Assembly: GCF_018977255.1 (NCBI RefSeq)
Contig: NW_024704752.1
Span: forward strand, 9,672,001-9,736,000
Direction of reading: 5' to 3'
DNA from: Callorhinchus milii
Lineage: Eukaryota
DNA length: 64,000 nucleotides
Numbering within the stretch: the first letter of the stretch is position 1; every line of letters begins with the position of its first letter. The notes below the pieces were generated by a model that saw only the letters and a program-made list of their open reading frames with translations, was not told the DNA's origin and did no database searches. Of this stretch, positions 1-64,000 are shown one piece after another. The position numbers and the translations under genes were made by a program.

Positions 1-19
1 GACTCAGATCACTCAACAC

Positions 20-484
20 CTGAAAGAGAAAACTAGTTTAATGATCTGGAAGAATCTTACTAAGATTTCTCTAAGATTTGCAGTATTTGGAATGGATGTT
101 TAGATCTTGGAGCGAATACGACATGCTGACTATGAACATTTTCTTATAATAAGTGAACTTTAATGTGAACTGCCTGTAGCAATTGCACTCCACTGAAATA
201 ATAATAAATGTACAGTAGTTGAACCCTTAATGCACAATCATTTAATATTTGTCTTGTCATCTGCTATGAAATATAGTTTATAAAAAGCCGCATTTTATAG
301 AGATTACATGAGACTTTGAGCTCAAAGTCTAGGCTGATGCTCAGTGCTCAACTTTGACATTGAACACTGCAATGTCAAAGTTGTGCTCCAGATGAGATGT
401 TACAATTTACATTTTTATAGCACCTTTCACAGTGCTTGAACAATAGCACCGTGTGTATTCGCAAGACATTGTGCCTTTACTTAC
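20..484 (-). other. Candidate minus-strand intron (putative 5'-UTR intron of nested HTR2B)
   Basis: Minus-strand donor TTG|GTAAGT at 484 and acceptor gttttctctttcag|G at 20; lies in the PSMD1 intron that hosts antisense HTR2B in human; no HTR2B coding sequence in the window. Confidence 0.4.
311..383. repeat. 20-bp perfect palindrome (311-330) and 14-bp-arm hairpin (349-383)
   Basis: agactttgagctcaaagtct; caactttgacattg-aacactg-caatgtcaaagttg. Confidence 0.95.
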
Positions 485-1200
485 CAAATCATTTTGAGAT
501 TGCCAGTGATGGCTTGTTTAAAAAATGTTGTTAGCAGCTGAAAATGTGGCTTGAACTTTACTGGTTTGCTAAATTCTGAGTAAACTGAAAAATATGCAGT
601 GATGAAACATTATACCTGGAAAGTCATTGACCATTATATTTACAAGTTCAAATAGTGTAGCGAGCTTCTCCATTCCGTACTTCCCGTGGAGGAAAATTTC
701 TAAGATAAAATTGTCTGTGTTTGCATGCGGTAACAACATTGATTCAGCTTCTGTTTTGCTGTGAATTATGGCGTTTCATTTGTGATGCATCTTCCGTTAA
801 AGGAAGTTTCCAGTTTTAAGCCCTGTAGCAATATAGTGGAGTTAATGTTTGAAGTCTAAGCATATCTTCTTGCTTGATCGGCCAACCTCTGGGTTGTCAG
901 GTTCCCACTTATGTCCTTTTCTGCTATGTGTATGTGAAGTGACATCAGTGAGAACCTAATATCTTAGAAGTTGACCACTGTGGTGCAAAAGTTGGTAAAC
1001 GCACAGGAGGTGAGTGAGCAGGCCGGCTGCACACATGCAAAGTGAATGGGGTTCATAGTGCAAACACATTATAACCAAATTCACATCATATATGAGTGCA
1101 TTATAGTGGGGGGGGGGGGGGGGCGCATTTTTTTTTCTCTCTCTCTAATGGGAGAAACAATCATAATTCTTCGAGCTTGAGTAGAAGACTAATGCAATAG

Positions 1201-1517
1201 AAAATTACATTTGTAAAGCGCCTTTCAACAACAACGACAAGATTCCATTTATAGAGCGCCTTTCACATCAGGAGGACGTCCCAAGGCGCTGTACAGTTGG
1301 GTCAGGACCCGAGCAGGGGGGAAACGGTCAGGGTGAGGGGAGGGAAGGGAGGGAGCGAGGAGGGGGTAGAGAGTCGAGAGGGGAGCCGAAGGCACGGTCA
1401 AAGAGAAAGGTCTTGAGACCGGTCTTGAAGGAGGAAAGGGAGGAGGCGGCGAAGGCACTGGGGAATAGAGTTCCAAAGCCTACAAAGTTCACGTCAGGAG
1501 GATGTCCCAAGGCGCTG
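1201..1517 (-). mobile_element. L2 3' fragment nested inside an older L2 tail
   Basis: 1228-1480 is nearly identical (reverse complement) to 30060-30310 and 50090-50343; flanks 1201-1227 and 1488-1517 join into one older tail. Confidence 0.88.
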
Positions 1518-2629
1518 AGAGAAAGGATTGATAGAAAAATGATACAAAAATCATTTTTATTAAGGCAGTGTTGTATAATTAGTGAGCGCTTTAAAAAGAA
1601 AGAATAGAAGGAAAACCGTGGAGTTTGAAGATAAAATGAGTCTTAATTCCCATAAAAAACAGTGTTGCTGTTGTGTGGGCTGACAAGTAGATTATGAATC
1701 TTTTTCTTTCTCCATAAGTGTAGCTCAAGATTGATTCCTCCGCAGGACAAAGCCTTAGTTTGTATTGTAAATGTCAGTTAGAAATTTCATTTTCCCAGAA
1801 GCTTTTTGTGAAAACGATGGAATAAAACCAGCCTTTGATTTTTATGAGCGATGCTGGTCAGGGTAAAACAGTTGCTGCTGTCATTCTTATCTGTAATAAA
1901 AAGATGTCCACTTTGCACACACATGACGGTGCCTTATTTCTCATTCATTTGACCTATTGCCTTGATGCCCTAATTACCACCAGTGGTGCCTACGTTCAGC
2001 TTAGCAAAATGACTTTTGTATCCCCCGCATCTACCTGCTGGTTATCCTGCTGCGATCATTTTTTCAAACTCAAGTTATTTCCATGAAAAACCTTAAAGCT
2101 TCCATTACCTAAAGAAGAGCATCTTCAGCTTGAGGTTGGAACACAGGAAAATAAGTGTGATTAAAGCACACATTGTTAAGTGAAAATAATATGCGTTCCA
2201 TTTTTATAAGCACAGCACTTTGGGGTTGCGTTCTTCCATCTTCCTTAGAGATTCAAAACAGAAACAGAAAATAACTTGGCAAGCACCCAGTGGTATCTAC
2301 TATTCATGAACCATCTTCTCATTTTAAAAGAGAGGGAGTTTTTTTTTCTGGTTTCCTGCCCAACAATTCTCCAAATAAAAATTTGACCACTCATTTCATT
2401 ATCTGGAACAATGTGGGACATTGTTAAGCACAAATTAGCTGCCATGTTTGGCTGCCATGTTTGCCTACAAAAACACAGTACTTCAGAGTAAAATCCTGTG
2501 AAGCACTTTAAGATGTTTTGATGACATGATAAAGCATTCTATCAAATGCAAGGCTTATTATTATGAATGTTATTGCATTATTTTTTCAAAAATGTCATTG
2601 CTTGTACTTTGGGAATTAATAATTTACTT

Positions 2630-2951
2630 CAGATTTTCCATTACACTTGTGTTCAAATCCATTCACTCCCTGGCACCTCCCTACCTCTCCGACCTCCTCA
2701 CTCCCTAATCCATAGCTCGACTGGCACCAGCCTCCTGCTCATCGCTCACATCCACCATGGGAGGTCGCGCTTTCAGACACTACGCCCCAAAACTCTGGAA
2801 CACTCTCCCTCAATCCCTCCACCTTGCCCCTCTCCCCCCTTTTTCAAGTCCCGCCTGAAAACCTCCTCTTCGATCGTGCTGACGGCCACCTCCCCCTCTG
2901 AGAAGCTACCCTGCGTTAAGGGCACTATATACATGCAAGATGTTGTTGTTG
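2630..2951 (+). mobile_element. Older L2 3' fragment
   Basis: FKSIHSLAPPYLSDLL..., ctctggaac, FKSRLKT, ttg tail. Confidence 0.8.
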
Positions 2952-3047
2952 CTGTACACTTACTGATGTCTTTGGAGGACATTTGCTGCAGTTTTAGAAA
3001 TGCATTTTATTAGACATTACTGAAGATAAAACTGTCCAGAATTATAA

Positions 3048-3245
<198 letters not shown>

Positions 3246-5209
3246 TAAAACTGGTGCTGTACTGCACTGGTTGCCCAGATTTGGGACATCATCTTCAATC
3301 ACACTACTCAATGACATTACTTTTCAGTCAAAATGCTCCCTATTAATCTGTAGCTTACAATGACCACACAGGGAGGTAGCATCACATTACAATTTTATAA
3401 ACCTTTAGGGTCTTGTTACAAGTATTACAGTGACAAGGAGCACCAGTAACTGGTGTTGGATTGAAAAGTGGGCAATGCATGTGAATCAAGTGGCTAAAGA
3501 GCGTGTGCTCAGGCTAGGAATTCTATTAAACTTAATAGAATACTGCGCGCTCCTTGTCTTCAGTTTTATCCTCTGCTCACAGCTCATACATAACAAGTGC
3601 TTATTTAGGTTGCAGGTCCATTAGTGTCTTAAACTAGACTGTCAGCTTCCCAACCTTGATATCTGTGAAGCAGATAGTGCGCAATTGTTTCATAGTGCTG
3701 CTTATAATTAATACACCACTTTAAATTGGTACAAATTAGTGGTTATTGGTTCAGCATTAATGGTTTTGTATAATCATGTATTAATTGACATATTTCAACT
3801 TTCAAAACCCATTAGTATGGAATATAAATCAGTTCATTTTCATCAAATAGGAAAAATTATTTATGCTATCATTTTTGAGTACCTTTTTTACATATTATGC
3901 CTTTTAGTGCGTAATGTGGCCTTATTTCCTTGTCTTTGAAATAATCTTTTAAAATAATAAACACTAGATAGCCTTGTATATATATATTTGAAGCTATCTT
4001 GTTTGTTTGTATTGTGTAGTGACTCGGCTATAGAGTTAGGCTTGAATGAAGATGGATTGTGGTGGCTACATTTACCTGATATTGTGCTGTGAAGCTGTCA
4101 GTTTTAAGAATCTGAATTCCCTTAATAGAAGTTTCTGTGTTTCCATCCCATTATAAATGAGTATGTAATATAAATTCTGACGTTTCAAAAAAATTGTAAA
4201 ACTTTCACATCTCCTATAAACATTTTAGTTAAATTTTGGAATGAAATCCATTAGCAATGGATAACATAACCACGCATTCCGTCAGCCTGATGGGATTTAG
4301 ATTATCAGCACAAATCCCCTATTATAACATTTTAAAGTACGTGTAAATGCTGCTGGGAGTCGTCAAGTAGTAGTGTTGAAGGCTGCATGACTGATGCAGT
4401 GTTGGAGAAGCAGAATGACTGAGTTAATTTCCCTTCAGTGCAGTCATTTTGTAGGGAGATAGATAAGTGAGAACTGGTGACCACAGCTAAACTAATTGAT
4501 TCAAGTTTGACATTGAATCTGTGTTCGGAAACTAGCTAGTAGGAAAGATGGCCATGGTGTAAGCTGGGTAAGTGATATTAAAATCTGATGTGTTAATACA
4601 AGGCTGGACTGGCCTCTTCGTCATCCAGCTAAAAATAACTGCTAGTGTCCTAAGGGGCTTCTCTTTCACACTGCATGGGAAAATAGGGTTGCCTTTTGCT
4701 ACTTTTCCCCAATGGCTAGGGTTGGGTTTAGTGGTTGTTAAGTGGTTCTTAAGTAATCTTTTATAAGAGCTATACATGAAGGTTTATGGCTGGTTTCAAT
4801 ATGATGGTCAGGAAAAGCTTAACACTCACACATCTCACTCTAACTGGAGTTTCTAATCGGAACATATTTTGGAAAATTGGTCTGAGTTGGAACGGAAAGA
4901 CAATTCCCAGCATGCGACGACAGTAAATGCAGTGGATATGAAAGGAAACTACTGTTCAACAGCTGCCTTGCTTGCTGTTCAAAATCCTGAAAATGACAAT
5001 GTGTTAATTATAATTTCTTTAATTTTGGTCAGCCTACTGCAGGATTCAACATTGTTTAGTATTTGAAAAGGAGTCCAATTTTTAATATCCCTAAAGCAAG
5101 CTTCAGTCTTGTATATGTCTGCCAGTGCTCCTGTGGTGTTGCAAGATGGTGCCCAGGAATAATCTTGCTCATGTGGAGTATAAATACGAGGTTGGGCCAA
5201 ATGGCCTGA

Positions 5210-5482
<273 letters not shown>

Positions 5483-6096
5483 TGAGAGTTCCATGTATCC
5501 CACCTATACATGGAAATTCCAGAGATGTTGGAATGGAATGTGCATTCTCTACCTGGAGAGGCACATCCTACTTACCTAATTCCAGGAAGTTTTTGACACA
5601 GGTTGGTAACAGCCACAGATTGCGGACTCCAGAGTATGTGTTGGGATACTGCTGAAGTCTTAACTAGCTAAAACTGCATAACGTGCAATTGAGAGCACTG
5701 TCTGGCAAGCTTTCCGGCTACTTATCAAGCTTGGACCATCTTACCTGTTAGGGCTTTGGCTTGCAGGGTTCACAGGAGCTGAGTGGGAAGAGTCCCTGCC
5801 CCAGTGACTGGCCTGCCATCTAAGTCCTATCCATGAGACAGGCTAGCTGTGCTGTCATCACCAGTGCCCTAGTGTATATCAAACTCACCTGGCTCAGGAA
5901 CTGGATTATCGAGACTGTCCCAGAGGGTGAGTTCAATTCCAACATTCCATTGCCAGGGCACCTTGGAGCCAGTTCACCCCTCATTGTCCAGCACCTTGGG
6001 ACGTCCTCCCGACGTGAAAGGTGCTATGTAAATGCAATTTGTTCTTGATTTATACTTTACAGGCTTCAAGATCTTGCTCTGCACGTGAATAAATTA

Positions 6097-6945
6097 GAAT
6101 CATAGAATCATACAGCACAGGAGGCCGCCATTCGGCCCATCGTGTCTGTGCCGGCTCTTTGAAAAGGTTATCCTATTCAACTCCGCTCCCCCACGCTCTC
6201 CCCATAGCCCTGCAAATTTGTCCTCCCCAAATAATTATCTTCTCTCTTAAAAGCTGCTATCGAATCGGCTTCCACCACCCTTTCAGGCAATGCATTCCAG
6301 ATCCGAACAAGTCGCTGTGTAAAAGGATTTCTCCTCACCTCCCTCTGTTTCTTTTTAACAACTATTTTAAAATCGGTGTCCTTGGGTTACTGAACCACCC
6401 GCCAATGGAAATAGTTTTTCCTTGTTCACCCTATCGAATCCCCTCATTAATTTGAAAACTTCCATTAAGTCTCCTCTTAACCTTCTCTGCTCCGAGGAGA
6501 ATAATTCTAGTTTCTCTCGCCTCTCCTGATAACTGAAGTCCTTCATCCCTGGTACCATCCTGGTAAATCTCCTTTGCACCCTCTCCAGTGCCTTGACATC
6601 CTTCCTAAAGTGCGGTGTCCAGAACTGAACACAGTCTCTCACTGAGGCCTAACCAGTGTTTTATAAAGGTTCATCATAACTTCCTGACATTTGTATTCTA
6701 TGCCCCTATTTATAAAGCCTAGTATTCCATATGCTTTTTCAACAGCTTTATCTACTTGTCCTGCCATCTTCAAAGATTTACTTATATGAACCCCCGGGTC
6801 TCTCTGTTCCTTCACCCCTTTTAAGATTGTACCATCAGCTTATATTGTCTCTCCTCATTCTTCCTCCCAAAATGCATCAATCTGCATTTCTCCACATTAA
6901 AATTCATCTGCCACATGTCTGCCCATTTTACCACTCTGTCTTATG
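6097..6945 (-). mobile_element. CR1 LINE 3' fragment
   Basis: CVQFWTPHFRKDVKALERVQRRFTRMVPG...RRLRGDL; typical CR1 3' end tatgattctatgattct. Confidence 0.92.
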
Positions 6946-7164
6946 TCCAAGAAAGGGGAGCTCATCCTGTCACAATCCCTGCAATATGTGTTGTGAAGTA
7001 AGAAAGCTTGCAAGTTAGTGCTCTCAATGGCAAGCTATGCAGTTTTACATTACATTAGGGAATTTAACATGGAGGCAACTAAAAATGCCATGTTGGTGCA
7101 GCCTCCCAGTCTGGAAAACAGTCACATTTAAGTGAGCTTCCCAGGCTTCCTTAAACCAAGCTAT

Positions 7165-7492
7165 ATAATAATAATAATAATAATCCTTGCATTTGATATA
7201 GCGCTTTTCACGTTGGGAGGACGTCCCAAAGCGCTTCACAGAACACACTGTAAAGTGAATTGACTGTATATTTGTGGGCGAACGCGGCAGCCAATTGCGC
7301 ACAGCAATGTCCCACAAACAGTCGTAGATTGAAAATGACCAATTTATTATTGTTTTGGGTTTTGGAGGGATTATTATTAGGCTCTGTGTGGAGTAAGGAA
7401 ACTTGCCCAAGGTTTCGCCCTCTGCCTGGAATTGAACTCAGGTCTCTCGCTTGCAAAGCGAGTGCTCTAACCACTGAGCTACAGGACTCCAC
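7165..7492 (-). mobile_element. Young tRNA-Ala-derived SINE, full length
   Basis: Head GTGGAGTCCTGTAGCTCAGTGG (A box), TGC anticodon arm, GTTCAATTCC (B box), L2-like tail, (ATT)n. Confidence 0.92.
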
Positions 7493-9818
7493 AAGCATTC
7501 GAATTGTATTAACATTGGGTAGAAACCAGCTTGTGTAATGCAGAACCCAACTGAAGACAATGTTTTTTACAGTCATGTGCAGCAGATTGGTTGGGAGTTA
7601 GCTATCTATTACTTTGCAGCTGCAGTAGTTTGGGGACCACAGTCCTCTCTCATTTAGTGCCTGATCACTGTGACTTTTGTAACTGATCGCTGCTTCTTGC
7701 ACTGAAGTTTTTGGCTTGGTCTCTTATCCTTCAGATTATTTAAACAAACCCTTTCAGGAGAAGATAAATCACTACAGTCCATTGGGATTAGCTGCTGAAC
7801 TGACAGAAACCCATTTATTTATATTAAGGTGTTTGGAAATATCGGCCTTAACTGCGAGTATTTTCAGGTTGAAATCACTTCCAGAAGGGAACCCTGTTGC
7901 ATAGTTAGTTTAACCGTATTTGTACAAACATTCCCCTCTCCCTTCCAGAGATCAGAACTTTTCTGTTTCAGTTCTTGGGTGGTAGTTGAATTATAGATGT
8001 GAATTGGACTATTGTACATGTGAATCGAGTGATTGTATGTATGAGTTGGACTACCATACATGTAAATAGTGTTCAACACTTATGTTGTGTTTTTCAAATG
8101 GAAATTTATAAATGAGAGCATGTGTGGAAAACACTCACTTCCAGGAGAACACAAGTTTATTATTCACCTGGGTCACAACTCTTGTAAAGTTTAGAGCGTA
8201 CATGCACAGCAGCAGTCCAGATGGAAGAGGGCAAGAGTAATCTCCTGTGGTAGATTGGTGTGAAGAAGCAGTATTCCTAAAAAGATTGGAAACATGACTG
8301 TGATCAATCACAACTATGTCTTTTTCCTCTGTCCCCTTCTGCTAATGGATATACAAGTGAACCCTGACAAACCACTTTGACAATTGAGCCCCCCACCCTC
8401 TCCATGAATCAAGAAATATTTGATCAAGAAAAACCTGGTAACAGATTACCCCAAACATAGATTTATTTAGACTAGAATATTTGGGGGGCTGCTTCATGAC
8501 GGCCCAGTGGCTCGGAACAGACCCACAGGCCGTAGTTTGGCCAGCATTGGTCTATGCTAATCTGCGTGTACAATTCATTGCCCTTCTGCTGAACTGGTCC
8601 AAAACTTGTGTGCTTCTTTTTAATCGTCCATTTTTATTTTTCCACATAGCTTGGTATCATCAGCAAAAAATTATATTACAAGAAGTGCTTTCCTCTAAAT
8701 CATTTATTAATAGTACAAGGAGTAGACAAAAAGGAACAGACTAAGGTTCACTATATGGATCCTGCCAGTTTGTATTCTTACTTTTACATTGGGCAGTGAT
8801 TATTCTCGCTGATAAATCAGGGAGGCACTAGATCTTTTTAAACTTCTATTTAATCAGATGTTTAAATGAGATTGTAAATGGTCTGTCAATAAAGAGGATT
8901 AAACACTAAATGAAAACCTATGATCCATACTGAAGTTAATCAAATGGAAATTAATTTTCACTCTGCTGTTTCATGATCCGAATCCATCTTGAGCGACAGT
9001 GAAGAAGTTTTAGTGAGCATTTGAATGTTTTACTCTTTCATAAATGTTTAATGTATAAAATTTCGAAGCCTTTATAAAAGTAGGTTAAAGTTATTCTTCA
9101 ATTTGAAATAGATTATACCTTTTGTGATGGAGCTTGAACATCATATCTTTCTTCAGGTCATCAGGTTTTCTTCCCAGCCTTTCTGCACCAGGCATTAATT
9201 TACCAATTTCCTGTAAGCTGTTCTGTTTTAGATTGTACTTCAGATTATTCTATTGTATGAACAGCAATTTCACTGCCAAAAAGAATAATAATTTACATGT
9301 GTGAAATATGAAGATTCTGGTTCTGAAAGATCTAAATCAGAAAAAGTGAAAGTGTGACAGTCACTGCATCCAATTGAATCCTTCACGCCAGACTAGGCTC
9401 CTCATTGACGTGCAAACAGCATGTGCCCCAGAAATGAAGGTTAATTGTCTGAGAAAAAATTCAATAGCATCCATGTGGGTGTTTATAGCTTCTGAATGTG
9501 TTTCTCAGATCATGCTGAGTATTTCCAGATCTAACCAAATGTGGACAAATTGTTAATTTAACTGTAGCTGCTATCAGCTCTGTTCCTTTGAAGTGTGTGT
9601 ATAATTTTTATATTTTACTCAAAGGGATGGATTTTATGCTGAATTCTATTGTGTGAACATCTATCTTGAATTGTTTGAATAATTTTTTATGTATTCATCT
9701 TTAGATGGTCCCAAATTTAAACCCGAGTGTGAATGTATACAATCCTGTGTTTGAGTTGGTCTGTTTTGACGTGTTTACAAGTTCCTCACTGACTTCTGCC
9801 CTACGTTTCCTAAATTAG

Positions 9819-9929
<111 letters not shown>

Positions 9930-10199
9930 TAGCTATGGAAGTCAGTGTGTTCTTAATACATACCGATCTAGCTGTCTTTGTAAGTCCTTTTGAAAAAATT
10001 ACTTAAAAGTGCGTAGCTGAGATTGACTCAGCCAAGAATGGAAGATCTGCAGATGTTTATACATCTGTAAACATGTGATGCTCACATCTGTTTTGTTGAA
10101 TGGTGACCCTATCTGAATGTGGAACTGCTTTGGAAGAATGAGTAAGACAATATCTGTGATAGATGAACCAAAAAACATTTTGTAACTGACTTTGTAACG

Positions 10200-10372
10200 T
10201 GATTGGTCACTCGATCAACGACTGTTTGGGGGACACTGCTCTGGCAATTGGCTGCCTCATTTCACCCACAAAATACACAGTCAATCCATTTTACAATATA
10301 CTTTGTGAAGCGCTTTGAGACATCTCAATGACGTGATAAGGTGTTATGTCAAATGCAAGGATCATTATTATA
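10200..10372 (+). mobile_element. Older SINE 3' tail fragment
   Basis: attggtcac...tgtgaagcgctttgagacatc...caaatgcaagga. Confidence 0.75.
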
Positions 10373-11629
10373 ATATTCACCCAACTGAATGAACATCGCA
10401 ATGCATGTATTTCAAAACCTAGCCACTTACTCTGTAATAATCCACTACCTTTATCCATAGACTAATCCATAAAATGCTTAAAAAGGTTTGCAAAATAGTA
10501 AACAAAACGCAAATTGAATTAATATCAATCAACTGAAAACATCTTTAGCCAGAGATTTGTTATACAGTAACTATAATATGTACTTTGCTGAGCTGTTCAG
10601 CCCTGATACTTCAAGTAATGTTTAACCTTTCAATACCCTCCGTCTTTGAGCCCATGGATTTGGAGCAATGAGCCTGAGAAAAAAGGATACTAATAAGATT
10701 TGGAGCTAAAGAATCTGTTTGAGGGCAGTTTTACTTTTGAAGTCTGAGGAGATACTTAATTACATTTTACAACATCTTTGAACTGCACTGAAGACATTTT
10801 GAAGTACTAATGAGGAGGGATACTACTTTAGTACTATCCTGAGAGCATTATCCGTCATTCCAGACTCTGATAAATGCACTGAGAGATTGTCAATACTGTC
10901 AAAAATGGCTTGCTGATTTAATCTTAAACTTGCAACTGACATTCAAACTGCAGCTGCCAACACTGGCAATATCTCAGCTTTCAGCTCAGTGTGAGAGTAC
11001 TGCACTACATACCCACAGTAGAATCAATTGGAGCATTTAGAAAAGAATTGGACAAGCACAAACAGAAGAACTGTATTAGTGCATATGGAGAAAGAACACG
11101 AAATTGAGGTTTAGGTGGGTGACTTCATGAAGCAAACACCAACACAAAAAATCGACTGAATGGCCTCCGATTGTATCATACATACCTGTGGTTTTAGCAG
11201 CGTCCAATTTGTTGGTTGACATTGAATAGGATAGATGGCAGCTGGAGGAAAACCGCAATGTAGACCAGCATCACTGACATTTAATTAGGGACCTTGATAC
11301 TAAGCAGTTTCTTGTGCAAGGCTTGTTTTCGGGAACTTAACCCTCTGTACATAGACAGATGGATGCGATTCTGCACCCACGAATCCCACACACTGATTTC
11401 AATCTTTGTACATAGTTTTTTTTCTTGGTTAGGACATTTCTATTGGAACATTTTTACTTGATTCTTTCGGATAGAATAAGCCCCCCTCCTTGGACAGCAG
11501 GTGAGTGGTCATGGGGCTGAATCCCATCTCTTACTGGCCGTGAATGGACCAAGACATACACAGTTTAGTAGGTCTGTCAAGGGCTATAGATTATCAAATT
11601 TTGTCTTAAGAATGCTTAGACTATTATGA

Positions 11630-11965
11630 ATAGTGGCAGACACAGAATATGAAGCATGACATTCCAATACAATGCTGGGAGTGTTCTATATTATCGGAGG
11701 TGCCATACTTTGAATGAGCCATTAAACTGATGTCCTATCTATCTACTTGTTCAGGTGGACATTAAAGATACCATGACACAATTCGAAAAGTGAAGGGAGA
11801 TAAAATTGGTCACTCACTTCACAGCTGCTTGTGGGAAATGATTGCAAAAATTGGCTGTCACGTTTGCCTACAAAATACACAGTTGCTGCACCGTATATCC
11901 TGTGAAGTCCTTTGAGATGTCCTTCTGACATGAAAAGCGCCGTATCGAATGAAATCAATATTACT
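11630..11965 (+). mobile_element. Deu-domain SINE (SacSINE1-like), old
   Basis: tcggaggtgccatactttgaatgagccattaaac...caggtggacattaaagataccatgacac resembles the Deu core, followed by the same tail as the young SINE. Confidence 0.65.
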
Positions 11966-12823
11966 GTTATTGCTGCTTTACCCAACTGTCACAATTAAAG
12001 AAGAAAAAGCAAGTGTGGTGAAATTATAATAAAGAAATCTACAAATAAAGAAAACCTACAAGTCTGCAAAAATATATCAGAAAGTAGGAACAACTATTTT
12101 GAAACAAATTTGTTTGATTTAAAGTAGACTTTTTTAAGCAAATAATGCTCAACATAGAGAATAATACAATTTATATTTCTATAGCACCTTTTTGTCTTAA
12201 AAAGCGCCTCACACTGCTGGATATGCACCTGAGCTGGGGGTGGGGAGGGGAAGGGTGATCAAAAGCACGGTCAAAGAGGTAGGTCTTGAGTTGGGCCTTT
12301 GAAGATGGGGAGGAAGGGGACAAGTCAGAGGGACAGAGTTCCAGAGAGCATGGGTAGAGTGGCTAATATTGGAAAATTTAATTGGAATACCTAAAGAAAA
12401 ATACAGGTTGTTTTTATCTACTTTGTCTAGTGAATTAAAGTAAAGGCTACATCCCTATCTCCTACACATATCGCATGCCTGAACCTAAGTTGTCTCAAGG
12501 GCTCATGTCTCTTTGAAGAAGTTTCCCCCATCGAAACGGTATTCATTTCCTACTCTACCATTCTGTGGGAAAAGGTTTCTTTCATTTTCTTGCCAACAGT
12601 GACTTTTCTCAGGTTGTTTTCCTTGCATGTTGGTAAATGACCATTTTTTAAAAAAAGGTCTTGAAAAACATCAGTATAGATTTTATGATTGATAGTCACA
12701 GTCAAAACCTCACGTATCTGTCCCACAACCATGATGTGTTGTACTTAGAGTAAGATTGTCATTAGGTGGAAAGATAGCTCTATTGCCATTTAATATTGCA
12801 TACTATTCAATGGGTTCCGCGAC

Positions 12824-13141
12824 ATAATAATAATAATCCTTGCATTTGATATAGCGCTTTTCACGTCGGGAGGACGTCCCAAAGCGCTTCACAGAACACA
12901 CTGTAAAGTGAATTGACTGTATATTTGTGGGCGAACGCGGCAGCCAATTGCGCACAGCAATGTCCCACAAACAGTCGTAGATTGAAAATGACCAATTTAT
13001 TATTGTTTTGTTTTTTTGGAGGGATTATTATTAGGCTCTGTGTGGAGTAAGGAAACTTGCCCAAGGTTTCGCCCTCTGCCTGGAATTGAACTCAGGTCTC
13101 TCACTTGCAAAGCGAGTGCTCTAACCACTGAGCTACAGGAC
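12824..13141 (-). mobile_element. Young tRNA-Ala-derived SINE
   Basis: Near-identical to 7165-7492. Confidence 0.92.
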
Positions 13142-15318
13142 ATCCTTCTGTTGTGATCATAAAACTTGCACTCCTCTTTGTTCTATAAAGCTCCTTTCCT
13201 TTACAATTGGAATCCATTTTGTTGCACTTTTCTGCACCTTTTCGAATACAAATGTATCCTTTTGGGGGGCATAAAACAAAAAATGATCAGTTCTACATGT
13301 CATATGGCCACTGCATTGAAAATTCTGTAGATTTATACGCTACTGCTCTGGCTTTAGATTCCAGCATTTTATTAGCTTTAGTTTGTTTCAGCACATTGTC
13401 CCAATATTGAAGTTGAAATATCTACTGTACTATCACAAGTAATATACTGTAATATCACAAGTACTTTGTTTCCTGTTCTTTCTTATGCGGTCTGATGTTC
13501 TAGCTCCACATTCCCATTTTAGGTTATTCAGATGTCTTTGATGAGATGTTATCAAAAATGTTCTGGAGGTCGTGTACTTTATCTGCAATACCATCAAAGA
13601 TGTTTGTGATTTGTCAGTTGTGATTTTTGCCTTCTAAATCCAAATTGGCGGTGTTTTATCGCAGTAGTTCTGTCCTTGTACTCCTACAGCCTATAAGCAA
13701 TGCAAGATTTTATTGGACTAATTAAACTAGTTTCACATTTTGGTTAGCAGTACTGAGTGTCAGCTCAGTGGCTTGAAGCTGCCAGTATCTAACCAGTTCA
13801 ATGGTTTTAGATGTCAAAACAATTTCCCCCAAAAGAAAGCCTTAACTTTCAAACTTATTGTTGTTGTAGATACTTCCTTTGCTTCCAGCTGTGAATTTAA
13901 TGACTTCATCTAAATAAAATAGTACCTTTATCATAAAAATGGGAATGCTATTTTTAGCCATAACTACCATCTTACATTTGACTTCTTATCGTGTAAAACA
14001 GTGGCGCTCTCTGAAATGTCAGAGTGTTGAATAGTAACTAATTATTTTTCTCTGGTAAAGATTTGTTGCAGTTTAATGTGCTTTCTGAAATAACTGCCCT
14101 GATGCCTTCAGAGGAGCAGCTGTGAGGTCTTCAGTGACAAGCTAACTATTTCATAAACCTTATATTTTCTCATTTATAGCCTCAATTGCTTCCACCTTAT
14201 GGATCAATTGAGTTTTAAGTTTCGAGACTTTTCAGGGTAGGCTTCATGTAAATGCAAGATTTTTAAGCCTCAAATGTTCACTCTATTCCTTTGGACTCTG
14301 CTGAATTTCAGCTTGTTTCAGTCACAGAAAGTTTAGTATGCATATAATGAAGAGGTCAGCCACCAGTGCAGCTCAGGGTTCTGTTGCTTTGAAATGTCAG
14401 CAAGTGTTGAATGCTGTCAGTTACCATTCCATTACCATTACCATTCCAAACTAATAGCTCTGCTATACCAGAAACTTGTTCTCACCTGTGTTCACAGTAT
14501 GGAAATACTGACCATTGTCTGTTATCTTAGATGCACTAATTATGTGGAAAATATCTGGTAGCTGAGTCGTCTTGGGGCCCTAACATTCTGTTTTATATCC
14601 CTTTAGTTGGTTTTATATCGGGAGTCATGCGAAATCATCCCTGAGATGAGTCCAGGTTTATCAACAGTGTTAGAGTGGATTAGGGTCAATTTTAGAGGTG
14701 TTTGACTTCCAATTTACAGGAGAAATATGATCATGTAAAATATTCCTTGCAGTTGACATCTTTCACATTGCGAGCATGTCTTGCAGTGCTTCACAGGATT
14801 TACTGTAAAATGTTGTGACTGTATTTTGTAGGCTAACAAAGAAATGCAGCACATATAGATGGCAAGGCTTCAAATAACTTGAGTTCAGCCCGTAAGCACA
14901 ATGTTAATCTGGGTATCATCTGTTTTCCATTTGGCGTGTAGATGTTTACATCCATACCATTCTCTCTCTCTCTCTCTCTGTACTATTCTGAACCTATTAA
15001 CAGGATTCCTTTTGGCTCCAGTTGGTGTGTCAGAATAAGGTGCGCATTTTGTGGCCAATTTTTGAATGTCTCGAGATCTGGATTTTCAAGGTGCATGGGA
15101 TTTTGTTGCCTGTTTTAGGAGAAGAGAAAATACTGTTAAAAATGATCCAGTTCCTTGACCCTGAATCTTGACTTTTGACCTTCCACCCCTACTGATCCCA
15201 CCACCAGCTTGGGTGAGAATCCCTGACTATCCAGCGCCTTGGGACGTCCTCTTGATGTGAAAGGCGCTACACAAATGTAAGTTGTTGGTCGTAGTGGGTC
15301 TGATCTTGTGACTGCTGA

Positions 15319-15657
<339 letters not shown>

Positions 15658-16026
15658 TGATCAAGTTCACTGGCGATGTACTTTTTCAATACTAGTTTTG
15701 ATGAGCTGTCCTTTCCCCACATACTCCAGGGGATTGCACAGGAGACGTACTTACTGTGGAATCTTGATGGCTTCAACATTTGGTTTATTACCCCCAGCAA
15801 ATGTGCCTTGAGCAGACCACCAAAAAACGAATGAAACTTCTCTGTGAGCAGAATGTGGTACTTGTCACTTTGATTCAGAGCTGTCAGTGCTGAGTAATTG
15901 AAAAACAATTCTGCAATAAATATTGAAGTCGGTTCTGATGGTGCTGTGGCACCAGAGGCAGTCTACTCTCTGATGAAATAAGTGAACCAAGCTGCACCTG
16001 AACCTCGATGTGTAAATGGGGTTCTC

Positions 16027-16050
16027 ACACACACACACACACACACACAC
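16027..16050. repeat. (CA)n microsatellite
   Basis: Direct reading. Confidence 0.95.
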
Positions 16051-16357
16051 AAGCTGTCATCAGGGATTGAATATAACACGAGTGAAAGCTCAGCAGTGTG
16101 AGCGGTAAATCACACTCTCTCTCAGCACAGCCTCTCAAGATTTCAGTTGTTAATAATTTGATTCACACAAAACATTAAATATTAGCGAGATTGACCCTTA
16201 CCTGTGTGTATGGCCTCTGTGTTGTGTAATTAAATGTCCATTTAAATCAAATAATTAAGCAAAATGCTCATGTAGATCTGGATTTCAACTTGAGACTGTT
16301 TGATCTCTGAACCACGGCAAAGTGTTTGACATGTTTAATATTCACCTTGTGTTGTAG

Positions 16358-16450
16358 ATGCCTAAAGTTCAGTACCGATCAAACTGCAAGGCATCAACAT
16401 TCGCCTACCCTCCTGCCCTGGAGGTGCCAAAAGAAAGAGAGAAAGAGAAG
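16358..16450 (+). CDS. PSMD1: PSMD1 coding exon (human exon 21 equivalent)
   Basis: tgtag|ATG CCT...GAG AAG|gtctgt; 93 nt; [31 protein letters not shown]. Confidence 0.96.
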
Positions 16451-17554
16451 GTCTGTATCATGTGGCATTTTTGTTTGTTACAAATTGTCATCCCCAGTTT
16501 TACTTGAAGCTCAGCTCCCCATAGAATAAACGTCCTGCCACCCTTTCGATCTGTGTGACTCTGTGCCACTACAACACATAAATTTATTCACTCAGCAAAA
16601 AAGATTTTTTTAAAAAAGCTATTTTATCAGATTGGAAGGATTAAATACTTTGTTCTTATCATGCTTTGAAATCTTAATAGTAATAGATTTATATGTGGGG
16701 AAAAGCAAATCATAAATTAGTTAATGGAGATGCTGTTGTTAAGCGGTGCTTTTGAATTTCTTGTTTAATTACTCTAAATAAATATCTTCTTTGCATTGTA
16801 CACATTTGAGATAAACAGGGAAGCTTGTATCTGCTGTTCCAGCCCAGTATCTTGTCTACAAAGCAACCCTGTGTCATTTTAAGAGAAGTGAGAGCTGATG
16901 ATCCGTAGTACGAAGTGACGTCTCTACTCAATGGGATGCAGGATTAATTAATTATTTCTTCAGTTTTATTGTGTTCCCGTTCAGATTGGAGTGGATTTGT
17001 TCTCTGTAAAATAGTGGAATTAATTTGACTCCATGAAAGAGCAAGCCAAACCACATGGATTACTGCAAAACCAGCATCCTACAACTGGAACCCACGAGCA
17101 CCCATCAACCACTTGTGTCCTACAGCAGCAGATAAATGTTGCAGAGTTTCATTCTACAACAATGAGGATGAAATGCTTCAGTTCCCAAAATGCTGTTCAG
17201 TACAGTGTTTCATATAGATTTCTCCAGTGTTTACTTGTATGCTCCTCTCAGGTCTTTGGAAACCATTTATGAGCAGTGTGTGAAGGAAGGAAATAGAAAC
17301 TGCCCTTTCTCAATTAATGCTGTTGCGGGAGAGAAGTTGGGGGACAGTGAGGGGGGAATTAAATGGATAGATAATTGTAATGTCCTTCAATTACTTTTCG
17401 ACTGCTTTTCATACTATAAGGTTTAGTTTTCTGGATCCTACATTGTACCCTGGATTTCATTGCTTTGTACTGTTAATTGCACTAAAGCTGTTCATTCCCT
17501 TATTTATGTTCGTAGTTTAGATCTGACGTGAGATATTTGATTCTTAACCTGCAG

Positions 17555-17662
17555 GTTTCCACAGCTGTCCTGTCGATCACTGCCAAAGCAAAGAAGAAGG
17601 AGAAAGAAAAGGAGAAAGAGAAGGGAAAAGATAAAGATAAGGAGGAGGAGAAAATGGATGTT
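17555..17662 (+). CDS. PSMD1: PSMD1 coding exon (human exon 22 equivalent), KEKE region
   Basis: gcag|GTT...GAT GTT|gtaagt; 108 nt; VSTAVLSITAKAKKKEKEKEKEKGKDKDKEEEKMDV. Confidence 0.96.
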
Positions 17663-18154
17663 GTAAGTATAAGCCAACTCTTATCTTGTATTTCTAAACA
17701 TGATACAAGAAAAGGCTAGATAATCTGCTAGGAGATCTTTGACTCCTTTAGTACCCAATCTGTCACTTCATAAACTTCTGACCTCCATTTTAGCATTTGA
17801 CAAATATAGCCAATTTGTCAAAGTTGTCACTGAACTTTGTCTCTTCCAAAATCTAAATACATCCACCTTGCACCTTCACTGCGTTGAAATCAAAAATCAT
17901 CGTCTCCTAACTTATTTCTTGCTAGCAACTCTGTCTAGAATCCATTATATCTTCTCTTTCTTTTGAAATGTAAACTTGGATTTTTCGTTTTCTCTCCCTT
18001 TTTAGAACCCTCATAGAAATTTTTTGGCTCAAACTGCCTGAGGTTAAAAGCAATGTTTTGCTGCTTTATACTGTTACTTACTGGCAGTTCTGTCAATGTA
18101 ACGTAAAGTTCACCTGTTGCACATTTATGCAGCTGCTTTTTAAAATGTCTTTAG

Positions 18155-18313
18155 GAAGAGAAGGAAGAGAAGAAGGATGACGAAAAAGAGAAGGAGAAGA
18201 AAAAAGAGCCAGAGCCAAATTTCCAACTGTTGGAAAACCCTGCTCGAGTCATGCCTGCACAGCTTAAAGTCCTGACCATGCCAGAGGGGTGCAGATACCT
18301 GCCCTTCAAACAG
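18155..18313 (+). CDS. PSMD1: PSMD1 coding exon (human exon 23 equivalent)
   Basis: ttag|GAA...AAA CAG|gtgaat; 159 nt; [53 protein letters not shown]. Confidence 0.96.
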
Positions 18314-21300
18314 GTGAATATGCTCTTTATAAGCATTGAGGCCAGCAGATATTCTAAATAAAATTGCTGATTAAAATTTACTGTACATAGAAGCACATCA
18401 TTTATATTTCTGTAGTGCCTTTTGCATCAGGAAGATGTCATTTTTATATACCACACAAAGACCTTGGTTATGAATGTACAAGTAGACGCGGTAATTGCCA
18501 GAATTATATCATGGGATGCGTTTCAAGATTCACACTAAGATTTCATGTATCCACCAAGATGAAATTGTATGTTATGATTTGTTTTAACAGTTGGAAAATT
18601 TTTGTTTCAAAAATGCTTATTTATATACTTGTCAGATTTGTAACTTTGTATGTAAATATTTTAACTAACTAACGTTTGCCTCTGATACGACGGGAAACAA
18701 ATGAGTGATTCTGGAATGGTCTGATTTTCAGGGGGAGGAGGGAGTAAGTTTGTTTACAGCTTCCACATTACTTGCAGCACGAGTCATTTATAGCTGCTAG
18801 TGACAAACTATGGAACAAACAACAATCTTTTAATAATCAGAATGACTAGCAGCTTGAGGGATTCAACGGTCAGAGCAAGAGGCTCATGACAGAGATGTTA
18901 AGCCGTTGTTCCCAAGCAAGTGTGAAAGAAGCAGTGCCATTTGAACTGGACTGGGATCCAAAATAATTAAACTGAGGATAGTGATTACAACCGAATAATC
19001 CTATCCAACAGCGTAGCAATTTAAAAATGCTCACTCAGCAATCTTGCAGGCTGGGGAGAGCGTTTTATTGGAAATGTTTTTCAAGTTTGTTATTCAAAGC
19101 ACACAATAACTTCACGTGGTTCAGAGATATTACAGTAAAATACAGGATCAAAACAACCACAGATATATTAGCACTTGGCTAAACTCATAAATTGTGAGTT
19201 GCTATAACAGAGAGCTGTTTAGAATAGGTTGTTAGGCCTCTTCTCCAATCCACAACAAGAGTTAATGCAAAGGAGTTTTTATTTTACTCCTAATGGGGCT
19301 CTAACCTATTAACTGATGCTGAGCTGTTAACGTATGATGCCATTTGTTCACCTTCAGCGTCGACTGAACCCTAGAGTCCAGCCACTTGATCAGGATTGAG
19401 GGCTGGAAATGGGTTGTTTGACACATCAGGTCTCAATCTAAAACAGTCGAATAAAACTCCTTTTCTCCCCAACTTTAAACAAGTTTGCAAAAGAAGAGTG
19501 CTAAATGATGTTTTTACTCCTTTAAAAAATTCTTTTAAACTCCAGCCATTTTAATAATAAGAATCATCTGTGCATTTGATATAGCACATGATCACTTCTT
19601 CGAGAAGTCTCAAAGCGCTTCACAGAATATACTCTTAAAGTGAATTGACTGTATATTTTGTGGGCAAAGCAATATTTTCATTCAAAGTGGTGACCTAACC
19701 AGGGTGACGTTAGTAAGTTCTTCTTTGTTTTAAGTTTCTTATTAATGATAGAATCACAGTTTTAATGATTCAAGCTCATTTGTTTATCCTCTAAATACAT
19801 ATTGAAGCTTCCTCAAATACTGAGTGCAAGTCACTAGGGTAGTGTTTTCTCAGCAGTGTTTACCTTTCTGTATTTGTTTATCTTATCTTATTAACCAGAC
19901 ATCCTGCTTGGGTGATTCGGGTGAACATTAAGTTCCCCTGGCACTGTTTCAAAGAAGAGCAGGGATTTCCAGTTCTATCCTGGCCATTATTGCTTCTCTA
20001 GCTAGCCTCAATTCTCACCAGGCTCCATTCTCTCCAAACAGATCAATTTAATCAATTCTCACCCTCATGTACATATCCCTTCATTCCCTAGGACGTTTCT
20101 ACCTCTCTGACTTGCTTGTAGCCCACTCCTCTGCCCGGCCTCTTCGCTCAGCTAACGCAGGCATGCTGTGTCTCTCCCAACCCCTCCCTGGCACCGTTGG
20201 TGACCGTGCCTTCAGCCGCAATATCAATCCCTGCGCTTCGCCCTCTGTTCATTTTAAGACCCACCTGAAAACCTTCCACCCACCACCCCATCCATTTTAA
20301 TACCAAATAATCCAATTTGTTGAATTCACATGCATTTGTTTCTTTCAAATACAAATATTTCTTGAGCTGTGTCTATAACTGGCAATCTGCAGACTTACAC
20401 TTCAGAGTTCTAGCTCTAATTGTGTTTTTTTGACAACATGTTAGTTTCCACCAATACGGTGTTTCTCTACTTGTAGAGAACAATGGATCTGTGTGCACAA
20501 ATCTTTTGTCAGCACACTTGCATAAATATTCATACAAAATGTATTCTGTATCATTCCAGCTGACACATTGGCACTTACGTGGTTGTGTGTGAATCCAGGC
20601 GATGACAAGTGATTAGTGAATGTGTTTAACATCCATCAGTCTGAAGGACAGTGGCGACAGAGCCTGTACAATTTGGTTGAGTTCCTCTTATATTTGGTCC
20701 CTGTTAGACATGCTGTACGGTTACCACTGAGACATTGCCTACTTGTACCATGTGTCAGGACAGTGAGTCATTAGTACACAGACTGATGGGGACAGAGATC
20801 CAAAATATTAGCAGCACTCACTTTAAATATCGTAATCGGAAACATTGGATGCAGTTCAGCTTGACCTTTCTTTATCATTTGTTCTACCTGATACTATTTC
20901 TGACCACCATTTGAAGATATTGACTCCATACTTGGGTTGTCTTAGCTGGGTTCACTAGGTGGATAATTTGGATCAGCTCCAAGAATTGAAATTATAAAAG
21001 GTTTAAAATTATTATTCATTATAAGTTACTAAATCACTCACATCGAGGGTAGGAGGAGCTGAAAGCTCTAATAAGCACTGACATCCAGTTATTCCCCATT
21101 TATCTATTCTTTCCTTCTCTCTCTCTCTCCTCCCTCTGGCCCCCCCTCCCCCCCACTCCTGCACCACAAAAATATTAACAACACATATTAGTTGCCTGTT
21201 TTAAATTCCGAAATCATAAGGGTAGCCAGTCCTATTTGGGACGTAATTGTCAGTGTGTTCTTCGGACATTCATTCGGCTTGTCAGTTATTATGATATCAT

Positions 21301-22454
21301 TAACCCATTGTGCAAATTTATTGGACTGCAGCACAGATTTCAAGTCCCCATGGGATTGGGAGATTTTCATTTATAATCGGTTCACGGTGATCAATCATAC
21401 TCTGGGGTTCATAAGCCTTACCTATGCAAACCTGAGCTGGGAAGCCAGCCAAATTTCTGCACCCAATCACAGCCATCACTGGTCACATAATTGGTGCCAC
21501 CAGGATATGGAAGCTCTGAATAGCAATCGCCAAGCATTCTAGGATGTGCTGGGACTTTATAGATTCCCAACTACTGGGTTATAACGGTTCTAATGTGTAT
21601 GGAGGTATTAAGCACGGTGATAGGTTTGCGGTTATATCCGAAGCGTTGCAAACCCAAAGATTTGAGAGTAATGTCTCTAGTTCGAATGCTAAAGAAACCT
21701 TGCTGAATAAGTTTTGTATTATGAAAAACCAAGATAAGCTGTTCTTGTAGCTGTTTAAAAGAAACTTCACGTTTTGATGCCTCAGCTTGTCAAGGTGATA
21801 TGTTATGATCTCCATATACAGGCAGAGTGAAGCTGCGTTATTCAAAGGCAGTGTGAAACTGTTATTTAGGAGAAGAAGCACTTTGATCAAAATTACAGCT
21901 TATAAGCACTTCTACACTTTCAAATCAAATGGCTGTCGGTCACCATTGACTCGCATGCTGCTCTCACTCGTGTAAACTCTGCCTAAATGACAAGTCTCAA
22001 AATTCAAGAAAACTTTACAACAGGTAACATATATTCACATTTTTATTTGAAACAATAACTACATTCTAATACATGTTTGCATTTTCTGACTGTGGGTCAG
22101 TTTATGGAACCCTTGCATTGTACACACTTGTCTGAGGCAGGACACCATTATAATCTTTCGTACAGTGAGTGACTTGAAGCTATGAGCACTAATGTCACAA
22201 TGGAGCAATAGGCACTTTGATCTATTCTAATGTGCCAATGTTGCCCCTTTACCGGAGTAGTAGTAGATGCTTACTATAGAGTAACGTATGATATACCACA
22301 ACCTGTGATCTATTCAGCATTCCTCACTTGTATACAAAGAGAAGCTCTTTTATGACCTGTAGTATTGGGCTTCTGAAAAGAAACGCATCTGTATATTTTT
22401 GCTATTCCTATTTAAATTGCGCCAGAGATTGTGGAGAAAAAGGTTCAAGTTTGT

Positions 22455-25400
22455 TGCTGCCGCAGTTGACCCGAGCTGTTTCTCCAAGACGTTCCCGTTC
22501 CCTTCCCTCCACTACTCCCGCTCAACCCTCCTCTCCCTCTGCCTGCACCGACTCCTGTCCCTCCTCGACTCCCCAACGGCCTCCCTCTGCTCCTCCCTTC
22601 ACATTCTTTGTTGTGCCCACTGTGGTAGACACCGTCGGCTGTCCTGCAGCATCCATCCTGATTGCGTCTTCCCCCACTCTCGTCACAAGGCCCACCGGCC
22701 TTCACTCACGGGAGCCAACCTTTCCTCCCTCACTCACATCCCCATCTAATCCGTCTGCCCACCTCTCATCCCCCCCCACACTCCCACCACTAACTGTCCC
22801 CTCTGCAGAACGTTCGCTCATTAACCAACAAATCCCTCACAATCCATGACCTGACGTCGAGGAAAAAATATCGACATCCTCAACGAAACCTGGGTCACCC
22901 CAGGCGACACCTTCCCACTAGTTGAGGCCACACCTCCGTTACACCTTTCACCAAACCCCACAGCCTAATCGCCATGGCGGTGGTGTGGCTCTCATCTCCC
23001 AGTCCCCCCTCGGCCTTTCCCCTTACTCCTCTGGAACCTTCCCCTCCTTTGAACACCTTACCCTCTATCCACCCCTCCAGGCTTTTTCAAAATCCTTCTT
23101 GTTTACCGTCCCCCCACCTTCCTCTCGGGCATCTCCACCCTCCTGTCTTAGGTGATTTCAACCTCCACTTCACCCCCTCCTGCTCTAGCTCTACCGACTT
23201 CTCCTCCCTCCTCTCTTCCCTTAACCTCTCCCTCCTCATGCATTACCCCACCCATGGCCACCCCCTTGACCTGGTGATCACCCGGGGCCTCACCGTCTCA
23301 GACATCACCATCGTCGATAAATCCATCTCGGACTACCACTTTATCTCCCTCAACACCTCAGTACCCCATCCCCTTTCCCAACTCTCCACCATTACATACC
23401 ATCCATGGAAAAAATTTCCTCCGTCTCCCTCTCCACTGCCCTGGAGTCATCTGAACTCCACCTCTAGCCCTCACTGACCGATCTCCCTTCCTCACTCTCC
23501 TTTCTCCACAACTCCCTCTCCTCCATTCTGGAATCCCTTGCCCCCCTCATCTCCCGAACTGCCTCATACTCCCGTAAATCCCCCTGGTACACCAGCCATC
23601 TCCGTTCCCTCAAGGCACAAGTGCAAGCTGCCGAACGCGCCTGGACCAAATCCAAACTAACGGTCCATTGGCAGATTTGGTTTCACCACACCTACCAGAC
23701 CTACCGCTGTGTTCTTGCCTCCGCCAAATCCCCCTTCTACTCCAAGGTTATTTTGGAGGGAAAGGACAACCCCAGGCTTCTCTTTTCCACCACTAACCAT
23801 CTCCTCCATCCACCTTTCCATGCCTCGCCCATCCTCTCCTCAAACGCCGTGAGGAGATGCTGGACTTCCTCGAATCTAAAATCGAGGGGATACGTTCAAC
23901 CACTTCAGCCCTGTCCACAGCCACCCCCACATCACCTCTCCCTCATGACCCACCCCCCACCCATCCCCCCCTATACTCTTTCAACCCTGTCTCTCCCTCC
24001 TCCCTCACCACGACTCTCCGCAAACTCAAACCCACCACCTGCTCTCTCGATCCCATCCCCACCTCTCTCCTTGTCTCCCAGCTCCACCTTCTGGCTCCTC
24101 TCCTGTCTGATGTCATCAACCTCTTCTTATCCACCAGTTCAGTTCCCACCCTCCTAAAAACAGACGTCATTACCCCCATCTTGAAAAACCCTTCCCTGGA
24201 ACCATCCCTCCTCTCCAGCTACTGCCCCATCTCTAACCTCCCATTCCTCTCCAAGGTCCTGGAATGAGTCGTCGCGTCCCAGCTCCGCTCCTTTCTCTCT
24301 TGCCATTCCCTCTTTGAACCCCTCCAATCCGGCTTCCGCGCTGCCCACAGCACGGAAACAGCCCTGCTCAAAGTCACTAATGACATTCTGAACATCTGTG
24401 ATCAAGGCTCCCTCTGCCTCCTTGTCCTCCTCGACCTCTCTACCGCCTTCAACACTGTCACCGCCTTCAATCTTCGCGGACCTGCCCTTGCCTGGTTCGA
24501 TTCCTATCTCTCTCACCGTCTCCACTTTGTTGCCTCTAACGGTTTCTCCTCCAGCCCCCGCACTATCACGTCTGTAGTCCCCCAGGGCTCTGTCCTTGGC
24601 CCTCTCCTCTTTAACATCTACATGCTCCCCCTTGGTGACATCATCCGCAGACATGGGGTCAATTTCCACATGTATGCGGATGACACCCAACTCTATCTTT
24701 CTGCCTCCACCCTCAACTCCAGGACCACTGCTGTCCTGACAGACTATCTGTCGGACATCGTCCTGGATGAGGGGAAATTTCCTTCAGTTGAATGTGAACA
24801 AGACTGAGGCCTTCCTGATTGGCTCGCGCCAGCTCCTCAGGCTCTGGCAGCATCAACTTCCATGGTTGCACACTACAACTCACCAAACCAGTCAGGAACC
24901 TAGGTGCCTTATTCGACCCTCAACTGTCTTTTCTCCCCAACATTCAAGCCATGACCCGCTCTGTCTTCCCTCACCTCTGTAACATCGCCCGACTCCACTA
25001 CCTCACCCCTCAGGCCGCTGAAACTCTTGTTCATGCCTTCATCATCTCCAGGCTCAACTATGCAAACGCTCTGCTTGTCAGCCTTCCCAACTCCTCCCTC
25101 CACAGGCTGAAGATAATCCAGAACTCTGCAGCCCGTATCCTCTCCCACGCCAAACTCCATGACCCCATCTCCCCCATTCTCGCCCGACTCCATTGGCTCC
25201 CTATCCTTCAGAGGATCTAGTTCAAGATCCTGGTCCTCACATACAAAGCCCTCCATGGCCTCGTCCCACCCTACCTCTGCGACCTCGTAACCCCCTACCA
25301 ATCCACCCATTCACTCCGCTCAGCCAGCTCTGGCCTGTTCCACGTCCCCCAACCTATCCGCTCCACCATTGGTGGGAGAGCCTTCAGCCACTCTGCCCCC

Positions 25401-25618
25401 AACCTCTGGAATTCCATCCCCCAGTCGCTCTGCCTCGCACCCTCCTTATCCTCCTTCAAGTCCCACCTCAAGACCCTCCTCTTCGACCATGCCATCGGCC
25501 ACCCCCCTTCCCCTCCCCTCCCTTTCCCCCCACCGACCCCAGCTCGGGTCTGAAATGCTACAGCACCTTGAGACATCCTCCCGATGTGAAAGGTGCTAGA
25601 CAAATGTAATCTTGTTGT
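22455..25618 (+). mobile_element. Near-full-length, degenerate single-ORF L2-clade LINE
   Basis: Frameshifted APE endonuclease (NETW, GGGVA, LGDFN, LDLVITRG), RT ([22 protein letters not shown] at 24673), LHWLP C-terminus, 3' stem-loop and ttg tail; 5' boundary approximate. Confidence 0.93.
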
Positions 25619-25651
25619 ATTTTGCTTAAAAAAAACTTGGAATGAATTTAA

Positions 25652-25849
<198 letters not shown>

Positions 25850-25872
25850 ATTGGTGAGCGTTAATAGTTGGC

Positions 25873-26110
25873 GGGCGCGCCAGCCTTCAGCCTCTCTGTC
25901 ACTACCCTCTGGAATTCCATCCCACAGTCCCTCCGCCTCGCCCCCACCCTTGCCTCCTTCAAGACCCTCCTCTTTGACCATGCCTTCGTTCAACCTCCCA
26001 CCTCTACCCTCCCCGCCCTCTACCCCTTCTGATCCCTGACTGTCCAGCGCTTTGGGACGTCCTCCTGACGTGAAAGGCACTTATACAAATTTAATTTGTT
26101 ATTGTTGTTG
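25873..26110 (+). mobile_element. L2 3' fragment
   Basis: gccttcagcc...ctctggaattccatccc...gacgtgaaaggcac, ttg tail. Confidence 0.85.
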
Positions 26111-27058
26111 GGTTCCAAACACTGAGTTTTATTAGCAAAGTGCTGATTGTGAGATTGTGACCCTGAGATCCTAGCTCTAGCCTCCTACCAGAACTTCAGC
26201 TCCTAACATTAATGCAGTACTGCTTTGTTGATAACACAAAACTTTGAAAGAAATATTAAACCAAGGTTGTTATCATTTTGAATTAAATTACTTAAATAAA
26301 CGTAACACTGGAATTGCTTCCTAAAGGTTGGAATCCTAGTTCCCATTTACGAAGTTATGGGGAATGTTAATGTAACAGACATCCAGTCAATTTTCCAGTC
26401 AATCCAGAAACTGCATCTGTAATGTTAAATTCTTCAATAGGAGCTCCTCCTTAGCTTTTCCATAGTTTCCACATGTTCAAGTGGCAGCAAAAAAGAGAGA
26501 CCAGAGACCTTCCTATTGTTAATTTACTCTCAGCAATTAATAACAACCACAATTTATATAGCGCCCTCCACGCCGGACGGCATCTCAGAGCGCTTCACAG
26601 ATTTGATTAACTTTTTAAATTGACTAGAGAAGAAAACTGCACTGATTGCCAGTGTTTGGAAGAATGAACTATAGAGACTGAGAGAATATAAGGGCTTGAA
26701 AGGTGGGATAGGAAGAATCGTATGCAGGTATATAAGATTCTTAACTGAATTGGGAAATATAATTACAAAGAGAATCAGATACATTAAACTAATCAAATAG
26801 TGACGCAAGCTTAAATATGGTGATCCTGTCTCTATGTTCCATCCCTATATAACAATTAAACTGCTTTACCTTATCAGAGAGCACTTGCTTGTCTGCAGGG
26901 TTGTTGATTCCACAAGACTCTAATTTACTGCAAACTTCGAAATGATTGAGTGCATTATTACACTTTTAAAAAATTAAAGTTTTCAGCCAAAGTAAGAAAT
27001 ATTTCGCAGAAAGTTGGTTGTGAAAGCTTCACTCTGGTTATTTTGTTTTTTTCTGTAG

Positions 27059-27250
27059 GTTGACCCTGTTCTGAGGTGCTACTTTGTTTTGGAGATGCCA
27101 TTTAAGGCTTGTGATGCACCATGTGCTCCTACAGTGCCAGCAGTTGCTGCAATCACATTCATTCTACTAGTAACTTAGAATAGCTACAAGGCATATTGTA
27201 TACTGTTAACTTTTACAGAGATTAATAAACCTCTTGTGTTAAACCACTTT
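27059..27250 (+). other. PSMD1: PSMD1 non-coding terminal (3' UTR) exon
   Basis: Strong acceptor ttttgtttttttctgtag|g at 27058; AATAAA at 27224; T/GT-rich tract downstream; human PSMD1 also has a UTR-only last exon; 3' end approximate. Confidence 0.8.
27224..27229 (+). terminator. PSMD1 polyadenylation signal
   Basis: AATAAA followed about 20 nt later by ttttggttctgtttttgatttcattgtttgtt. Confidence 0.75.
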
Positions 27251-29084
27251 TGGTTCTGTTTTTGATTTCATTGTTTGTTCCTCTGCTGCCAGGATAGGAT
27301 GTGAGTGCAGTGTGTGTGTGTTCATGATCCCACAGACCTAATTTATAAATCAGCCTCTCCAATGTCACTTTATTCTAGTCCACTTTCCAACGTGTAAAAA
27401 AAGATCCCTCTTCTTTATATGACTTAAAAAATAATCATGCTGAAAGTTTGGATAGATCATCTTCACACAGAAGCACTTTGTATTTATTGACTTGAATAAG
27501 TTATACGTGAGGGGCCTCCACACTCTTGTGCTCTTTTCATCCTGTGACGTGCTCAAACAAACTGCTGTGAGCTGCTTGAAACCTTACCTAGCACAGTGAA
27601 ACCGTACTTCTGTGCTCTGCAAACCAGATTGCTTAACTTAACCCTTTATGTTTACAAGGCTGATAAAATGAGTAGCATTTCCTTATATTAAGTATGTTTG
27701 GTCTCCTTGGGGCTCAACTGGTTCTGAGATGAAGAAAAGGACACAGCAAGCCAGGGCACTGTTCATATTTGACAAGCTCCAAAAACATGGTGGTAGTACA
27801 ATAAATCTGTTTCTACACTGTCATCTTGATGGCGGTTATAAACATACTGTGAGGTGTGTGGGAGTCTTCCTGGAATTGAATTATCTCTCGAAGAGACAGA
27901 CTTGCTGAAGGCAAACGATCTGCAATAATTTAAGGACCTGTTATTGGCTGACTATACTACCACTTCCTCAATGAGACTTGGTGCTGCAGACACATCCTCA
28001 ACCTTATGAGCCAAAGCTCTGCTGCACTGGGCAGTCTTAGTTGGACTAGTACTATGAAGTACAGTTCCAGATATGCCAACAATTCCTGATAAGTAGCTAA
28101 TCCTCATGTATGAGTCTGGACAGTAAATAGTCTGCTATCACCTGGTGTCAACACACCCACACTCCCAACTAAATAATGATTGACTGCAAAAGATTTTCAC
28201 ATACCAGACTTAAAAAATGGGAGTGATCACAGTACATTAGCCAGTAACGTGACTTGTAGCTGGAAATGTTTCCTACTGATGTTCCGAGGTAAGTGAGGAT
28301 GCTGCAAAAATATTTACTACTGGGAAATAAATAAGCTCTTGAACCAGCAAAAAACATCTGTTTGAAATTGGAAAGAGCTAACAACCTTATGATCACGTGG
28401 AATCCAACTGTGATGTTTCACAACAGTGAGCTGCAGATTCAATTAACTGTTGCTTGAAATGTATCACACAAATTTACATAAACATTACAGCACAGAAACA
28501 GGCCATTCAGCCATGCTGGTGTTTATAAAATTGGTCACTCACTTCATGGCTGTTTGTGGGACATTGCTGTGCGCAAATTGGCTGCTGCGTTCGGCCACAA
28601 AATCCAGTCACTGCACCTTACAGTATATTCTGTGAAACACTTTGGGTTGATCCTCCTAACGTGAAAGATGCTATAAGAGATCTAAAGATTATGTTATATT
28701 CCACATGAGCCTTCAACCCTCTACCCTTTATTAACTTCTCTCTCGTGTGTGCAGCAAATTTCCTCTTAAATATGTTAATGCTTTCTGCTCCTGCAGTGAA
28801 TTTTACATTCTCATCACCAACTGTGTGAAGAAATTCTTCCATAACACCTATTCTTTATTGTTTGCTACTAGCTATAATATACTTATGTCCCAATTGTTTA
28901 TCCAATCCTTTCAAAAATTCGTTTCAAAATACCTCTATCTGGTCCACTCTCAATTATCTCATCTACAATCTTTCTTGAAGCCTATGTCCACTCATCCCTG
29001 AAACTTGCTTTAAAAATAATAAATATGTTCTCTGTATGATAATAAATAATCCTTTCAGTGCTTTCCAGGGAAGTGCAGTGCAGT

Positions 29085-30315
29085 AATCCTTCAGTCGGGT
29101 TTCCGTGCTGCCTACAGCACGGAAACCGCTCTGGTCAAGGTCACCAATGACATCTTGACCATCTGCGACCAGGGCTCCCTCTGCCTCCTCGCCCTCCTCG
29201 ACCTATCGGCAGCATTCGATACGGTCGACCATGCTATCCACCGCTTGTCCTCCCACCTCAACCTTCAAGGTCCTGTCCTTGAGTGGTTTAGGTCGTACCT
29301 CTACCACCGTCTTCATTTTGTTTCCACAAACGGCTTTTCCTCCGACCCCCGCACTGTCTCGTTCGGTGTCCCTCGGGGCTCTGTCCTCAGTCCCCTCCTC
29401 TTCACCCTCTATATGCTCCCCCTTGGTGGCATCATCCGCAGACATGGGGTTAACTTCCACATGTATGCGGATGACATCCAACTCTACCTTTCATCCTCTA
29501 CACTCAACTCCACGACCACTGATGTCCTGACAGCTGCCTGTCCGACACCGAGTCCTGGACGAGAGAGAACTTTCTGCAGCTCAACGTGCGCAAAACTAAG
29601 GCCCTTCTGATTGGCTCACGTCAGCGCCTCCGCACCTCAGGCGCTGACAGCATCAGCATCCAAGGCTGCACTCTCCACCTCTCAAAGCCAGTCGGGAACC
29701 TCTGCGTTCTGTTCGACCCTGAGCTGTCCTTTCTTCCTCATATCCGCGCCACAACTGGCACCGCCTTCCATCACTTCCGAAACAGCGCCAGACTACGCAT
29801 TACCTCACCCCTCACGCTGCTGAAACTCTGGTCCACGCCTTTATCACCTCAAGACTGGACTATGGGAACTCTCTCTTCGCCGGCCTTCCCGGCGCCTCCC
29901 TCCACAAGCTGCAGGTCATTCAGAACTCTGCAGCTCATGTACTGTCCCGCACCAGGCTTCGGGACCACGTCACTCCCACCCTCGCTGACCTCCACTGGCT
30001 TCCCATTCCCCAGAGGAACGAATTCAAGATCCTCATCCTCACCTACAAGCCTCTCAGCCCCGAGGCTCTGGAACTCCATCCCCCAGTGCCTTCGCCTTGC
30101 TTCCTCCCTTTCCTCCTTCAAGGCCGGTCTCAAGACCTTTCTCTTTGACCGTGCCTTCAGCTCCCCTCTCGACTCTCTACCCCCTCCTCGCTCCCTCCCT
30201 CCCCTCACCCTGACCATTTACCCCCTGCTCGGGTCCTGACCCAACTGTACAGCACCTTGGGACATCCTCCCGACGTGAAAGGCGCTCTATAAATGGAATC
30301 TTATTGTTGTTATTA
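29085..30315 (+). mobile_element. 5'-truncated L2 LINE with an internal deletion
   Basis: LLDLSAAFDTVDH, YADD at 29464, 3' tail gacgtgaaaggcgctctataaatggaatc-ttg. Confidence 0.93.
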
Positions 30316-33214
30316 ATTGCAGGCAAATGTTGCCAGTTTTCACACAGCATTAACAAGTTGCCCATCGAGTCTGGATTATCCGTAGGATTTCAAGGTGTGA
30401 CATGGCTTTAAATCTTCTGAATTAGTTGCTGTCCTAGCTGGACACCCACCACAATATTTGTTTCCTGAAACAAACTTCATTATTACCCAATTTACACCAA
30501 GGGGCTTAAAAATGGGGCGGGGGGGGGGGAATTGTGACTTGTTTTTCAATAAAATTGTGCAAAAATCAAGAAAAAAGTACATTTAAAAACAAAAATATCA
30601 AATATTCAGAATGACTCATGACTCCAATGATAGGGGAGATTAGATTGCTAACATTTTGCCTACCAATAGAGTTAGCAACACAAGCAAAACTGCTTTTGAC
30701 AGGTTTCTGCAGCAAGAGATTAGAAGACTTGCATGAATTGTAGTGGGATTGTTAACACACACACCACATTACCAGGAGTTTAATGAAGAAGTAAAGCCCT
30801 TTCCACAGTTGATGGCTAAGTGCACCTCATTAGACGTGGCTGGGGTATGTATTGCTGCACGTCTCTGTATAATAATGATCTTAATTTAAAACCTCTGGCA
30901 TGAGTCACACATAAGTAGACGTGATAAACTACGAAAAGTCTTAATTTCAGTCTTTAAGATGTTTTGATGCTGAGTTTTGAACTTAATTGGATGATTTTGA
31001 GTATCTGGAAGATAATTAATGTGGAACGAAGAATACTCCATCCCAGAACCATGGAATTGATCACAAGTGAGACCAGCGCAAAAGAAATCCTGAGTGAGTA
31101 AGTTCTGGCCAGTTTCAAATGACAACCTGAGCACCATCAGCCAAGACATACCACATGGAGTAACATGAAGGGAATTGCTAGCCTTTTGGCAGAACTTGTC
31201 GGGTCTACATTTCCATGTCTCCATTCATACCTCCACTTTGTGTAATCGCTGAATTTCCCACATTCACAGAATCTCTCTTGTCCACCCCTGTGGTTTTGCT
31301 TGTTATTGAAACTCATGAGAAGTTCATAGCTGGCTAGCTGGGCTTCATGGTTAATGGATTTTATTTTAATTTAAAAAGTCAACTTTAATAAGCTGCATTT
31401 GCACATCTGAATCATGTTGAATTATGAACCGTTTTCTGCACAGCAGCTGGTGCCTCACCACATGCAGAGCGCACCGTAAAGTCAGTAAGTAGGAAGGGTT
31501 CATTAACAAAACTACAGAACAGCTTGAAAAACCCCACCAACTTTGGCTCCTCGACAAATCAAATAATCCCTTTCATTCCTAGGGACCTGAATCGAGCGCA
31601 GATTCCAAATACCTTCTCCCACCCAGAACTGTGCATGGTATTAAACTGCAGGCTAATCATTCTGATGGTTCGTCAGCAAAGGTATTAAGTGATCTTTAAA
31701 TTAACATAATATTAACATTTCCCTGATGTCTTCATAAGTTACCTCAGAGAACCCCATTAAGCATTGGTTTTGTACTAAGTTTCCTCATGAGTGCCAGTTT
31801 GGACTATTAATCAATAACTGTCAGAAATCTTAGCCAAACCACTTCCTTTATTCCACATCCCAAAGGTTTTCAAAATAAATTTACTTGTTCCTCATTCTTC
31901 TTAATGTACTGTGGGAGAAGTTCATCAACCAGCTGGAGTACTGACTCCATGAGGGTTGTGGATTTGTTCAATCCTATACTCTAAATGTCCTGCCATTGAG
32001 CAGGCCTCATTGGGGCTTATTAATGGTTTCTGACCCTCCAGAGCCACCCATTTGCTGGGCTGTGTGTTAACTGATGCTTCTGTTGGAGCTGATACCATTT
32101 GGAGCAACAGTTAGTTGGAGAATCCTGCTGCCACTAATGACCTTCTAGGCTTTTGCTGGTTAATAGAGAGAAATTATTTGCACTGTTAGGTGAGTCAATG
32201 ATTTAAAGGCAAATATTTTAGATAGCTTTCAAATGGGGAGATTAAGAGAATTTTAGATATCTTAAAAAGGAGTAAACTACATGTTAAGGGGAATGGCAGG
32301 TAAATGGAACTAAAAGGACTGTTCTTTAACAGAGCTAGCACAAATACAATGGGCTCAATTGTCTTATCCTGTGCTGTAAATGTTTACAGTTCTATGGACC
32401 AATGTGACTCTAGGTTCGCAGATCTGATTTGTTTCACGCATACCCAGTCATAAGCGCGTTATCAGTGTCCCGCTCATCATCAATATTGGAGGAGATGCAT
32501 TGAAAGAGAAAAGGCTTTCTCAATGTAACGCAGACTGGCACAGAGGTGCAACATACCCATTGCAATTCCTCCAGAAGTGAGTTAAATAGAATGAATATTT
32601 TAGGAAAGAAATATATGTGTGTTGACCAAATAGAGTAGGAGCACATTTGTTAGTTTGGCAAATGCTGATTCTAAAATGCTTCCAGTGCTAAGTGACCCCA
32701 CTTCTTAAACCAATGTTTGGTAGGGCTTTTATTGATAGAGAATGCCAACATTAATCTTTTCCTCTTGAATGAGTCTGGTGAGAAAGGGACCTGTGCCACT
32801 GATTGATCTTTTGGTAACAATTTCTGTTACATCTCACATTAACAGATGAAGGTTAAGTAGAAATTAAGATGTTGTCATTAATCCTTGTGTACAGGATTAA
32901 TCTGCTCTAAATGTTGAGTTATCAAGTTGCACTAAGAGCTGCTGACTTTCTGCCAGTTAATTGGATTTGTCATAGTTTTGAGCAGGAATAAGAATTATAT
33001 TCTTTAAATTGATGACCCAGGTCATTCCCATATGAATACTTTGTTTCCTGTTTGAGATGCATTTAGATTTGTTGAAATACAAAACATTCCTAATAATGGT
33101 AAAATAACGAGTATTTGTTGCAGGACACTCAGACCCTGACGCTGAGGTGATGGTGCCTGCAGTTGCTAACTATTGATCATGAGCTTCTGCCAGGGCACTA
33201 AAGATAAGTAACAC

Positions 33215-33530
33215 TACATAATCTTTGCATTTGATATTGCATCCAAACATGTCTCTAAGCACTTCATGCACTTAAGTCAATTTTGAACTGTAAATTATTA
33301 TTGTATTAATATTATTATAAAGAGAAATGCTGAAACCCACAGACAGCAATGAATGCACAATTGTGGTGAATTTAGTTGAGGGAAGAATATTGGCCAGGAC
33401 ACCAGTAGAATTCCATTGTCTTTTCAATAGAGTCCCGGGATCTCTAATGTCCCCCTGAACAGACGGAATCTCAATTTGACATCTCAAGGGCCCCACCTCT
33501 ACCAAAGCAGCGCTCCCCCATCACTGCATT
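33215..33530 (-). mobile_element. Deu-domain SINE, old
   Basis: ttggccaggacacc...caatagagtcccgggatctctaatgtccccctgaacag is the reverse complement of the Deu core. Confidence 0.65.
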
Positions 33531-34599
33531 TAATAATAATAATCCTGATATTTGGTATAGACCCTTTCACGTCAGTAGGATGTCCCAAAGTCCTTCACAG
33601 GATATACAGTAAAGTGGAGTGACTGTGTGTTTGGAGGGCAAATTTGAGTGTCAGCCTAGACTGTGAGTGAATTGTAACTGTATATCTGACTGTAGCTCAG
33701 GGATGATCTCTCTGAAGATCATCATTTAGAAACTTCTCCTTAACACGTTTGTCTTGGAACTGGTATACTTGGCCCACCTTGTCCGTCATTCTCCCTGACA
33801 GCTCCATGTCTTCAGCTCGTAGTCTGTCTGCTGCAGTCTATTTTCAGTGTGGAGGTAGAGAATGGAATTTATGATCACAGCCCCAGACTGGCGCAGACAC
33901 TGTTGTGAGTACAGTATCTGGCAGACACTGCGATGTTCCAAGGCAGTTCTCCATGTTGATGAGTTTGATTCTGTGTCTCAATCGTAGCTGGTTTGGGCAG
34001 GTTTGAGAAAAACACATTAATTTGTCACATACAAATGTGCAATTCAGCTACTGTTCCAAAATCCCTTGTGTAGACGCTCCTCGCACGGACGACCAAGATT
34101 ACTCTGACTTTAACTCTACAAAGTGCCTTAATGCACTTGAAGGAGCACTCTGGAGACAGCTGGTAATACAGATGTGTCTCCGACTCCATGTACCGCACAG
34201 AAAAAGGCAAATGCTAATGCAGATTGTTCTGCTTGATTTTTGGAGAAAGGATTGGAACACACTGGAGGAGTTTGGAAGATATTGTAAGTGAAAGAAGAGA
34301 TTCTCAGTGTATTCAATTCATTTACACGACTGAGAGCCTATCACAATCCTGAACATAGTTGCAGACATCTTATTTATAATGCGTCTAAATTTACAAACGT
34401 TTCAGATCTGTTCTGTTTGGTTGCAGGAATTAACATGTTCCGCCATTACGGTCAATCTGTTACTCTGTTACTACCCAGAGTGTCCTGCCTTTTATTGAAC
34501 AGCTTCCTATCACGTGATGAGACTTTTTTGTAAAAAATGTGAAGCCAGAGATATAGTGGAAGAATGCAACACAAAAACTGTTTAATCTGGAAACAGATT

Positions 34600-35300
34600 A
34601 TCGATCTATCTTGTCTGCCTATCCAATGTCCCACAAGGTTCCTTTGATATATTTGTCTCTGAATCTATTAAACTATGAATCTTTTTACAGGACAGGAACT
34701 TGCTAAATATTTCCTGAATGTGTAAATGAACAATGTCAACTGGAGTGCTGCTATCTCTATCAGTAACAACGAGGTTTGTCAGGCATGATCTCCGCCCTTT
34801 GAATCCACGCTGGCTGTTATTTACCTGGGAATCTGTTCCGCATGTCTGCAATTCTGGAGTGAAAAGATTTTCTTCCAATTTTATTTTATTTTACTTAATG
34901 CAAGCCCTTGTCTTCTGGTTCTAAGATCACAAATCAAGTGTTAAAAAGTGTTAAAATTCACACGTATAACATCTCATTCTTCTTATTAGACAAAAGACCT
35001 AGATTATGTAATTTTGTGTTGCATTGTATTATGTCCCTTACAATATTCTCTTTACAATGAGAATAAGATGAGCTGTGTGATCCCTATGCTCATAACTCAG
35101 CCCTGTTATTATCCTTATTGCTCTTCTCTGAACACTCTCCAGTTCTTCAATGTTTTTGAAGATTGTATGCTCCAAACTGCATACAAAATTTCAAATGTCA
35201 AATTCATGAAGTGACAGATTACAATAAACTCTTTCATCTTATAGAAATGATATTTCATCAGCTTTGTTGATTCAATGACTGTCCACATTCAACCTTTGTT
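34600..35300 (-). mobile_element. Degenerate CR1 RT fragments
   Basis: SQRGFKGRRSCLTNL...VDIVHL; boundaries approximate. Confidence 0.6.
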
Positions 35301-36384
35301 ACTGAATGTCGCTTCTTTGTAGATGCATTTCTCATCAGACGTATTACGATTATACCCGTCATTGTGTGATATTCTGCTGTTTTGACAGATTTGGTTGCAA
35401 ACCTATTCTAAAATACACAGCCAGTTCTCAGTGAGTTGCAACCAGCTACCCACCTACTTGTCTGCTTTTGTTCAAAATCAGATGCAGATCACCACTGAAA
35501 AATTGATCATGCAGATTGCAAATTACTAATGAGATTCTTTGCCTCAATCTTTGTCTGTAATTGAGTTTGGGGCAGCGTCTGTTGAATGTGATCCAGAAGA
35601 GAAGGGAGTACTCCTCACTCTGATTTTACACCACACGATGCCTGGATCAGGGTTTTTGTATAGTATTGAAAGATGGGACTGCAGTAGAAATTCCATGTTT
35701 GGATCTGCTATATGTTCATCCATATTCCAGAATGGTTCTACCCATGCATTCCCATTTCTCCCTCCTACAACAGTTTACAGGATTGTAACATAGGATTACA
35801 ATGGAAAAGATGCAGAGCTCAGAGGTGTCCTGGGAACAGTAAAACATTTACAATCCTGTTATCTTTGTAAATTGACAGCGTCCTGCAGTGGAGCTCTGTG
35901 ACCTGTGTTTATCTCTTCCCGCTGGAGATGCCAGCAATATGTTTATTCTGAACTTTCTTTGCTGAACTCCTCATGTGGCCTCAGAGCAAGAAATATTTAT
36001 ACGTTTCTAGACTGTTGTTGATCTTTCAGGGGCAGACACTTCAATAATGAATTAGATACCGACTTAACGCAGTACTTTTATATACAGTTTTTTTTCTCTA
36101 CAATTTTCTGCTTCCAAAATTTCCACCCTCCTCTCCTGAAGCTGTTGACTGCTTTTGTCACTTTTGCTGGGTATAGTCCAAGCCCCACAGTGCCTTGCCC
36201 AAATGGCTATTCTGTGTGTGTGTAACTTCTCAGATTATACAAACATGGGAACATTGCACACGAGCCTCCCCAACATCCACATGTGTACTTGCTCAAATGG
36301 ATCACAGGTTAGCGACCACGAACAAGAATCCTGGCTAACCTATGGACACTTAAACCAATTTACCCCTAACTTTCAAACCTGGGA

Positions 36385-36625
36385 CTGCTCTGACCATCGG
36401 TGGTTGGGCCTTCAGCCTCTCTGCCCCCACCCTTTGGAACTCCATCCCACAGTCCCTTCACCTTATCCCCTACCTTGCCTCCTTCAAGGCTCATCTCAAG
36501 ACCTTCCTCTTCAACTGTGCCTTTGGTCACCTATAACCACCTCCCTGCCTTCCATCCCTCCAACACAGGTCCAGCGCCTTGGGACATCCTCCCACCATGA
36601 TAGGCACTGCATTTGTTCTTGTCCT
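36385..36625 (+). mobile_element. L2 3' fragment
   Basis: Same 3' UTR and tail pattern as the other L2 copies. Confidence 0.8.
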
Positions 36626-37569
36626 GTTCTGTAGGAATCAATGCTAGTCAGTGTTGAGCTTTGGGGGAAGCAGTTTCTCGATTCTTTGACTGTTTTAAAA
36701 GCTACATAAGCTATTATTGCTGAAGTATGTTATCTGAGTTCTATTGTTTATCTGTAAGACTAATATATTTTATCTATTTTCTTAACAGTTCTTAATTGAA
36801 CTTTGATTGGACAGAGATATTTAGTAATATCTTTATGCATTCAAAAGCAACAATCCCGAGACTATAGAGTCAAAGGTTTATTATCTCTTCCTGTTTGGAT
36901 TGAGGCCACAATTAATATAATCACTGGTGGATGGTCTTTTAGATTGTTTTGACCTTTGTATTTAATGAATTGCAGAACCAAGCATATATGCCTTAAAACA
37001 AAGCATCAATTTGTAGTATTGTCCTGGCAACCTACAACAAAATCTGCTATATTATAAATACCCAACATACTTCCTGGAGCTCACTTTACTATGTGTAAAC
37101 ATATCACATTTTCCACATTCTTGCTGACCATTACAGAATATTTATGATTCACTAACAATTACTGGACAACTCATTCCATTTACAAAATTACCAATGTAAT
37201 TTTATATTGTATTGTATTTTCTGGCATAATTTTTTAACAACTAATAATCCTTGCATTTGATAGAGATTTATAGATATAAATGTGTTGATTTCACATCTCA
37301 AAGTGCTTCACGGGATTTGTTGTACGGTTTAGTGACTATGTATTTTGTATGTGAACATGACAGCCAATTTTCTCAGTGTCCCACAAACAGCCAATATCTT
37401 GCATGCAAAAATATTGATTTTCTAGTAACTTTTACCAATGAAATGCCTCAAGTTAGACCCAAACATGAAGATGCTTTAGCAAATCAGCTGATCAAATCGC
37501 AGGTGGCATCTTGAGACCATTGAAGTAATGGCCTTGTACAGATGACCATTGAGGCCACATTTGAAATGT

Positions 37570-37910
37570 TTGAAAATAAACCATGGGGTGACTCATTCCG
37601 TGTGCAGTTTAATGTACGCCTTCTTTAAAAGGACATTGAAGTGTTGGAGTGGGTTCAGAAACGAGTAATCAAATTAATTCCACAACTTTTTGTTCTAAAC
37701 AAAAAAAATTGAAGGCGAGAAATGGCAATGACTCAGGTCTTTAAAATTCGGGGAGATGTGGATAATGTAGTAAGTAGGCAATTTGACTTAAACCATGAAA
37801 ACAGATATAGGTTTAAAACCAAAATACATCAGTGAGAGTGTGGCTATGTGTGGAGGAAATGGGCTTGTTGGGCCAACTGACCTGTTATTCCTGCTTTCTT
37901 ATGTTTTATT
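37570..37910 (+). mobile_element. Degenerate CR1 3' fragment
   Basis: gtgcagtt...aaggacattgaagtgttggagtgggttcagaaacgag (KDIEVLEWVQKR) and gggccaactgacctg tail. Confidence 0.7.
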
Positions 37911-39861
37911 ACTGGTTATGAACCTGGAAAAAGTGCTGTCCCAATAATTGTCCATGTCTATTATAAACAGCTATTGAATCACTGACACTTTATCAGATTC
38001 TGATAGACTGGTTCTGAAAGATCCTGATTAGCATCAGTGTATCTTTAATCTTGTTAAATTGCTTCAAAACCATCTTATCAGCGTTCGGTGTCTTTAATCA
38101 CATTGAACTGGCACAGCTACTGCTCAATCAGCAGCAGCATTAAAAAGAACAATTATTGAGCAGCATTCCGCATCATGATTAAAAAGCCTTTCAGAAAGTG
38201 GCTGGAAATCTTCTGTGCCACACAATACTCTGAGACCTGGTGAATCCCAACGCTGTAGATCTCACTGATGCAAGTCGGAATTGACATGAGGTCGGACAGA
38301 GGTTTAGAGAAAAAAGGCCAATTGCACCAGAAAAAAGTAGAACAACAAGAATGTGTTCCTCTGCTAGAAAGATGTATGCAACTGGAAGCTAATGGAAAAG
38401 TCCTCTCCCTCCCCACCCCACCCCCACACACACACCCAACTGTCAATGTAGAGGAAGAAGATTTAAATCTCTGATCTCTTTATTTCAAGTGTTCATAGAC
38501 TATACTCCAGCTGTGAAATGTTACCAACTGCAAAATATGAGAAAGTGGCAGCTCACAAACCCATATATAGGTTCACATTATCCTTGAGACATTCTGTTTA
38601 AACTTTCCTGCAGTGCTCTGTCAGTAAAAGGCAGTAATGCTTACTGCCTGTTGCACTTGGCAAAGCAACTTCATATTTAAGACATTTCTCTTGATCCTCA
38701 GAGATGGTGCCAGAATTTCTCAACAATCAGTTGCTATACCAGCCATCCAGTTAGACCATGATGAATAGAGCCTGTGTTAGGCTAGGTGAGGAAAGATACA
38801 TTGCTCAATTAATACCTTTCTATATGCCCCATATTTTGAATCTACTTAATTTGTTAAACTCAGATTAGATGTGTATTTTTCCTTCTCCCCACCCCCGCCC
38901 CCCCCCCTGCTCTGTCCTGTTCTGTACGGGTCTGTACATTTTCCTTCCAGGAACAAGCAGGGTCAGTGGTGAAAGGGAGCCTGAGAGAAAGAACACGTGG
39001 CTGTGTGTGAACTGAGCGCACAGTTCCCACTGCCGAGATCCTGTGCACAATGTAAGGATCCAACACAAGCCAGCTGTGGAAGCAATGAGTGCTTTCATAA
39101 GGTCTTTTCCACCAGCTTCCATCCCCCCCTCATGCCCCAATCCTACAAAAACATTTATATGGCAATTGCCTGATAGTGCCTTTACGACCTATCATAGAAG
39201 CTACGGTGCACAGGTGTCCTGAGCTGGGTAATAATAATACAGTAAACCTCACATAAGTTGTATTAATCGGGACCATATATTTAATATGACTTGTACAAAG
39301 TATGAGTTCTATCAAGCTTGCTTAGAATATAAACTCTTGAACGGGACTTGGGCAGATGTATGACTTAGGTGATTTATATGATTTATACAGGTCAGACGAG
39401 TTTTACTGTAGTAATAATAATCCTTGTAAATGACCCAACAACTGATTCCTCTTTGGTGGGAATTATTCGAGATCTCCTTGGAGCTCAGTTGTCTCCAATG
39501 TGACAAGCTTAGCACCAAAATGTCAGATCAACTTAATCCTTTGTGGCTCCCTTGATGGTCCATTTCCTGAGCCAAGGGTTCACTATCCACAAAGGCACTG
39601 CTAACAGACCAGCCAGCCTGATGAGCAGGCAGTCCGGTCAAACCCCTAATGATTAGGGTGATCCTCACTGGGTCAAGCAGCAGGAAGCTTGCCAGACAGT
39701 GCTGTCAATGGCAAGCTGTGCAATTTTTGCCTCATTAAACTCTAGCAGTACCCCGATGCTTGGCTCTCACCAATCTATGCCTGATACAGTACTGTCTGGC
39801 ATTATTCGGATGTGCCTCTCCAGGGAGAGAGTGCGCAATCTATTCCAGACACGGGTATTTT

Positions 39862-40078
39862 TCAATAATCCCTTCAAAAACAAAACAATAATAAATTGGT
39901 CATTTTCAATCTACGACTGTTTGTGGGACATTGCTGTGCGCAATTGGCTGCCGCGTTCGCCCACAAATATACAGTCAATTCACTTTACAGTGTGTTCTGT
40001 GAAGCGCTTTGGGACGTCCTCCCGACGTGAAAAGCGCTATATCAAATGCAAGGATTATTATTATTATTATTATTATTT
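39862..40078 (+). mobile_element. Young SINE, 5'-truncated
   Basis: 3' part of the 7165 family with (ATT)n tail. Confidence 0.88.
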
Positions 40079-42929
40079 GTAGGTGCCATGCATATGTGAC
40101 TCAGTCTGGTGATCGGTTTCCATGTGTCAGCTGCCTAGCTGACCTAAAAAAAACTTACCATTTCTTTTACAGCATTTTCCTCTTTGCTTCACTTCTGGTC
40201 TCACTCAGTTCCCTCTGGTTTAACTTCCCCCCCTTTATTCTATCACTGCTTGAGAAAACTCTTAATGACCGAATGTGCGTTGCCCAGCATCATAGACTTT
40301 GTCTGGAACAAGCAAGGAGAGTGGAGGGTCCAAAACAGTCAAGACATTTGTACATTTTGAACTGTCTGAGTAAATATACTGTCAGGCTGCTGCAGTGTAT
40401 ATAATGACCAGAGTGTCCGCTACATCAAAATATTATGAAATTGCAGACATGTGCCTGCACTGCTAGTGGATGAGTTCGTCATTGAGATATTTCCACAAAT
40501 GAAGCATTGCAGAAGAGACTTGATGCTGACCTGGGAGTAACACAGAGAACCTTTGCCTCTTCAGGAGTCAATAAATGCTTCCCTCCTCTGCTCCAAGGAA
40601 TCTGGGTTTTAGCACTGACCACATGCGGGTTGTGTTGAGTGTGACATACCAGATGGAGCACGGGAAGCGTCTACCTCCAGTTCTATTCCAGACACAATGC
40701 AGGATCTCGGCAGTCAAACACTAACTCACTGGAAACTGAGCTGGAGTCAGAGAGGCTGCAGCAATGAGCTGACACTTATCTTTCCTCCTGATGTTTACTT
40801 CCTTTCGATACATTAACCCATCTTTCGCTTTCAAACACTGATCCACATGCTGTGCAGCACCCCATGCTTTGTTTTTAATTTCAGACTCAAGAATTTGTCT
40901 TTTCTTTTCAAACTCTATTGAGATCTTTATTTTCCCGGTTCTGTTTATCTCATTTGCAGTCCACGTGTTTTCTAAAAGATACTCATCCATTCGGTTTTGA
41001 ACGAGATTCTGCTGCAGAATCAACAATTTTTCCTGTGAGTTTCTTCCACTAATCTTTGGGGAAGAAGTTTCTTCTGATCTCTAATTCTGCTTGGCTTTTC
41101 ATTTCAAACCAAACTTGCCAACCTGCGCCTAATACTCTGGAATAAGGCAAGCAAGATGTGCCCCTCAGGGGAGAGAGTGTGATTTGGATACACTTAAAGC
41201 TGCTGATGGGTTTCTGTATGTGTCAGAAACCTGGTTGACCAAAGAAAATTCTGCTCTTCCTGTAAAACTCTCATTCACCTCATCTCAGCCCTACCCCAAA
41301 GTCTCAGTCAAACTCATTTGGGTTCCTCTAACCTTTTGCACTTCTGTGTAAAATTAGACAGGTGTTTTCTCAAGATGTCACAGCTTTAAGGATTAGCAAA
41401 CCAGTAAAGTTTGAGGCGTTTTCCATTGTACCTTCCTTTGTACTACAGTTGATCCTGCATCCTGGTCTTGTGGGCATTTGCAAAGCACATTCTCACAAGC
41501 CATTGGGTTGGAGAATAAGCAGATTTTTTAGTCCAGAACATACACTGGTTCAGCACAATCTGTCAGAGGATTGTACGACAAAACCACTCACAGAAGTTGT
41601 TGGGAGCATATGAGTTGTGATTTACATGGTGCTCTGTGTTTCGTGCTGCACATTATACAAATTTCTACAATACGACCCAGGTTACACATATCTGAAGCCC
41701 TCAGTTGCTTCTGGCTACCTTTGATAAACAGTTAGAATGAAATTACAAAACGTTCAGAACTGACTGCCCTGTAATAACAGTTTGAGGACAAAGAAATACT
41801 GTTTCAGTCCTGGAGCACCCACTAAACACATGTCAAACATATTGCAGTGAGCTCCGTCTAGCCTTCTGTGTACGAGTCCACCGATTCAGCTAATTACCAA
41901 TCGGGCATGGGTAACTGCAAGCAGAGTTTATTGTGGGAATTCACAGAGGCCAACATTATGTGGAAATAGAGAAGAATTAATATTTGTTTTAGTGAGAAGC
42001 TTATTTTCCCTTCCTTCAATCTGAGAGGTTGCGTGATTTCTGGAAGCTGACTCATTAACAGGTCTGGACCACTCGATTAAAAACAACTGCTGGAATCTCT
42101 GGAAAAATAAATGTACAATATTGCTCGTCTGGAATTATCCAAACTCCCTAACCTTTAACTTGCTGTTCCGATGAGATTTCGGAAAAGACACTGCTTTAGA
42201 ACTTATGGAATTGTTTAATACTTATTGCCATCCTCTGCAGCCTCCCTGAGTTTCACCCTGATACGTGTTGCGTTCAGGAACAGGTCATTCTATGTTAAAT
42301 TGCACCTTGTATTGACATTGTCACTTGTCTCAATTTAGCTGCTTTCTAGATGGTTGATTCAGAAATGCCTTAAGTGAATGCCACGATATTTACAACAACT
42401 TGAATTTATATTGCGCCCTTTGCACGGTGTAGTGTCCTGGAGCACTTCACAGCGTTGAAGTTGAATGCTGAACCATAAATGTCATCTTTCTCCTTTGTAG
42501 AGAGCGTGGCATGGAGGGGGAGAGGAGGGAAAGTGGCTGTGCTTTTAACTTTCTGGCCTGTACAATAACAAAAAGTTATGACACAGTTTAAGACCTTGTG
42601 GGAGGTAATGAATGAACTGAAGGGGGATTGAAATCTTTGAAATCAGTAATAAACAGTTTGTCTCCCCCAATCCCTTGGTTCCAAAATGAAGAATAATACT
42701 TTTAAAATCTACTGTTAGAATTACTTGTCGAAACAAAGCGGCTCACTGTATATTTTTGGAGATTTCTCGGAACACTTAAGCTCTTTTCAGCAGTCAGGAA
42801 TCTGCAGCTTCCTGCCAAATGGAACTCTTCTCTTTGTTTTTTTTAACAATTTTCTGAGCATGTCGGGCGGAGGTCAGCACCCAGAGGAGGCAAAGGAGGC
42901 AGGTAACGTGGCTGTAGTGAGCAGGATTG

Positions 42930-43243
42930 GAGCAGCTGTACAAATGGAGGAGTAGTGGTTTGAGCACTCACAACTGAAAGGACCTGGGTTCGATTCCTGT
43001 GGGGGGGGGGGGGGGAACCTTAGGCAAGTTTCCTTACTCTACACATCTCTGTTTACCTAGCAGTAAATAGGAACCCGGCTGTTAGTTGTTTGGCAGATTG
43101 CTTTCCCTGGGGTAATAATCCCTTAAAAATAAATAAAACAATTTGGTCACTCAATCCACGACTGTTTTTGGAACATTGCTGTGCACAATTGGCTGCCTCG
43201 TCTCAACGGTGAGATAAGGGTCGATATCAAATGCAAGGATTAT
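42930..43243 (+). mobile_element. Older, longer variant of the tRNA SINE with a CORE-like body
   Basis: B box ggttcgattcc, accttaggcaagtttccttactctacacatctctgtttacctagcagtaaatagg, same 3' tail. Confidence 0.75.
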
Positions 43244-46200
43244 AAATGGCCCAGAGGCTGCAGCATATCCGAAGCAAACAATCCCAACAATGTATATCAG
43301 GCACTTTACTGCAGCAACAGCCATTGTTCGGCTGTAGGTAACAGCACCAATCCAGTGTAATCAAAGCCATACCAAGCGACGTAGAAGATCCAGACTCCAA
43401 TCTTGGTCTGTGCTGAGTTTGCCGAGTGTCATTCGGGTGCTTCCATTGGGCTAGCATCTCTAGATTAAAGAGAGCAAAAAATAAGGTTTGGACTGGGTTG
43501 TAACACCTCCACATTGCAAGACAAAGTCCTAATGGGTAGGGTGGTCCTAGCTGAACAAGCAGTGGGAAACCTTGCCAGACACAGGTCACTGCATTCAGGA
43601 GAGAAGAAAAAGTTCTAAACGAACAATAGATATAATCAGTAATTAAAGATATCACACTGGGAAATGAGAACCAGCCAGAAATAAATTAAATTCAGAAATC
43701 CAGCTCTGGGTTATCACTTGATATTATTTCTTCTGTTAGTAAGAACTTTAAGTCTACCTTACTGGATCCAGAAATGGATTTTCTACATCAGTTTCCATGA
43801 GATTCAATTCCTGTTCAGTGTTAACTGTTTCCTCAATACATTTTTCTGGTCTCACTCATTCCAATGGGTCTAAATTAGTTCCTATTGTTTTACCTTGTCC
43901 AATATCCTATTCCCCAGACGTTAATGACCACTGAGCCACATCAAATGACTTTTTGATACTGGACTCATCTTAGGCTATAGGAAGAGTTCTAATCCACAAT
44001 AATGTTTGGTGCCTCAAAGTAATAATCACCTATCAATGATATCTTGCCCTGAGTCTTTGTTACACTCAGCTTCCCCTGCTCTCCTGTATGAGCAGATCAA
44101 TAAGCATTGCCTAGGATCAGTAAGGCCAGTGAAGAGGCACATTCCAGATAGTGCATCCGTTTCAAAGCAAATATTTTGTTGGGAAGACGAAGTGAGCTAT
44201 TCATAGGATTCAGCTGTTGAACTGAATCAATCTACGAGCTGCAAAGGCATTGTCCTGGAAGGCTTGAGTTATGACTAATACTGGCATCGACTGAGACTGT
44301 GCGTAAACAGTTGTCGATTTATGGAGCCACTTTCAGGGCAGTTTAGGGTCTAATTTATATTGTAAGGTTTGGCTTAAAATGAGAAACTGCAGTAATAAAT
44401 GGATTATTCACTTGGATTTGTACACTATACATTTGACATTAAAATTGAAACAACAATAAAAAAAAGCTTCAGTGTCAGAGGGCAACTAAATGCAAGTGTG
44501 GATCATGCTGGTACAGGGCTCACTGCCAGGATGTGGCTCAGACCATGGACTTCTTTCCATGGCTGAATTCTGGCTGTTGGCTTCTCCCAGTGGAGTCTGC
44601 CTGTTCAGGGGGCTGTTATTTGAAAAGAGAAGGGAGATTCTCCTGGTGTGTGTGTCCCCAACATCCCCTCCCTAATAAAAATTGGTCAATCTCTTCATGG
44701 CTGCTTGTGCAATGAAAGTTTCTGTGGGAAAATTGGTCACCGTGTTCATCTACAAATATGCAGTCGTTAACCCTTACAGTAAAATTCTGTGAAACGCTTC
44801 GAGACGTCTGAAAAATTTGATATGGTGCAAGGATTATTATTTATCAATATAAAAGACAAAGTTGGTAAATTGTATTGATTAAAATATTTTCCTGCACCAA
44901 ACACTTAGGTAGGCATAGCATTGGATGAAATTATGAAGGCAATGTTAGTCCTGCAGTAAAATAGTTATTGGAAACGTTCAATAAAGATTCATTTTTAATA
45001 ACGTTTAATTTGATTTAAGACTCCAATGATTTACTTTAGATTTTTTTTACTAAAAGTGTCATTAGGGTTGGTTGGTCAAGTCCATTTTCTCTCTATTTCT
45101 AAGTCTTTTTTTAAATTGATATTAAAACCGGGAGATTGTTGGATGAATGTAAGATTGAATGAGGTAAAGATTCGAACAGTCTTGAGATTCTGGGAAAGAA
45201 TGAGTTTGAGTCCACTTTAGTGCAATGACCTTTGACTTATCTAATTCCTGTAGGGATAGAATAAATACATGCAAATTTCCAAGAAGCAAGTAAGGTTGAC
45301 TGGTTGGTAAACTGCTTGAAGAGACTGGAAAGGACAAGGAGGTTGGAGGCAGATTTGTTTAGAAGAATAGAAGGGATACCATCAGAAGCAGAGACCTTAC
45401 TTGAGTCCAGACATTGGAGGATCCAATAAACAGTAGACAGAACTTTGGTGGTCACAGTATGGGGAACATAGCACCACAATTCCATTGTTTCTGGATGTTT
45501 TTAGCTGAATTTAGTTTGGGTCAATGTACTGCAAGATGTTTAAAATACACAGCAACATTTTAATAAAAGATCGTTCAGGAGCTGAGGTCTTCATCCTTGT
45601 CACACTTCAATGAGTTTGACTCCCCTCATGTCCTACGAAGTTTGGAACCTTCATATCCAGTGCCTTGGGTTGTCCTCCCAATGTGAAAGGCGCTATACAA
45701 ATGTAATTTTGTATTGTAAGCTACTTTGCTCCAACTAGAGCAGTGACCAGTGCCATCTAGTGGGGACAGTGTGGTTATTTGATATTTTAAAGTTTCCTCC
45801 ATCTGTCCATGTTACCTAATGTTGAATCCTGGGGAGGAAGGAGAGCAACGAAGTTCACATCTCCTGCTGTATCTCTGACTGTATTGGGAAGGAGAACAGT
45901 TGCGGTGCTGGCAGCTCTTACTGATCTTGGATCAGTCTCTTGCTTTTAGAGATTATTTAGTTAAAACTCCGATGGGAAATTAATGGATTTAAAAGGGAAG
46001 GGTTATGTAAATCCACATACAGGTCCTCAATAATGTAACAAGAAATTACACTCCATTGAGAATAGTAGAAACTGTCCTCGCCTACTAATGTAGAAAGAGT
46101 TCTGTGTCAATAAGGAGAATGAGCTAGCAGTTTAGGTATGAGATAAAGCAAAAACTATTTAATGCTGACACTGTGATGACTTTGACAGACAGTGCATCAA

Positions 46201-46629
46201 GCTTATGGTAAGGCAATGTTATGTGTCGCTCTTGGCAGAGAGGAAGAACATATTTTGGAAAATATAGAATGGTTTCTTGTACCTCTGTGACCAGAATGGG
46301 CCCCGCTTGTGTATGCACTCTTGTGTCTTGACAAGTGCTGAGCACTTCCAGCAGCGTAGTTGACAGCCTGATGCCTGGAAAGTTTAATTACTTTGGCAGA
46401 TTGCTGGGGCAGCCGATGTCCTACCGTGTCTCAATAAAACTTGTATGAAATGGACATCAATACATTCTTTTAAGAGCAAGGCTTCTCCTTACAATGGCAT
46501 ATTTCAATAGTTAACCAATATTTTCAACTAAATACTTGGGAGTCAGCAGATGTTATGATCATCGTAACTCTTAAACTTGTTAAATATAAAATAATGCAAA
46601 CATCCCTTTGAAGGGAATTCAATCTCTTT

Positions 46630-46990
46630 ATAATAATAATAATTCCTTACATTTGATATAGCTCCTTGACATGTTGTTGAAATCTCTCCAAGTGTTTCAC
46701 AGGATTTATTATAAAGTTCAGTGACTGTGTTTGTAGGCAAACGTTGCCGCCAATTTGTGCACAGCAATGTCCCACAAACAGCCATGAAACAAATGACCAA
46801 TTTTTATTGGTAGATAAATTATTAGCCAGGACACCGGCCTACTCTTTTCAAATAGCACCATAGGACTATTAACGTCCATCTGAACAGGCAGGCGGGAGCT
46901 TGGTTTAACATTTCATCGAAAGACGGTACCTCCAATCTACTGCTTCTCCCAATTACTGCATGGGGATTGTGTGAGTTCAAAGTCCCAACG
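46630..46990 (-). mobile_element. Deu-domain SINE, old
   Basis: Tail plus agccaggacaccgg...aacgtccatctgaacagg...tttcatcgaaagacggtacctcc. Confidence 0.7.
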
Positions 46991-48724
46991 TGGTACTTAA
47001 AATCAGAGGAAATGGTCTACTAGATCTAGGTTGATGCCTTTTCACTCACATAATACAACTAAATTTATAATATATTCTATGAATTGAGACATCTCAACGA
47101 CGTGGTAAGGAGCTATATCAAATGTAAGGATTATTATTATTTTCCGGCATTCCTGACTATTGTTCTAAAGTTTATAATTGGCTTAATTTCTATATTGTAC
47201 ATTCTTTCCTTAAGGACACCTGAAGACCCTAAAAATCCTTGTGTACACGAGTAACTGAGCACTTGAGTTTGTAGTGAAAATGCAAAGTCCTGTCATGTTG
47301 CAGGAATAAGGAAGCTCATTTGATACTGAATCTGTTTTCAACTGCCGCAATTTCATTAAATCTTGTAGAATTCCTATTGAGCAACGATTCAAATCTGGTC
47401 CACAAATAATACATTTTATGGTCAGTTGTTTTTATAGGTCGCGTTATTTTTATAGTGTGATGGTGCATCAGGGATTGGAGTTTCCCCCGTGGAACTTTGC
47501 GTTGGATGCAATCCAAATCTTAAAATGTAAAGTGATTGTTTGTGAGTGGTGTCAAATTCCTAATGGAATTGAGGCAGCTGCTCGTTCAACCATAGTAAAG
47601 CCCACTACCACACGCCCTCGCTTCCCCCCCCCACCCCCACCCTCGCACACCCTACACCCTCTCTCCCTCCTTCCCACCCCCTCTGTAACCGTGCCGTGAA
47701 TGCACAGCCTGTGTGCCTGTGCATCAGCAGTGTGCCTCCTGCTGGGAAAACACTGCAATTATTTTTTGTGAAAGGGTGCAGTCTGGAGTTAACAGTGCAC
47801 TGTGTATTCTAAGCGGGTCCCGATTAGATGACTGTCCGCTCATTAAAATAATAGGGACAGTTGTCAGTTAAACCTGTGTCAACCTTGTGCTGGATTAACC
47901 CTGAATTTCCTCTGCAGCTTCTACGACGTGTTTCATCAGATTGCTCCGTGTATCTTGGGGAATGTTAGACAGTAAAATGCAGGAGGCTGCAGACCAACTA
48001 CCCCATGCTCAGCCTGTTCCTGTCTCACTCAGGGTGTTAAGTAATAAGAAGCAGCTGATGCTTTACGCTGACGGTATTCTCTTTCTGGTTAGTAAGAGTT
48101 ACCTTGTAGCCTGGCATATGTACCAGCACTATCCGGGTGAACCCCGTTGTACAACAGTGACCAAACATTACAGTTGTTACAAATCTGATTCTATGGGCCT
48201 TGAACTGGACCTTACCCAAATTCTGCTATTGCCCTCCAACTGCTTACCTGATCAATCATTTTATAAAGTTTGACATCATGTGAACACTAATGTTCCTTCA
48301 TGAGAGTTGGCTTCCCTGGGTGAGTAACTTTAAGAAAAAGACACCCATTTTTTTTTTTCTGGAAATACCTCCCTAAAAATCCTTGCCTTTAAATCCAGTA
48401 ATTCTCAGTGTCAGTCAGAATGTTTTGATTGCACTCTTTGATTAAGAGACAAGCACTGTAGTGCCGGGCACCACCAAGCCTGCTACCCACACCCTCCCTG
48501 TCCTCCACCTCTCCTGATCCCAAGCTACATCTCAGATGCAAATCCTTGACTGTAGATCCTCGGCTGCAAATCCAGTGCCTTGGGACGTCCTCCTGACCTG
48601 AAAGGTGCTATACAAATGTAATTTGTTGTTGGTGGTGATGCTAAAATTTGTAAAATCTCAGGATGAATAAGGGAGAAAACCAGTTCCAATGTCATGGGAA
48701 CAATAAAAACCAACAGCTTGCATT

Positions 48725-48885
48725 TATATAGTAATAATAATAATCCTTGCATTTGATATAGTGCTTTTCACGTCTTCCAGACGTCTCAAAGCGCTTCACA
48801 GAATATGCTGTAAAGTGAATTGACTGTATATTTTGTGGGCGAAACGCAGCAGCCAATTGCGCACAGCAGCGTCCCACAAATAGTT
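48725..48885 (-). mobile_element. SINE 3' fragment
   Basis: Matches the 3' half of the family. Confidence 0.85.
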
Positions 48886-49184
48886 GTAGGATAGCATCTC
48901 GGAGCCCTGAAAGAAGTGAATTGGATGAGTTGCAGGGATAGAATGAGTTGGATTAGGGGGATTGAGGCTTGATTTTAACTCTAAGAATGCAGGGATAAGG
49001 AAGTATGCATGGACAATGTATTTAGGACTTGAGAAGAACAAGAGAGCTCCAAGGACAAATCACTATAGAAGACAAGGAATGTTCTACTAAAGACAAGATG
49101 GAGGTAGGAAAAGGCCCTGTCAGACAAGCCTTTCCTTGTGTTCTGTCTGGCAGATTGCTTGCTGCAGACTGTTTCTTTAATTCC

Positions 49185-49218
49185 TTGTGATCTTCTTTGT
49201 GATCTTCTTTGTGATCTT
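49185..49218. repeat. 12-bp tandem repeat, about 3 copies (tgtgatcttctt)
   Basis: Direct reading. Confidence 0.85.
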
Positions 49219-49937
49219 ACATGAATCACAACAACAACAAAATTACATTTATATGGTGCCTTTCACATCGGGAGGACATCCCAAGGCGATCACATAACTT
49301 AATGCTAATTTAGAAATAAGCATCTCACATCCAGTGATTGATATTTCATCTCCAGTACACCCACACACACCCTGTCACAATACAGGAGAAAGCCAACCTC
49401 TGTCACTGAGGACCACACTGACTGAATGATTGAATTGCTCTTCAGGAATTGGCTTTTAACTGGATTGTCATGTGAAATTGTGAGGGAGAAAATGTTCAGT
49501 AAAGTTTCACTTTACAGAACAATGTAAACTTGATCACATATCTGATTGTCACAGCTCCCGTTTGTTCATCACTTAGCACTAGTGACTGGTCTATTAGCAC
49601 ATTTTGGGCTGATACTGCGTGACTTTGGGTCACTAATGGCTGATTAATGGGGCAGGCTTAATGTGAGGCTCTCATTAGATCACTTGGGTTACACCACAGC
49701 TGAAATGAAACATATTTCAAGCAGAACAGTGTGGTCCTGGCAGAACCTCAAAGAAAGAAATGTTAATGTCATTGAACATCGAAGAGAGAAATGTTAATGC
49801 TGCAAACTGCAACACTTTTCCTTGTGGGCATTCAATGTCAGCACTGGGCACTCCAAAAGCATGGTTAGATGAAGAATGAAGTTCCCTCTACGATGCCTAA
49901 CATTGACTTATATTTCTAATCTCCCTACTGCACCAAT

Positions 49938-51032
49938 GTAAAGTTACATGATACAAATGTTGGTGCGAGTTGCAGGTAGGCAGCCTACCTACCTGCCCGT
50001 ATCCTCCGTTCCTCTGGTTCCGGTCTGCTCTGCATCCCCCGCCTCAACCGCCCTACCATCGGTGGCCGGGCCTTCAGCCTCTCAGCCCCGAGGCTCTGGA
50101 ACTCTATCCCCCAGTGCCTTCGCCGCCTCCTCCCTTTCCTCCTTCAAGGCCGGTCTCAAAACCTTTCTCTTTGACCGTGCCTTCAGCTCCCCTCTCGACT
50201 CTCTACCCCCTCCTCGCTCCCTCCCTTCCCTCCCCTCACCCTGACCATTTCCCCCCTGCTCGGGTCCTGACCCAACTGTACAGCGCATTGGGATGTCCTC
50301 CCGACGTGAAAGGCGCTCTATAAATGGAATGTTGTTGTTGTTGTGTCAATTCCCATTTCCTGCGCCAGCCATTCCTGCAGCCTTTCGGAGCGAAACTGAC
50401 AATTTTGTGCCATTGAAGGGTTATTTTGTGCTAAGAGTCCACTGCGAATTGGCCTTAAGTCAACTCAGACTCAGATTTGAATCTTTTTTTAATGGCACCC
50501 TTCATTGTTCCAGTTTAAACGGTCTGAAGCTCTCAACTCCATTCTTCAACACATTCAAACACGGTAAGACACTCGGACAATATGGAAAAGTGATCGATCC
50601 CGACTGGTCTGGACTATCTTGTTATATTCCCTCTACCCCTTTCTTTGCCCGGCACCTTGTATTAGCCAGTATCTTTATACCTTTTGTTATAATCGACCCT
50701 GGAAACCCACAATTGATACTTGACTGCTGGCACACTGGAAATTCATCCGTTCTCAAGTCTGTCTCATTCTTTTAAGCACTCTGGGATGCTACTCTGCATA
50801 AGGGGCTCTGTATAAATGCAACAACAACAACAAAATTACATTTGTATAGTGCCTTTATGTCGGGAGGACGTTCCAAGGCGCTGGATAAAGTTGTTGTAGC
50901 ATTGTACTACTGTTACTATCTAATCTGATGCCTTTGAGTATGTGATCATGCACAATCATGTATCTTGATCAAAGGTTTCTTTCAGCAAATTTGGCTGCAA
51001 CTCGCACCAACATTTGTATCATGTAACTTTAC
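49938..51032. repeat. Perfect 38-bp inverted repeat (49938-49975 and 50995-51032)
   Basis: gtaaagttacatgatacaaatgttggtgcgagttgcag and its exact reverse complement. Confidence 0.95.
49984..50343 (+). mobile_element. Young L2 3' fragment inserted in an LF-SINE-like element
   Basis: Near-identical to 30050-30310; flanks 49830-49937 and 50344-50480 read as one interrupted old SINE. Confidence 0.88.
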
Positions 51033-54000
51033 GCTATGTGAAAAGTTTTCACCTGCTTCATCCCTGTTTACTTCACCCCATTCATTGACTCTATAAGGAA
51101 TCTCAAAACATTTACATTCTGGTTTATAATTATCACCGTGCTTCTGGGCTGTTGCAAAGAAATCTTAAATCTTACTGAGGTATTTTAGAGGGTTAACCCT
51201 TGCTCTGCTGAATAAAGCAAACATTGTGGCTGGTGCTTTAAGGAAGACTTGCTGCGTGGAATCTTTAGATTCTCTTGCACTGACTCTGAGGGTGGGCACG
51301 GTGTACAATACGGTTCTGTCCAAAGGCTGCAGAACACAATGGGTTCTTTAAACTGAGGAGAATCAGCAGGGATTACAATTACATGTATGATGACATCAGT
51401 ACACAACCCTTTTAAATTAGAATAGCTGATGATTCTTCTCATGTCAGCTTAAATTAGCAGGGAGTGTGCTGGAGATTGCAGCCTGCGATTCTGCACCAAG
51501 GGGTGTCTTTAACACAGGACCTCTCGCTCTTTGATATTAGCTCCAGTGGCTGGACATTGTCCACAAGCTCTTTGATGAATAGAGGGTAGTTGACAGCCTG
51601 AGCTCAACAGTGGATGAGAGATACCATCCCAGAAGGATAGCCATCCGTAGGTCTGTTGCCTGAGAAAGTTTGGAAAAATAAAACTAGTCAAAGCAACTAA
51701 ACTAATCAAAGTACATGAGGAAGAAGACTGAGTATATTGAGAGGAAATAGTGTTGGAGAGACTATCCCTATGGCATGTACATAGGAATGCTTTCCCTTGA
51801 CACATACCCAGGGATACTGTAGCTGTACATATATACACAGGAGATAGCCTGGCTCTGTAAGAGTTCAGTCTGACATCTCCAGTTCAGTTCTCTGGGAATG
51901 GTGATAATGTTGAAAGATACCACTGTTGGTGATCATCCAGAGGTACAATAAGGGACGTATTCCCCTGGCTGGAGTCAACCCCTAGTTGAAATATACCCAG
52001 CTGGTGAGGGTGCTGTTTGGTGCTGCTAATGGAGTACAATCAGATCTTATTGGAGAGTCTTTGGGACCGTTCAGTAGTTCTTCACATCAGAGATGCGTCT
52101 TTGAGTCTTCACTTCCTCCACTAGCTGCTTGTCCTCTCCCTTCCATCTTCACCTTATCGTGTTCCTCTCCAACACGCAGTAACTAGGAGTCCCACAATTC
52201 ACCAGGAAGAGCTTGCACCTTCCCAGAGGAGGTTTGTTACAGTGGAAAGTTGTAATTTTTATAATGAGGTCCAACTGGACAATGTTTCTTAGCATTAGCA
52301 CTTCATAAAAGATAACGGTGAACAAAGTAAATCACAATAGCTGCTGACCAGCGGTGGTTTCTGTTCTCTATAGCAACATTAATGATGAATTGTTAGACAA
52401 AACCAGCTTGGGACAAGCTACACAATGAAAACCAACGGGGCTTTAATTATATAACCTGCTGCTGCTCAGCAACAATACAAATTCCAGGAATACTTCTTAC
52501 CGTGAGGAAGATTCAAGATTGTAAGAAATAACTTCAGGAATCTGCAGCTGGAAGAACACTTCACAATGTTTCAACCCTGATGAGTTTAGGGGTGAATTTT
52601 TCCTCTCAGCAAAAATGTCGCTTTGATAAATCATAGCCTTGCTCTAACACAATTCATCTTTTTTCCAAAGCAAGTTTCTCTCAACCGAGTGAGGACCTCT
52701 CCTTGGACTTCTCTGCCACAAAACTCTTGGATAGATGTTACCTCTGAAAGTAAATATCTGTCCCAGTTGCTATTAGCAAACTAATGAAAGGCTTTAATGC
52801 AAGGAAGCTGTAGCTCTTTGCATATGAAGTATATACTGGTGACATCTAGTAAGTGACCCCCCACAAACCTCCAGTAAGACATCTGATATAATGATGTTTA
52901 TTGTTTATCATCTCCGAAGTGTTACCTATGCTGAAGTCCTCAAGTCAACTTTACTGATTTTCACCCCCAGCCTCGCCCCCTCTCCACTTTGTTGGGTGAA
53001 AGCCACCGATATATAAAAAAATTCCTTAATTTGATTACTCAAGACCAAACTAACCCATTTATTTACGCAATCAGTTCTCTTGCTTTTTTCTTCAACTCTA
53101 GTGTACATCTTTTTTGTGTTGTGGTGCCCCAAAATGAAAGCTGGTGCCAACATATTCTTGGTGTGGTTTGTCCGGTGTAGTGGCTCCTGTTTACTCATAT
53201 TATACTGTTCTGGCTTATAGATCCCAGCTTTGTATTAGCATTTTTATTGCTTCATACATTGTGTGGACATTGAATGCTCCATGCCTAGTAATTCTTCAGA
53301 TCCCTTCCCAAATCTCCTTTATTATAATTGGACCCCATTCACTAATATATAGTGGGTTTGCCTACAAAATATACAGCTATTAAAATCCTGACTTGAAAGG
53401 CGCTATCACAAGCGAAGATTATGTATTAATATTATGCACTTATGCCCCACATTTTTGTACGCTGTACATGTAGTAAGTACATTGCTACATTTTCATTGCC
53501 GTGTAACTGTTCAGTACAACCGATCTAAAGCCGGTGACGAGTCTTTTTTGCATTCACTGTCCACCAAAACAACATGTGGTGCGAGACAGGGCAGTCCGCA
53601 GCAGAACAAGCTGCTCACTTTCTTTATAACTACAATCTGATGCGAAAAGTTTCTCTCTGAAGTCGGCGCTTTGATTTTTAACGAGATAATTTACATTATG
53701 TTTGGGACAGTGTCCAGTCAGCTCATTACTTAGCTCATCACCATAATTAGCACATGTGATTCAGAGTCCAGGTATTCAGTGGTTGTACACTATTCAATGT
53801 AAAATCATAAATACGGTACATATATCTTGCTGATGATTGCAGAAGCCTAATGTAGGTCCCCTTGTATGGTATCCATTCACCTCCCGTACCACCACTGACT
53901 GAGATACACTGTAGGTAATGTTTAAGTTTCTCAATCTGTCCGTGTTAGTGTCTGAAGAGAGCACACTCTGTCCTCCCGACTCAGGGGAGGGGCAAATCTA

Positions 54001-54779
54001 CCACCTGGTGTGGCACCCAGCAATTCATACTGGGAAGGTGTCTCTGATTCTATCCTTGTCCTGTGCTGAATTAGCTGATCTCAACTTATGTGTTCTTTTG
54101 TAGTTTGGAATGTGACATGTGCATGCGACTGCCAGGATGGTGGAAGGCGAACTGGATGCATCACGGTCTTCTTTCGTCTCGCAAATTCTTGTGTTCTAAC
54201 TGACTGGTAGTAGGTGGTGCTACAGATGGGCTTGATTTCCAAGAGCTGGTGTGAAAGAAGACAATAAAAAGGACCGCGTAAGAGAGATAAACAAGCAAGA
54301 GAATAGATTTAACTCGACTGTTCTGATTAAATATGCAGAGGTTAGAATATAACACTGAAGCAAATACGTAAAAGATGAGCTGAGTTTATACAGTAGCATC
54401 ATCGATCGGGGAATGTAAGCGATCTTGTTACCAATGAATTTACAGGAGTGATGTGTAGGTAATGTTCCTGGGTGTAGATTGAAATCCAGGAATTTGTTTT
54501 GTAGGTTCTTTCTGCCCCCCATTCCCTGTGGCAATGAGTGGATGAGCCTTGGAATAAATGCGTAGGATTAAACACGTTTCATTTACTCACCAGTTTGCCC
54601 GTTACCCTCAATTTTAAACAGTGTAATTTTACCCACAATGTCCCTGCTTCAAAGCCTTTTAAGTATTGCTTCACGTAGCTCGTTACAATGACCAAGCGGC
54701 TGGCTATTGTCTTTTGGTGATTATGTAAAGTATGGAGGAATAGGAACCATTTGTAGTGTTTGTTTGAAGTGCCTGTCTT

Positions 54780-55150
54780 TAAAGCAGTTGACCCCTACTA
54801 ATTAATTATATATGTGTGTTTCAGATCGGGCGAGCATGCTTAATGAATTGTTCGCCTTCTCTTTCCTGGCAGAATCTTCCCTTGGACAAAAGTGATCCGA
54901 ACTGACAATATTTTATTCTCGGAGACAAAAGCGTGAAAATGATCAATGCGAGGGCCTGGGCCGCTGATCATTAGTTTGGCTTTGATGCTGCCGCCGGGGC
55001 CATGCACAGAGCACAATGCAGCTATTCAGAGGGAGGGCAGACACCCCCAGCACCAGTCAGCGCTGCAAACTTCTCTCACTGCAGTAATGAATTCAACTGT
55101 TTGTCTGTAACTCCTGGGAAAGTCCTGCTGCTCCTCAGCCTATATATACA
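54780..55150 (+). promoter_or_regulatory. PRSS56 proximal promoter candidate
   Basis: TATATATA at 55141-55148 about 180 nt before the ATG; TAATTAATTA at 54799; CTTTGAT (TCF/LEF consensus) at 54980; local CpG enrichment; no repeats recognised. Confidence 0.55.
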
Positions 55151-55223
55151 ACCCTGCACTCCCACTGTCGTCAACCATCGCAAAGCAAATTTCAGCAACC
55201 AGAATAAGACTCGAAAGGAAGCA

Positions 55224-55256
55224 TCTCTCTCTCTCTCCCTCTCTCTCTCTCTTTCT
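55224..55256. repeat. (CT)n tract in the putative PRSS56 5' UTR
   Basis: Direct reading; lies between the TATA box and the ATG. Confidence 0.9.
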
Positions 55257-55324
55257 CCTTTCTAAACTCAGGAACATCAGACACACAAAGAAAAGTTTAA
55301 AAGGTTTTGAATCGGTTTCAGAGG

Positions 55325-55430
55325 ATGCTGTTGAGGATGCTGATGCTGTGTTTGTTGTTGTTTGTGGACGTGACCCTGACTGTCCCACTGAGCAAAGATG
55401 TGTACAAACTCCCAGCCGGAGCCTTGGAAG
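55325..55430 (+). CDS. PRSS56: PRSS56 exon 1 (signal peptide)
   Basis: aggATG; MLLRMLMLCLLLFVDVTLTVPLSKDVYKLPAGALE, G|gttagt; hydrophobic leader, and YKLPAGALE matches human YTRLPPSALQ. Confidence 0.85.
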
Positions 55431-56009
55431 GTTAGTAGATATTTTTCAATTATTCTACATATCTATACACACGTAACTTACACTTGAAGCTTAGATGCCT
55501 ATGCAAAAAAAACACATGAATTGATTATAATCTTACATGTTCAGCTATTCATATACTGTAATCATGTTTATATATATATTTCTTGTATATGCATATAAAT
55601 GTGCACATAAAAACACACAAAGAATTGTATTAGGCACATGCATGTTTTCAGTGCTACAAGTGAAATAATAAAATAATCACACATATGAGTTGCTTTGCAA
55701 CCTGTACAAACACGTGGTGAATATAAACATACAAAGCAGGTAGAAAGCATGCACACACAGGCACAGAGCAGCTGCTGACATTCAACTTCAGATGATGCAC
55801 TCACAGGCTGTGTGTGGAGTTCTGGGATTCAGAGAATGTGTGCAGCACAGGGTTTGTCCCTGTTTTACTCCAGCGACTGAGCATGGTGGATGTGGTTCAC
55901 AAAGACTGTGCACTTGACATCTCAGATGTAAAGAGGATGAATTGGTATCGGTAGATTGAAATACAATATGGAAGATATTTGTAGAATCTACGGTTATCTG
56001 CAGAAACAC

Positions 56010-56225
56010 TACTTCAGTGAACGAGTAGTAAATGTATGGAAGAGGCTCCCTAGATAGACGGTGAAAACAGAAAGTGTTGGTTCTTTCAAGAACAAATTAG
56101 ATAGATTTCTGTTAGAAAATAATATCTCGAGATAGTTTGGGACACGACATGTGCATGCAATTGCCAGGGTGGTGGAAGGCGATCTGGATGGTCTTCTTTC
56201 GCCTTAAATTCTTATATTCTTATAT
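56010..56225 (+). mobile_element. CR1 3' end (related tail at 54100-54200)
   Basis: RNTTSVNE-like tail, ttcaagaacaaattagatag, shared catgtgcatgc..gccagg..ggtggaaggcga. Confidence 0.7.
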
Positions 56226-56759
56226 TTGTGGGGGGGTGACTGACAGTGTGTACTGCTCTCATATCATATCATGAGGGAGAAAGACTGACCTTTCCTACTG
56301 AGTGAGACCAGGGACTGGTTGATATGTGCAGTCACTTAGAACATTACATGGAGCGGTTAGAAATAAAATTCCTGTCTCACTCACTCGGTCCAGATGTTTC
56401 ATCCTTCTACTCTATTTATTAGTGTGGGAATCCCTCAGGTGTTAAGTGTTCCAGGCTGTGGAGAGGATTCTGGTAATAAAGGAATGCTTGTTGATGAGGT
56501 CTCTGACACTGGCTGGTAGGCAGAGACCACCTTGCACCAACTTTGAATCCAGGTGAGGTGAATCGGTGACACGTGGAACAGATCAGATCACAAACATTTA
56601 ACATGCTGAATTCTGAAATTCTTTTGGAAGAGACACACAGTTGTAGCAGGATTTGGATTGTTGATGTCATTCACATGACACCAAGAAACAACTCTAATCC
56701 ATCTGGAAAACTTTCTGACTCTACCTAAATTCGGGAATTCTGCCTTGGAACCCGAGTTT

Positions 56760-56905
56760 AATAATAATCCTTGCATTTGATATAGCACCTTCTCATACCT
56801 TTGTGATGTCTCAAAGTGCTTCACAGAACATACTGTAAAGTGAATTAACTGCATATTTTGTGGGCGAAACTCGGCAGTCGTGGATTGAGTGTCCAAATTA
56901 TTATT
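56760..56905 (-). mobile_element. SINE 3' fragment
   Basis: Matches the 3' half of the family, more diverged. Confidence 0.8.
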
Positions 56906-57360
56906 TTTAATACATCGGATGTGAAAAAAAGGGCCTTTTTGATTTATTTCTGATAGATGGATGAGCAGATTAGTGCTCCACCTGTCCAATTGTGGAATTC
57001 TTAGAGAGCGGGGCGATGTTCAATATCACCAGATATTCTGTTTGAAACTGAAGCAAATAGCACATACTTGAAAAGTTTTCATTTCAAAATCAGCACCCAG
57101 CTTACTTAGCAGAAATACTGGGGAATGGAGGGAAAAGAGATTTTAAAAAAATGTAGAATGGATCACAGACTTTAAGAGTGCAGGATTTTTACCTAATGTT
57201 TAAAATTCCGGCTGCTCATATTAATTCCTCCAATTTTCTCTCATTCTTGTTTGAAGGCATTTGTTTCCATTAACCCCCTTCTGTTATGCTAACATAAGGG
57301 TCTGGGTGACTTCATACCTTGTCGAAATGGTCATTAGACATTAATCATTAGTCATTAGAC

Positions 57361-57684
57361 GTGGAGTCTTGTAGCTCAGTGGTTAGAGCACTCGCCTTGC
57401 AAGCGAGACACCTGGGTTCAATTCCAGGCAGAGCGAAACCTTGGGCAAGTTTCCTTACTCCACATGCCTAATAATAATCCCTCCAAAAACCCCAAACAAT
57501 AATTAAATTGGTCATTTTCAATCCACGACTGTTTGTGGGACACTGCTGTGCGCAATTGGTTGCCGCGTTTCGCCCACAAATATACAGTCAATTCAGTTTA
57601 CAGCATATTCTGTGAAGCACTTTGAGACGTCGAGAAGACGTGAAAAGCGCTATATCAAATGCAAGGATTATGATTATTATTATT
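57361..57684 (+). mobile_element. tRNA-Ala-derived SINE, full length
   Basis: gtggagtcttgtagctcagtgg head through aaatgcaaggatta(tta)n. Confidence 0.92.
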
Positions 57685-58509
57685 TATGCATAAGCTTTGA
57701 CAGGGCATGCCAGCAACCATGAGAGGCATTACAACCAAACCTGATGCTGTCTTCACCTGACATCTATCCTTCCAGCAGAGGTCTGTGGATAATGACCAGA
57801 TTAAGGCTAATCCATCACACTCGATTGTGGAAATGTGCTGATGTTTAACGTCACCAGTGATTCTGTTCAGAGCTGAAGCAAATAGGAACAGGAACCCTGG
57901 CTGATGTTGTCATTTTATCCTCGAGGCACTGAGACCAATTCTAGCCATCGAAGGCTGCTCTGGCTGAGATCAGCTAATGCTACATATTTAAACCTGCAAC
58001 CCTTTCACCTACATAACTGATCATTATATCAATAGCAATTGACAAAGCTGACAAGCAGGCAGAGGAGGTGGAAGATTCAACAGAAAATCCCCACAAATGT
58101 TAGTAAATACAATGCATTTGGGCAGGCAAGTGCCTAACTGGATCATATATAAAGTAGTAGAAACAATAATAACCTTTGCATTTGATACAGCGGTTACCCA
58201 TCGGGGGCAGGGGGGGAGGTGTCAACTCACTTTGCCGGGTTTACTGTAAAGTGCAGAGTGACTCTATTTTGCAAACAAATGCACTACATATTGCCATGAG
58301 CGTAAGTTTACATAGAGTAGTACAGCATGGAAAATAGCCCTTCAGCTCTGGTACATTGATCAAGAAATGGACATTATAAGTATCCAGTGATTGGGGTTGA
58401 ATTGGGAGCAAAATTCTAGATAGAGATTTGGTTTGTAATGCAAATGAAAACTGAGATTGGGCTTTTGGTCATTTTTTGAAAAGTGCTTTCTGTTTTTGTA
58501 TGTGGGCAG

Positions 58510-58668
58510 TGCTGTCAAGCAAAGGTACAATGATATTGGAGGTAGCCATGAAGAATGCACTGTTGGTGCTGGAAGAGCTGGTGAAGGACAGGAATCTGCG
58601 ACTGATGGAATGTGCTTACTGTATCCCATGTCTGTTTAAGAGCTGTGGCAACAGGACAGCGCAGTGTG
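58510..58668 (+). CDS. PRSS56: PRSS56 exon 2 (pro-region)
   Basis: ggcag|TG...TGT G|gtaagt; 159 nt, phase 1-1; VLSSKGTMILEVAMKNALLVLEELVKDRNLRLMECAYCIPCLFKSCGNRTAQC versus human VLSAQGTQALQAA...HEC. Confidence 0.88.
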
Positions 58669-59296
58669 GTAAGTGAAACGTTTCAAGTGTAATTGTGCAT
58701 CTACCTCTCTGGAAAATTGCTCTCTTTCTAATTTACCATCAGCAGACTTTCCAATAAGCCAGATCCTGTAGGACTGATGTGTAGAGACTGCACAGTGATT
58801 GCTCCTGAGAAAAATCTGAGTCAGTTTTATTGATACCACTGTCAATATTCTCCTCATTGTCCCTAATCTCTAAACACTCCGTTCTAAAAGTGGGATAAAG
58901 TCCCATCTGCCTGTTCAGGTGGACATTAAAGTTTCCACTGCACCATTCAATAGGATAAAGGAGTTTCTATGGTGATTTGAGCAACAATCCTTCAGGTGAA
59001 TTGATAATTCATCTCCGGACTAGTTATGTGACCTTGTTGTGTGAAAGTGGCCATTTGCCGATCACTATGCTGGACAATAATATTTTGAAGCTATTTGAGA
59101 CGCTTTGACATGATAAGTTCTATAAAGTTTTTGTTTCTTTATTTCTTCGCTTTCTATTTGTTTCAATTCAGATTTTGAGCATTTCTTGTTCTTATCTTGA
59201 TCAGATGCTATATGGGTCAAGCTCCATACTGTGTCTTTCTTAATTAAGATTTACTGTTGTTGTTCATTCTGAAAGTTTTCTTGCTTTGTGTTTCAG

Positions 59297-59497
59297 TCAG
59301 GGGCACCATGGCAAGCTCCGAGCCCAGCTGTGAAACACTTTCGGCAGCACAATCCCTTGAACCAGAGACAGTGCGCAACTGGGAGCTGAGTAAAGCCTGC
59401 TGGTATTATCAGAGGCACTGCCAGCAGGGAACACGCCGGGAGGAGAGCTGCCTGAGAGAGATGCAAGAACGATGTCACTCACACATACTTCAGTGCA
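59297..59497 (+). CDS. PRSS56: PRSS56 extra exon 3 (six-cysteine module)
   Basis: tgtgtttcag|TC...TGC A|gtacgt; 201 nt, phase 1-1, open frame; EPSC-x22-C-x6-C-x9-C-x7-C-x6-C. Confidence 0.82.
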
Positions 59498-60085
59498 GTA
59501 CGTACTAGCTGACTAGCATGCTTCAGTGTAGTTTGTACCAGCTAAGCCCTCTTTACACTAGATACACAGAGCACTGGCTTCTGAGGGTTTCCAGTTACAT
59601 GGCACGGATCAACCCAGTACTCAGAATCAGTCAAATCTTTGCTGAAATCAAGTTGGACTGTAGAATGAGCTGTAATCCTCCCTGATCCTATCAGCCCTGG
59701 GCGAGAGGCGGTAGAGCTACATTTATACCCGTACGCTCTCTTCTTATTCTCAGATGGTTGGAGTTAATATTCTCATTATTAAGTAGGTTTCTCTATAATA
59801 ATTTGTCTTAAAGAAAAAAGCTAGCCCATTCTTCTGGTGAGTCAATTCATTGGTTGATGTGATATTGAGCACATCAATATGATTTCCAAGTTGAATCCTC
59901 TCTGTAGGAATGAATTTGTTGTTCCCAGCCTGGGCACTAACATTTCCTTTAGTATCTCTGTGTGGAGGGGAGGCGGGTAGTCAGCCGGTTTTTCTGCTTC
60001 TGATGACAATCCAATGAGTTTTGTTGGGATTCACTCACTTGTGGGTATGGTCTATGTGATGTGTAACAGTGTCTTGCCTTCACAG

Positions 60086-60139
60086 GTCTAACGAACAACA
60101 TGAAGACTCCAAAATCTGTGCTGAAGCCAGAAAGGAAAG
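60086..60139 (+). CDS. PRSS56: PRSS56 exon 4 (short linker)
   Basis: ccttcacag|GT...AAA G|gtaagc; 54 nt, phase 1-1; SLTNNMKTPKSVLKPERK; same position as the short linker exon before CGER in human. Confidence 0.75.
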
Positions 60140-60366
60140 GTAAGCAGGAGATCAGGTTTTTGGCGTTAAAGGTCACTTACATAAGAGGCATTTAGCAGAG
60201 GTTGATTGGCCTTTATAAATTATTGTTGCAAAGCTGAGTTATTATAGGGTGAAATACATGAGGCGTTGTAATTAGGTCTCTTGTTTTAGCCATGGCTTTG
60301 TGTATTGACATGCCGCAACTATGTTGACCTGCAGCAGTCATATTGACACCTCATTCTTTCTTTCAG

Positions 60367-60553
60367 CTTTGTGTGGTCAGAGAGCAGCGGCACCAAACCA
60401 TACCCTTGTGATGGGGAGAATCGTGGGCGGTCACATGGCGGCTCCCGGGAGCTGGCCCTGGCTGGTGCTGTTGAAGTTGAATGGGAACGTGATGTGTGGG
60501 GGAGTGCTGGTGCAGGACTCCTGGGTAGCGACAGCTGCACACTGCTTCACAGG
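60367..60553 (+). CDS. PRSS56: PRSS56 exon 5 (activation site and catalytic His)
   Basis: tttcag|CT...ACA GG|gtgagc; LCGQR...GR-IVGG...SWPWLV...CGGVLV...TAAHC. Confidence 0.95.
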
Positions 60554-61053
60554 GTGAGCGAGATATTGATTGTATTCAGAACCACCAGACTGATCAACGG
60601 AAGCGACATCATCACCTCACCAAACGTCTATTATTTGCTGATTTTGTTCATGTCTTGATTTTGTTTAGTGATTTAATGATTTGTCATGAAACACTGCAGC
60701 TTCTGTAACATTGAAGTTTCTAATTTCTGAGCCCTAATATTTCCAATGCATGTTCTTTAGCTGGAAGACTTAGGGTAGAGCTATGCAGTTACTTATCAAA
60801 AGTGTTGAAGTTCTCTCCTCCCCCCTTTCTTTCTCTGGTCATGCAGAATTGATTGAGATATTTGAAAGGGAGAGAGATAGAATGTTGGGAAATAAAGGCG
60901 TTAAGGATTATGGAGAAAGTGGTGAAATAGGATTAAAAGATCTGCCATGATCTAACAAAATGGTCCATTAATCTTATCAGACTGAATGGCTTATTCGCTT
61001 TCCTACGTTTGTTGTTACTGCTCACTCACCAACTGTCAATCATTCATCCACAG

Positions 61054-61162
61054 CAACAGAAATGAGAATTATTGGCAAGTTGTCACTGGTGAATACGATT
61101 TAAGCAAGCAAGACACTGAAGAAAGAATCACCCAAATCAATCGGATTATCATTCACCCCAAG
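61054..61162 (+). CDS. PRSS56: PRSS56 exon 6
   Basis: cacag|C...CCC AAG|gtagga; NRNENYWQVVTGEYDLSKQDTEERITQINRIIIHPK. Confidence 0.94.
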
Positions 61163-61464
61163 GTAGGAGCTCAAGGATGTGCTCTCAATTCTTATTGCTT
61201 TAAATTACCTTCAGCCTTCACACATGAGCCCCACTGAAGCTAACATGTAGATGTAAAATCCCTTTGAGCTAATTCTGCCATCATTCTTAGTCCAACTTGT
61301 TCCCTATTAGCAGCAGCGAAACTGAACTCAAACCTAACAGAAAGTGAACCGATAAGAAAAAAATGATTCAGAGTTTAACATATTAAACTACATTAGGAAC
61401 TAACTTTCGATAATCATAAAGGGGATGGGAAGCTAATTGCCGAAGTGTCACCAAAGACGGACAG

Positions 61465-61791
61465 TAATAATAATAATAATAATAATCCTTGCATTTGATA
61501 TAGCGCTTTTCATGTCAGGAGGACATCCCAAAGCGCTTCACAGAACACACTGTAAAGTGAATTGACTGTATATTTGTGGGCGAACGCGGCAGCCAATTGC
61601 GCACAGCAATGTCCCACAAACAGTCGTAGAATGAAAATGACCAATTTATTATTGTTTGGGGTTTTGGAGGGATTATTATTAGGCGTGTGGAGTAAGGAAA
61701 CTTGCCCAAGGTTTCGCCCTCTGCCTGGAATTGAACTCAGGTCTCTCGCTTGCAAAGCGAGTGCTCTAACCACTGAGCTACAGGACTCCAC
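61465..61791 (-). mobile_element. Young tRNA-Ala-derived SINE, full length
   Basis: Near-identical to 7165-7492. Confidence 0.92.
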
Positions 61792-61948
61792 AAATCAGCC
61801 ATTGTGGGGAGATAGCGTTTCTGGGCCTTTTTTCTGCATTTTGGTTGGTTTCAGAAATCACAATATGCTGTATTGTAAATACAGTATTGCAAATTAGACA
61901 CCAGTACCTAAGCTGAATTATCTAAGGTGTCAATACTTCTTGTCGCAG

Positions 61949-62108
61949 TTTAACCAGAGAACATTCAATAACGACATTGCCTTGCTGGAGCTGACGGTGC
62001 CGGTCTCTGTGTCTGAGCTGGTGAGCTCTGTGTGTATCCCTGAGAAGATCGAGGAACTTCCTGCTGGGACCATGTGCTACATTGCAGGCTGGGGCTCAGT
62101 CTATGAGG
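61949..62108 (+). CDS. PRSS56: PRSS56 exon 7 (catalytic Asp)
   Basis: cgcag|TTT...GAG G|gtaagg; FNQRTFNNDIALLEL...VCIPE...AGTMCYIAGWGSVYE. Confidence 0.95.
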
Positions 62109-63296
62109 GTAAGGAGAGAGCACACAGGCTGATGCTGATCTGGAAAACAGGCTTTCTAATCAAAAGCTTCTAAAGAACAACTAGCTGTTAATTAACATTA
62201 GAAGCTGACCTTTGCAATCTTACTAACTCTCCCAAAACATCAAGAATACTTTGGAAATATGACACAGACAATTTCTGTGCCTCTTGAAACATCAGTCAAT
62301 GTAGCAAATAGTGTTGAACTGGTGCCATCATAGTCTAATAGAATCATAAAGTATCTAGCGTTCAAAGAGTTAATTCTTGTTGCTTGAAAGTATCCTAAAA
62401 TTCAACATACAAATCATTTCTAAACAAACCTTGTCTGACGGCTAACAGGTAGACAATCATTTGAAAAATTAATCATGAAGCTGAACTGAGAACAGCGCCA
62501 TTATACACTTCATTTGTCTAGACATGGTGTTAGTACACCCGAGGTGTTCATTATGTGACTTGCATATAGCTGCTTAATGTTACTGGCAACAGAGCAAAGT
62601 AGTAAAGGTCAACACAGGTCACTGGAGTGGATAGCCATAGACAAAGAAAGGATGTGCTCACGAGAGAAAGTTCTTTTAACAATAATTGACTTCCTATGAA
62701 CGGACCCTTTTTTAATGGTCCACCTTACACTGAGCCACAAATGTATTCTTGGTGTATTTTGGGAGTCTATCTGTTTAAAGAAAGAAAATACAGACTGTGT
62801 TTATTTGAAGAAAAAAATGTGAATTTGCAGATTCTTTTGTGAGCTCCAGTACTAGTTCAGTGTCAAAGTAAACTATGGGCACTGTCTTCAGATCAGTAAC
62901 CCACACAAATAAGACATGATGTACGATGTATACTCCAAGATGCTACCTCACGTGAAATACTATATAAATGTAAGCTGTTGTTGAATGCTGCTGTAAATTG
63001 AGGTATATCGCAGTAATAATGTAAAGGGTAGTGCAGACGTTTGTGTTGAAACGTATTCCATACATGTATACCATGTATACCATTATTCACACATTGAGCG
63101 ACACACAATTAATAAGTAAAGCTGGTGGATGATGCACCTTATGATGTGAGGAATCAGTAATTAGGCAGCAGAGCGGGAGCAGAATGAAATGACTGTCAGT
63201 GGGCGGTGGCTCCGAGGGCAGTGTTTGGTTGTTGGAAGTTCCCAATGATCACTGATGCATTGCTTATTCCTGGTTGTCTTTTGTTCCTGGGCACAG

Positions 63297-63439
63297 ACGG
63301 GCCCTCTGCAGATATACTGATGGAGGCAAAGGTGCCCCTGCTGGCTCAGAGCACGTGCAAAACTGCGTTGGGGAAGGAGCTCATCACCAGCCAGATGTTC
63401 TGTGCCGGCTACCTGACCGGGAAGGTTGACTCCTGCCAG
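63297..63439 (+). CDS. PRSS56: PRSS56 exon 8 (to DSCQ; GDSGGP exon outside the window)
   Basis: cacag|AC...TGC CAG|gtgaga; [48 protein letters not shown]; S1 Asp indicates trypsin-like specificity. Confidence 0.95.
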
Positions 63440-63589
63440 GTGAGATATCAATAGGACCATTTAGAAAAAGGCAGCTGGTGGTGCAGCGAATATCACTGGA
63501 TTAGTGAACTAGCCAACATTGCAGGAACTGACTGAGTGCATGGAGCTGAGTGTGTAGAGACTCACACTCAATGTACGGATGCACTGCTT

Positions 63590-63835
63590 AATTCAGAGCT
63601 GACCTGGAAAGTCTCAGGTTTGAAGCATGCTCTGAGTTATCTGATCTCAGCCAGGCAACAATTAAGGGTACTTTGACTCATGCCCTGGTTTAGGGAAAGA
63701 AAACATTATCCAAGGTTCCCCATTCCTGATCACAATCTAATAACCCAGTGGGAGAGTGTGAACGTGCAGGGACACTGGGTGAGGAACAGTGACACCTCTT
63801 TATGACTGAAGAGCATACCATTGCTTATAGTCTGG
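63590..63835 (+). mobile_element. AmnSINE2-like ancient SINE (related copies at about 57710-58000 minus, 54020-54090 and 59590-59710)
   Basis: gagttatctgatctcagcc...ccctggtttaggga...ccaaggttccccattcctgatc...gggtgagga; family name from memory. Confidence 0.55.
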
Positions 63836-64000
63836 AGAAAGGCTCCTTGGGCAGTTATTGGAAGGTTTCTGGTTCCTGGCAGCCCTGGAACCAAAACCTC
63901 AGCACGAAAGGCTACTCTTGTTCTGAGGCTGAGTTCAGATGGGTTACAGGGAATTCAGTGAAGGAGAGAAAAACAAATCAAATCTAATTCAGGACAAACT

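What the first reader, a model, noticed from the sequence alone, without database searches (positions are those of the whole stretch)
59297..59497. PRSS56 has a second, N-terminal copy of its six-cysteine module on an extra symmetric exon
Seen: a 201-nt phase 1-1 exon with good splice sites encoding MASSEPSC-x22-CWYYQRHC-x9-C-x7-C-x6-C, located in the pro-region before R-IVGG. Known (recalled): human PRSS56 has SSSREPSC-x19-CAFYARLC-x6-C-x7-C-x6-C only after the protease domain, and its pro-region runs from exon 2 straight to a short linker exon, which is matched here by 60086-60139. Inference: the protease here is flanked by duplicated, poorly characterised disulfide modules, and one was lost on the lineage to mammals (or gained here). 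This bears on the non-catalytic parts of a nanophthalmos/eye-size gene.
Basis: partly seen in the sequence, partly recalled or inferred. Interest (0 to 1): 0.72.

Follow-up and report, generated by a model that had tools for sequence, protein, structure and literature searches.

The report
Eye-size protease's lost twin module
In this cartilaginous fish, and in the sharks, rays, bony fishes, frog and lizards compared, the eye-size protease PRSS56 carries two related copies of a small unnamed six-cysteine module, one on each side of its enzyme domain; the mammals checked keep only the rear copy, which likely helps the enzyme fold or dock on its targets and whose last cysteine matches a reported human small-eye mutation.

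Summary
Observation confirmed. Window 59297-59497 is a 201-nt phase 1-1 exon of PRSS56 (AG/GT). Its junction to 60086 appears in one contig of a probable RNA run; the upstream junction was not seen. It encodes a six-cysteine, predicted three-helix module homologous to the post-protease module (HHalign 96.6%, E 6.5e-10; cysteine-fixed shuffles beaten for 30 of 31 modules). Both exons end one base after Cys6. The extra copy is not peculiar to this genome: sharks, rays, gar, teleosts, lungfish, frog and lizards have both copies, and front and rear copies form separate groups (100/100). So two copies are ancestral for jawed vertebrates and mammals lost the front one; 'gained here' is rejected. RefSeq models already include the exon. 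Eight literature searches found no description of the module, and there is no Pfam or fold match. Human variants C395R and E396K map to Cys6 of the retained copy and the next residue. Function is inferred: a non-catalytic folding/docking module. Birds, crocodilians and jawless fishes were not tested by sequence. The scan's earlier notes do not mention PRSS56.

The parts
55325..55430 (+). Exon 1: start codon, hydrophobic signal-peptide-like stretch, start of pro-region
   Evidence: Open frame and GT donor; resembles ray N-termini; absent from RefSeq models P0002 and P0006; not covered by a spliced contig
58510..58668 (+). Exon 2 (phase 1-1): long predicted helix plus a five-cysteine cluster
   Evidence: the five Cys are invariant in 118-119 ungapped orthologue rows
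59297..59497 (+). Exon 3 (phase 1-1): front copy of the six-cysteine three-helix module (the finding)
60086..60139 (+). Exon 4 (phase 1-1): poorly conserved linker
   Evidence: Junction from 59497 in one contig; 24% mean identity to 13 orthologues
60367..60553 (+). Exon 5: tethering Cys, activation site R|IVGG, catalytic His
61054..61162 (+). Exon 6: protease domain
61949..62108 (+). Exon 7: protease domain with catalytic Asp
63297..63439 (+). Exon 8: protease domain with the S1-pocket Asp; last exon inside the window. The gene runs on past the window end: exon 9 with the catalytic Ser is L004:1214-1373, and exon 10, the rear copy of the module (phase 1-1), is L004:2444-2632.

Best explanation
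The exon encodes a second copy of PRSS56's six-cysteine module, which likely arose by duplication of one phase 1-1 exon before cartilaginous and bony fishes split, was kept in most non-mammalian lineages compared and was lost on the line to mammals; each copy is predicted to be a small three-helix disulfide-stapled domain that likely serves folding and docking, not catalysis. Shown: exon, one splice junction, homology of the two copies, wide distribution, near-invariant cysteines. Predicted: three helices (AlphaFold2). Inferred: nested disulfides Cys1-Cys6, Cys2-Cys5, Cys3-Cys4, from an antiparallel helix 2/helix 3 hairpin; no coordinates were available to check them. Inferred from trypsin-family knowledge: after cleavage at R|IVGG the pro-chain stays tethered by the conserved Cys134-Cys259 pair (P0006 numbering; chymotrypsinogen 1-122 type), so the active enzyme would carry a module on each side. 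The committed mechanism is that these modules are non-catalytic interaction/folding units that place the secreted protease on its matrix or cell-surface targets, and that mammals run on the rear one alone. I put the evolutionary part at about 0.9 and the functional part at about 0.55.
For: Same exon phase (1-1) and same 3' boundary, one base after the Cys6 codon, in both copies. HHalign of 13 front against 18 rear modules: probability 96.6, E 6.5e-10, 61 columns. With cysteines fixed and other residues shuffled, 0 of 300 shuffles reached the real cross-score for 30 of 31 modules (goat 15 of 300); with the three residues before Cys1 also fixed, 0 of 300 for 29 of 31 (platypus 1, goat 39). The lungfish rear copy has the exact front-type spacing 22-6-9-7-6. 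Tree of 31 modules: front versus rear split 100/100, 1 label change. Both copies in 120 of 120 listed hits and in frog and lungfish; front copy in coelacanth. Front exon 43% mean identity to 13 orthologues, against 46% for the rear exon and 24% for the linker; its six Cys are kept in at least 99% of ungapped rows. Module model: mean pLDDT 85.8, helices 11-18, 23-40, 48-65; the full-length model gives the same three helices in both copies. Mammalian absence: goat model has 117 residues before IVGG against 165-205 in seven two-copy proteins; human Ile105 and Gly107 (PMC13238036) match the goat IVGG, so the human pre-pro-region is 104 residues; mouse exon structure was cDNA-verified (PMC3137557). 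Need for the non-catalytic rear part: truncations that leave catalytic activity intact give the same small-eye phenotype as the null in mice (PMC5864079); human C395R (PMC3137557) and E396K (PMC13238036) map to Cys6 and the next residue, 9 of 9 paper-cited residues matching the goat sequence at offsets 13 and 14.
Against: No functional data on the front copy at all. Splicing support is 1 contig of depth 2.8 for one junction. The 120 listed hits are the top of 196 and ranked by score, which favours two-copy proteins; the other 76 were not visible, so 120 of 120 is not a prevalence. Gene models can skip this exon: the Ensembl-derived gar model P0027 lacks it while RefSeq-type gar P0174 has it, so absence in single models (snake P0137, platypus P0097 and P0166, turtle P0058, sturgeon P0138) is not proof. 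Mammalian absence rests on one goat model, two 5'-incomplete platypus models and paper numbering; no mammalian genome was read. The truncations also remove the tail beyond the module, and C395R was found heterozygous with phase unverified, so neither isolates the module's role. The copies have diverged (about 20% identity in this species) and keep different conserved residues, so they may not do the same job. No outgroup, so which copy came first is unknown.
Confidence: 0.65

Rival explanations
1. The front copy is a zymogen-control element: with exon 2 it forms a pro-domain that shields the activation site or active site until cleavage, so its loss in mammals would change how PRSS56 is activated.
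For: It sits about 35 residues before R|IVGG and has its own strongly kept patch (Trp 100%, Leu 99%, Ser 100% in 120 rows) that the rear copy lacks.
Against: The homologous rear copy cannot act as a cleavable pro-piece; the mammalian enzyme is active and needed without the front copy (PMC5864079 passages).
Confidence: 0.2
2. The module is not an autonomous domain; it is one piece of a larger helical, disulfide-linked scaffold formed with exon 2 and the tail, and only stabilises the secreted protein.
For: Exon 2 has an odd number (5) of invariant Cys and the tail has one near-invariant Cys (121 of 122 rows), which could pair at long range (inference). Rear helix 3 is predicted to run on into the next exon (residues 429-469). 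No copy was found in any other protein examined.
Against: The isolated module gives a confident model (pLDDT 85.8), has an even six Cys, fills exactly one symmetric exon in both places, and can be absent from a protein that keeps exon 2 and the linker (goat).
Confidence: 0.25
3. The front copy is a chimaera-specific gain, or a chance cysteine-rich reading in an intron.
For: Pairwise similarity of the two chimaera copies is weak (E 0.011); no Pfam match.
Against: Spliced contig; orthologous front copies at 35-60% identity in 119 other listed proteins; tree split 100/100.
Confidence: 0.01

Closest known systems
Mammalian PRSS56 (human 603 aa, mouse 604 aa; PMC3137557, PMC5864079, PMC13238036)
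   Same: Secreted trypsin-like S1 protease, CHRND downstream, six-Cys module right after the protease, conserved C-terminal domain.
   Different: Mammals lack the front module (human protease starts at Ile105, against residue 192 in the spliced chimaera frame), have a reduced exon-2 Cys cluster in the goat model and a shorter tail. The papers seen describe only signal peptide, protease domain and 'C-terminal conserved domain'.
RefSeq/UniProt 'serine protease 56' models of C. milii (XP_042195174.1, XP_007887632.1), rays, gar, teleosts, lungfish, frog, lizards
   Same: They already contain this exon's sequence; the C. milii models match it 100%.
   Different: They give no domain name for it (Pfam lists only trypsin-type families). 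Both C. milii RefSeq models lack exon 1 and its signal-peptide-like start.
Class 1-1 exon-borne disulfide modules of extracellular modular proteases (EGF, kringle, LDLa, CCP; recalled from general knowledge, Patthy's exon-shuffling scheme)
   Same: One symmetric phase 1-1 exon per Cys-rich module, duplicated within a secreted protease gene.
   Different: Predicted all-helical; no match to any of those families in Pfam; one copy lies C-terminal to the protease; so far seen only in PRSS56.

Membership tests
PRSS56 orthologues | Trypsin S1 domain with R|IVGG activation site, His-Asp-Ser triad and S1 Asp | tested here: met
   Pfam Trypsin E 1.5e-71; motifs located
PRSS56 orthologues | CHRND as downstream neighbour (PMC3137557) | tested here: met
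   Exon about 12 kb beyond the window: best hits are acetylcholine receptor delta chains, E 1.8e-25
PRSS56 orthologues | ECEL1 as upstream neighbour (PMC3137557) | tested here: inconclusive
   A scan with a few recalled M13-protease motifs found no credible hit in the window; a PSMD1 exon lies near 5294-5413
PRSS56 orthologues | Post-protease six-Cys module and conserved C-terminal domain | tested here: met
   last 95 residues 50% mean identity to 13 orthologues
PRSS56 six-Cys module (is the front copy homologous to the rear copy?) | Six Cys in matching spacing and profile similarity beyond the cysteines | tested here: met
PRSS56 six-Cys module (is the front copy homologous to the rear copy?) | Same exon phase and boundary | tested here: met
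   Both 1-1, both end one base after Cys6; the 5' ends differ by two codons
PRSS56 six-Cys module (is the front copy homologous to the rear copy?) | Superimposable three-dimensional fold and same disulfide pairing | not testable with these tools
   Models gave secondary structure only; it agrees for both copies, but no coordinates were returned
Class 1-1 shuffled extracellular modules | Symmetric phase 1-1 exon | tested here: met
Class 1-1 shuffled extracellular modules | Occurs in several unrelated proteins | tested here: inconclusive
   Only PRSS56-type proteins scored among 283 stored proteins; 76 of 196 hits were not listed; own-genome searches were single-sequence
Any named Pfam or PDB cysteine-rich domain | Profile or fold match to a named family | tested here: inconclusive
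   No Pfam family at E<=1; best PDB sequence hit E 4.6; Foldseek best E 2.2; VIA-align best Z 5.4, rmsd 4.1, 60 aligned, a generic helical bundle

The most novel reading that the evidence does not exclude
The module is an unnamed, vertebrate-specific disulfide-stapled three-helix binding domain that aims PRSS56 at its eye-growth substrate. The ancestral enzyme was bivalent; mammals, and perhaps snakes independently (the Ahaetulla model keeps exon 2 and the linker but lacks this exon), dropped one arm. Human C395R and E396K would then cause nanophthalmos by breaking the only remaining arm, and fish and probably chick myopia models use a differently targeted enzyme than humans.
Probability: 0.2. 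Interest if true: 0.68.

Novelty: new variant of a known kind. Interest (0 to 1): 0.42.

Why it matters
The substrates of PRSS56 and the role of its non-catalytic parts are open: C-terminal truncations keep catalytic activity yet act like nulls (PMC5864079 passages). The duplication marks out a 60-67 residue unit with natural boundaries, doubles the sequence sample for it, and places two human variants on its last cysteine and the next residue. That gives a defined bait for pull-downs and a defined in-frame deletion. It also warns that zebrafish, frog and lizard PRSS56 carry a module the human enzyme lacks. The interest is limited because the exon is already in public gene models, loss of a duplicated module is a common event, and no function is shown.

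Tried and rejected
Single-sequence search with the exon found only the C. milii record (1 of 4 candidates). ESM Atlas: no usable feature hits for the front exon or the lungfish rear region; by structure only the PRSS56-like cluster itself (TM 0.78), others under 0.5. Fold searches with the module gave nothing above background; searches with the full-length model returned only protease-type matches, so the non-catalytic parts were not tested there. Absence of a match shows neither a new fold nor a different one. Complex prediction of residues 1-116 with 385-492 returned no verdict (score 0.01, alignment not used) and is not counted either way. No RNA holder was listed on record; X1 is RNA by the tool's guess. 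Runs X6, X8 and X9 laid nothing on 59220-60700, which is no evidence of absence; (X1, X6, X7, X2 over 9 kb) was dominated by repeats, with 718 joints not shown. Idea that the duplication included the next exon: the ten residues after Cys6 score in register above permutations (150 of 5000 as high), but shifts of 4 and 7 score equally, so inconclusive. No further internal repeat between pro-region and tail (second HHalign hit E 0.76). Own-genome searches with each copy found only the copy itself at a meaningful E (next best 1.7 and 1.9). Literature searches found no description of the module or its duplication; the library lacks most subscription papers, I did not read the 2011 discovery papers other than PMC3137557, and supplements were read for one paper only.

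Full report
Verdict. The exon is real and encodes a second, N-terminal copy of the PRSS56 six-cysteine module. Two copies are the likely ancestral state of jawed vertebrates, and mammals lost the front one. The exon is already in public gene models; I found no paper describing the module or its duplication.

Gene and exon. The window is G000:C11:9672001-9736000. The exon's translation matches a C. milii 'serine protease 56-like' record at 100%, and the current RefSeq model is named serine protease 56. An acetylcholine receptor delta exon lies downstream, the neighbour used to define PRSS56 orthologues in PMC3137557 (passages). Exons at 55325-55430, 58510-58668, 59297-59497, 60086-60139, 60367-60553, 61054-61162, 61949-62108 and 63297-63439, then L004:1214-1373 and L004:2444-2632 beyond the window, have GT donors and (internal exons) AG acceptors and give one open frame through the rear module. 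Exons 2, 3 and 4 and the rear-module exon are all phase 1-1.

Splicing. One 181-nt contig (depth 2.8) of run X1 joins 59497 to 60086 at GT..AG; the other 3 of 4 runs in that call laid nothing. X1 is RNA only by the tool's guess; a DNA-like run reads straight through this intron, and no second genomic copy was found. The upstream junction was not observed. The acceptor at 59297 is supported by gap-free alignment with ray proteins and by model P0006.

Homology of the two copies. Spacing is 22-6-9-7-6 in front and 21-6-8-7-6 at the rear; the lungfish rear copy has the front spacing. Both exons end one base after the Cys6 codon. Pairwise BLASTP is weak (E 0.011). HHalign of 13 front with 18 rear modules gives probability 96.6, E 6.5e-10. 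Cross-scores beat all 300 cysteine-fixed shuffles for 30 of 31 modules, the goat being the exception, and for 29 of 31 when the three residues before Cys1 are fixed as well. The modules were cut out with patterns containing that motif, which is why the stricter control was run.

Distribution and direction. A profile search returned 196 proteins among 7990 scored candidates; the 120 listed (chimaera, sharks, rays, gars, teleosts, lizards, one unnamed) all have one module on each side of the protease. This list is ranked by score and so favours two-copy proteins; 76 hits were not visible. Frog and lungfish have both copies and coelacanth the front copy in a C-terminally short model. In a tree of 31 modules, front and rear separate at 100/100, which places the duplication before the cartilaginous/bony split; without an outgroup the order of the copies is unknown. 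The front exon is about as conserved as the rear (43% against 46% mean identity to 13 orthologues; linker 24%).

Loss. The goat model goes from exon 2 to the linker, with 117 residues before IVGG against 165-205 in seven two-copy proteins. Human Ile105 and Gly107 (PMC13238036, section 12) match the goat IVGG, and the mouse exon structure was verified by cDNA (PMC3137557 passages). Two platypus models lack the module but are incomplete at the 5' end. The snake Ahaetulla model keeps exon 2 and the linker but lacks the module; a second loss is possible, but one gar model skips the exon while another has it, so single models prove little. Chicken PRSS56 is listed at 795 aa and Xenopus at 786 aa (PMC13762310 supplement, part 15 of 34), near the 779-811 aa of full-length two-copy lizard proteins; that is a length hint only.

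Structure. AlphaFold2 on a 21-row alignment gives three helices (11-18, 23-40, 48-65), mean pLDDT 85.8, pTM 0.67. The full-length model (mean pLDDT 64.4) shows the same three helices in both copies. Nested disulfides 1-6, 2-5, 3-4 are my inference from the helix layout. Rays have replaced rear Cys4 and carry a Cys three residues later, which some sharks have in addition; this fits a partner near the hairpin turn. No Pfam, PDB sequence or fold match stood out.

Mechanism. Activation site, catalytic triad and S1 Asp are intact. From general trypsin-family knowledge, the conserved Cys134 and Cys259 (P0006) would tether the pro-chain after cleavage, leaving a module on each side of the active enzyme. 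In mice and humans, truncations that keep catalytic activity give small eyes, and in mice match the null (PMC5864079 passages). Human C395R (PMC3137557) and E396K (PMC13238036) map to Cys6 of the rear copy and the next residue: 9 of 9 residues cited in those papers match the goat sequence at offsets 13 and 14 (a uniform offset of 13 missed C395 by one). I therefore favour a non-catalytic folding/docking role, about 0.55. Rivals are zymogen control by the front copy and a purely structural scaffold role. Nothing here tests the front copy's function.

Literature. Eight searches found no account of the module. Seen: passages of PMC13424129, PMC6987234, PMC3137557 and PMC5864079; passages plus one section of PMC8934544 and PMC13238036; passages plus one supplement part of PMC13762310; listings only for the rest. 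Unread supplements (for instance the alignments of PMC8934544) and subscription papers could show the extra region. Earlier scan notes hold no PRSS56 finding.

Score. New variant of a known kind; interest 0.42. It is a sound evolutionary observation that gives a usable domain definition for a disease gene, but it is annotated at sequence level and has no shown function.

Noticed in passing
window 55325-55430: A signal-peptide-like first exon matching ray N-termini lies 3 kb upstream of exon 2; both C. milii RefSeq models start at an internal Met, and the UniProt/Ensembl 415-aa model lacks the whole pro-region.
   Followed up: partly
window 58510-58668 and L004:5921-6033: Exon 2 has five invariant Cys (odd) and the tail one near-invariant Cys (121 of 122 rows); the goat keeps three plus one. 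A long-range pro-region-to-tail disulfide is possible (inference).
   Followed up: partly
L004:5921-6347 (last two exons; P0006 residues 671-765): The conserved C-terminal domain (50% identity) is predicted as helix, three strands, helix with pLDDT about 70-90 and has no Pfam match. The order recalls a dsRBD-like alpha-beta-beta-beta-alpha fold (from memory, untested); it was not folded or searched alone.
   Followed up: no
P0137 (Ahaetulla prasina model), P0046 (Crotalus model): Snake models lack the front module (P0137 keeps exon 2 and the linker; P0046 starts in the linker), a possible independent loss that needs genome checking.
   Followed up: partly
P0004, P0005, P0009-P0011 rear module: Rays and skates have Tyr or Ser in place of rear Cys4 and a Cys three residues later; two of three sharks shown have both cysteines.
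   Followed up: partly
PMC8934544 section 14: The zebrafish knockout paper numbers an exon-5 frameshift as Val24, which suggests that the model it used treated the upstream pro-region exons, front module included, as 5' UTR (inference).
   Followed up: no
window 5294-5413 (+): An exon of PSMD1 (E about 1e-19). No credible ECEL1-type motif was found between it and PRSS56, although ECEL1 is the upstream neighbour in human.
   Followed up: partly
window about 22900-25600 and 29000-30240 (+): Broken LINE-like reverse-transcriptase frames, recognised by eye from the translations, with strong negative GC skew; short high-copy repeats fill the PRSS56 introns.
   Followed up: no
window 40724-41080 (-): A 119-codon open frame with protein-like composition and no meaningful Pfam hit; unexplained.
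   Followed up: partly
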